The translations under genes were made by a program, and so were the position numbers. Of a stretch of 32,000 bases of DNA, positions 1 to 32,000 are shown piece by piece (positions within the stretch are counted from its first letter, which is position 1; each line of letters begins with the position of its first letter). Under the pieces are notes generated by a model. That model saw only the letters and a program-made list of their open reading frames with translations, ran no database searches and had not been told where the DNA came from. The stretch is from Metamycoplasma auris (GTDB lineage Bacteria > Bacillota_I > Bacilli_A > Mycoplasmatales > Metamycoplasmataceae), in the NCBI RefSeq assembly GCF_003253435.1, contig NZ_QKUB01000001.1, positions 62,555-94,554 of the forward strand. Direction: 5' to 3'.

Positions 1-444
1 TCTCCCAAGAAGGAATCATGATTATCAAAATCAATTATAGATATTATTGAAACGGTTATTTTAGATCAGAATGCTGGGGAAAACATCAAACAAGTTGATA
101 TGCAAACAATTGAACATATAATGCCCCAAGATTTAAGTGAATGAAAAAACGACTTAGGTTATGAAGAGGAAAAATTGAAACAATTGCACTCAAAGTGTAA
201 GGATCAAATCGGTAATTTAATTCATTTAAATAATAAACAAAATACCAAAATATCTAACAAGTCATTTAAGCATAAAGTAAATGAAGTGTATAAAAAATCA
301 TCTTCAATACTAGTAACAGCTAAAGGTCTTGAAAAGTATGGATTAAAAAATATTTGTGAATATGATCAATGAACATTTGACATCATTGAGGAAAGAACTG
401 AAAAATTAGGAAAAGTCATTATTGATATAATGAATAGTGACTAA
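1..444 (+). CDS. DUF1524 / GmrSD-family His-Me finger nuclease domain protein, C-terminal part (5' end lies outside the window)
   Basis: Frame 1 is open from nt 1 to TAA at 442-444 when three in-frame TGA codons are read as Trp. The translation contains QTIEHIMPQ followed by IGNLIHLNNKQNTKISNKSF, the H-x2-P ... GNL ... N-x-N pattern I associate with DUF1524 domains of type IV restriction (GmrSD-like) proteins. Confidence 0.6.
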
Positions 445-473
445 AAATAACTTATTTTGTTGAAATAAAAATA

Positions 474-503
474 GACTACGAATATGAAGGGTAGTCATTT
501 TTT
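474..503 (+). terminator. weak rho-independent terminator candidate after the DUF1524 gene
   Basis: GACTAC (474-479) pairs with GTAGTC (491-496) across an 11-nt loop, followed by ATTTTTT. Confidence 0.35.
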
Positions 504-566
504 ATTCCTTTTTTTAGACTTTTTTTGTCATTTTAGCATTATTTTTTAGTGTTTTTTTGCTATTTT
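498..566 (+). promoter_or_regulatory. helically phased T-tract array (predicted intrinsically bent DNA) abutting lipoprotein promoter 1
   Basis: T runs lie at 498-503, 509-515, 520-526, 531-534, 542-547, 552-558 and 563-566. Their start-to-start spacing is 11, 11, 11, 11, 10, 11 nt. The array ends at the -35 hexamer. Confidence 0.5.
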
Positions 567-592
567 GGCAAAAAAAAAAAAAAAAGTAAAAT
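565..592 (+). promoter_or_regulatory. sigma-70-type promoter with poly(A) spacer (A16), lipoprotein 1
   Basis: TTGGCA (565-570), an A run at 570-585 (16 A) plus G586, then TAAAAT (587-592). The spacer is 16 nt. The same architecture recurs at 1616-1644 and 6555-6583. Confidence 0.65.
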
Positions 593-715
593 TTGGACAT
601 AGCAATGCATAGTCCCTAAAAAACCAAACAAAAAATGTGGAGTCTAGACAATAAAAAATTGCTATATAAATTCAAATTAAGATATTTAAATATTTAAATT
701 AAATTAGGAAGTTAT

Positions 716-1558
716 ATGAAAAAACTAAACAAATTTTTATTTGCTTTAGGTTCCGTTGCTTCATTAGCATCACTACCATTAATTGCTGCAAAATGTGGTG
801 GTACTAAGGAAGAAAGCAAACCTGAAGCAAATAAGAATCCAAAAGATCCTAATCCTGGAAATAAGGATCCAAACACTAAAAATAAAATTAATTTAAGTTC
901 CTTAGAAAGTTCAGTTGTAGATAAGATAAAAAAATCAATCAAAAATAATAATGTAGAACAAGCAGAAATTTTAGATATTTTAAAAGAAGTTAAAGGTCTA
1001 GAAACTTTAAGATTCGGTGATTTTAAAACTCTTGATTTTAAAGATTTCAAATTAACAATTGAAGCTAATACATCCTCTTCTTTAATTGAAGGAAAATTTG
1101 AATTTTCAGAAGAAATTAAAAAAGAAGAGAATGCAAAATTAAAGACAGAATTAAATATGTTTTTAAAAGAAAAACTTGTTGCTAATGTAAAAGTAAAGAG
1201 AGCAGATTTGATTGACTCCTTAGACTTTGATAACGTTAAGACAAAAGCAGACCTTTACGATGTCAAAGAAGAAATTAAAGATTTCATTAATGATTACTAT
1301 TCTGTTTTTAGAGAAAAACTTAATGTTTTATCTAGAAATGTAGATTTCAATTTTAAAGAAGTATCTGAAGATGAACTAAGATTATTTATTCCTGAAGAAT
1401 GATTACTAGAAATTGAAAAAGAAACAAAACAAGAAGATAAGCATAAGGTATTCGAACAACTACTATTGAACACACAAGTAATCAAAGAGGCTTTACAAGC
1501 TCAATATCAAGAACAAACTAAAGAAGTTGAAAAATTATTCAATACAACCTTAAAATAA
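716..1558 (+). CDS. surface lipoprotein, poly(A)-promoter family member 1 (280 aa)
   Basis: ATG at 716 follows an AGGAAG Shine-Dalgarno sequence. The signal peptide is MKKLNKFLFALGSVASLASLPLIAAKC with lipobox LIAAKC. The listed ORF 716-1402 ends in TGA (Trp) and the frame continues to TAA at 1556-1558. The mature part is charged and Lys/Glu/Asn-rich. Confidence 0.85.
755..792 (+). repeat. 38-nt block identical to 6708-6745 (signal-peptide coding cassette shared by lipoproteins 1 and 3)
   Basis: GTTGCTTCATTAGCATCACTACCATTAATTGCTGCAAA is present at both positions. Near-identity continues through TGTGGTGGTAC.AAGGAAGAAA. Confidence 0.9.
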
Positions 1559-1570
1559 TCTAAAACTAGA

Positions 1571-1597
1571 ATACCGCTATTAAAGCGGTATTTTTTT
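1571..1597 (+). terminator. rho-independent terminator of lipoprotein 1
   Basis: ATACCGCT (1571-1578) pairs with AGCGGTAT (1584-1591) across a 5-nt loop, followed by a T7 run. Confidence 0.8.
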
Positions 1598-1615
1598 AAT
1601 TAAATTTTTGCTATT

Positions 1616-1644
1616 TTGGCAAAAAAAAAAAAAAAAAGTAAAAT
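1616..1644 (+). promoter_or_regulatory. sigma-70-type promoter with poly(A) spacer (A17), lipoprotein 2
   Basis: TTGGCA (1616-1621), an A run at 1621-1637 (17 A) plus G1638, then TAAAAT (1639-1644). The spacer is 17 nt. The upstream context TTTTGCTATTTTGGC is identical to locus 1. Confidence 0.65.
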
Positions 1645-1735
1645 TTTTCGAGTATTGCAAAACTGGCCCAAAGCAATACAAATAATACCTAATTTAAATA
1701 TTTAATTATTACTTATAAGGATTACATATTATTTT

Positions 1736-2197
1736 ATGAAAAAACTAAACAAATTTTTAATTGCTTTAGGTTCAGTTTCTTCTCTAGCAGCATTACCTTT
1801 AATTGCAGCATCATGTGATAAAACTAAAGAAGAATCCAAAGAAAGTAAAGATAATAAAAACAATGAAGGAAACTCAAACACAACAACTCCTTCAACCTCT
1901 CCCTCTGATTCATCTATAGAACAACCACAATCTGACCAACCATCTACATCGCCTTCAACATCTCCTAAATCTCCAGTCACTCCTAAAGGCGAGAGAGAAA
2001 GCAAAAAATATATTAGTAAACCTGCACTAGAAACAGTAAATAAACCAGGTAGTTCAATTCAAATTATTAAATTTGAAATTGGTACACCAAGTGGGGATAT
2101 ATTTTCAGAAGAACCCGGAGATAGAACAAGTTCCGATCGTGAAGATAGAATTGAGGATTGATTATATAAGAATAAAAAAACTATTAAAAAGCAATAG
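1736..2197 (+). CDS. surface lipoprotein, poly(A)-promoter family member 2 (153 aa), Pro/Ser/Thr-rich
   Basis: The signal peptide is MKKLNKFLIALGSVSSLAALPLIAASC (lipobox). The listed ORF ends at TGA 2159-2161 and the frame continues to TAG at 2195-2197. The mature region contains TTTPSTSPSDSSIEQPQSDQPSTSPSTSPKSPVTPKG. Confidence 0.8.
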
Positions 2198-2235
2198 TTA
2201 AAACTAAAAACATTGATTTTCTTTTAAATTTAATT

Positions 2236-2278
2236 AAAACGTTATTTTGCATTACATCATAGCAAACTAACGTTTTTT
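2236..2278 (+). terminator. possible terminator after lipoprotein 2
   Basis: AAAACGTTA (2236-2244) pairs with TAACGTTTT (2268-2276), followed by T residues. The 23-nt loop is long, so the call is weak. Confidence 0.35.
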
Positions 2279-2522
2279 ATTTATCTAAATTTTCAATTGA
2301 TTCAATCGTTTATCAAATCATTAATGCAATATTTTAATCAAATAGTTGAATGCTACCAAAAAATTAAAATATGAATTTATTATTTAAAATTCTTTAAAAA
2401 ATTCAGTATTTTAAATCAATTAATTCAATCTTTGATTTATTTTAATTGAATTAGGAATACAATCTTTTTTAAGGAGAGAATCTTTTTTCTCCTTAAAAAA
2501 ATAAAAAAAGGAATATAAATTT

Positions 2523-4353
2523 ATGCTTGCAAGTAAAAATAAAAAATTTGGAATGCTTCTATCTTTAATGACTATAGCTACAATGCCAATCGTTACTCTT
2601 TCAGCTAGTTGTCAAACTAAAGCAAAAAATGATAATGCGCTTAATATGAATGTAACCAAAGCTTCATTTAAAAACTTCAACAAAGAATACACAATAAAAG
2701 ATGTAGATTTATCATTATATACAATTAAAGATGAAGAAGAAATGGTATATGTTGATTTAGATGAATTTTTAAAAAATTTAGAAGGACTATTTGATAATAA
2801 GTCATTTAGTTCTCGAATCGATGAAAAGAATAATAAGAAGTTCTATGAAATTAAAAATGATAAGAATGAAGTAGTAAATAGATTAGTTATTGACTGAGAA
2901 AACAATAAAATAACAACTCCAAGTACAAATTTCTTTTTTGAAATTCAAAAAGAACAACAACTAACAGATAATAGTCAATTCCTTGAAACAAACTATGAAA
3001 GCAAAAAGGATAACGAGAAATCTGAGGTAGTTTTTGATCTAGGTAAATATAAGATGGATATTTTATATAAGGATAAAAAAATCTTGTTACCTTTTAATGT
3101 ATTCAATACATTATTTATGAGTTATAGTTTTAATAACATTTATTGAAATGGCAAAAGTCTTACAAACCTAGAAGCAGGAATTGATGCACACGGTAATACT
3201 GAGAAGGAAATAAAAGCAAGAATTAAAAAAGACCAAGAAATAAAAAATAAACCTCAAACTAAAAAAGAGCGTGAAATTAACTTTAATCATCTAGCATTTG
3301 CAATGGATAATTTCTATGGTCTAAAATACCATAAAGAAATTAAGTCTTTTGAAGAATGAATCGGGCCTGATTATAAGCAAAAACTTCTTTCAATTGACCC
3401 TAAGGTATTCCATCAAGCATACATTGATATATTCCATAAAAAATTGAATGAATTACATACAAGAATTAATACATTATCATATTATGATGAATATGATGAA
3501 AAAGAAACAACAAGAGAAAAGTTAATCAAAGAAAAAGAAAAGAATTTTGGTAAATTCTTTAATGATTTCAATAAAAATAAGGCTGAGTTAGTTAAAAATT
3601 TTGAGGCTAAGTTTGGAAAGAAAATTGATGAATTTGGTCCAAATGACTATATTAGATACCATGGTAATACTGCGATTGTAACAACTCTTGGATTTGAAGA
3701 TGGAACTAAAGATGAAATAGCAAAAGAAAATGAAGCTTGAAAACACGACACTTATTTTCTAATGCGTCATTTAATGAAACAAATTGAAGAGAGAAATAAA
3801 AAAGCAAAGAATAAAGAAAAAGAAGGTAACAAAGAACTCAAAGAAATTAAAAATATTGTTCTAGATCTATCTTTAAATGGTGGTGGTAGTGTTAATTCAA
3901 TGGTTAGAGTTTTTAGGCTTTATGACTGATAAAGAAGTTTTGAATCGTGAATATAATATCCTTGATAAAAGAGCTGATCTAAGCAAATCTAAAGTCGATA
4001 CCAATGGTGATAAAAACTATGATAATGATGCATACACTAAGTATAATTGAAGTCTACTTGTTGGAATTAATACATTTAGTGCAGCTAATCAATTAACAAG
4101 TATTGTTAAAGAAATGGGTATTGCAAAAATCATTGGTAAACAAGCAGGAGGTGGTATGTCTGCAATTATGCCTCTTGTATTAAATGATGGAACAACAATT
4201 ACCATTAGTGGTCCAAATAATGCAGTCTTTGGTGAAAAAAATGAATCTATTGAAGGGGGAATTACACCTGATATTAATTTAGAATACAAAGACTTCTATA
4301 ATGATGATGCAATCGACAAGGCTCTAAATGAAGCTTCAAAACTAAGTAAATAA
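2523..4353 (+). pseudogene. S41-family (C-terminal processing / tail-specific type) peptidase lipoprotein, paralog 1, with a +1 frameshift at a T5 run
   Basis: The signal peptide is MLASKNKKFGMLLSLMTIATMPIVTLSASC. The frame starting at 2523 runs through TGA-Trp codons to TAA at 3930-3932, and the homologous C-terminal part continues in the +1 frame (open from 3877) to TAA at 4351-4353. The total is 1831 nt, which is 610 codons plus 1 nt. It is collinear with paralog 2 throughout and carries the motifs DLSLNGGGS, NTFSAAN and IIGKQAGGG. Confidence 0.8.
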
Positions 4354-4372
4354 GAGTCAATTTTTAAACTTT

Positions 4373-4404
4373 AATCTCCTTGTCTATTTATGCAAGGAGA
4401 TTTT
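4373..4404 (+). terminator. rho-independent terminator after S41 paralog 1
   Basis: AATCTCCTTG (4373-4382) pairs with CAAGGAGATT (4393-4402) as a 10-bp stem with a 10-nt loop, followed by TT. Confidence 0.7.
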
Positions 4405-4631
4405 AATTATTAAAAATTTAACAAAATTTAGTATTTTTCGATGAAAAAATTCTTATATTTTTATAAAAATATAAGAGTTTATATATCAATCTATTCAATT
4501 AGTTTTTTGTTGGAATTTTTAATAAAAAGAATGTAAAAATAAGTTGAAATGAATGATTATTCAATATACATTGAGTGTAATTCAATATAATTTATCTAAG
4601 GGCTTATGCCCAAAAACATAAAAGGATTTAT

Positions 4632-6437
4632 ATGGAAAAAACATCGAATAAAACAAGGTTAGTTAAGTTTATATTACCAATACTAAGTGGAAGTATTTTG
4701 CCAATAGCAATGCTATCAGCAAAATGCCAAACAAAAGAATATTTAGATGATCTTACAATTACAAAACATTCATTTAAAAACTACAATCCAGAGTTTAATG
4801 TAAAAGAAAAAGCAGATTTAAAAGCTTATTGAAAAAATGAAGAAATGTATGTTGATGTTGATGAATTTTTAAGTACACTTGAAGGTTTTATTGATAACTC
4901 AAAATTTACAACAAAAATTGACCTAAATAAAAAAGAAAAATCGTATATATTAAAAGGTTCAACACTTGGAAATGAGGGAGAATCTGAAACACAACCTGAT
5001 GCTTTAGTTATCAATTGGGAAAAAAATACAATCTCAGTTCCTAACACTTGATTCTTTTATTCAATTATAAAACCACAACAATTAACTGATGGTAATCAAT
5101 TTCTTAAGAGTGAATATGAACAAAAGATTGATGCTACAGGAGATGTTGTATTTGATTTAGGCAAATATAATATGGATATCTTGTTTAAAGAAAATAAGGT
5201 TCTAGTACCATTTTCAGTCTTTAATACTTTGTTTGTAACACAAAATTACAATAATATTTATTTCAATGGCAAGACTTTTACAAATCTAGAAGCAGGAATT
5301 GATTCTTATTCTTCTTTTGGAACTCCTAAAGAAGCCAAATTAAGAATTCAAAAGGATGCTACAATTGCTAAGAAAAAACCTACAAAAAGACAAAGAGAAA
5401 TTAATTTTCATCATTTATCTTTTGTAATGGATTATTTCTATGGTCTTAAGAGATATAAAAAATTTGATTCTTTTGAAAAATATATTGGTGAAGATTATAA
5501 GAAAAAATTTCTATCAACGAATCCAGAAGAATTTCATCAAGCATATATTGATGTATTTCACAAGAAACTAAATGAATTACATACAAGAATTGATTCATTA
5601 TCTTACTACAATGGATATACTGAAGAATCACTAAGAAATTCTAAGTTAGCTAAGGATTCAAAGAAATATTATGGCGATTACTATAATGAATTCTTTAAGA
5701 CTCAAGGTGAGTTACAAGATAACTTTAAAAAAACATTTAAAAAAGATCTAGACAAATTAGAATTAGATGACCATATTAGATTTGTTGGTGATGACACAGC
5801 AATATTAAGCACATTTGGGTTTGCAGATGCAACTAAAGATCAAATTGCCGACAAAAATAACACTTGAAGATATGACACTTATTTCTTAATGAAGAATTTG
5901 ATGGAAAAAATAAAAGCAAAGAAAGAAATAAAAAATATAATCCTTGACTTATCCTTAAACGGTGGTGGTAGTGTGCAAGCTATGATAAGAACTCTTGGAT
6001 TTTTGACTAATAATAAAGTCGTAAATCGTGAATATGATGTTCTTAACAAAATCGGTTCAAAAACACTATCACAAGTTGATGTTTTTGGGGATAATAAATT
6101 TACAAAACATAATTATGATAAATATAAATGAACTGCCTTAGTTGGAATTAATACATTTAGCGCAGCTAACCAAGCTACAAGTATTATAAAAGAAATGGGC
6201 ATTGCTAAGATAATTGGCCAAAAAAGTGGTGGTGGTATGTCAGCTGTTATCCCTGCTACTTTATTAGATGGAACAACAATTACAATGAGTTCTCCAAATA
6301 ATGCCACATATGGTGAAAAATACGATGACATTGAAGGCGGAATTGAACCTTATGTTAAATTAGATTATAAAGATTTTTATGATAATGAAAAAGTTAAGCA
6401 AGCAGCATTAGAAGCTCATAAAATCAAACAAAAATAA
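4632..6437 (+). CDS. S41-family peptidase lipoprotein, paralog 2 (601 aa, intact)
   Basis: Five listed ORF fragments (4632, 4845, 5172, 5889, 6195) share one frame and are joined by TGA-Trp codons. The signal peptide ends LSAKC. Motifs present are DLSLNGGGS, NTFSAANQ (putative nucleophile Ser) and IIGQKSGGG (putative catalytic Lys region). Confidence 0.85.
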
Positions 6438-6459
6438 TGAATAAATAATAAGAAAAATG

Positions 6460-6492
6460 GAATTTAGGAAAAAAACTAAATTCTATTTTTTT
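6460..6492 (+). terminator. rho-independent terminator after S41 paralog 2
   Basis: GAATTTAG (6460-6467) pairs with CTAAATTC (6476-6483) across an 8-nt loop, followed by TATTTTTTT. Confidence 0.75.
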
Positions 6493-6554
6493 GTCTAGAA
6501 GATCTACAAAAATTACTTATTTTCATTGATTTTATGCTCCAAAATTAATTACTT

Positions 6555-6583
6555 TGCGCAAAAAAAAAAAAAAAAAGTAAAAT
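6555..6583 (+). promoter_or_regulatory. sigma-70-type promoter with poly(A) spacer (A17), lipoprotein 3
   Basis: TGCGCA (6555-6560; alternatively TTGCGC at 6554-6559), an A run at 6560-6576 (17 A) plus G6577, then TAAAAT (6578-6583). Confidence 0.6.
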
Positions 6584-6668
6584 GGGGGATGTAACAAAAT
6601 AGGAATTGTTACGTTTAATGTATAACAAAAATTTAAATATTTAAATAGATTAAGGAGACTTAATAATT

Positions 6669-7214
6669 ATGAAAAAACTTAATAAGTTTATATTAGCTTT
6701 AGGAAGCGTTGCTTCATTAGCATCACTACCATTAATTGCTGCAAATTGTGGTGGTACCAAGGAAGAAAATAAAACTCCAACTGAAAAAGACCCAGGTACA
6801 GGTAAAAAAGAAGATGATAAAGATGGAGGCAAAAAAGATAATGAAAGTGAAGTAAAGGATGACAAAACCAAATTCACTGAAGCTTCTGATAAAGCAATCA
6901 AAACCTTAAAGGAATTAGCTGAAAAAGTTAATAAATATGAATACGAAAAAGAAAAAGCTAAAAAAGTAGAAGGTTTTGGAGATCTAACAGATGAACAATA
7001 TAAGGGTGTTAAAAAACAAATAACAGATCGTATTGATCATCTAGTTAAACAAATTGAAAGTTGAAAGACTAGCGGTCCTAAAAACATTGAAGAAGTTAAC
7101 TTAGCAAAAGGCAATCATAAAACATATGATGAAGCATATGATGCTATGATAAAAAGTCAATTAGATGGCGCTATAAAACAACTTGAATCAATTTCAAAAG
7201 ATTTAACAAAATAA
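6669..7214 (+). CDS. surface lipoprotein, poly(A)-promoter family member 3 (181 aa)
   Basis: An AAGGAG Shine-Dalgarno sequence precedes the start. The signal peptide is MKKLNKFILALGSVASLASLPLIAANC. The listed ORF ends at TGA 7062-7064 and the frame continues to TAA at 7212-7214. The mature part is Lys/Asp/Glu-rich. Confidence 0.85.
6708..6745 (+). repeat. 38-nt block identical to 755-792
   Basis: See the feature at 755-792. Confidence 0.9.
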
Positions 7215-7223
7215 TTACAACAA

Positions 7224-7255
7224 AAAAAGTTGGGCGATAATGCTCAACTTTTTAT
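7224..7255. terminator. bidirectional terminator between convergent lipoprotein 3 and rlmH
   Basis: AGTTGGGC (7228-7235) pairs with GCTCAACT (7242-7249) with one G:U pair, flanked by an A run upstream and a T run downstream. Confidence 0.6.
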
Positions 7256-7683
7256 TTGTGGTATTTAATATTCTTTTTAATTGCTAACCCACGATAAATT
7301 TGCTCAATTAACATTAGACGAAACATTTGATGTGGGAATGTCATTTTTGAAAAGCAAATTTTATTTTGAAATTTACTTTCATCAACGCCATTCGAACCAC
7401 CAATAATAAAAGTAATATTATCCTCAACAAACAAATCTGAGAATTCTTCACTACTCATTTGCTTACCTTGCAATGATAAATAAAAGACTTTCGAATTTTT
7501 TGGAATCTTAGATAAAATTGCCTCAGTTTCTTTTGCAATTTTAAGCTCGATATTATCATTTAGATTTTCTTTTATTTCAATAAGATTTATTGAAGCTAAA
7601 AAATTGATTTTCTTAAGATATGAATCATAAATTTTTTTATGATCCTGACTTAGAGTTCCAATTGCAATTAAATTTATTTTCAT
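7252..7683 (-). CDS. rlmH: 23S rRNA (pseudouridine1915-N3)-methyltransferase RlmH (SPOUT family)
   Basis: 143 aa. The C-terminal FSKMTFPHQMFRLMLIEQIYRG...YHK is typical of the RlmH/YbeA family. Confidence 0.85.
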   Translation of the reverse strand: MKINLIAIGTLSQDHKKIYDSYLKKINFLASINLIEIKENLNDNIELKIAKETEAILSKIPKNSKVFYLSLQGKQMSSEEFSDLFVEDNITFIIGGSNGVDESKFQNKICFSKMTFPHQMFRLMLIEQIYRGLAIKKNIKYHK

Positions 7684-7692
7684 TTATTTTGA

Positions 7693-9528
7693 TTAAGACT
7701 TATTGATTTTATTGTTTAGATGGTAGATAAGCATTTGGATATCAGCAGGGTTAATACCACTAATTCTTGTTGCTTGACCTAGAGTAGTTGGTCTAATTAG
7801 ATCAAGTTTTTGGCGTGCTTCAGTTGCGATATTTTGGATTGACCAATAGTCAAGATCTTTTGGAAGCTTAAGATTTTCTAATCTAAGCATTTTTTCTGCA
7901 GCACTTTCTTGTTTTTTTAGATAACCAAATAAACGCACTTGGGTAGTTATTTCATTAATGTAAGGATAGTCATCTCCGAGGATATCTTTTGGATCGACTG
8001 CAGGATTAGATAGAAGTTTTAGATATGATTGACCATTAATGACATTGTATTTAATTCCTAAATCACTTTTAGATGAGACATAAATATTTTTTAGTTCTTC
8101 AATTTTAGTTTGAATATTTTGATACTTATCTAGTATTTTTTTGTATTCATCCTGAGAAATCATCTTATTATCAAATGCATATTTTCCAAGTCTTTCATCA
8201 ACATTATCATTTCTTAAAAGAAGGCGATATTCAGCTCTACTTGTTAGCATCCGATATGGTTCAGAAGTACCTTTTGTTACAATGTCATCAATTAAAACAC
8301 CAATATATCCATCATTACGTTTAATTTCCATCACTGGTAATCCTTGGATTTTGTTTGCGGCATTAATTCCAGCAATAAGACCTTGAGCGGCTGCTTCTTC
8401 ATAGCCACTAGTTCCATTAGGTTGCCCAGCGGAAAAGAAATTTTCAATTAATTTTGTTTCAAGAGATTTATATAAAACTAAAGGATTGATTGCATCATAT
8501 TCAATAGCATAACCATACTTCTGAACTCTTGCGTTTTCAAGTCCAGGAATTGTTTTGATGATTTCGTCTTGTACATCAGCAGGCATTGAGGTTGAAAGGC
8601 CATTGATATACATAATGTCACCTTTTGTTGTTTCAGGTTCAAAGAATACATGATGCGTTTCTTTATCTTGAAATCTTACAATTTTGTCCTCAATACTTGG
8701 ACAATACCTAGGTCCAACTCCAACAATTACTCCTGAATAAAGTGAACTTTTATCAAAATTTCTTAGAATAATTTCTTTAGTTTCCTTCGTTGTATGGGTT
8801 AAGAAACAAGAAGTTTGTTCATCAAGTTTAATATTAGTTTTAGATGAAAAGCATAATTCTGTCTTGTCAAGAATTTCTTTTTCTACTTTTGAAAAATCAA
8901 TGCTATCTGTATAAATACGACATGGAGTACCTGTTTTTAATCTTTGAAGTTCAAATCCATATTTTGCTAAATTACTTGAAAGTGTGGAACTATTTTTTTC
9001 GCCATCTGGTCCATCATTTTTAATATCCATTCCTCTTAGGATTCTTGAATTCATATATACACCAGTTGTCATAATGACAGCAGATGCATATATATTCCCA
9101 TTTGCTACTGTTTTGATCCCAATACATTTTTTATTTTCTACAATCAAATCAGATGCTTCATCTTCAATTAGAGTAATGTTATTTTCTTTTCTAACTGCTT
9201 CAAGAATAATTTGCGAATATTTTTCTTTATCAATTTGTGCTCTTAATGATCAAACAGCTGGACCTTTTGATGAATTTAACATCTTAATTTGAATCATTGA
9301 CCTATCAGCAAAAATACCCTGAACACCACCTAGGGCATCAATTTCACGGGTAATAATTCCTTTTGCTGATCCTCCGATTGAAGGATTACAAGGAAGCATT
9401 GCAAGTTTATTGATATTTAGTGTTACTAAAGCAACTTTTAGATTTCTTTTTGCTAAAGCAAAAACTGCCTCAATTCCGGCATGGCCGCCACCAATTACAA
9501 TGGCATCGAATTTATTTATATTATTCAT
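7693..9528 (-). CDS. mnmG: tRNA uridine 5-carboxymethylaminomethyl modification enzyme MnmG (GidA)
   Basis: ORFs 7693-9147 and 9250-9528 share one frame and are joined through TGA at 9250-9252, giving 611 aa. The N-terminal FAD motif is [14 protein letters not shown] and GidA-like sequence continues throughout. Confidence 0.95.
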
Positions 9529-9536
9529 TATATTAA

Positions 9537-9863
9537 CTACTTAATTTCATTTAGAATTTTTTCAATTCTAGCTGCTTCAGGTTCAACTTGATCAATCAAG
9601 AAAACTAATTCTGGTAATTTTTTGTATTTTCAACTTTTAGCAACAACTGAACGAATAAATGGAGTCATTGAAGTGATTTTTTCAAAGTATCTTTCTTTAT
9701 CTTTGAACAAAGTAATAAATACTTTTGCATGTGAGCCATCATTTGATAGGATAACATCATTAATTGCAATGTTTGTTACATCAAAATCCTTTAAATCATA
9801 AAAACTATTTCCAATTAATTCTAATAGTAATTGTTTTTTTCTTTCATGCATAATTGTGTTCAT
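9537..9863 (-). CDS. rbfA: ribosome-binding factor A
   Basis: Listed ORF 9630-9863 ends in TGA (Trp). The frame continues ([31 protein letters not shown]) to TAG at 9537-9539, giving 108 aa. It sits in the conserved position downstream of infB. Confidence 0.8.
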
Positions 9864-9865
9864 AA

Positions 9866-11671
9866 TTAAACTAATACATCCTCATAAAATTTTAATTCGT
9901 CATCTAACTCTATTTTATCAAAATCCTTTATGTGAGTTCCGAAATCAAAACCCTTTTCAACGATCTTAACATCATTTTTTTCAATCTTCAAGGAGTTTAT
10001 TGTACCCTTAAAAATACTCTTGCCTTTTCTAAAGACTTCTACTTTAGAAAATTCCTTAACAACACCATCAATTACCTTACATCCAGCAATCGTTCCAACT
10101 TTAGAATAAAAGAATAATTTGATAATGTTAGCAACACCAATTTGTCTTTCTTCATAAACTGGTTCTTTTAGCGTACTAATTATTGCCTCAACCTCTTCAA
10201 CAATCTTATAGATAACATTATGTGAAATAATTTTGATTTTCTTTCCATCTGCTAATTTTTTAATTTCAGCTGAAGCATTATTGTTAAATAAATAGATTCT
10301 TGCATTTGATGTTTCAGCTAATAGCAAATCAGCTTTAGTTAATTCTCCAGATGTTGCTCTAATTACATTAACATTAATTTCATGATTCTTAATTTTAATT
10401 AATGATTGTTTAATTGCTTCAGCAGTACCCTGAACGTCAGTCTTAATAATAATATTTAATGTTTTTTTACCATCTTTGATTGAGAATGAGTTTCTTTCGT
10501 TTAACTCTCTTTGTTTGTTAATGAATGATTTTTCTTCAGCGATTTTCTTTGCAAATTTTTCATCGCTGATCACAACAAATTTGTCTCCAGAAAGAGGATT
10601 TTTATTTAACCCTGTAATGATACATGGATCTCCTGGCAGTGCTTTTTCAAGAGGTTTTCCATCAAATGTCATTAAGCTTCTTATATTTCCATATTGCCCG
10701 CCTGCGATAATAAAGTCACGAGGTAAAAGTGTTCCATTTTCAACGATAATTGTTGTAACAATTCCTCTTCCTTTATCAATTTTGGATTCAATAACAGTTC
10801 CAAATGGGTCACGATTTAGATTAGCTTTTAAATCAAGCAGGTCAGCCTGTAAGAATATTGCTTCTAGAAGACTATCAATATTTTGATTCTGTGCAGCAGA
10901 ACCGTAAATAAATTGAACATCTCCTCCCCATTCTTCACAAACTATGTTGTGTTCACTTAATTGACTTTTAACTTTCTCAGGGTCAGCACCTGGTTTGTCC
11001 ATTTTATTAACAAAGATAATAATTGGTAATTCTGCTGCCTTAGCATGATCAATTGCTTCAATAGTTTGAGGTTTAACTCCATCATCTGCAGCAACGACGA
11101 TAATAACAATATCAGTAACTTTAGCACCACGGGCACGCATTTCAGTAAAAGCTTCATGCCCAGGAGTGTCAAGGAAAGTAATTTTTCTTCCGTAGTAGTC
11201 AACTTGATAAGCACCAGTGTGTTGAGTGATGCCACCAAATTCAGAAGCAAGAACGTTACTTTTTCTTATTTTATCAATTAATGTTGTTTTACCATGGTCA
11301 ACATGCCCCATTATTGTAACAATTGGAGGTCTAGAAAAAAGGTCATTTGGATCATTGACAATTTCGAGTTTATCAAATAGATTTTCAGCGTCTACGCTTT
11401 CTTCTTTTTTAAAGTCTAGATCGTACATTAAACAAAGTTCAGCAATTTCTTCTTCATTTAAAAAAGTATTAATTGTTTTGATAATTCCTTTTTTGAAATA
11501 ATAAGTCAATATTTTTGCTGCCGTTTGATTTATTTTTGCACTGAACTCAGAAATAGTCATTGGCCCACTAAAAATAAAAACTCCATTTTGAACTTTAGTT
11601 TCAACACTATTAAGTTTTTCTTTAATGATTTCTACATTTGAGATTCTTTTATTATTTTTTTGTTTAGCCAT
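9866..11671 (-). CDS. infB: translation initiation factor IF-2
   Basis: 601 aa. The GTPase motifs [14 protein letters not shown] and NKMD are present, within the nusA-ylxR-infB-rbfA gene order. Confidence 0.95.
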
Positions 11672-11928
11672 ATTTCTACCTCTTCTTTCAATTTTTGATA
11701 TGTTTCTTGATCAATGTTTTGCCTAAAAGCTTTGTTTAATAATCTTTTAGAAAACAATGTGTTGATTTGGGTTTCATTATCTAAACAATATGTTCCTCTA
11801 CCCTTTAATTCAATGTTTGGATCGAAATAAAATTGGTTATTAATTTTTGCAAATCTAACTAGTGATGCGACTGGATAAATTTTGTTATCAACAATTGATT
11901 TACGACTATATTTTTTATCAGTCTTCAT
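11632..11928 (-). CDS. ylxR: YlxR/RnpM (DUF448) family RNA-binding protein
   Basis: 98 aa, located between nusA and infB. The sequence LVRF......F.D......GRG.Y is typical of the family. It overlaps infB by 40 nt and nusA by 11 nt. Confidence 0.75.
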   Translation of the reverse strand: MKTDKKYSRKSIVDNKIYPVASLVRFAKINNQFYFDPNIELKGRGTYCLDNETQINTLFSKRLLNKAFRQNIDQETYQKLKEEVEIWLNKKIIKESQM

Positions 11929-13510
11929 TATCTAAGTCACTTAAATCTAGATCTTCTAATCCAGCACTCAAATCAGCATCTCTTTTGAAATCCTTCATTT
12001 TTGTTGAAGTAATTTTTTCATAGTCTGCTTCAATTTTTTCTTTGTTCTTTTCTTCTTTTTTATTGATATCCTCTGAATAAATATCAAGATCATCATCAAT
12101 AGAATTATTTAATTCCATTTGAATTTCTTCAAGCGCTTTTTCAATTTCATCATCAATATTTGTATCAGATAAATGCTTTTCGAATGCTTTTTCAGTTTGC
12201 GAAGCTTTTTGTCTTAATTCAGCTAGATCTTCATCAAATTCAGAGATATTGAATGAATAATCAAAAAGACTGTCCTTTCTCTTTTGTGGTCTTGAAAATG
12301 ATTTGTAGTGTAGTTTCTTTCCTTCGTATTTTAATTGAGCTTCTTCTTCACTGATATTTGCATTATCAAATGTATATTTAATTCCAAGTTGGTCAGCTTG
12401 AGCTTGGCTTATTATATCTAAACGAACTTTTGTTAACTCTGATGCCAATTTAACATTTTGTCCCCTTCTACCAATTGCTAATGTATGTTGTGCATTGGGA
12501 ACAATTACAAGAAAACTATTAAAGTCAGCTCTTGAATCTTCTTTGTGAATGATATCAATAACTCTTGCTGGGGCAATTGCATTCATAACAAAGGTTGGTT
12601 TATCTTCATCATAAAGAATTAAATCAATTTTTTCGCCATTTAGTTGTTTTGAGATTGCTTCAATTCGCTCAGAATTTTTTCCGATGATACTACCTAGTTC
12701 CTCAAGTCCAAAAGGAGCAAATTCAGATTTCTTTATTGCAACTTTCGCTCTTTCACCAGGAATTCTAACTACTCTAACTAATTCAATATAACCTGCTGCT
12801 ACTTCAGGAATTTCTTGGGCAATTAGTTTGTTTAATAACTTGGATTCAATTGATGAAACAATGACTTGAGCATTTTTTGATTCTTGTTTAACTTCTTCAA
12901 TATAAACATCAATTAAATCGCCTGGTCTTAGATTTTCTAAAAGACGCAAATTAGTAGTTGAAGATGGCATATATGCAACTACACCATCATGTAGTTCCAT
13001 TAGTGTTCCATTTTTTGTAATATTTGTAATCTTAGCCTTAACAACATCCCCAACTAAGTTAACATATTTTTGGTAAGTTAGTTGTTTTTCTAATTCTCTG
13101 ATTTGTTGATTAAAGATACTTAAAATTTTTTGATAATCTTTTTTAGCAAAACGTTCAAAATCAATTTCAGCTGAAATTAGATCTCCTTCTTCAATGTTAG
13201 GATCTATTTTTTTTGCTTCTTCGACAGTAATTTCGATGCATGGGCAGAAATTATCTTTTTCGTCATCTGTTTTAGGAGCTTGGGTAACAATTTTTGTATG
13301 ATTGATTACTCTAAATTCTCTGTTATCTTTATCAATAATAAATTCTAGTTCTGCATCTGGATCATATTGTCCAACAATAACTTGTTCGACAGCAGCTTTT
13401 AAAAGTTTAATCACTAATTCTTCATCAATATTCTTAATTTTTGAAACGTTGTATATTGCATTAAAAATTTCATTAGATTTAGTATTTATAATATTAGATT
13501 TAATGCCCAT
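11918..13510 (-). CDS. nusA: transcription termination/antitermination factor NusA with an acidic C-terminal extension
   Basis: 530 aa. NusA N-terminal, S1 and KH-like sequence is present (for example RGQNVKLASELT). The last ~150 aa are a low-complexity Asp/Glu/Lys tail. Confidence 0.9.
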   Translation of the reverse strand: MGIKSNIINTKSNEIFNAIYNVSKIKNIDEELVIKLLKAAVEQVIVGQYDPDAELEFIIDKDNREFRVINHTKIVTQAPKTDDEKDNFCPCIEITVEEAKKIDPNIEEGDLISAEIDFERFAKKDYQKILSIFNQQIRELEKQLTYQKYVNLVGDVVKAKITNITKNGTLMELHDGVVAYMPSSTTNLRLLENLRPGDLIDVYIEEVKQESKNAQVIVSSIESKLLNKLIAQEIPEVAAGYIELVRVVRIPGERAKVAIKKSEFAPFGLEELGSIIGKNSERIEAISKQLNGEKIDLILYDEDKPTFVMNAIAPARVIDIIHKEDSRADFNSFLVIVPNAQHTLAIGRRGQNVKLASELTKVRLDIISQAQADQLGIKYTFDNANISEEEAQLKYEGKKLHYKSFSRPQKRKDSLFDYSFNISEFDEDLAELRQKASQTEKAFEKHLSDTNIDDEIEKALEEIQMELNNSIDDDLDIYSEDINKKEEKNKEKIEADYEKITSTKMKDFKRDADLSAGLEDLDLSDLDNED

Positions 13511-13540
13511 ATGTCCTCTTTCTTATTTGTATATTTTATC

Positions 13541-13571
13541 AAAAAAGAATTGGCAACCTGCCAACCCCTTT
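13541..13571 (-). terminator. rho-independent terminator downstream of the PAP2 gene (minus strand)
   Basis: TTGGCA (13550-13555) pairs with TGCCAA (13559-13564) across a 3-nt loop. An A run on the plus strand at 13541-13546 gives a T run after the hairpin on the minus strand. Confidence 0.55.
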
Positions 13572-13655
13572 TTAATTTAATTAAAAACAGTAACTATAAT
13601 TTTAATTCATTTTTCTAAAAAATTAAAGTATTTTTTAAATTATTGATTATTTAGT

Positions 13656-14851
13656 TTATTTTGCACTTATTCATCTTGCTTTCTTAATTTTGATTTTGGT
13701 TCAAGTTTTTTGCTTGATTTTTATACCAATGTAATGTACAAATACAACAACTGGTATACCCCAAACATATGAAAATGCAATATCACTAACCCAATGACCG
13801 CGGTTAACAATTAAAGCAAAAGTCATAGACCAAAAATAAATCTGGTAAATAATAATTCAAATTACTTTCTTTCAATTTAATTTTTTATTGTTTGAAAGAA
13901 AGAAGAAAAATATAAGTCCAATGTTAAGAGTAGCAATTACATGTCCTGAAGGAAATGCTCATCGAAATCACTTATTAAAAAAATTCATTCTTGGATCAGG
14001 ATGAAAGGCTTTACCATTAATGACATACCAAGGAAGTTTGATGTATGAAGGGATATTTCAACGAAATACACCATCACCATAATTAAAACCATGTCTAAAG
14101 ACATTTTGATTTAAATAATAACTAACTCATTCAGGATGCTCTTGTTTTACACTTTCAAGTAAATCTCCATAAATAACATTGTAGTAGTATGGCCTTGATG
14201 TCATCCCTTTAAGCAAAAGGATAATAAAATAAGAAATTAAGTTAAATAAAATAAATTTAATTGATTCAACTCAATATTTGTTTGTTAAAAAATCCTTTGA
14301 TTTAGAAAATTTAAGATGTAAAAACAAACCTCCGAAAATAAAGAAAACTGAATTTAGAAGAATACTTAAAATTAATGCTACTTTACGATATATAAACTTT
14401 GTAGCATATACCGCATCTCCCCCCCAGTTCCAAAACCGTTGCCGGTTCTTATTTCATTATGTGCACTTAATGAAATCATCAAAATATAGATTATTGGATA
14501 TATAAAATAAACTAAAGGTAATATTCATTTAGTTTTAGATCAAAAATTTCTTTGGTTATTCTTAGTCTTGTATGAATAAAGACTTTCAATGATAACCATA
14601 ACAACAAAAAACAAAAAGACACCTAATAGCGTGTTACCTGAAATCTCAAAAAAAGCTGATCAATATCTTATAAATTCAGATTTTAAAAATCCTTGTTCAA
14701 AGAATTTAGCAAGTTTCAAATCAACTGAATAAGGAGATGAAATAATAAAGCTAATTAGTTAAATAAAAAATAATAGAAGTAAGCCAAAAAATACTAAATT
14801 AAAGATTGTGTCTTTTTCTTTTTTAATTTTATAACTTACTTTGTTATCCAT
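13656..14851 (-). pseudogene. PAP2-superfamily (type 2 phosphatidic acid / lipid phosphatase) membrane protein, disrupted by an in-frame TAA and a frameshift at a G7 run
   Basis: The minus-strand translation shows the three PAP2 motifs: KGMTSRP, PSGH (AFPSGHVIA) and NRGHWVSD (SRxxxxxHxxxD type). The ATG at 14849-14851 opens a frame that meets TAA at 14759-14761 after 30 codons. The same frame reopens, then must shift at C7 (14419-14425, G7 on the coding strand) to reach the motif-bearing frame ending at TAA 13656-13658. Confidence 0.75.
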
Positions 14852-14984
14852 TTTTAATCTTTTCTTATGTTTGCTAGTATTAATAATATCAATAAAATAA
14901 ATAAATTATTAATTAAATTCTAGATGTAAAAATTCAAATAAGAGACGACTAGTAAAAGAGTTTAAATTCCTAAATTAACTTATT

Positions 14985-15025
14985 AAAAAAAACCTCAATA
15001 GCATTTGAACTATGAGGTTTTTTAT
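14985..15025 (-). terminator. rho-independent terminator downstream of tex (minus strand)
   Basis: AACCTCA (14991-14997) pairs with TGAGGTT (15013-15019), flanked by an A8 run and a T run. Confidence 0.6.
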
Positions 15026-15080
15026 TTAACTGATGAAAAGGTTATTGTATTAACCTTGTAATTAATTGATATTCAATAAT

Positions 15081-17252
15081 TTATTCAATGTTTCAAAGAA
15101 TTTTTCCTTGAATTTTTTTGTTATCTTTATCAATCTCAATTATTTCTATATTGATATTATCACCGATTGAAACTACTTGTGTTGGATGTTCGATGTAATG
15201 ATTTGTATCTTTTTTCATATTAGTAATATGGATTAGAACATTTTCTTTAAGTCCAATGTAAACAAAGACTCCGAAGTTTGTAATATTTTGAACTTGTCCA
15301 ATTATTTTTTGACCGACAAAAAGATCTTCAAACTTTAATACTTTATCATTGACAATGAAACCTTTTTTATCGTCTCTTATATCTTTACCTGGTGAAATTA
15401 ATGAATCAATAATTAAACTTACTTCATACTCATTTGAATTTAGTTTCGAAGCTAATTCTTTTTTATCTATACTTAAAAGATATTCTTTGTCAATATCATT
15501 TAAATTGATTTCTAGTGTTTTGACAATCTTGTTAGCTAACTCATAAGAATCTGGATGAATATTTGTTTTATCATAAAAGTTTTCAGAATCATAAATTCTT
15601 AGGAATCCAGCACATTGTTCATATGCTTTTGGACCTAATCCTTTTACGTTTTTAAGTTCGCTTCTTGATTTAAAAAGACCATTTTCTTTACGATAGTCAA
15701 CAATGTTTTGAGCTATTGTTTTAGATAGACCTGAAACATATTCTAAAATAAATTTTGTTGCTGTATTCAAGTCAACGCCGACCATATTTACTGCTTTTTC
15801 AACTTTAAATGAAAGTTTATTAGCTAGTTCTTTTTGATTGACATCATGTTGATATTGGCCAATACCTAAGGATTTTGGATCAATCTTAATTAATTCATTC
15901 AATGGGTCTTGGAATTTACGTCCAATGTTGATTGCGGATCTAAATTCTAATTCTAAATCTGGAAATTCTTCCTGAGCAATTTTGGAAGCTGAATATACTG
16001 AGGCACCAACTTCACTTACAATTGCAAATTTAGTATCTAAATTTTTATTATTCGTATGACGGTTTGTTAAGAATCTAGCAATGAATTCTTCAGTTTCACG
16101 ACTAGCAGTTCCATTACCAATTACAATCAAATCAATTTGATGATTATCTAGAATGCTATGCATTTTTTTAACTGTTTCAAGAAATTTTTCTTTTGAATTT
16201 GAGAAAGGGTAAACAATGAAACCTTCAAGATAATTACCATTTGCATCAATGACTACACATTTACAACCATTGGTATATCCTGGATCGATTGATAAAATTC
16301 TTTTGTTTTTTGTTGCAGGGGATAAAAGAAGATCTTCAAGATTCTTAGCAAATACTTCGATTGCCTCAACTTCTGCTCTTTTAAATAGATCAGTTTTAAT
16401 TTCGCGAATGATTGAAGGAACAATTAAACGTTCTAATGAATCTTTTATTGCTTCGTTGATGATCTTGGCTGTTCGTTTATTAATAAAGAATTTATTATTT
16501 AAATGATAAATAATTACTTTCTCATTGAACTCAATGGTATAAGATATGATATTTTTTTCTTCGCCTCTTGAAATTGCTAAAATTCGATGATTAGGGATAT
16601 ACTTAACCTTTTCTTTGTAATCATAGTATTGTTTAAAGGTTTGTCCTGGATCATCAGTATTTTTTTTCTTGGTGATGATGATTCCATAGTCATATAGCTG
16701 ACTTTTAACATAATCGCGAACATTTATATCTTGCGAGATATCTTGAGCAATAATATATTTAGTTTGTTCAATTACTTCATCAGCTTTTTTTAGGGTGTCA
16801 TTGTTTATATATTTAGCAGCTTCCTTATAAACATTAAATTTTTCATCTTTATTAGTCATAATTAACTGCGCTAAAGGACCAAGTCCAAGTGCTAAAGCGT
16901 CAGTTGCTTTAGTTTTCTTGCCAACTTTAAAGGGTTCATAAATGTTTTCTATTTCTTGCTTAGTTTGGGCTTGTTCAATTTTTTTTGCTATTTCATCATT
17001 AAGAAGTTTCTTTTCTTCAAGAACTGATCTAACATATTCTTTTCTTTTTTGTAATTCAACATCATATTCATATAAGGTAGCTACTTGTTGAACTTGTTCC
17101 TCATCCAGTCCACCAGTAACATCTTTACGATAACGTGAAATAAATGGGACTGTTGCCCCTTCATTTAGAAGTTCTAGTGTTTTGGTAACTTGTTCTTGCG
17201 TTACATGCATTTTTTTTGCAACATTTTCTATTGATAAATTGCTCATATTCAA
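15081..17252 (-). CDS. tex: Tex-like transcription accessory protein (YqgF/HhH/S1 domains)
   Basis: The listed 719-aa ORF ends in TGA, and four more codons (WNIE) lead to TAA at 15081-15083. The N-terminus has LNEGATVPFISRYRKDVTGGLDE, characteristic of Tex, and the C-terminus has an S1 domain. Confidence 0.9.
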
Positions 17253-17395
17253 TTCCGATCTTAGTTTTCTATTTTTAAAATCTAAATCCCACTGTCTTTA
17301 AAAGTATTTAAAAATAAAAATAGGATGCTTTAAATTTTATGTAATTATATTACTATAATTTAGTTAATAAATGCTTATTTGGATTAAGTTGTTAG

Positions 17396-18331
17396 ATGAT
17401 AAAAAAACTATTTGATAAGGAAATATTATTTGATATGAAAAAAATCGGTTTGATTGCGGAATTTAATCCATTTCATAATGGGCATATTTATCTATTAAAT
17501 AAAATCAGAGAGAAATATCCGCAATCAAAAATAATTGTTGCCCTATCTTCAAATTACACGCAAAGAGGTGAAATTGCAGTTGCTTCTTTTGCTAAAAGAA
17601 AAGCAATATGTAAAAAATATGGTGTTAATCAAGTTTTAAAATTAGACTTTAAAACCTCAACACAAGCAGCAACAGTTTTTGCTTCCAATGCAATAAAACT
17701 TCTATCTAAGCATCATATTGATCTGCTTTTTTTTGGTGTCTCAGATACAAATGACATCAGTAAATATATCAATGCAGCTAAGATAATTAAAAGCAATAAA
17801 ACAACCTATGATGAAAATATTAAACGAATCTTAAAGAGTGGTAAGTCCTATGTTGCTGCATCTTTTGAATCTCTAAGAATGCTTATTAGTGATGAAAATA
17901 TTCCAGAAGATATTTTAGGATTTGAGTATACAAAATATATCATCGATAATAATTTAGATATTGAATTAGATTGTATTAAAAGAACTATTGCTCATGCTTC
18001 AGATGAAAGCAATTTTATCTATGCTTCAGGCACTAATCTAAGAAAAATGTTAAAAGAAAAGCAAGATATTTCTTTATATTCTCCAATGAAGATTAAGAGA
18101 ATTAAAAGAATTGAAGATACCTATCCTAAGTTTCAAAAAATAGTAAAAAAAACAGATGCTTCCAAGTTAGCAAAAATTACCTTAATGTCAGAAGGGATGG
18201 AAAATCTATTCAAAAAAAATATAAATAAAGAAAGTTATGATGAATTTATTGCAGCATGTACCTCAAAAAGATATACAGCTTCAAGAATTAAACGAGTATA
18301 TTTATATGTTCTAAAGAAAATTTATAAGTAG
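17396..18331 (+). CDS. tmcAL: tRNA(Met) cytidine acetate ligase TmcAL (YlbM/UPF0348 nucleotidyltransferase family)
   Basis: GLIAEFNPFHNGHIYLL is the family HxGH-type motif. The true start is probably the ATG at 17435 (MKKIGLIAEFNPFHNGH), 13 codons inside the listed ORF. Confidence 0.8.
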   Translation: MIKKLFDKEILFDMKKIGLIAEFNPFHNGHIYLLNKIREKYPQSKIIVALSSNYTQRGEIAVASFAKRKAICKKYGVNQVLKLDFKTSTQAATVFASNAIKLLSKHHIDLLFFGVSDTNDISKYINAAKIIKSNKTTYDENIKRILKSGKSYVAASFESLRMLISDENIPEDILGFEYTKYIIDNNLDIELDCIKRTIAHASDESNFIYASGTNLRKMLKEKQDISLYSPMKIKRIKRIEDTYPKFQKIVKKTDASKLAKITLMSEGMENLFKKNINKESYDEFIAACTSKRYTASRIKRVYLYVLKKIYK

Positions 18332-18385
18332 CAAAAACAATTTATTAAGTTTAAGTAAGTTTGATTCTTTATGTTATTTTAATTA

Positions 18386-18946
18386 CTATTGATAAATTTT
18401 TTTCTCAGTAATAATTAAATCTAACTTGCAATCATGGTCTTCAATCTCAAGGATATCATCTAGTTTTTGTTTATCAAAAGCAATACCAATTTTTAGATAA
18501 TTTTGTTGATGAGAATTAAAAAACGAATCATAGAAACCACCTCCCATACCAAGGCGATTAAGATTATCATCAAAAGCTACTAATGGGCAAAAAATACATT
18601 CAATATCATTTAGATTAGCACTTTTAAAAGCAAAGGGTTCATTGATTTTAAAAGTGTTAGCTACATATTTCGAATCCTTAGTAATTAAGACCATTTCCAT
18701 ATTTCTTTTGTCCAAAACTTTTGGAACAAAAACATTAATATTATTTAGAAAACATCACTTGATTATTTCATTAGTCTGAACTTCAAATTTTGTTGATAAG
18801 TAGATCCCAATATTTTTAAATTTTTTCTTCTTAATTAGGTAAATAACTTTCCTTGATATTGCAATATTTGATTTTATAAAATAATCACTGCTAAGTTTTT
18901 TTCTTTCAAGAAGTTTTTTTGTTCTTGCTTCATTTTTGTTTATCAT
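18386..18946 (-). CDS. 5-formyltetrahydrofolate cyclo-ligase
   Basis: ORFs 18386-18715 and 18755-18946 share one frame and are joined via TGA, giving 186 aa. The conserved GMGGGFYD motif is present. Confidence 0.8.
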
Positions 18947-19180
18947 AACTTTATTTTATACTCATTCAAATAATCGTGTTAAGTTTTTAAATACGATTTA
19001 AAACTATTGAAAAAGATTGAATTTTCTTTTAAAAAATCTGATTAAAAATATTAAAATAGAACACCTTTTTTATTTTATTTACGAAGTTAAGAATAATTTC
19101 TAAAACTTAAAAGAATTTAAGATTTCAAAAAAATACTATAAGTAAAATTCTTTAATTTTTTGATATAGATAATAATACTT

Positions 19181-19215
19181 TAAATGTAACTTATAATACA
19201 CATTTATGATAAAAT
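19181..19215 (+). promoter_or_regulatory. candidate operator plus promoter of the HTH-methyltransferase gene
   Basis: The inverted repeat TAAATGT (19181-19187) / ACATTTA (19200-19206) brackets TATAAT (19192-19197). An extended -10 TGATAAAAT (19207-19215) ends 8 nt before the ATG at 19224. No Shine-Dalgarno sequence is visible. Confidence 0.35.
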
Positions 19216-19223
19216 GAATAATC

Positions 19224-20273
19224 ATGAAATCAGAATTATTAAGATCATTTGGAACTAAAATCAAAACATTACGTGAAAAAAGAGGATTATCTCAAAATGA
19301 GCTTTCGCAGTTATGCAATTTTAAAAGAGAATATATTTCAAAAATTGAAAACGGAAGTTCTAACGTTACAATTGAAACTATACAAAAATTAGCTAATTCC
19401 TTAAATATAAAAATGAGTCAATTACTTGAAGATAATAATGACCTAAAGTCAAAACCTTTTGTAAAATGAGCTGGTGGTAAGAATCAAATTCTTAATAAAT
19501 TAATTGAATTTATACCAAAAGAATTTAATCGATACTATGAGCCATTTATTGGTGGAGGAGCACTCCTTTTTAATCTTAAGCCTAATACAATAATAATCAA
19601 TGATAGTAATAAGGAATTAATGTATGCATATCAATGTTTTTTAGATAAATACAAACTTAATAAGTTAATTAAAGAATTAGAGATGCATGAGTTAAATCAT
19701 TCTGAAGAATATTATTATCAAGTAAGAAATTTAGATCAGAGCAATTCTTTTGAGAAATTAAAAGACTATCAAAGGGCAGCAAGGTTAATATATTTAAATA
19801 AGGCTTGTTTTAATGGACTTTATAGAGTTAATAGTAAAGGTTTTTATAACACTCCATATGGAAATAAGCAAAAAATTAATGCTTTTGATAAAGAAAATTT
19901 TTTAGATATTTATAAGTATTTTTCTATTTCTAATGTAGCTATTAAAAATGAAGACTTTGAAGAATGTGTTAAAGATGCAAAAAAAGGTGATTTTGTTTAT
20001 TTTGATCCTCCTTATGACAGTTACACTGACAAGAATTCATTTACAAATTATGATTCTAAAAAATTTGGTAAGGATGAACAAATTAGATTAAGAAATGTTG
20101 CTCTTAAGTTATCAAAAAGAGGTGTAAAAGTGATGCTTTCAAACCACAACACTCCCTTTATAAATGAATTGTATAAGGATTTTAATAAACACGTTATTGA
20201 GGCAAGAAGAATAATTAACTCTGATGCTAAAAGAAGAGGAAATGTTGAAGAATTAATAATTACTAACTTCTAG
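19224..20273 (+). CDS. XRE-family HTH domain fused to a Dam-type (D12 class, alpha group) N6-adenine DNA methyltransferase
   Basis: ORFs 19224-19469 and 19620-20273 share one frame and are joined by TGA at 19467-19469, giving 349 aa. Residues 1-~70 form an HTH (LSQNELSQLCNFKREYISKIENG). These are followed by PFVKWAGGK, EPFIGGGA (FxGxG) and FDPPY motifs. Confidence 0.85.
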
Positions 20274-20285
20274 TAAAATTAAATT

Positions 20286-21143
20286 ATGAATAAAAATATT
20301 GACGAATTACTCAATACAATGAAAAAAGGAATTGAAGATTGAGATTACTATGTTAATTTTTCAAAAGTAGAATGAAATTTTATTTCAAAAAGAGAAAAAC
20401 TGGATAAATTAAATTCAATAATTGAGTCAACAAATATAGAAAGCGATTTTACAAATCTAATAAAGAACGACCATTCCATTTTATAAATAGTACCTATTTT
20501 ATTAGGAACAAGAGATACAAAAATATTAATAAATGATGAAGGCAGAATTATTGAGTTTGATTTTAAAAATATTAACCATACTTTTGAGGAGTATGCAAAT
20601 TTTTTAGAAGAAATTGGATTATTCAAATTTCTTCAGAAAATGAAAATGTCTTCCCTTATCGACTATGTTTTAGGAATTGAGGTTGGACTTGATAGTAATT
20701 CAAGAAAAAATCGTAATGGCAAAAAGATGGAGCAATTGGTTGAAAAATATTTAGTCGATTCTAATTTCAAAAAAGAAGTTGATTTTTTTACCCAAATGAC
20801 CACTAAAAAGCTTATAGATATTTTTAAAATTGATATTTTAAATGAGTTACCAATTAAAAAATTTGACTTTGTTATAAAGTATAAAAAACAAATATATGCA
20901 GTTGAATGTAATTATTATAAGAGTGGTGGTTCGAAAGTTTCTGAAATAGTAAGGTCTTATAAAAATCTATTAGATGATTTAAGAAAGATCAATAACTTCC
21001 ATTTTCTATGAATTACGGACGGATTTGGTTGAATTAAAGAAAAAAACCATCTAAAAGATGCCTTATTATCAATAGATAATATTTTTAATCTTGATGATTT
21101 AGAGAAGAAGGGAATACTTAATATATTAGAATCAATAAAGTAG
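20286..21143 (+). pseudogene. DpnII/MboI-family type II restriction endonuclease with an in-frame TAA at codon 67
   Basis: The 286-codon frame starts 12 nt after the methyltransferase stop. Family-typical blocks are present: VPILLGTR, GIEVGLDSNSRKNRNGK, VECNYYKSGGSK and FLWITDGFGW. TAA at 20484-20486 interrupts HSIL*IVPILLG. All other breaks are TGA-Trp codons. Confidence 0.75.
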
Positions 21144-21286
21144 ATATTAGAATTCAAGTATAAATGAATCAAAATGAGTGTATTTTTCTAAATAAATAGT
21201 TAAAAAAAATTCAAATGTATCTCTATGTTAAGAACATTTGAATTTTTTAATCTAATCTAAGACTTTAAAAATCTAGTTAATTTCTT

Positions 21287-22222
21287 TTAGAGATCTTTAA
21301 ATTCCTCAGTTGCCTCAACTAGTTTTTTAGCAATCTCTTCTTCCTTAGATGAATGTCCTGCTGTAACAAAATATAATTTAGAGTTAGCCAAATTTTTGTG
21401 TAACAAATATGCACCAATTGGACGACAGATAAGATCATATCTACCATGAATAATGATTGTTGGAATATCCTTTATTTTTTCAATATTATTTAAAATATAG
21501 TTATCATCATCTAAAAAGATATCATTAATAAAATAATGATTTTCAAGTCTAGCTAATTCTAGATTGGTTTTGTTATTTTCTAATATAACTTCTAGATCAG
21601 GTATTTGTTTAAGTGCAAGATTGCTTAATTCCCATTTGGCTCAGTGGTATGCAGCCCTATATGCAACATCCAAATTATCTGAGTTTAAATATTTGTTGTA
21701 TGCAACAATTAAGTTATTTCTTTCTTCTTTTGGAATGATTGAAATAAATTCATCAAACCCATCTGGTATTAAATATGAAGTTCCTTCTTGGTATAGAAAT
21801 TCATTATCTTCTCTGCGTCCTAAAAAAACTCCTCTTAAAATAAGACCTTTGGTATGTTTTGGATGATTAATTGCATAAATCAAACTCAAACATGAACCTC
21901 ATGAACCACCAAATAAAATTCAATGATCTATCCCTAAATGCTCTCTTAATTTTTCCATATCAGCAACCAAATCAAGAGTTGTATTATTTCTTATTTCTGC
22001 TGATGGAGTTGATTTTCCACACCCTCTTTGATCAAAAAGGATAACACGGTAGAATTTTGGATCAAAATATTGTCGACTTGATTCAGAAATCCCTCCCCCA
22101 GGGCCACCATGAACAAATAGAATTGGACTTCCTTCTGGGTTTCCAACTTCTTCATAGTAGATAGTATGAATCTCATCTACTTTTAAATATCCAGTGTTAT
22201 ATGGTTCAATTGGTTCAAACAT
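21287..22222 (-). CDS. pip: proline iminopeptidase (prolyl aminopeptidase, S33 alpha/beta hydrolase)
   Basis: ORF fragments 21920-22222 and 21641-21889 plus a downstream segment share one frame and are joined by TGA, giving 311 aa. Motifs HGGPGGG, DQRGCGKS and GGSWGS are present. Confidence 0.9.
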
Positions 22223-22296
22223 AAATTACCTCTTTTTTTAATTTAATTTTATTCTTACTTAAGATTAGTTAGTTTTATATTTATCTATTTATTTTT

Positions 22297-25173
22297 CTAA
22301 TTTGATAATGATAGTTTCATTTTTCTTTTTTCAATTAGTAATAAAGTCATTTTGTGAGTAGCATAAATTGGAATTAGAATCAATGGAAATCCTAGTCCAT
22401 AACTAATTAGAATTGAATGCTCGGCTAATTTGTCGTAACTTTTAAAGAAAGTTGCAATTTTTCCTACAAACGAAACTAATAGTAAAAAGAATAATGAGAA
22501 TATTACTGAAGCATACACTTTTCAATAATAAAAAGGGTTTGATAGAATCACTGGTTTCTTTGACATTAAATTAATTGAGTTAAATGTAGCTGAAATACCT
22601 AAAACTAGGAATGCGACTGTTGAAGCAGATTTAATAATGTCATCTGGATTGAAATTATTATTCTTGGCATATAGTGCTCCAAGATAGTAACCAAGCATTG
22701 AAATAATCCCTACTAAGATTCCTTGTCATAAGGTATTAATTCCCATACCTTTAGCAAAGATTGATTCACTTCTTGAAGTTGGACTATTATTCATATAGTT
22801 TTCTTTTGAGTTTTGAAGTCCTAAAGCAATTGCAGGAAAACCATGGGTAAATAGATTGATTCATAAAAGTTGAGTTGCTGATAGAATATAAATTTCTTTT
22901 CCTTCTAATTCTTTCCAACTTTTGAAAACAAAAGTAAAGATTAAAAGACCAAATAAAACAAGAATAATTTCAGCAATCGAGGTAATAAGAAGGTTTTGAA
23001 TGACATTCTTTATTTTTTGGTAGATTGAACGACCATTTTTAACGGCTAAAACAATTGTTGAAAAATTGTCATCTAATAAAATCATGTTTGCAGCTTGTTT
23101 TGATGCTTCAGTACCAACCCTGCCCATTGCACATCCAATATCTGCTTTTTTTAGTGCCGGTGCATCATTGACACCATCACCAGTCATTGCTACAACATGA
23201 TTTTTAGTTTGAAGAGCATTGACAATTCTTAATTTATCATTTGGTGCTACACGGGCATAGACTGAATATTTTTCAACATTTTGAAGCAATGTTTCATCAT
23301 CAAATTCATTTAATTGCGCACCAGTGATTGCTAAGTCACCTTCTTTATAAATGTTTAAATCTTTTGCGATTGCTATTGCTGTATTGATATTGTCTCCAGT
23401 AATCATTATTGGTTTAATTCCTGCTCTTAAACATATTTCAATCGCGTCTTTTGCTTCATTTCTTGGAGGATCAATCATTGCAACCAAACCATCAAATGAA
23501 AGATTATTTTCCAAATATTGCATTTGTTCTTTTTCATTAACATTTAAGATTATATTAAGTGTCTTATCATCAATTTCTTTTGAGGCTACACCTAAAACCC
23601 GGAATGCAGAATTAGATCACTCAATGTTTTTATTTATGATTTGTTCTTTTATAGTCTTGGAAATATTAATTTTATTAACTAGAATATCAGGAGCACCTTT
23701 TACAATAACAATATATTTGTCATTAATTTTATTGATTGTTGTCATTAACTTACGATCTGAGTCAAAAGGTAAAACAAAGATTCTTTTGTGTTTATCTTCT
23801 AGATTTTTTTTCTCTTTTGTTTCTGAGTATTGATTTAAACGATATAAGAAAGCAATTTCAGTTGGATCTCCGACTTCCTTAAATTGATTGTTTTGCGAAT
23901 CAAAAACTAAATTTGCTTCAGAACAAAGTGATCCATATTCAATTAACTTAAGGAAATTTTCATGTAGAATAAATTGATTATTTTCCTTAGAAAAATTAAA
24001 GTCAAGTTCATTTTGCTCTAAGGTATATAACTTCATAATTGTCATCTTATTTTGAGTTAATGTTCCAGTTTTATCAGAACATATAACACTACAACTACCC
24101 AGTGTTTCAACTGTCATTAAATCTTTGACAATTGCTCTTTCTTTAGCCATACGCTGTATGCCAATAACTAAGATAATTGAACTAAATGCAATTAGACCTT
24201 CAGGAATTGCAGCAACTGCTAATGAAACTCCATTAATTGCAACTGTACTTCAGAAAAGTGGATCTTTAAAATGTGAAGTATTAGGTATGGCAAAAAGAAT
24301 TTGCATAAGTACACTACATAAGAATAAAGAAATTCCTAAATATCCAAAAATCTTTCCTAATTTGTTAATTTTGGTTTGTAAAGGACTTAAACCTTCTTTT
24401 TGTTCAGAGATAGCACTTGAAATTTTTCCTAATTCAGTTTGCTGTCCAATTGCGCTTACAACAAAATATGCAGTTCCTGTTGCAACAACAGAGGACGAGT
24501 AAACCATAAATTTACGATCAGCTAATGGTAAAGTTAAATCTCTTTTAGCTAAATAATCTTTATTAGATGGTTCACTTTCACCAGTTAGTGATGCTTCAAT
24601 TACATTTAGATTCGATGAAAAAACTAAATAACCATCAGCAGGAATTACATCACCAGCCTCAATCATTACAATATCACCAATTGTAATTTCAGACGAATCA
24701 ACAATAATTAAATTGTTATTTCTTACCACTTTAGTTTTTAAAGGATTGAGTTTATTTAGCGCATCAACAGCTTTTGCACTCTTAATTTCTTGAATTGCTC
24801 CAATGAGTGAATTACTAAATACAACAAATAAAATAATTGTAGGTTCAATAAATTCAACAATTAACTCAGTGTTAAATTCTCAATTTTTTCTAACTCCACT
24901 TACTATTGCTAAAATATAAGAAATCAATGCAGCAAAAAGTAAGATAATAACTAATACATCCTTAAATTGTTTTAAATAAACTAAAAAAGGATTAATTTTC
25001 TTTGTTTTTTTTAGTTCATTTAAACCAAATTTTGTTTGTCTTTCAAATACTTCCTTGTCATTTAATCCATGTTTCATTGATGTATTTAGGAGTGAATCAT
25101 TCAGATTGACATTACTAATTTTCTTAGTGTTTTTATCATTTTTTTTAGTCTTATTTTTATTGTAAGAAATCAT
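22297..25173 (-). CDS. P-type (E1-E2) cation-transporting ATPase, Ca2+/Mg2+-type
   Basis: Five listed fragments all lie in one frame and are joined by TGA, giving 958 aa. Motifs CSDKTGTLT (phosphorylation site), TGDN and GDGVNDAPALKKADIG are present. The gene ends at TAG 22297-22299. Confidence 0.9.
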
Positions 25174-25238
25174 ATTTAAAAATTTTATATTATTTTATGA
25201 ATATAACTAATACAATAGTTATATTGTAATTTATATAA

Positions 25239-25328
25239 GGGCAATTACTCAAGTGGACGAAGAGGATAGCTTGGAAGGTTATTAGGAGTTAATAGCTCGC
25301 AAGGGTTCGAATCCCTTATTGCCCGCCA
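25239..25328 (+). tRNA. tRNA-Ser (anticodon GGA), class II with long variable arm, CCA encoded
   Basis: The manual cloverleaf is: acceptor GGGCAAT/ATTGCCC, D stem CTC/GAG, anticodon stem ATAGC/GTTAT with loop TTGGAAG, a long variable arm, and T arm AAGGG-TTCGAAT-CCCTT followed by G-CCA. Confidence 0.85.
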
Positions 25329-25354
25329 TATCATTTGCCAAATCATTTTCTAAG

Positions 25355-25400
25355 AAAGCAAGCATCATATATTAAGGTTGCTTGCTTTTCATTTGTTTTT
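25355..25400 (+). terminator. hairpin/terminator after the first tRNA-Ser
   Basis: AAAGCAAGC (25355-25363) pairs with GCTTGCTTT (25380-25388), followed by T-rich sequence. Confidence 0.5.
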
Positions 25401-25474
25401 TAAATTAATTTATATTAGATAAATAAAAACTAATTTATTATTTAAATTAAATTAAAATAATTATGTTAAGTATT

Positions 25475-25564
25475 GGGCAATTACTCAAGTGGCCAAAGAG
25501 GACAGTCTCGAAAATTGTTAGGAGTTAATAGCTCGCAAGGGTTCGAATCCCTTATTGCCCGCCA
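25475..25564 (+). tRNA. tRNA-Ser (anticodon CGA), class II, CCA encoded
   Basis: The acceptor stem, variable arm and T arm are the same as in the tRNA at 25239-25328. The anticodon stem is ACAGT/ATTGT with loop CTCGAAA. Confidence 0.85.
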
Positions 25565-25580
25565 TATCAGTTAAATGAAT

Positions 25581-25621
25581 AAAAAAAAAGATATGATCTT
25601 GTTGTAGGTCATATCTTTTTT
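25581..25621. terminator. bidirectional terminator between tRNA-Ser(CGA) and the convergent DUF285 gene
   Basis: GATATGATC (25590-25598) pairs with GGTCATATC (25607-25615) with one G:U pair, flanked by an A9 run upstream and a T run downstream. Confidence 0.7.
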
Positions 25622-25635
25622 GTTTTGGTTAAGGA

Positions 25636-27312
25636 CTAGAATGCTGATCTTGAAGAATTTCTAGATGATGACACTCTCATTTTCTTAACTTTATCTTTTA
25701 ATTTGTTAGGCAAGTGATTTTCATTATCATGAATCATTGAGCCTTCAGCAAATTTATAGTATTGATAATTTTTAGTTAATTTATCAGTATTTCAATTTTT
25801 AATTTCTTGATTAAATTCCTTTGCGTTATGAAACATTTGAGCCATACTTTCAACCATTTTTGTATCTCAATTTCCAATTGGCTTATTAAATTTGACAGCC
25901 CCATAAAACATATAACTCATATCAGTAACTGATTCGGTTTTTCATTTGTTTAATTCTTGATTGAATTGTAAAGCGTTTTCAAACATACGAGACATATTTT
26001 TTACTTTGGATGTATTTCAATCATTAATTGAATGATTGAATGTTTGCGCATTGTTAAACATTCATGACATATCAGTTACTTTTTCAGTTTTTCATTTTGA
26101 GATGTCTTGGTTAAAGTTCTTAGCATTATAAAACATAGCGCGCATGTTTTCGACATTATTAGTATTTCAATCTGATAGTTTTCCATTAAATTTTTCAGCA
26201 AAACTAAACATATTTGAAAAAGATTTTACTTTTTCAGTTTTTCATTTTGAAATATCCCCACTGAACTTCTTGGCTCTTTCAAACACAGATTCCATATTAG
26301 TTATATTTGATGTATCTCATTCATCAATTCCATCAACATTTTCGCTCTCTAGATCTCTAAAAGCACCTTCTAAACTTGTTATTAATGTTGGAAGTTTCTT
26401 AGGTAATTTTTTAACATTTTTTGGAAAAGAAGTAATTACAAATTCATCACTTCTAGAATCATGATAAAATCCAATTTCAAGGATTTCAGTAGAATCTAAA
26501 TCCTTTAAATTTCTATCATAAGTAGATTTAATATTTCCTCTATTATCAAGGTATTTAGTAGCTTTTTTTCCAGGACTAATTTCTCCGATTTCTAATTGTA
26601 GTTCATCGCCATCAATTTGAAGATTAAAAGTTGAAGGTTGTGTTTGTTCTTTTTCTTTTTCTTCCTCTTTTTCCTTTTTTTCTTCTTTTTGTTTCTTTCG
26701 TTCTTTATAAATTGAATAGAATTCTTTTTTGCTATCTTCATCTTTTAATGATAATTTTGAATGCTTACGATTTGATTTACTAATAACAGCTTCTAAAATC
26801 TCAGAGAAGTTTTGGGTAGTAGTTAGCTTTCCCTTAAATTCTTTAGCTCATAAAGATTGAAGTTCTTTCTTTGTTTCTTCTTTGTATTGGGATTTTGTTT
26901 GTATTTGAAAACTTACTTCTAAAACACCTAAATATTTCTCTTTTATATTTGATGAAAATTTTGCCTTACTATTTGATGTTTCTTCTAACTTTAAACTTTC
27001 AAAAATACTACTATCAATAGATGGATATTTAGATTTTAAAGCATCAATAATTTCTTTGCTTGTTGGTTTTGAATCGTTAGTAATAATCAATCCTAATTCT
27101 TTATTCTCAAATAACTTATCTAGGTCTATAGATGCCATTTCAGACGGCATGTAATTATTTTTATTAGAACTCTCATCGTCCTGTAAATTTTTATCAGTTA
27201 TAGGTTTCTTATCTTTCTTGCTTAATAATATAGCTGTTGGAATGGCAATGGTTGGAACTAAAATTGCGCTTGCAGTTGAAATGCCAATGATTAATTTCTT
27301 ATTTTTTGTCAT
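25636..27312 (-). CDS. DUF285 / BspA-like repeat membrane-anchored surface protein (558 aa)
   Basis: I checked the frame codon by codon from ATG 27310-27312 to TAG 25636-25638, and the only breaks are TGA-Trp codons. The N-terminus has a hydrophobic anchor (LIIGISTASAILVPTIAIPTAILL) with no lipobox Cys. A Glu/Lys-rich linker follows, then repeats of the form W.T..V..M..MF..A..FN..I... Confidence 0.85.
25795..26319 (-). repeat. seven tandem 75-nt (25-aa) DUF285-type coding repeats
   Basis: The repeat-initial Trp codons (all TGA) recur every 75 nt from 26317-26319 down to 25792-25794. Exact 20-mers recur between alternate units, for example TTTTCAGTTTTTCATTTTGA at 26081-26100 and 26231-26250. 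Confidence 0.85.
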
Positions 27313-27756
27313 TCTGTATTTTCCTTTTTTTAATTTTTATAAATTTTTGTGATTACTTAAACTTTCTAATTAAATGGCTATGTTTTTAAGACATTAGAAT
27401 CATGAGGAAATATTAAAATGAAAAGTATAACTAAAATTGGTTAATCATGCAAAAAAAATGACAAAAAAATATCAATTTTATTGATAATAAATTGAAAATT
27501 TATTCATTTTAATTAAATTCTGACTATTTATCTAACGAAATATATTTAAATTTTTCTTATTAAAGCTAAACATTTTTAACTTATATTTAGGATTTTTTTT
27601 AATTAAAAAGTTGAGTTAGTAAAATCTCAAAAATATCTTTTAAATATGCTCATTTAATTATATTTTTAGTACTAATAAGTTTGAGACTTATTCAATCATA
27701 AGTATCAAAAATTAAATATAAATAAATTTTAGTTTTATATCTATAATTATAAAAAT

Positions 27757-29565
27757 ATGACAAATGAGAAGATAAGAAATTTTGCAATAATTGCGCATAT
27801 TGATCATGGTAAAAGTACGCTTGCAGACCGTATTTTAGAATATACTGATACAGTAAGTAAACGAGATTTGAAACCACAATTACTTGATTCAATGGACTTA
27901 GAGCAAGAACGGGGCATTACAATTAAATTGAATGCTGTTCAAATTAAGTATAAGGACTATGTTTTTCATTTAATTGATACACCTGGACACGTTGATTTTA
28001 CTTATGAAGTTAGCCGTAGTTTAGCAGCTTGTGAAGGAGCGCTTCTATTGGTTGATGCAACACAAGGAATACAAGCACAAACACTTGCAAACGTATATTT
28101 GGCAATTGAGAATAATCTTGAAATTATTCCTGTAATCAATAAGGTTGATTTGCCAAGCGCTGATCCAGAAAGAATTAAAAAGGAAATTGAAAATATCATT
28201 GGAATTGACGCTTCCAATGCAATTTTAATTTCAGCTAAAACAGGAATCAATATTGATAAGGTGATTGATGCGATTATTGAGCGAATTCCATATCCTAAAG
28301 AAGCAAGTCCAAATAAACCACTTGAAGCATTAATTTTTGATAGTTACTTTGATAATTATAGAGGCGTAGTAATTTATACGAGACTTTTTAATGGGGAACT
28401 TAAAGTTGGAGATGAAATTTATTTCATGCAAACTAAGAAGAAATACCTTGTTACAGAATTAGGAGTTAAGAATCCTAATGAAGAAAAAAAAGACAAACTG
28501 AGTGCTGGTGAAGTTGGATGAATTGCTGCTTCAATAAGGGATGTTAAAAGTGTTTCGGTCGGGGATACAATAACTCTTGCAAATAATCCCATTTCTTATC
28601 CTCTCCCAGGGTATAAGAAAATGAAACCAGTTGTTTATACTGGATTTTATCCTGTCGATACAAGAGATTACAATCTTTTAAAGGATGCACTTGAAAAAAT
28701 AGGTTTATCTGACTCATCCATCGTTTGAGAACCAGAAACGTCAAAGGCTTTAGGTTTTGGGTTTCGAATTGGTTTCTTAGGCTTACTACACATGGATGTA
28801 TTACAAGAAAGATTGGAAAGAGAATTCAATATTGATATTTTAGCAACAGCGCCATCTGTTGAATTTGTTATAACCTTAACAAATGGCAATGTTGAATACA
28901 TTACTAATCCTTCCTTGTTTCCAGATCGCAGTGTAATTAAAAGCATTGAAGAGCCATACATAAGATCTTCGATTATGTTGACAGAAGAATACATTGGCCC
29001 AATTATGGAGTTATGTCAATCAAAACGAGGAAAGTATATTGATATTGAGTATCTTGATGATAAGAGAAGACGTTTAATTTATGAATTACCTTTAAATGAA
29101 ACAATCTTTGATTTCTTTGATTTAATGAAGAGTTACTCAAAAGGATATGCTTCTTTTGATTATGAACATATTGGACTTCGCGAAAGTGATTTGGTTAAAG
29201 TCGATATTATGCTAAACGGTGAAAAAATTGATGCTTTAGCATTAATTGTACATCGTGATTTTGCATATAATCGAAGTCGAGAACTAGCAGAAAAACTCAA
29301 AGAAGTTGTTCCAAGAAAAAATTTTGAAATTCCAATTCAGGCTGCAATTGGGGGTAAAATAATAGCAAGAGAAACTATTAAGGCCTATAGAAAAGATGTT
29401 ACAGCAAAATTGTATGGAGGCGATGTTACAAGAAGACAGAAACTTCTAAAAAAACAAAAAGAAGGAAAGAAAAGAATGAAACAAATAGGAAGTGTTGAAG
29501 TTCCTCAAGAAGCCTTCTTAGCAATTTTGAAAACCGAAACATCTAGCAATAAGAAAAATAAATAA
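27757..29565 (+). CDS. lepA: elongation factor 4 (LepA)
   Basis: ORFs 27757-28521 and 28792-29565 share one frame and are joined through TGA codons, giving 602 aa. Motifs [18 protein letters not shown] and NKVD are present, along with the LepA C-terminal domain. Confidence 0.95.
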
Positions 29566-29612
29566 AATCTAATCATTTTACTTAATACTTAAATTAAAGA
29601 AGGAGGTGTACA

Positions 29613-30518
29613 TTGGAAATTAAACCATTGATTGTCAATAATCAAACTGATAATCTTTTATTTAATGATCAAAAATTAAATTCATTGAATTTGAACGTTC
29701 AATCAGAAGAAGGCAATGAAGGTAGAATATCGCAAACTCTAAAAACTCTTGATCCAGAAAAAGTTATTCCAAATGAAATTTATAAACTTTTTTTGTCAGA
29801 AAAAACCCAAAAGAAAATTAGTTTGATTTTATTTAGTATTGTTTTTGTATTTTCCTTTATTGCCTGCTTATTGTTTGCCTTTGCTAAGGATTTATTTATT
29901 AAGTTAAAAATTGTTGATGCAACAATTAAATCAATTCCATGAGGTTGATATGTAATTCCAATTATTTTAATTGTGATTTCATTTACTTATTTTTCACTCA
30001 ATCTTATTGAATTTGTAGGTATTAAAAAATCAATAGTTTTCTATCGGATTGAACTAAGAAACGGAAATAAAAAAGCACCGCAATATATCGAGAAACTTTA
30101 CTTAAGATTATTAAAAAAACAAGTACGCCGAACCTGATTAGTTGTTGCACTTTTATTTTATGTTGGACTATTTACGCTTATTTTTTGAGCTTTGCAAGAT
30201 CAAAAATGAGGCAAACTAGATTTTAAGAAATGAATTCACAATTCATTTTCAAACCCTAACATTTTAGTGTATACGCTTTGTGGTATAATGCTATTGGTAT
30301 TATTGCTATTTATCATCGGTACAATCTATCGTAAGAAAAAAATTAGTGATATTCAAGTATTTTTTGGTAACGAAGTAATGAATTATAAAGATTATGCTGA
30401 GATAAAAACCAAAACACATAAGTTTTGAGCAAAAATATTCTTTTTAAGTGTACTAATTATTCTTATAATACCTGCAATCATTTTGTTAATAGTTTTGAAA
30501 GTAAGAAAAAAGATTTAA
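29613..30518 (+). CDS. hypothetical multi-pass membrane protein (301 aa)
   Basis: A TTG start lies 6 nt after a strong AAGGAGGTG (29599-29607). The frame continues through seven TGA-Trp codons to TAA at 30516-30518. Several hydrophobic helices are present, and I recognise no family. Confidence 0.6.
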
Positions 30519-30530
30519 TAAGGGAGAAAA

Positions 30531-30755
30531 ATGCCTACCTGAGGAATTGTATTATTAGTTATATTACCATTGTTGTTTGCTGCGATTTCGGCATTTGTAA
30601 CATTGTATATTGCAAAGAAAAAATTCGAAAAACAATTGAGAGAAAACCCACCAATTAATGAAAAAATGATTAGGGTTATGTTCCAACAAATGGGTCGCAA
30701 GGCATCGGAAGCACAAATTAGACAAGTTATGCGCTCAATGAAAAACGCTAAATAA
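30531..30755 (+). CDS. yneF: UPF0154 / YneF-family small membrane protein (74 aa)
   Basis: ATG at 30531 follows a GGGAGAAAA Shine-Dalgarno-like sequence. The sequence is MPTWGIVLLVILPLLFAAISAFVTLYIAKKKFEKQLRENPPINEKMIRVMFQQMGRKASEAQIRQVMRSM. The NPPI...M..QMG.K.S motif is typical of the family. Confidence 0.75.
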
Positions 30756-30773
30756 TCAAATTAAAAAAATAAT

Positions 30774-30801
30774 AAATCTCAATGCGTATTGAGATTTTTT
30801 T
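30774..30801 (+). terminator. rho-independent terminator after yneF
   Basis: AAATCTCAAT (30774-30783) pairs with ATTGAGATTT (30788-30797) across a 4-nt loop, followed by a T run. Confidence 0.85.
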
Positions 30802-30897
30802 ATTTTCATGTTAAAAGACAAAAAAAATTATAAAAAAATGATCTCTATATGCTAATAATGATAAACTTATATAGTTTACATTTTTGGGATTAGAAAG

Positions 30898-32000
30898 ATG
30901 AAAACATACACAAAAAACAACATAAAATATACTAGTTCTCTTACTCTATCAATGATAGGTTCAGAGGCATTTAAACTTGGAACTTCAATTTTTATATATA
31001 AATTTACAGGTAACCTTTGATTAGTAACAATCTTTTATTTATTAATTCAACTTCCTTCGATCTTTGTTTACCTATTAAGTTCGAAAATTGTTAAGAAATT
31101 AAAGAATGATAAATTAAATTTTATTGATTGCCGATATCTTTAGTTTTATTTATCTAATCCCGGTGTTAATTAATTTATTCCTGATTGAGAATAAATTGAT
31201 TCTTTCAATCGTATTGATCATATTGAATACTTGCCTTGGAATTATTCACTCATTTAGATTCATTTATCTAAAAAATGTTGTTTATTATATTGCAACAAAT
31301 AATAAGGAAATGAAAACGCTAAATATATCTAACTCATTTGCAACATCATTTGGTCTTCTTTTATCTGCAATTCTTTCATTCTTCTTATTTAAGAATTTAG
31401 CATTTTATTGATTAGTAATTCTAAATATGGTTACATATTTGATTTCTGGTTTCTTATATTTCTCGCTGCAAACTACAAGTTCATCAACAAACTTTCAAAC
31501 AGAAAATGATCATAGCAAACAAATTATTAAAAAAACTAAATTGAAGTCATGAATTTTTATTCTTTGTGGTACATTTTTAGTTGGTATATTCTTGTATCCA
31601 AAAATCTCTGGACTCTCGCAATTATTTTCAAGTTTGACTAGTTATAAGATTGATACGTGAGGATTTTATTTATCAATAATCTTTACTTTGTTTTCATTGC
31701 TTGGTGTGATAGTATCTTATTTTTTAAGATCAAAAGAAAAATATCAAAAAACATTCTTTATTATCTTAATTGCTTTAATGTTAATTTTAAATTTTGTTTG
31801 ATTACCATTTAAGAATACAAAAGAAAGTAGTTATTTGATAAGTTATATTGCAATTACTACAACACAACAATTTCTATTTTCATTGTTCATTCCAATCTTT
31901 TATTCATTATCATATGAATTATTTGATAAGCATAATTTTCATAAGCAAAATGGAATATCAATCGTCTTTAGAATTCTGTTATCATCGCTAATTAATTTGA
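30898..32000 (+). pseudogene. MFS-type transporter-like polytopic membrane protein, apparent +1 frameshift near 31119-31122; 3' end outside the window
   Basis: ATG at 30898 opens a frame that stops at TAG 31141-31143. The hydrophobic protein continues in the next frame from about 31124 to the window edge, with TGA-Trp codons throughout. Removing one T from the T4 run at 31119-31122 gives the continuous sequence ...KLKNDKLNLLIADIFSFIYL... Confidence 0.5.

What the first reader, a model, noticed from the sequence alone, without database searches (positions are those of the whole stretch)
565..592. Lipoprotein promoter 1: the -35/-10 spacer is a 16-A homopolymer (candidate slipped-strand phase switch)
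The sequence is TTGGCA-A15-G-TAAAAT, so the homopolymer makes up nearly the whole spacer, and any gain or loss of one A changes hexamer spacing and helical phasing. This is the mechanism established for the Mycoplasma hyorhinis vlp promoters. Here, though, the downstream leader (MKKLNKFLFALGSVASLASLPLIAAKC) is not Vlp-like. From memory it resembles Vsp/Vpma-type leaders, whose known switching is recombinase-based. This copy has A16 (16-nt spacer) while the two paralogs have A17 (17-nt spacer). The three genes may therefore be in different ON/OFF states in the sequenced clone.
Basis: partly seen in the sequence, partly recalled or inferred. Interest (0 to 1): 0.75.

Follow-up and report, generated by a model that had tools for sequence, protein, structure and literature searches.

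The report
Poly-A promoter spacers of lipoprotein genes
Three surface-lipoprotein genes of the goat-ear bacterium Metamycoplasma auris each have a promoter whose spacer is a run of 16-17 A's, a slippage-prone design already known from other mycoplasmas for switching surface proteins on and off; switching itself was not shown here.

Summary
The sequence is TTGGCA (565-570), A15, G, TAAAAT (587-592), with an A-run of 16 at 570-585. Two paralogous promoters carry A17 (1621-1637 and 6560-6576). These are the only long A-runs in the window.

The window comes from Metamycoplasma auris, which reads TGA as Trp. The three genes are annotated as variable surface lipoproteins. Their signal peptide is Vsp/Vpma-type, not Vlp-type.

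In M. auris 15026, eight related promoters have pure A tracts of 10 to 16 bases. The ortholog of the third window promoter has A14 there and A17 here, and two assemblies confirm the A14. The two genomes differ by about 15% in housekeeping genes.

There is no recombinase in the 32 kb window. Every gene has its own promoter and all face the same way.

The best reading is a Vlp-like slipped-strand promoter switch acting on a Vpma-like lipoprotein family. The tract-length polymorphism is shown; the ON/OFF switching is inferred. Spacers of 16 and 17 nt could both be active, so I cannot support the claim that the three genes sit in different states. One caution is that the T15 spacer of the M. agalactiae vpma promoter was shown experimentally not to switch.

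This is a new member of a known kind, of moderate interest.

The parts
474..496 (+). Hairpin GACTAC-11 nt-GTAGTC followed by a T-run. It is the likely terminator of the upstream GmrSD-like gene (ends at 444) and insulates the lp1 promoter.
   Evidence: Read directly. GmrSD_C Pfam hit. Not picked up by the terminator scan because the loop exceeds 8 nt.
510..570 (+). A 32-nt unit repeated 1.9 times. The second copy ends in the -35 hexamer and the first copy carries TTAGCA in its place.
   Evidence: Tandem Repeats Finder, 82% matches.
565..570 (+). -35 hexamer TTGGCA of lp1.
   Evidence: The same hexamer precedes the tract in 8 of 11 family promoters, and a ninth has TTGACA.
570..585 (+). A16 homopolymer. 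Together with G586 it forms the 16-nt spacer.
587..592 (+). -10 hexamer TAAAAT of lp1.
   Evidence: GTAAAAT follows the tract in 9 of 11 family promoters.
599..665 (+). Inverted repeat ATAGCAAT (599-606) / ATTGCTAT (658-665) at the predicted 5' end of the lp1 mRNA. This is the long-loop version of a hairpin found in every family member.
   Evidence: This copy is weak on its own (z = -0.45); the other copies give z from -1.8 to -5.2.
682..699 (+). 5'-UTR box ATATTTAAATATTTAAAT shared by the family.
   Evidence: 8 matches with up to 1 mismatch against 1.0 expected, 6 of them in the three lp UTRs.
706..711 (+). Ribosome-binding site AGGAAG.
   Evidence: Read directly.
716..1558 (+). lp1, a 280-aa variable surface lipoprotein (PZW01541.1). 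The signal peptide with lipobox IAAKC is encoded by 716-796.
1568..1594 (+). Intrinsic terminator of lp1.
   Evidence: 11 pairs followed by a T-run.
1616..1644 (+). lp2 promoter: TTGGCA, A-run 1621-1637 (A17), G, TAAAAT.
   Evidence: The Logan contig L015 starts exactly at 1621 and carries A17.
1652..1679 (+). 5'-proximal hairpin of lp2, GTATTGC / GCAATAC.
   Evidence: -7.1 kcal/mol, z = -1.8.
1736..2197 (+). lp2, a 153-aa variable surface lipoprotein (P0007).
6554..6583 (+). lp3 promoter: TTGCGC or TGCGCA, A-run 6560-6576 (A17), G, TAAAAT.
   Evidence: The ortholog in strain 15026 has TTGGCA and A14.
6587..6616 (+). 5'-proximal hairpin of lp3, GATGTAACAA / TTGTTACGTT.
   Evidence: -9.6 kcal/mol, z = -5.2.
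6629..6648 (+). 5'-UTR box AAATTTAAATATTTAAATAG of lp3.
6669..7214 (+). lp3, a 181-aa variable surface lipoprotein (PZW01546.1).
7224..7253 (+). Intrinsic terminator of lp3.

Best explanation
Each gene of the M. auris variable-surface-lipoprotein family is its own transcription unit. It is bounded by the previous gene's terminator and its own terminator, and driven by a sigma-70-type promoter in which a pure poly-A tract fills almost the whole space between TTGGCA and TAAAAT. A run of 14-17 identical bases is prone to slipped-strand mispairing during replication. Gain or loss of one A changes both the distance and the rotational phase between the two hexamers. Transcription of each gene is therefore raised, lowered or shut off independently and reversibly, giving combinatorial variation of surface lipoproteins. 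Functionally this is the M. hyorhinis Vlp, M. arthritidis MAA2 and predicted M. bovoculi Vpb design, here attached to lipoproteins with the Vsp/Vpma-type signal peptide. Shown here: the anatomy, its repetition at every family member, the purity and length polymorphism of the tracts, and the absence of an inversion system at the locus. Inferred: that the hexamers are the real promoter, that slippage is frequent within a clone, and which lengths are ON. By the 17 +/- 1 rule, runs of 16-18 would be active and runs of 10-15 inactive.
For: 1) The same cassette (-35, pure A-run, G, -10, 5' hairpin, ATATTTAAATATTT box, RBS, conserved leader) stands before all three window genes and eight genes of strain 15026.
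2) Tract length is the variable feature: 16, 17 and 17 in the window; 10, 13, 14, 14, 14, 15 and 16 in 15026. The hexamers on either side are kept: TTGGCA in 8 of 11 and TTGACA in one, and GTAAAAT in 9 of 11.
3) At the orthologous lp3 promoter the window has A17 and 15026 has A14. A14 is identical in the NCBI 454/Illumina assembly and in a Logan assembly of a separate run, SRR29904085, so it is not a 454 artefact.
4) The two genomes differ by 14-17% at the nucleotide level in mnmG and infB, and the flanks of the paralogous promoters differ by 20-30%. Yet all 11 tracts are uninterrupted A, which argues that purity is maintained by selection.
5) The tracts are specific to this family. No other A-run of 10 or more occurs in the 32 kb window. 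Among 185,579 species representatives, only M. auris has multiple TTGGC-A(10 or more)-GTAAAAT sites.
6) In 15026 only one of eight tracts (A16) falls in the active spacing range, the pattern expected of a family that is mostly OFF.
7) The Logan contig of the window strain stops exactly at the 5' edge of the lp2 A17 tract. The expected repeat-induced break lies 14 nt further upstream, so this fits mixed tract lengths in the reads.
8) There is precedent. Spacer indels switch vlp, maa2 and vmm (PMC2268961, PMC10502178), and M. bovoculi vpb genes each have a homopolymer promoter interpreted the same way (PMC3931370).
Against: No transcription start site, expression data or within-clone length data exist. 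The Logan contig break could equally come from PCR or sequencing stutter at a 17-base homopolymer. All three window tracts (16, 17, 17) lie in the normally active range, so this window shows no clear ON/OFF contrast. Strain 15026 gave identical tract lengths at two promoters (both A14) in two sequencing efforts, so the modal length is stable there. The promoter of the related vpma system in M. agalactiae has a T15 spacer that was shown experimentally not to generate OFF variants (PMC2268961). A homopolymer spacer may therefore simply be a conserved feature of this promoter lineage. In many mycoplasmas the -35 element contributes little, in which case spacing would matter less. Lengths from the 454-based 15026 assembly that lack a second assembly (10, 13, 15, 16) may be miscounted.
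Confidence: 0.6

Rival explanations
1. The poly-A spacer is a structural feature inherited by this promoter lineage, for example an intrinsically bent or easily melted spacer of a strong lipoprotein promoter. It is not a switch. Length differences between copies and strains are then slow mutational drift, and the short-tract copies are decaying promoters.
For: The M. agalactiae vpma expression promoter reads TTGCTA-T15-A-TATAAT, and its tract plays no role in variation (PMC2268961). The vpma promoter and the lp2 and L001_2600 promoters share the 16-mer AAATTTTTGCTATTTT. All three window tracts have near-optimal spacing. Two sequencing efforts on 15026 give the same tract lengths at two promoters, both A14.
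Against: Spacers of 10-14 nt in six of the eight 15026 promoters are incompatible with a fixed-geometry structural role. Those tracts are still pure A and still flanked by intact hexamers, which is not what decay looks like. The shared 16-mer is not significant on its own: 31 of 300 Markov shuffles reach 16. A run of 16-17 A's is mutable in any case, especially in mollicutes, which from general knowledge lack MutS/MutL mismatch repair.
Confidence: 0.2
2. The family switches as its Vsp/Vpma relatives do, by site-specific recombination in the conserved 5' UTR, with a recombinase encoded elsewhere. The poly-A tract would be incidental.
For: The signal peptide is Vsp/Vpma-type. A conserved, partly palindromic box ATATTTAAATATTT lies in every 5' UTR and begins with TTGATATTTA in the 15026 copy L001_3551, as does the vpma recombination site. 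In 15026 a single gene has an lp1-like N-terminus and an lp2-like C-terminus, which shows recombination between family members.
Against: No recombinase gene lies in the 32 kb window, whereas xer1 is adjacent to the vpma genes in L013. Every gene has its own promoter, whereas the vpma locus has one promoter for 11 or more genes. All family genes at each locus point the same way, so inversion cannot exchange them. The UTRs are only about 70% alike, whereas the vpma 72-nt sites are nearly identical. The vpma site has no match in the window even with 3 mismatches.
Confidence: 0.07
3. The real promoter lies elsewhere, for example a -10-only promoter nearer the start codon. The TTGGCA-A(n)-TAAAAT element would then be part of the upstream terminator and T/A-rich intergenic filler.
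For: The window region holds no more promoter-like sites than shuffled sequence does, 37 against 43 +/- 5. A weaker site lies at 645-672. The 5' UTR implied by the proposed promoter is long, 85-123 nt.
Against: The element is conserved as a unit across paralogs whose surrounding sequence has diverged. A hairpin always starts 7-9 nt after it, which is where a transcript would begin. Long conserved 5' UTRs are normal for the related vpma genes (PMC2268961).
Confidence: 0.08

Closest known systems
Vlp system of Mycoplasma (Mesomycoplasma) hyorhinis
   Same: Several lipoprotein genes each have their own promoter. A poly-A tract of about 17 lies between the -35 and -10 elements. The promoter, 5' UTR and signal-peptide block is conserved while the mature parts are divergent. 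Switching by insertion or deletion of A's was shown by Citti and Wise 1995, as cited in PMC2268961 and PMC10502178.
   Different: The proteins are not Vlp: the VlpA and VlpC N-terminal models score far below their cutoffs. There is no tandem-repeat region III. The genes are scattered over at least four loci rather than one array. The organism belongs to a different genus. Switching has not been demonstrated here.
Vpma (M. agalactiae) and Vsp (M. bovis) systems
   Same: The signal peptide is of the same type (NF033817; 71% identity to a Vpma leader; AAKC lipobox in lp1). The 5' UTR is long and conserved. The promoter has a homopolymer -35/-10 spacer, T15 in vpma.
   Different: Vpma and Vsp use one promoter for the whole locus, an adjacent Xer1/Mbr tyrosine recombinase, nearly identical recombination sites and genes in both orientations (PMC2268961). 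None of these features is present here. The vpma T-tract does not switch expression.
MAA2 of Mycoplasma (Metamycoplasma) arthritidis
   Same: It belongs to the same genus as M. auris. It is a surface lipoprotein whose ON/OFF state depends on nucleotide insertion or deletion in the -35/-10 spacer (Washburn 1998, as cited in PMC2268961).
   Different: It is a single gene, and from memory the tract is poly-T. No sequence comparison could be made here.
Vpb array of Mycoplasma bovoculi; Vmm and Vmc of the mycoides cluster
   Same: These are contingency loci in which each lipoprotein gene has a repeat-containing promoter, predicted or shown to give combinatorial phase variation (PMC3931370, PMC10502178).
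   Different: The repeat is poly-T or (TA)n rather than poly-A. The proteins and leaders are unrelated.

Membership tests
Promoter-spacer homopolymer phase switch (Vlp/MAA2 mechanistic class) | A homopolymer occupies the spacer between -35-like and -10-like hexamers. | tested here: met
   TTGGCA-A15-G-TAAAAT, repeated at lp2 and lp3 and at eight 15026 promoters.
Promoter-spacer homopolymer phase switch (Vlp/MAA2 mechanistic class) | Each family gene is an independent transcription unit with its own tract. | tested here: met
   Terminators lie after lp1 and lp3, and there is one cassette per gene.
Promoter-spacer homopolymer phase switch (Vlp/MAA2 mechanistic class) | Tract length is polymorphic between copies and between strains while the flanking hexamers are kept. 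| tested here: met
   Lengths range from 10 to 17 across 11 promoters. The orthologous pair has A17 against A14, confirmed by a second assembly.
Promoter-spacer homopolymer phase switch (Vlp/MAA2 mechanistic class) | Tract length is heterogeneous within a clonal population at high frequency. | tested here: inconclusive
   The only proxy is that the Logan contig of the window strain breaks at the 5' edge of the lp2 A17 tract. Sequencing stutter would produce the same break.
Promoter-spacer homopolymer phase switch (Vlp/MAA2 mechanistic class) | Tract length correlates with transcript and protein ON/OFF state, and the start site lies downstream of the tract. | not testable with these tools
   This needs RNA or protein data from clonal variants.
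Vlp protein family (M. hyorhinis) | Vlp N-terminal region (NCBIfam NF045729 and NF045730). | tested here: not met
   Scores of 18-32 bits against cutoffs of 175 and 160.
Vlp protein family (M. hyorhinis) | C-terminal region of in-frame tandem repeats (region III). | tested here: not met
   There are no coding tandem repeats in lp1, lp2 or lp3.
Variable surface lipoprotein, Vsp/Vpma type (NCBIfam NF033817) | Conserved 29-residue lipoprotein signal peptide. | tested here: met
   Scores of 46.6, 49.3 and 41.0 bits against a cutoff of 22. The M. agalactiae Vpma leader P0006 matches the family profile at E = 3e-9.
Vsp/Vpma inversion system | An adjacent tyrosine recombinase (xer1/mbr). | tested here: not met
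   No recombinase was found among the ORFs scanned; the remaining large ORFs of the 32 kb window read as housekeeping genes. A Phage_integrase gene is present next to the vpma genes in L013. A gene elsewhere in the genome cannot be excluded.
Vsp/Vpma inversion system | A single expression promoter, with the other genes silent and in both orientations. | tested here: not met
   Each gene has its own promoter and all genes are co-oriented. L013 has one promoter and genes on both strands.
Vsp/Vpma inversion system | Nearly identical recombination sites in the 5' UTR of all genes. | tested here: not met
   The UTRs are about 70% alike. The vpma site has no match in the window with up to 3 mismatches. 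Only a short shared box is present.

The most novel reading that the evidence does not exclude
The M. auris family is a true relative of the Vsp/Vpma cassette. It has the same leader, and its promoter lineage also uses a homopolymer spacer. Here, though, every gene kept its own promoter and switches by slippage instead of Xer1-mediated inversion. The two classic mycoplasma switching modes would then be interchangeable solutions built on one ancestral cassette. That cassette may have moved between species that share the goat ear canal. Each transcript would in addition begin with a hairpin that is maintained by compensatory changes.
Probability: 0.25. Interest if true: 0.5.

Novelty: new member of a known kind. 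Interest (0 to 1): 0.36.

Why it matters
If the tracts do switch, M. auris would be a second well-defined multi-gene example, after M. hyorhinis Vlp, of poly-A promoter-spacer phase variation. M. auris is a commensal that shares the goat ear canal with M. agalactiae. The genes concerned carry the Vpma/Vsp-type leader, so the case links the slippage and inversion strategies on related gene cassettes. It also offers a natural comparison for asking why the vpma T-tract does not switch. In practice, the tract lengths would predict which lipoproteins a given isolate expresses. The finding does not reveal a new mechanism.

Tried and rejected
lp1 and lp3 are not on record in the contig index, so the A16 tract of the reported copy could not be checked in a second assembly.
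- A leader-profile search of the protein database returned only two short proteins. The breadth of the leader family across species was therefore not mapped.
- The genome-collection scan with TTGGC-A10-N(0-10)-GTAAAAT found several sites only in M. auris 15026. The seven other hits are single chance matches. The pattern is strict, so relatives with other hexamers would be missed.
- The metagenome scan gave 38 hits, none of them mycoplasma-like.
- A covariance model of the 5' hairpin built from three 15026 copies was too sequence-specific. It recovered only other 15026 copies, not the window hairpins. The covariation argument therefore stays qualitative.
- MAFFT alignment of the hairpins was not structure-consistent.
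- The 16-mer shared with the vpma promoter was tested against Markov shuffles and is not significant on its own, with 31 of 300 shuffles reaching 16.
- Rfam has no family matching the leader regions.
- The idea that the short 15026 tracts are 454 artefacts was rejected for two promoters, both A14, by the identical Logan contigs. It remains possible for A10, A13, A15 and A16.

Full report
**Observation.** The window reads TTGGCA (565-570), fifteen further A's (571-585), G586 and TAAAAT (587-592). Two more copies of the same core exist. One is TTGGCA-A16-G-TAAAAT with an A-run of 17 at 1621-1637. The other is an A-run of 17 at 6560-6576 followed by GTAAAAT, with a weaker -35 (TGCGCA or TTGCGC).

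These are the only A-runs of 10 or more in 32 kb. The window holds 17 A12 words against 1.7 expected, and none of 100 shuffles reaches that count. The simple promoter scan ranks the first two sites among its best, at 10 of 12 matches. It finds no excess of promoter-like sites in this AT-rich region overall, so the hexamers alone prove little.

**Organism and genes.** TGA is read as Trp. The protein downstream of the tract is 100% identical to PZW01541.1, annotated as variable surface lipoprotein of Metamycoplasma auris. The three genes, lp1 (716-1558), lp2 (1736-2197) and lp3 (6669-7214), share a leader MKKLNKF..LGSV.SLA.LPLIAA(K/S/N)C and have unrelated mature parts with no tandem repeats.

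NCBIfam NF033817, the Vsp/Vpma-type signal-peptide model, scores 41-49 bits against a cutoff of 22. The VlpA and VlpC N-terminal models reach only 18-32 bits against cutoffs of 160-175. A profile of 13 M. auris leaders retrieves an M. agalactiae Vpma leader, MKKSKFLLLGSVASMAAIPFVAAKCGGTKEE, at E = 3e-9.

**Anatomy of the cassette.** Aligning the upstream regions of the three window genes and eight genes of strain 15026 shows one repeated unit:
- the terminator hairpin of the previous gene and a T-run;
- a -35 hexamer (TTGGCA in 8 of 11 copies, TTGACA in one, degenerate in two);
- a pure A tract, then G, then TAAAAT (TACAAT in one copy, ATAAAAT in another);
- 7-9 nt later, an inverted repeat;
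- a box ATATTTAAATATTT(R)AAT about 20-45 nt before the start codon;
- an AGGA ribosome-binding site and the conserved leader.

The inverted repeat sits where the transcript should begin. Its arms differ between copies but stay complementary: GTAGCAAT/ATTGCTAC, GTAACAA/TTGTTAC, GTAGCAGT/ACTGCTAT, AGCATAT/ATATGCT and GTATTGC/GCAATAC. lp1 and one 15026 gene carry long-loop versions. Individual z-scores run from -1.8 to -5.2, except for lp1 at -0.45. A covariance model built from three 15026 copies was too sequence-specific to align them all, so this covariation is described rather than scored. From general knowledge of Firmicutes, I read the hairpin as a 5'-terminal mRNA stem-loop that protects against 5'-end-dependent decay. 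That reading is inference.

**Comparative evidence on the tract.** Among one genome for each of 185,579 species, only M. auris 15026 carries TTGGC-A(10 or more)-GTAAAAT more than once, with six sites on three contigs. Seven other hits are isolated chance matches. A metagenome scan added nothing relevant.

Tract lengths in 15026 are:
- 10, 13, 16 and 14 on contig 6;
- 14 on contig 8;
- 14 and 14 on contig 11;
- 15 on contig 16, the TTGACA/TACAAT variant.

The contig-8 site is the ortholog of the window's lp3 promoter. It lies in the same position between the S41 lipoprotein gene and the lp3 ortholog, next to rlmH and mnmG. It has A14 where the window has A17.

The 15026 assembly used 454 reads (PMC3707572), so I checked it against Logan assemblies of a separate run, SRR29904085. 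A 6,895-nt contig is 100% identical, including the A14 tract, and the second contig-11 promoter also agrees.

The two M. auris genomes are far apart, at 83% nucleotide identity in mnmG and 86% in infB. Even so, all eleven tracts are uninterrupted A and most keep both hexamers. Purity maintained over that much divergence argues for selection on the tract. Length variation from 10 to 17 argues that length is the free variable. In 15026 only one of eight copies (A16) falls in the 17 +/- 1 range, which is what a mostly-OFF phase-variable family looks like.

**Hint of heterogeneity.** Logan contigs of SRR4235353 are 100% identical to the window, so they come from the same strain. One contig ends where a 39-mer shared by the lp1 and lp3 leaders begins, as a k = 31 graph should. 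The lp2 contig starts exactly at the first A of the A17 tract (window 1621). The only repeat-induced break expected nearby, a 32-mer shared with the lp1 promoter, would place the start at 1607. An extra branch or coverage gap at the tract edge fits reads with 18 or more A's. PCR or sequencing stutter at a 17-mer would give the same result, so I count this as suggestive only.

**Rivals.** The first rival is Vsp/Vpma-style inversion. For comparison I fetched an M. agalactiae vpma locus (L013). It has a tyrosine recombinase gene next to the vpma genes, at least eleven vpma 5' ends on both strands with an almost identical 72-nt 5' UTR, and a single promoter. The M. auris loci have none of these features. 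No recombinase was found among the window ORFs. Each gene has its own promoter, the genes are co-oriented, the UTRs are only about 70% alike, and the vpma site has no match in the window.

The second rival is more serious. The single vpma promoter reads TTGCTA-T15-A-TATAAT, so it is also a homopolymer spacer. Xer1 knock-outs never gave OFF colonies, so that tract does not switch expression (PMC2268961). A homopolymer spacer may therefore be an inherited trait of this promoter lineage. A 16-mer, AAATTTTTGCTATTTT, is shared between the vpma promoter and two M. auris promoters, but 31 of 300 Markov shuffles do as well, so it is only a lead. Against this rival, spacers of 10-14 nt with intact hexamers and pure tracts are hard to reconcile with a fixed structural role.

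**What is and is not supported.** It is supported that this is a Vlp-like promoter design attached to a Vpma-like lipoprotein family, that tract length is polymorphic, and that inversion is unlikely here. High-frequency change within a clone and its effect on transcription are not shown. The suggestion that lp1 (16-nt spacer) and lp2/lp3 (17-nt spacers) sit in different states is not supported, because both spacings are normally permissive.

**Comparison with known systems and novelty.** Spacer-indel switches are established for vlp, maa2 and vmm (PMC2268961, PMC10502178). They have been predicted from genome sequence for the M. bovoculi vpb array (PMC3931370). The M. auris genome note does not mention this family (PMC3707572), and a literature search found nothing else. 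I file this as a new member of a known kind, with one modest twist: the combination of a Vpma-type leader with a per-gene homopolymer promoter.

Noticed in passing
window 599-665, 1652-1679, 6587-6616; L001 2516-2544, 3474-3502, 4566-4592; L016 5053-5080; L014 about 932-950: Every family transcript would begin with a hairpin that starts 7-9 nt after the -10 element. The arm sequences differ between copies but remain complementary, which looks like compensatory change. It may be a 5'-terminal mRNA stabiliser.
   Followed up: partly
window 682-699, 1696-1709, 6629-6648: A partly palindromic box ATATTTAAATATTT lies in each lp 5' UTR: 8 matches against 1 expected, 6 of them in the three UTRs. In the 15026 copy L001_3551 it begins TTGATATTTA, as does the vpma recombination site. 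Its function is unknown.
   Followed up: partly
L016 64-693 compared with window 716-1138 and 2035-2197: At the lp1/lp2 position, strain 15026 has a single 209-aa gene. Its N-terminal half resembles lp1 and its C-terminal 50 residues resemble lp2. It is a chimera or deletion between paralogs, which suggests domain shuffling within the family.
   Followed up: partly
window 7693-11671 compared with L016: The window genome and M. auris 15026 are only 83% (mnmG) and 86% (infB) identical at the nucleotide level. That is species-level divergence, although both genomes are labelled M. auris.
   Followed up: partly
window 2523-4353 (frameshift near 3907-3911): The first of two S41-peptidase-like lipoprotein genes is split into two frames by one extra T in a T5 run, relative to the intact 609-aa ortholog in 15026. 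It could be a pseudogene, a sequencing error or a coding-tract switch.
   Followed up: partly
L001 829-1005 (15026 contig 6): The same promoter core with only A10 (TTTGGC-A10-GTAAAAT) precedes a 445-aa lipoprotein with a different, Vlp-like leader (…SLPLIAISC). That protein is related to the window's DUF285 lipoprotein (25636-27312), which itself has no A tract.
   Followed up: no
L013 about 9398-9425 (M. agalactiae CP039447.1): The single vpma promoter is TTGCTA-T15-A-TATAAT. It shares the 16-mer AAATTTTTGCTATTTT with the M. auris lp2 and L001_2600 promoters, which is not significant on its own (31 of 300 shuffles).
   Followed up: partly
window 510-570: A 32-nt unit is duplicated in tandem just upstream of, and running into, the lp1 -35 hexamer. 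The first copy has TTAGCA where the second has TTGGCA.
   Followed up: no
window 19206-21143: A Dam-type (D12) methyltransferase is fused to an HTH domain. It is followed by a DpnII-family endonuclease ORF that covers only profile positions 122-274, so the restriction gene is probably truncated.
   Followed up: no
window 14205-15080 (minus strand), C7 at 14419-14425: This stretch has no ORF of 80 aa or more. Its minus-strand translation reads like a membrane protein interrupted by a stop, and it contains the only G/C homopolymer of the window. It may be a pseudogene or a second contingency tract.
   Followed up: no
L023-L028, L032, L036, L038, L047, L052, L054, L056-L058 (metagenome contigs): An unrelated repeated element, GCTTGATTTGGC-A10-14-GTAAAATCAAGC, has inverted flanks and a variable A-run. 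It recurs in contigs of 42-51% GC, all from metagenomes Ga0307509 and Ga0307510.
   Followed up: no

What the first reader, a model, noticed from the sequence alone, without database searches (positions are those of the whole stretch)
716..7214. Accessory locus: three poly(A)-switched lipoproteins interleaved with two S41 protease lipoproteins
The gene order is Lp1, Lp2, S41-1, S41-2, Lp3, all on the same strand and each with its own terminator. The three small lipoproteins share promoter, UTR element and signal peptide, but their mature regions are unrelated (charged, PST-rich, and charged coiled-like). The two roughly 600-aa proteins are secreted lipoprotein serine peptidases. A variable-antigen family physically wrapped around a duplicated surface protease pair is not an arrangement I can assign to a described system. 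One hypothesis is a functional module: the protease might process or shed the variable lipoproteins, or the pair might act together on host proteins, loosely analogous to paired binder/protease systems in mycoplasmas. This is inference only.
Basis: inference. Interest (0 to 1): 0.7.

Follow-up and report, generated by a model that had tools for sequence, protein, structure and literature searches.

The report
Phase-variable lipoprotein genes beside S41 peptidases
In the goat-ear bacterium Metamycoplasma auris, three on/off-switchable surface lipoprotein genes lie around an older pair of surface protease genes (one broken here); the two gene sets occur apart elsewhere, so this is an ordinary neighbourhood and not a new system.

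Summary
The sequence features are real. The window is Metamycoplasma auris and uses genetic code 4. Three lipoprotein genes (716-1558, 1736-2197, 6669-7214) share a cassette. It has a -35-like hexamer, a poly(A) tract of 16, 17 and 17 A, G+TAAAAT, a palindromic 5'UTR element and a signal peptide. The mature regions are unrelated. They flank two S41 peptidase lipoprotein genes. S41-1 carries a +1 frameshift (T5 at 3910-3914) that removes the catalytic Ser region; only S41-2 (601 aa) is intact.

None of 29 other S41 loci, from about 24 mycoplasma genomes plus two further M. auris loci, has such a promoter or signal peptide within 10 kb. The S41 pair is orthologous to a pair in M. alkalescens that has no such neighbours. 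M. auris 15026 also has a 6-kb cluster of these lipoprotein genes with no S41 gene.

The lipoproteins are a Vlp-like family, which NCBI already names "variable surface lipoprotein". Changes in poly(A) length in the promoter spacer probably switch them on and off. Tract length differs between strains (A17 against A14), and a 0.9-kb difference fuses Lp1 and Lp2 in strain 15026. Verdict: a new member of a known kind, of modest interest.

The parts
565..592 (+). Lp1 promoter: -35 TTGGCA (565-570), poly(A)16 (570-585), G, -10 TAAAAT (587-592); spacer 16 nt
684..699 (+). Palindromic 5'UTR element ATTTAAATATTTAAAT of Lp1
   Evidence: 5 strand-hits at 3 sites, against 0.06 expected
716..1558 (+). Lp1, 280-aa variable surface lipoprotein. 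It has the family signal peptide and lipobox (IAAKC). Residues about 56-131 form a spiralin-like domain, followed by a charged helical C-terminal half. One internal TGA = Trp.
1568..1594 (+). Lp1 terminator hairpin plus T run
   Evidence: dG -13.4, z -4.9
1616..1644 (+). Lp2 promoter: -35 TTGGCA, poly(A)17 (1621-1637), G, -10 TAAAAT; spacer 17 nt
1692..1705 (+). 5'UTR element ATTTAAATATTTAA of Lp2
1736..2197 (+). Lp2, 153-aa variable surface lipoprotein. The mature part is 36% P+S+T. Its C-terminal 50 aa are shared with the 209-aa fusion gene of strain 15026.
2237..2275 (+). Lp2 terminator-like hairpin followed by T6
   Evidence: z -3.3
2523..4353 (+). S41-1 lipoprotein peptidase gene, disrupted. 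The extra T in the T5 run at 3910-3914 gives a 469-aa product (2523-3932) that lacks the TFSAAN Ser motif. Removing one T gives a 609-aa ORF that is 78.8% identical to the intact gene of strain 15026.
4373..4402 (+). S41-1 terminator hairpin
4632..6437 (+). S41-2, intact 601-aa S41 lipoprotein peptidase (lipobox LSAKC). His317 (NELHTR) and Ser510 (TFSAAN) are invariant in the family alignment. The predicted fold matches S41 proteases.
6451..6492 (+). S41-2 terminator hairpin plus T7
   Evidence: dG -16.9, z -6.5
6554..6583 (+). Lp3 promoter: degenerate -35 TTGCGC, poly(A)17 (6560-6576), G, -10 TAAAAT; spacer 18 nt. The ortholog in strain 15026 has TTGGCA and A14.
6631..6646 (+). Palindromic 5'UTR element of Lp3
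6669..7214 (+). Lp3, 181-aa variable surface lipoprotein, 44% charged, 69% identical to the 173-aa ortholog in strain 15026
7224..7253 (.). Hairpin shared by Lp3 (+) and the convergent rlmH (-)

Best explanation
The locus is a strain-variable surface-protein neighbourhood of Metamycoplasma auris. It is made of two independent components.

(1) Three stand-alone transcription units of a Vlp-like 'variable surface lipoprotein' multigene family.
- Each unit has a sigma-70-type promoter in which a poly(A) tract forms essentially the whole spacer between the -35 and -10 hexamers.
- Slipped-strand mispairing during replication changes the tract length and so the spacer length. This turns each gene on or off independently and gives combinatorial surface coats (inferred by analogy).
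- Read from spacer lengths alone, Lp2 (17 nt) and probably Lp1 (16 nt) are in an expressible state. Lp3 (18 nt, degenerate -35) is weak or off (inferred).
- The common promoter, UTR and signal-peptide cassette is attached to unrelated mature domains. Deletion or recombination between members makes chimeras.

(2) An ancestral tandem pair of S41 lipoprotein peptidases with a Ser/His active-site signature and an S41 fold.
- They are probably surface or secreted general proteases, like the S41 exoprotease of M. mycoides subsp. capri (inferred).
- S41-1 is inactivated by a frameshift in this strain.

The lipoprotein genes were added around the S41 pair in the M. auris lineage. The adjacency is not a functional requirement of either component.
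For: Shown by the sequences and searches:
- Organism and genetic code.
- Cassette anatomy in three window copies and five copies from strain 15026, always TTG(G/A)CA-A(n)-GTA(A/C)AAT. Tracts are A16, A17, A17 in the window and A14, A15, A10, A13, A16, A14 in strain 15026.
- The orthologous Lp3 promoter differs in tract length between strains, A17 against A14.
- NF033817 scores above its cut-off for all three proteins, and NCBI names them 'variable surface lipoprotein'.
- The 209-aa gene of strain 15026 is Lp1 N-part plus Lp2 C-part. Window 1139-2034 has no counterpart there.
- Pfam S41, invariant His317 and Ser510, profile hits to S41, CPAF and tricorn chains, and an AlphaFold model (pLDDT 85) that matches the B. 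fragilis S41 protease 8vcb at E 2e-11.

Independence of the two components:
- 0 of 29 other S41 loci have the promoter or the signal peptide within 10 kb.
- A neighbour-joining tree pairs auris S41-1 with alkalescens_1 and auris S41-2 with alkalescens_2. The M. alkalescens pair lies between msrAB and tdk with no family lipoprotein.
- An unnamed closer relative also has the pair next to tdk.
- L082 is a cluster of six lipoprotein genes without S41.

From the literature:
- Insertions or deletions in the -35/-10 spacer switch vlp, maa2 and vmm on and off (PMC2268961; PMC10502178).
- S41 peptidases are the main extracellular caseinolytic enzymes of M. mycoides subsp. capri and M. capricolum (PMC9051441, PMC3534093).
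Against: - No expression or switching data exist for M. auris.
- The tract-length differences are between assemblies. Strain 15026 was partly sequenced with 454, which is error-prone in homopolymers (PMC3707572).
- A homopolymer next to a -10 box is not proof of a switch. The T tract of the vpma promoter plays no role in variation (PMC2268961).
- The adjacency is kept in both M. auris strains available, so a lineage-specific functional link cannot be excluded.
- A lipoprotein with repeats of the Lp1-type domain lies 3.7 kb upstream of a distant S41 paralogue in M. agalactiae and M. bovis.
- S41 activity and catalytic residues are inferred from alignment and a model only.
Confidence: 0.78

Rival explanations
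1. Functional module. The S41 peptidases process, shed or are shielded by the flanking phase-variable lipoproteins, or transcription from the switchable Lp2 promoter reads through into S41-1. On this reading the interleaving is selected.
For: - All genes lie on one strand, and the arrangement is kept in two M. auris strains that are about 92-99% identical in housekeeping proteins.
- The scan found no promoter-like site scoring 9 of 12 or better on the + strand in the 325-nt gap before S41-1.
- A protein with repeats of the Lp1-type domain lies upstream of an S41 gene in M. agalactiae and M. bovis.
- Loss of S41 changes the proteome of M. mycoides subsp. capri (PMC3534093).
Against: - The adjacency is absent from all 29 other S41 loci, including the orthologous pair in M. 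alkalescens and the two other M. auris S41 loci.
- The family clusters elsewhere without S41.
- Each gene has its own terminator hairpin.
- S41-1 is broken in this strain although its lipoprotein neighbours are intact.
- The spiralin-like domain is also found in a DUF285 lipoprotein that is far from any S41 gene.
Confidence: 0.08
2. The poly(A) tracts are fixed promoter or UP-like elements, or are partly assembly artefacts, and not switches. On this reading the three lipoproteins are constitutively expressed paralogues.
For: - Mycoplasma intergenic DNA is A/T-rich.
- The vpma T tract is not a switch (PMC2268961).
- One family member (L083) has the UTR and signal peptide but no tract.
- Homopolymer lengths in draft assemblies are unreliable.
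Against: - Tracts of 16-17 A are expected about 0.03 times in 32 kb, yet they occur only at these three promoters, and exactly between the two hexamers.
- Nine cassettes have tracts of 10 to 17 A, so most give non-functional spacers. That is the pattern of a contingency family.
- The same architecture is a proven switch in vlp and maa2 (PMC2268961).
Confidence: 0.1
3. The whole block from Lp1 to Lp3 is a horizontally acquired island, for example from a Mycoplasmopsis species that shares the ear canal.
For: - The signal peptide resembles M. agalactiae Vpma-type N-termini (P0047).
- The Lp1 domain is 39% identical to an M. agalactiae lipoprotein.
- The block lies between a GmrSD restriction gene and rlmH.
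- Gene transfer among ear-canal mycoplasmas is discussed in PMC3707572.
Against: - The S41 pair groups with Metamycoplasma orthologues and not with M. agalactiae, which is about 30% identical.
- GC content of 0.23-0.28 is only slightly below the 0.29-0.32 of the adjacent housekeeping genes.
- No integrase or repeat borders were seen.
Confidence: 0.04

Closest known systems
Vlp system of Mycoplasma (Mesomycoplasma) hyorhinis
   Same: It is a multigene family of lipoproteins. Each gene has its own promoter containing a poly(A) tract, and a conserved 5' region and signal peptide are joined to divergent mature regions. Tract-length changes give independent on/off switching (PMC10502178, PMC2268961).
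   Different: - It belongs to a different genus.
- NCBIfam VlpA and VlpC N-terminal models score only 18-32 bits against cut-offs of 160-175.
- The coding regions here have no internal tandem repeats, so the Vlp 'region III' size-variation module is absent.
- The genes are dispersed over at least three loci, and here they are interleaved with unrelated genes.
maa2 of Metamycoplasma arthritidis and the vpb locus of M. bovoculi (homopolymer in the promoter spacer)
   Same: Both have a homopolymeric tract in the -35/-10 spacer or in the putative promoter of surface protein genes. M. arthritidis belongs to the same genus as M. auris (PMC2268961, PMC3931370).
   Different: Their tracts are poly(T), the proteins are different, and maa2 is a single gene. 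No sequence comparison was run here.
Vsp (M. bovis) and Vpma (M. agalactiae) variable surface lipoproteins
   Same: The signal peptide and first mature residues are homologous (MKK..LGSVAS..P..AAKCGGTKEE). NF033817 is met, and P0047 is a hit to the signal-peptide profile.
   Different: Vpma and Vsp switch by Xer1 site-specific inversion around a single promoter (PMC2268961). Here every gene has its own promoter, and none of the genes immediately flanking the lipoprotein genes is a recombinase.
S41 exoprotease MMCAP2_0241 / MCAP_0240 of the M. mycoides cluster
   Same: These are membrane-anchored S41-family peptidases of mycoplasmas. They are responsible for extracellular caseinolysis, and their loss alters the proteome (PMC9051441, PMC3534093).
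   Different: They belong to a different phylogenetic group, and their sequence relationship to the M. auris proteins was not tested here. They are reported to have N- and C-terminal transmembrane segments, not a lipobox. No activity data exist for the M. auris proteins.
MIB-MIP immunoglobulin binder/protease pairs
   Same: They are paired surface proteins encoded side by side, one of which is a serine protease.
   Different: MIP is not an S41 enzyme. The MIP_near_MIB model gives only a signal-peptide-level score of 16-24 bits against a cut-off of 305. No MIB homologue is present, and the lipoproteins are small and unrelated to one another.

Membership tests
Mycoplasma variable surface lipoprotein N-terminal family (NCBIfam NF033817) | 29-residue prolipoprotein signal and lipobox profile scoring above the curated cut-off (22 bits) | tested here: met
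   Lp1 46.6, Lp2 49.3 and Lp3 41.0 bits. NCBI names Lp1 and Lp3 'variable surface lipoprotein'.
Vlp-type promoter-tract phase-variable lipoprotein family | Homopolymeric A tract inside the promoter, between the -35 and -10 hexamers, at every gene | tested here: met
   TTGGCA/TTGCGC-A16/A17/A17-GTAAAAT at 565-592, 1616-1644 and 6554-6583. The same architecture occurs at five further genes of strain 15026.
Vlp-type promoter-tract phase-variable lipoprotein family | Tract length varies at high frequency and determines on/off transcription | tested here: inconclusive
   Only between-strain data are available: Lp3 has A17 against A14, and the family ranges from A10 to A17. There are no clonal or expression data, and homopolymer sequencing error is possible.
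Vlp-type promoter-tract phase-variable lipoprotein family | Conserved 5' region and signal peptide joined to divergent mature regions | tested here: met
Vlp proteins of M. hyorhinis (sequence family) | VlpA/VlpC N-terminal models above cut-off, and in-frame tandem repeats (region III) that give size variation | tested here: not met
   18-32 bits against cut-offs of 160-175. Tandem Repeats Finder finds no repeats inside the Lp coding regions.
Vsp/Vpma site-specific inversion systems | A single promoter plus an adjacent Xer1-type recombinase and recombination sites | tested here: not met
   Each gene has its own promoter. The genes immediately flanking the lipoprotein genes are GmrSD, S41, rlmH and mnmG. 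Recombination sites were not searched for.
Peptidase family S41 (Pfam PF03572) | Domain score above the gathering threshold, and an S41 fold | tested here: met
   65.9 bits (frameshift-corrected S41-1) and 58.7 bits (S41-2) against a threshold of 24. The model has pLDDT 85 and pTM 0.84, and its best Foldseek hits are S41 proteases 8vcb, 4l8k and 6vbb.
Peptidase family S41 (Pfam PF03572) | Catalytic Ser nucleophile conserved (with Lys or His as partner) | tested here: inconclusive
   Ser510 (TFSAAN) and His317 (NELHTR) are invariant in 17 homologues. The Ser aligns with the S41/IRBP Ser position. The Lys after the Ser is not invariant. Active-site geometry and activity were not tested. In S41-1 the frameshift removes the Ser region.
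C-terminal processing peptidases (Prc/CtpA, TIGR00225) | Full-length model above cut-off, including the PDZ domain | tested here: not met
   25 bits against a cut-off of 218.6, covering the catalytic domain only. There is no PDZ hit in Pfam.
MIB-MIP system | A MIP protease (NF045842) next to a MIB binder | tested here: not met
   The only hits are signal-peptide-level scores of 16-24 bits against a cut-off of 305, on Lp2 and Lp3. The proteases here are S41 enzymes.
Hypothetical conserved 'Lp / S41 module' | Adjacency of family lipoproteins and S41 genes conserved across species | tested here: not met
   0 of 29 other S41 loci, within 10 kb either side, in about 24 genomes. The orthologous pairs in M. 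alkalescens and in L084 lack these lipoproteins. The lipoprotein cluster L082 lacks S41.

The most novel reading that the evidence does not exclude
In the M. auris lineage specifically, the interleaving may have become functional in one of two ways. Transcription from the switchable Lp2 promoter could read through a modest terminator into S41-1, which has no strong promoter-like site of its own, so that protease output becomes phase-variable. Alternatively, the three flanking lipoproteins could be dedicated substrates or shields of the adjacent S41 enzymes.
Probability: 0.07. Interest if true: 0.6.

Novelty: new member of a known kind. Interest (0 to 1): 0.27.

Why it matters
It shows that M. 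auris, a little-studied commensal of the goat and ibex ear canal, has a contingency family of surface lipoproteins. The family combines a Vlp-type promoter tract with a Vsp/Vpma-type signal peptide, and strains differ in tract length and in gene fusions. This is useful for annotation and for comparative work on antigenic variation in the hominis group. It also clarifies that tandem S41 lipoprotein peptidase pairs are an old, widespread unit in Metamycoplasma and Mycoplasmopsis. It does not reveal a new type of system: the lipoprotein/protease interleaving is a lineage-specific juxtaposition.

Tried and rejected
- A search with a 45-residue signal-peptide profile returned only 7 candidates and 2 short hits. 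It could not enumerate the family, so a full-length Lp1 query was used instead.
- Look-ups of the window's own genome failed. P0001 and P0018 are not on record. The DNA upstream of the window therefore could not be read.
- Rfam found nothing in 1-8000 at E <= 0.1, so the conserved UTR element is not a known RNA family.
- Ganter et al. 2019 (PMC6856322) is not held, so its result on surface-exposed proteins is cited only through reviews.
- Poly(A) or poly(T) tracts of at least 11 nt near S41 genes in three other loci were checked and rejected as equivalents. L029 is a tRNA terminator. In L032 (M. mucosicanis) the tracts belong to a different lipoprotein cassette 9 kb away, behind unrelated genes. 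L031 and L058 have A12 tracts without the promoter context.
- The M. agalactiae / M. bovis lipoprotein with repeats of the Lp1-type domain upstream of an S41 gene was considered as support for a module. It was rejected because it is not found at the equivalent loci of other Mycoplasmopsis species and because the domain also occurs away from S41.

Full report
**Organism and genetic code**

The window has about 26% G+C. Its long genes are broken at TGA under table 11 and are restored under table 4. S41-2 is 100% identical to an NCBI protein of Metamycoplasma auris on a 170,748-bp contig.

**Observation**

- Lp1, 716-1558, 280 aa
- Lp2, 1736-2197, 153 aa
- S41-1, 2523-4353
- S41-2, 4632-6437, 601 aa
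- Lp3, 6669-7214, 181 aa

These are followed by rlmH, mnmG, rbfA, infB and nusA on the - strand.

Upstream of each Lp gene lies a promoter-like cassette:

| Gene | -35 hexamer | Poly(A) tract | Spacer |
|---|---|---|---|
| Lp1 | TTGGCA | A16, 570-585 | 16 nt |
| Lp2 | TTGGCA | A17, 1621-1637 | 17 nt |
| Lp3 | TTGCGC | A17, 6560-6576 | 18 nt |

- Each tract is followed by G and TAAAAT.
- The motif A14-GTAAAAT occurs three times in 32 kb against 0.09 expected.
- A palindromic element, ATTTAAATATTTAA(AT), occurs in the three 5'UTRs and nowhere else in the window.
- The first 109 nt of the coding regions are 81-88% identical.
- The proteins align with each other only over residues 1-35 or 1-51.
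- Lp1 and Lp3 are 37% and 44% charged, and Lp2 is 36% Pro+Ser+Thr.
- All five genes are followed by hairpins with T runs.

One point is wrong. S41-1 is not an intact protein of about 600 aa.
- One extra T in the T5 run at 3910-3914 shifts the frame. Strain 15026 reads AGAG-TCTTAGG where the window reads AGAGTTTTTAGG.
- The result is a 469-aa product, which is what NCBI annotates (P0018).
- Removing one T restores a 609-aa ORF that is 78.8% identical to the intact gene of strain 15026.
- The invariant Ser motif (TFSAAN) lies downstream of the shift, so the truncated protein should be inactive.
- Two other genes in the window are also disrupted relative to strain 15026 or to their family profile, a PAP2 gene and a DpnII gene. 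The lesion is therefore plausibly real, but a sequencing error cannot be excluded.

**What the lipoproteins are**

- All three N-termini pass NCBIfam NF033817, 'variable surface lipoprotein', at 41-49 bits against a cut-off of 22. NCBI already gives that name to Lp1 and Lp3.
- The family is larger than this locus. M. auris 15026 contig 6 (L082, 6 kb) carries six same-strand lipoprotein genes. Four sit behind TTTGGC-A(n)-GTAAAAT promoters with n = 10, 13, 16 and 14, and there is no S41 gene.
- Contig 16 (L081) carries two more members, one behind TTGACA-A15-GTACAAT.
- The promoter, UTR and signal-peptide cassette is 70-89% identical across all of these.
- Between the two strains, the orthologous Lp3 promoter has A17 against A14.
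- About 0.9 kb of the window (1139-2034) has no counterpart in strain 15026, where a single 209-aa gene joins the Lp1 N-terminal domain to the Lp2 C-terminus.
- Lp1 residues 56-131 form a spiralin-like domain. It is also found, repeated, in a lipoprotein of about 550 aa in M. agalactiae and M. bovis, and at the N-terminus of a DUF285 lipoprotein in L082.
- No tandem repeats occur inside the coding regions.

**Mechanism (inferred)**

In M. hyorhinis vlp, M. arthritidis maa2 and M. mycoides vmm, insertions and deletions in the -35/-10 spacer turn transcription on or off (PMC2268961; PMC10502178). Here the A tract forms essentially the whole spacer. Across the nine cassettes seen in the two strains, spacers range from 10 to 18 nt. 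This is what is expected of a contingency family in which only a few members are on at one time.

Two cautions apply. A homopolymer next to a -10 box is not always a switch, as the vpma T tract shows (PMC2268961). Tract lengths in draft assemblies, including the partly 454-based assembly of strain 15026 (PMC3707572), are uncertain.

**What the S41 genes are**

- Both match Pfam Peptidase_S41.
- In an alignment of 17 homologues, His317 (NELHTR) and Ser510 (TFSAAN) are invariant.
- A profile search of the PDB finds IRBP, a Bacteroides S41 protease, CPAF and tricorn.
- An AlphaFold model of S41-2 (pLDDT 85, pTM 0.84) matches S41 proteases best: 8vcb at E 2e-11 and TM 0.66, then 4l8k and 6vbb.
- They are not canonical Prc/CtpA enzymes: TIGR00225 scores 25 bits against a cut-off of 218.6, and there is no PDZ hit.
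- In the M. mycoides cluster, S41 peptidases are the main extracellular caseinolytic enzymes, and their loss alters the proteome (PMC9051441, PMC3534093).

**Test of the module hypothesis**

- A scan of one genome per species with an S41 profile returned 78 loci.
- I examined 29 mycoplasma S41 loci, with 10 kb on either side. Nine contain tandem S41 pairs. None contains the TTGnnA(>=11)GTAnAAT promoter or a family signal peptide. The only locus that does is the orthologous one in M. auris 15026.
- The two other S41 loci of M. auris itself (L006, L051) also lack both features.
- A neighbour-joining tree pairs auris S41-1 with alkalescens_1 and auris S41-2 with alkalescens_2. The tandem pair therefore predates the split of these species.
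- In M. alkalescens the pair lies between msrAB and tdk, with no poly(A) tract of 10 nt or more in 21 kb.
- An unnamed closer relative, 59% identical, also has the pair followed by a tRNA-like sequence and tdk.
- The S41 pair and the lipoprotein family therefore each occur without the other.
- Surface proteins diverge faster between the two strains than housekeeping proteins. Identities are S41 79-82% and Lp 47-69%, against 91.5-99% for rlmH, mnmG, rbfA, infB and nusA. This fits immune or niche pressure on all of them, not a specific partnership.
- No MIB-MIP component is present.

**Verdict**

The interpretation as a new lipoprotein/protease module is not supported. The locus joins a Vlp-like phase-variable lipoprotein family, apparently undescribed for M. 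auris in the literature held here, to an ancestral S41 peptidase pair. It is a new member of a known kind and of modest interest.

Noticed in passing
window 1-444 (+): This is the C-terminal 147 aa of a GmrSD-type restriction endonuclease (PF07510, E 1.6e-22), cut by the window edge. It is the left neighbour of the lipoprotein/S41 block.
   Followed up: partly
window 19206-21143 (+): An HTH plus D12-class N6-adenine methyltransferase (355 aa) is followed by a DpnII-family endonuclease that covers only profile positions 122-274 of 278, with a small ORF (20286-20486) in front. It is probably a restriction-modification system with a disrupted restriction gene.
   Followed up: partly
window 13656-14599 (-): A PAP2-family membrane protein gene is broken by an in-frame stop and a 1-nt indel. 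Strain 15026 has an intact 406-aa gene (L001 12197-13417). With S41-1 and the DpnII gene, this is one of three disrupted genes seen in this strain.
   Followed up: partly
window 2465-2500 (+): A strong 16-bp hairpin (dG -17.9, z -4.1) ends 22 nt upstream of the S41-1 start codon and has no T run after it. Its function is unknown. It could be a 5'UTR structure or a relic.
   Followed up: no
L082 834-2342 (M. auris 15026 contig 6): A 445-aa DUF285 lipoprotein with a different signal peptide also sits behind a TTTGGC-A10-GTAAAAT promoter. The promoter cassette is therefore not tied to the family signal peptide. The contig ends in a T19 run.
   Followed up: partly
L083 180-929 (Logan SRR4235353): A 186-aa lipoprotein has the family UTR and signal peptide but no poly(A) tract upstream, so not every member is tract-controlled.
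   Followed up: partly
L032 20830-21440 (M. mucosicanis): Two copies of a cassette with a 17-nt homopolymer (T17 on the coding strand) lie just upstream of tandem lipoprotein genes. This may be a separate phase-variable family, 9 kb from that species' S41 gene.
   Followed up: partly
L033 4615-12061, L037 4624-12058 (M. agalactiae, M. bovis): Four same-strand lipoprotein genes with very short gaps lie in a row: a spiralin-like repeat protein of about 550 aa, a repeat-rich protein of 767 aa (repeats resemble leucine-rich repeats; read by eye, not tested), a 461-aa protein, and an S41 peptidase of 694 aa. They look like an operon. The first protein shares the Lp1 N-terminal domain.
   Followed up: partly
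window 510-570 (+): An imperfect direct repeat with a 32-nt period (1.9 copies, T-rich with GCC/GAC cores) lies just upstream of the Lp1 -35 hexamer. Similar reiterated T-rich/GGCAA motifs precede the L081 promoter.
   Followed up: no

What the first reader, a model, noticed from the sequence alone, without database searches (positions are those of the whole stretch)
1616..1644. Lipoprotein promoter 2: A17 tract with a 17-nt spacer
The sequence is TTGGCA-A16-G-TAAAAT, with the same 15 nt upstream (TTTTGCTATTTTGGC) as locus 1 but one more A. The 17-nt spacer is the canonical optimum, so this copy is predicted to be ON if the hexamer assignment is right. It drives the only Pro/Ser/Thr-rich family member.
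Basis: partly seen in the sequence, partly recalled or inferred. Interest (0 to 1): 0.65.

Follow-up and report, generated by a model that had tools for sequence, protein, structure and literature searches.

The report
Poly(A) switch promoter of mycoplasma lipoprotein
This is a mycoplasma surface-lipoprotein promoter whose two recognition boxes are separated by a run of 17 A's, a slippage-prone design already known from Mycoplasma hyorhinis to flip surface genes on and off at random, so it is a clean new example of a known trick.

Summary
Positions 1616-1644 read TTGGCA-A16-G-TAAAAT: an A17 tract at 1621-1637 and a 17-nt spacer. The 16 nt upstream are identical to locus 1, which has A16. A third copy (TTGCGC-A17-G-TAAAAT) lies at 6554-6583. 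Three such sites occur against 0 expected by chance.

The window is a Mollicutes genome (27% GC, TGA = Trp) related to Metamycoplasma auris. Each tract precedes a monocistronic gene for a variable-surface-lipoprotein-type protein (NCBIfam NF033817).

Five paralogs in M. auris 15026 share the whole cassette: terminator, TTTGGC, A(n), GTAAAAT, a leader stem-loop with compensatory changes, a palindromic A/T box, SD and signal peptide. Their tracts are 13-16 A's, and the lp3 ortholog has A14 where the window has A17.

This is the promoter-spacer homopolymer switch known from M. hyorhinis vlp genes. I fetched real vlp promoters, which carry A16-17 but a different 3' flank. The family lacks Vlp coding repeats and fails the Vlp-specific models. 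I therefore call it a new member of a known kind.

The "17 = ON" call is plausible but untestable here, because no reads, RNA-seq or second strain were available. Interest is modest.

The parts
1568..1594 (+). Intrinsic terminator of the upstream lipoprotein gene lp1 (11-bp stem, T run). It insulates promoter 2 from read-through.
   Evidence: Terminator scan; fold -13.4 kcal/mol, z = -4.5. M. auris paralogs have an equivalent hairpin plus T run at the same place.
1605..1620 (+). Conserved T-rich upstream block TTTTTGCTATTTTGGC, identical to 554-569 at locus 1
   Evidence: repeat family D7; conserved in M. auris paralogs.
1616..1621 (+). -35 hexamer TTGGCA (5/6 match to TTGACA). Its last base is the first A of the tract.
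   Evidence: TTTGGC is conserved immediately 5' of the tract in 7 of 8 family promoters.
1621..1637 (+). Homopolymeric A17 tract, the proposed slippage-prone switch element
   Evidence: Paralogs and orthologs carry A13-A17 (plus one degenerate A10 copy) with the same flanks.
1639..1644 (+). -10 hexamer TAAAAT, preceded by an invariant G. There is no TGn extended -10.
   Evidence: GTAAAAT is invariant in all family copies.
1652..1679 (+). Leader stem-loop (GTATTGC / GCAATAC, 14-nt loop) beginning 8 nt after the -10, so at or near the 5' end of the predicted transcript
   Evidence: -7.1 kcal/mol. The equivalent stem in 6 other family leaders has 9 pairs, 3 of them with compensatory changes.
1691..1709 (+). 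A/T palindromic box (AATTTAAATATTTAATTAT; family consensus ATATTTAAATATTT[AG]AATA) upstream of the ribosome-binding site
   Evidence: Near-invariant across 8 promoters in two species. Window count is 8 against 1.0 expected, with 6 of the 8 at the three loci. M. hyorhinis vlp leaders have a similar box.
1717..1721 (+). Shine-Dalgarno AAGGA
   Evidence: Read from the sequence; position conserved in the family alignment.
1736..2197 (+). lp2: 153-aa prolipoprotein (genetic code 4; TGA = Trp at 2159-2161). Signal peptide MKKLNKFLIALGSVSSLAALPLIAAS|C, an S/T/P-rich linker, and a short C-terminal domain.
   Evidence: NCBIfam NF033817 scores 49.3 bits against a cutoff of 22. The identical 153-aa product is on record as P0001.
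2236..2279 (+). Terminator-like hairpin plus T run ending the lp2 transcription unit
   Evidence: Fold -12.0 kcal/mol, z = -5.2.
565..592 (+). Sister promoter 1: TTGGCA-A15-G-TAAAAT (A16 tract 570-585, 16-nt spacer), driving lp1 (716-1558)
6554..6583 (+). Sister promoter 3: TTGCGC-A17-G-TAAAAT (A17 tract 6560-6576, 18-nt spacer when anchored on TTG), driving lp3 (6669-7214)
   Evidence: The M. auris 15026 ortholog has TTTGGC-A14-GTAAAAT.

Best explanation
Positions 1616-1644 are the sigma-70-type promoter of a monocistronic variable-surface-lipoprotein gene (lp2). The whole -35/-10 spacer is a hypermutable A tract. Slipped-strand mispairing during replication adds or removes A's, which changes both the distance and the rotational phasing between TTGGCA and TAAAAT. 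That raises or lowers transcription initiation. Mollicutes lack MutS/MutL mismatch repair (established knowledge). With three such promoters in this locus (spacers 16, 17 and 18) and more elsewhere in the family, each cell lineage would display a stochastic, heritable and reversible combination of surface lipoproteins, which is a bet-hedging defence against host antibody. In the sequenced consensus the lp2 spacer is 17 nt, the optimum, so lp2 is the copy most likely to be ON. lp1 (16 nt) and lp3 (18 nt, weaker -35) are likely reduced or OFF. The conserved 5'-proximal leader stem-loop probably stabilises the mRNA, and the A/T box before the SD probably aids translation initiation. Shown: the anatomy, its conservation, tract-length polymorphism among paralogs and orthologs, and the protein family. 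Inferred: high-frequency switching, the ON length, the transcription start and the roles of the leader elements.
For: (1) Canonical hexamers with a 17-nt spacer, 10/12 match. (2) There is no TGn extended -10 (the sequence is AAG-TAAAAT), so the promoter should depend on a correctly spaced -35. (3) Three tracts of 16-17 A's against 0 expected, each 85-123 nt upstream of a paralogous lipoprotein start codon. (4) In 8 promoters from two species at about 78% nucleotide identity, the flanks TTTGGC and GTAAAAT are conserved while the tract is 13, 14, 14, 14, 16, 16, 17 or 17. The lp3 ortholog has A14 against A17. The A14 call is reproduced in an independent run of strain 15026. (5) All three proteins pass NCBIfam NF033817 'variable surface lipoprotein' at 41-49 bits against a cutoff of 22. 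(6) Each gene is bracketed by terminators. (7) No reading frame longer than 50 codons spans any tract, so it is not a coding frameshift switch. (8) Precedent: transcription of M. hyorhinis vlp, M. arthritidis maa2 and M. mycoides vmm is switched by insertions or deletions in the -35/-10 spacer (PMC2268961; PMC10502178). Real vlp promoters fetched here carry A16, A16, A17 and A17. (9) A family member without the tract exists in the same genome (P0019), so the tract is a specific add-on and not a general feature of the 5' regions.
Against: There is no direct evidence of switching. Only one public run carries this strain, and no read-level or transcript data could be examined. Tract differences between paralogs and species show evolutionary lability, not high-frequency reversibility. 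None of the five M. auris 15026 lipoprotein-gene promoters has a 17-nt spacer (13-16), so either all are OFF there or the ON length is not strictly 17. The -35 element is generally weak in many Mollicutes promoters, and the transcription start is unmapped. In M. agalactiae a poly(T) tract next to the vpma -10 proved irrelevant to phase variation (PMC2268961), so a tract near a promoter does not guarantee a switch. The exact tract length in the assembly may be off by one.
Confidence: 0.75

Rival explanations
1. It is a fixed A-tract promoter with no switching. The A run is simply an A/T-rich rigid spacer, or a curved-DNA or UP-like element, of a constitutive lipoprotein promoter. The length differences among paralogs are slow evolutionary drift with little effect on expression.
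For: No clonal variation data are available. The M. auris 15026 A14 tract is identical in two independent runs of that strain. The M. agalactiae poly(T) tract next to the vpma -10 plays no part in switching (PMC2268961).
Against: Tracts of 16-17 identical bases are intrinsically unstable, especially without mismatch repair (established knowledge). The lengths span 13-17 with strictly conserved flanks. Spacers of 13-14 nt are incompatible with a working -35/-10 promoter, which fits silent copies better than constitutive ones. The homologous logic in vlp was shown experimentally.
Confidence: 0.12
2. The tract modulates expression, but not through -35/-10 spacing. The real start site would lie elsewhere, for example a -10-like TATTTAAAT in the conserved palindromic box close to the SD. 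The upstream A tract would then act at a distance (DNA bending, or phasing of an activator or nucleoid-protein site), or it would lie within a long 5' UTR.
For: The A/T box is the most conserved non-coding block of the cassette and is also present in vlp leaders. In vlp the sequence directly 3' of the tract (GATTGGGAAAAT) does not place an obvious -10 against the tract. In the Spiroplasma MAG the same A(n)-GTAAAAT motif sits only 9 nt from the ATG.
Against: GTAAAAT abuts the tract in every copy, and TTGGCA lies exactly at consensus distance. A leader hairpin with compensatory changes starts 8-9 nt after TAAAAT, as expected for a 5'-terminal mRNA structure. A/T-rich palindromes are frequent in 27%-GC DNA.
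Confidence: 0.08
3. The exact length is a sequencing or assembly artefact. The tract is real, but '17 versus 16' at loci 2 and 1 reflects homopolymer miscalling, so the predicted ON/OFF states are meaningless.
For: Long homopolymers are error-prone on all platforms. The Logan k=31 contig for this gene begins exactly at the first A of the tract (L001). The repeat shared with locus 1 would put the break 14 nt further upstream, so the actual break point is compatible with mixed-length k-mers or a coverage drop-out.
Against: L001 shows at least 17 A's, the same number as the window, but it is truncated at the tract and comes from the same run (SRR4235353) as the window's strain, so it does not independently confirm the length. 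Mixed lengths in the reads would also be the expected signature of genuine phase variation. This artefact would not change what the element is.
Confidence: 0.05

Closest known systems
Vlp system of Mycoplasma (Mesomycoplasma) hyorhinis: poly(A) tract in each vlp promoter (Yogev et al. 1991; Citti & Wise 1995)
   Same: Multiple monocistronic surface-lipoprotein genes, each with its own promoter carrying a 16-17-base A tract (real vlp promoters in L092 carry A16, A16, A17 and A17). A T-rich, loosely similar left flank (TTTTTTCATATTTGC against TTTTTGCTATTTTGGC). A long leader (about 85-125 nt) with a small stem-loop and an A/T box before the SD. A related prolipoprotein signal peptide (NF033817). 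Switching by insertions or deletions in the promoter spacer is documented for vlp. That ON corresponds to exactly 17 A's in vlp is my recollection of Citti & Wise 1995, not something checked here.
   Different: The 3' flank differs: G+TAAAAT abuts the tract here, whereas vlp has G[AC]TTGGGAAAAT. The lp genes have no tandem coding repeats like Vlp region III, so no size variation is predicted. The Vlp-specific N-terminal models score far below cutoff (18-32 bits against 160-175). The organism is in a different genus (Metamycoplasma, hominis group). The start codon is ATG here and GTG in vlp.
Vsp (M. bovis) and Vpma (M. agalactiae) variable lipoproteins
   Same: The signal peptide and lipobox style (...SVASLASLPLIAAKCGGTKEE) matches the same NCBIfam domain. 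The resemblance to the Vsp/Vpma leader peptides is from memory. These families also have a conserved 5' UTR plus signal-peptide cassette and a modular, recombining gene family. The M. auris P0002 gene is a chimera of lp1-like and lp2-like halves.
   Different: Vsp and Vpma switch by Xer1-mediated site-specific inversion that brings a single promoter to different genes (PMC2268961). Here all three genes lie on the same strand, each with its own promoter, and no recombinase is encoded in the 32-kb window.
Promoter-spacer repeat switches in other bacteria: M. mycoides vmm (TA repeats), M. arthritidis maa2, N. meningitidis porA (poly-G), H. influenzae hifA/hifB (TA repeats)
   Same: A simple-sequence repeat occupies the -35/-10 spacer, and unit gain or loss changes promoter strength, often in a graded way around 17 nt (PMC3899988; PMC2268961).
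   Different: The repeat unit and the organisms differ. Here the spacer consists almost entirely of the repeat (16 of 17 nt).
Coding-region poly(A) frameshift switches (M. hominis Vaa, M. fermentans P78; from memory) and poly-G/poly-A tracts in M. agalactiae lipoprotein genes (PMC2824730)
   Same: They use homopolymer slippage and act on surface proteins of mycoplasmas.
   Different: Those tracts lie inside reading frames and act on translation. Here the tract is intergenic, and no frame longer than 50 codons crosses it.

Membership tests
Vlp-type promoter-spacer poly(A) phase-variation switch (mechanistic class) | Homopolymeric A tract lying between the -35 and -10 elements of the gene's own promoter | tested here: met
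   TTGGCA-A16G-TAAAAT at 1616-1644. The same layout occurs at 565-592 and 6554-6583.
Vlp-type promoter-spacer poly(A) phase-variation switch (mechanistic class) | Tract length is polymorphic while the flanks are conserved | tested here: met
   A13 to A17 across 8 paralogous and orthologous promoters in two species, and A14 against A17 at the lp3 ortholog. This was tested only between paralogs and species, not between clones or strains of one species.
Vlp-type promoter-spacer poly(A) phase-variation switch (mechanistic class) | High-frequency, reversible ON/OFF switching of transcription that correlates with tract length | not testable with these tools
   There are no reads, RNA-seq data or second isolate. 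Only SRR4235353 carries this strain.
Vlp-type promoter-spacer poly(A) phase-variation switch (mechanistic class) | Each gene is a separate transcription unit encoding a surface lipoprotein | tested here: met
   Terminators at 1568-1594 and 2236-2279. Signal peptide plus lipobox Cys; NF033817 hit.
Vlp protein family of M. hyorhinis (VlpA-G) | Match to Vlp-specific N-terminal models (NF045729 VlpA_Nterm, NF045730 VlpC_Nterm) above the curated cutoff | tested here: not met
   Scores of 18-32 bits against cutoffs of 160-175. Only the signal peptide aligns.
Vlp protein family of M. hyorhinis (VlpA-G) | C-terminal region III made of in-frame tandem repeats that give size variation | tested here: not met
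   TRF at minimum score 30 finds no coding tandem array in lp1, lp2 or lp3.
Vlp protein family of M. hyorhinis (VlpA-G) | Promoter and leader sequence homologous to vlp | tested here: inconclusive
   The left flank and the overall layout are similar, but the 3' flank and the leader sequence differ.
NCBIfam NF033817 Mplas_variab_LP (variable surface lipoprotein N-terminal domain) | Score above the curated cutoff of 22 bits | tested here: met
   lp1 46.6, lp2 49.3 and lp3 41.0 bits.
Vsp/Vpma-type inversion shufflon | Adjacent tyrosine recombinase (Xer1), and a single promoter moved by inversion between oppositely oriented genes | tested here: not met
   No recombinase was found among the window ORFs scanned. 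All three lp genes are on the + strand with individual promoters.
Coding-region homopolymer frameshift switch (Vaa/P78 type) | Tract lies inside the reading frame | tested here: not met
   The longest stop-to-stop segment over any of the three tracts is 50 codons. The tract is 98 nt upstream of the ATG.

The most novel reading that the evidence does not exclude
The TTGaCA-A(n)-G-TAAAAT cassette may be a portable, repeatedly evolved or horizontally spread 'contingency promoter module' of low-GC wall-less and related bacteria. The same core drives 38 tandem surface-protein genes in a Spiroplasma MAG and 8 genes in a 30%-GC MAG labelled Muribaculaceae. In the M. auris lineage it is coupled to a conserved post-transcriptional module (a 5'-terminal stem-loop plus a palindromic A/T box). 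Together these would set a graded 16/17/18 rheostat instead of a binary switch. Under this reading lp1, lp2 and lp3 form a three-level expression ladder, not one ON gene and two OFF genes.
Probability: 0.15. Interest if true: 0.5.

Novelty: new member of a known kind. Interest (0 to 1): 0.3.

Why it matters
It extends the classic M. hyorhinis Vlp paradigm (a poly(A) tract in the promoter spacer) to a ruminant ear-canal Metamycoplasma lineage. The M. auris genome announcement does not mention such a family (PMC3707572), and the literature searches found no description of one in this clade. It is an unusually canonical version: 5/6 hexamers, a spacer made almost entirely of the tract, and no extended -10. 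That makes it a convenient system for measuring how spacer length sets promoter strength in Mollicutes. In practice, it flags these genes as phase-variable antigens whose annotation, assembly (contigs break at the tracts) and expression state should not be taken from a single consensus sequence.

Tried and rejected
**Same-strain and second-strain comparison**
- RlmH used as an anchor found only SRR4235353.
- lp1 is not on record.
- SRR29904085 proved 100% identical to M. auris 15026, so it is the same strain.
- P0003, P0005 and P0008 are not on record.

**Metagenome scan**
- The scan for TTGGC-A12+...GTAAAAT returned 5 unrelated contigs at 34-46% GC with no lipoprotein downstream.

**Literature**
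- The primary Vlp papers (PMC175216, PMC453155, PMC94424) are not held.
- The reviews confirm the mechanism but not the exact ON length.

**Other checks**
- Rfam finds nothing in 400-7300 apart from a sub-threshold CRISPR-DR chance hit.
- MAFFT misaligned the lp2 leader because its hairpin arms differ, so I used a six-sequence alignment and treated lp2 separately.

**Readings rejected**
- A minus-strand terminator (T17): the nearest hairpin is 14 nt away from the T run, and no convergent gene ends there.
- A coding frameshift switch.
- An inversion shufflon: no recombinase, and all genes lie on the same strand.

Full report
**1. The observation**

The window is 27% G+C and its genes are interrupted by TGA when read with code 11 but are continuous with code 4. 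It is therefore a Mollicutes genome.

Positions 1616-1644 read TTGGCAAAAAAAAAAAAAAAAAGTAAAAT. This breaks down as TTGGCA (1616-1621), an A17 tract (1621-1637), a 17-nt spacer (A16+G, 1622-1638) and TAAAAT (1639-1644). A generic consensus scan lists it as a 10-of-12 match with a 17-nt spacer.

The 16 nt before the tract (TTTTTGCTATTTTGGC) and the 9 nt after it (GTAAAATTT) are identical to locus 1 at 554-594, which has A16. A third copy, TTGCGC-A17-G-TAAAAT, lies at 6554-6583.

A16+GTAAAAT occurs three times against 0.00 in 100 shuffles. From base composition, about 0.004 runs of 16 or more A's or T's are expected in 32 kb. The only reservation is that the exact length of a 17-base homopolymer in an assembly is a consensus call.

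**2. What surrounds it**

Each tract lies 85-123 nt upstream of a paralogous gene:
- lp1, 716-1558, 280 aa
- lp2, 1736-2197, 153 aa
- lp3, 6669-7214, 181 aa

All three proteins begin MKKLNKF..ALGSV.SLA.LPLIAA[KSN]C. All three pass the NCBIfam domain model NF033817 'variable surface lipoprotein' (41-49 bits, cutoff 22). They fall far below the Vlp-specific models.

The mature part of lp2 is 36% Ser+Thr+Pro, against 13% and 14% for lp1 and lp3.

lp2 is bracketed by an upstream terminator at 1568-1594 (-13.4 kcal/mol, z = -4.5) and a downstream one at 2236-2279 (-12.0 kcal/mol, z = -5.2). It is a monocistronic unit.

No reading frame longer than 50 codons crosses any tract. No recombinase is encoded in the window. 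No Rfam family matches the region, and the lp genes contain no tandem coding repeats.

**3. Relatives**

The closest proteins are lipoproteins of Metamycoplasma auris 15026. Its contig AORI01000008 is syntenic with the window (lp, S41 peptidase, S41 peptidase, lp, rlmH, mnmG) at about 78-79% nucleotide identity.

A scan of one genome per species for A12+GTAAAAT found six places in M. auris 15026. Five of them lie in front of MKK[IL]N[KN]FLLALGS... lipoprotein genes.

Aligning these five with the three window promoters shows one conserved cassette:
- a terminator hairpin plus T run;
- TTTTT[GA]CTATTTTGGC;
- A(n);
- GTAAAAT;
- 8-9 nt of spacing;
- a stem-loop;
- a near-invariant palindromic box, ATATTTAAATATTT[AG]AATA;
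- SD;
- ATGAAAAAA.

Only the number of A's differs freely: 13, 14, 14, 14 and 16 in M. auris, and 16, 17 and 17 in the window. The lp3 ortholog has A14 where the window has A17. The A14 call is reproduced in an independent run of strain 15026.

The leader stem has 9 predicted pairs, of which 3 show compensatory double changes. lp2 keeps a 7-bp stem built from entirely different arms.

The palindromic box occurs 8 times in the window against 1.0 expected, and 6 of those 8 are at the three loci.

A further family member from the same genome (P0019) has the signal peptide but no tract. The poly(A) promoter is therefore a specific add-on.

**4. Mechanism**

The sequence has a 5/6 -35 hexamer and a 5/6 -10 hexamer, with no TGn extended -10. 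A promoter of this type needs a correctly spaced -35 contact.

A run of 17 identical bases is among the most slippage-prone sequences known, and Mollicutes lack MutS/MutL mismatch repair (established knowledge). Gain or loss of an A changes the spacer by 1 bp, which is about 34 degrees of twist. The expected result is graded or ON/OFF changes in initiation.

Anchored on TTG, the three loci have spacers of 16, 17 and 18 nt. lp2 is therefore the best candidate for the ON copy in the sequenced consensus. This is an inference.

Spacers of 13-14 nt in the M. auris paralogs are incompatible with a working -35/-10 promoter. They fit a design in which most copies are silent.

The stem-loop at the predicted 5' end would be expected to protect the mRNA from 5'-end-dependent decay in a Firmicute-like RNA-decay system (inference from B. 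subtilis work). The role of the A/T box is unknown; translation enhancement or protein binding are both possible.

**5. Comparison with what is known**

Reviews and primary papers state that insertions or deletions in the -35/-10 spacer switch vlp (M. hyorhinis), maa2 (M. arthritidis) and vmm (M. mycoides) (PMC2268961; PMC10502178; PMC3899988).

I fetched a real vlp locus (CP150431, L092). Its promoters read TTTTTTCATATTTGC-A16/16/17/17-G[AC]TTGGGAAAAT... Their leaders are about 125 nt long and contain a small hairpin and an ATTTTAAATTTAAATAAATA box before the SD.

The logic, the tract length and the cassette layout are therefore the same. The differences are:
- the sequence abutting the tract on its 3' side differs;
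- the Vlp-specific protein models are not met;
- there are no region-III-like repeats.

The signal peptide resembles Vsp/Vpma (from memory), but the inversion machinery of those systems is absent.

The family works like Vlp and belongs to the broad 'Mplas_variab_LP' group. It is not a Vlp ortholog.

The M. auris genome announcement does not mention such a family (PMC3707572), and the literature searches found no description of one in this clade.

**6. Limits**

Switching itself was not shown. Only one public run holds this strain. Its k=31 contig for lp2 starts exactly at the first A of the tract. The repeat shared with locus 1 would have put the break 14 nt further upstream. This is compatible with mixed tract lengths in the reads, but equally with homopolymer sequencing error.

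A poly(T) tract next to the M. agalactiae vpma promoter turned out to be irrelevant to switching. Proximity of a tract to a promoter is therefore not proof of a switch.

**7. Verdict**

It is a new member of a known kind: a Vlp-type promoter-spacer poly(A) contingency switch in the M. auris lineage. Interest is 0.3. Confidence in the mechanism class is 0.75, and roughly 0.55 for 'lp2 is ON at A17'.

Noticed in passing
window 2523-4353 (frameshift at T5 run 3910-3914): The first of two paralogous S41-peptidase lipoprotein genes between lp2 and lp3 is split into two frames (2523-3932 and 3877-4353). Removing one T from the run at 3910-3914 restores ...MVRVLGFMTDKEV..., which matches the intact paralog (4632-6437) and the 609-aa M. 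auris ortholog. It is a pseudogene, a sequencing error, or a short-tract switch.
   Followed up: partly
window 716-2197 versus L002 64-693 (M. auris 15026 AORI01000008): M. auris P0002 (209 aa) is a chimera. Its N-terminal domain matches lp1 and its C-terminal 50 aa match lp2. Relative to M. auris, the window therefore has an extra segment (about 1138-2035) containing the lp1 3' half, a terminator, promoter 2 and the lp2 5' half. Alternatively, M. auris fused two neighbouring genes by recombination.
   Followed up: partly
L011-L083 (Spiroplasma sp. MAG OZ245361.1): There are 38 unique ACTTGAC-A(13-16)-GTAAAAT sites (mostly A15 and A14, with one A16). Each sits 9 nt before the ATG of tandem genes of about 1.76 kb encoding MLKKVFAVFPVFIFF... 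secreted or surface proteins. This looks like a very large poly(A)-promoter contingency family. With the ATG so close to the -10, the mRNAs would be nearly leaderless.
   Followed up: partly
L008, L018, L029, L033, L035, L040, L045 (MAG CAZWKF01, labelled uncultured Muribaculaceae): Eight T[AG]GAC-A(13-20)-GTAAAAT sites lie 23-50 nt upstream of genes encoding MKNKKMIMALAITLMAIGFA... membrane-anchored proteins. The contigs are about 30% G+C, which seems low for Muribaculaceae (from memory), so the bin label is doubtful.
   Followed up: partly
window as a whole versus L016/L002; L101: P0019 is named 'variable surface lipoprotein [Metamycoplasma auris]' and comes from the same run (SRR4235353) as the window's strain. 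Yet the window is only about 78-79% identical in DNA to M. auris 15026 across rlmH and mnmG. The two genomes deposited as M. auris therefore look like different species.
   Followed up: partly
L101 369-929: A family member in the window's genome (signal peptide MKKTTKFLLALGSIVSLTTLPLIAAKCGGTKEE) has no poly(A) tract and no GTAAAAT promoter in the 368 nt upstream of it.
   Followed up: yes
window 14419-14425 (C7 on +, G7 on -), upstream of the PAP2 gene 13656-14204 (-): The only long G/C run in the window sits at a frame junction on the minus strand. The frame that reads through into the PAP2-family protein is open from just after the tract, and a different frame is open before it. This may be a poly-G frameshift switch or a pseudogenised 5' part of the gene.
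   Followed up: partly
L014 (M. auris AORI01000011), promoter copy TTTGCAC-A16-GTAAAAT: A copy of the poly(A) promoter stands in front of a non-lipoprotein ORF (MSKYAYNLKKKVIYDFLLGENLTNVSKKYEINISTVNGW..., which looks like an HTH or transposase). Its leader resembles the extra segment of about 40 nt that makes the lp1 leader in the window 123 nt long.
   Followed up: no
L093 834-850 and L094 2824-2845 (M. auris 15026): There is a degenerate promoter copy with only A10 (TACTTTGGC-A10-GTAAAAT) and no lipoprotein leader. A different tract, CC-A14-GATAAAAT, lies about 160 nt upstream of the S/T-rich lipoprotein P0004, downstream of rpsO.
   Followed up: no
window 510-570: A 32-nt unit (TTTTTTAGACTTTTTTTGCCATTTTAGCATTA) is present in 1.9 copies just upstream of promoter 1. 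The -35 region of locus 1 is therefore preceded by a degenerate duplicate of itself.
   Followed up: no
window 19206-21143 and 1-444: There is a DpnII-type restriction-modification pair. One gene is a D12-class (Dam-like) adenine methyltransferase fused to an N-terminal XRE HTH (19206-20273). The other is a DpnII endonuclease ORF covering only the C-terminal half of the Pfam model (20640-21143), so it is probably truncated. The window starts inside a GmrSD_C-type restriction endonuclease gene (1-444).
   Followed up: partly
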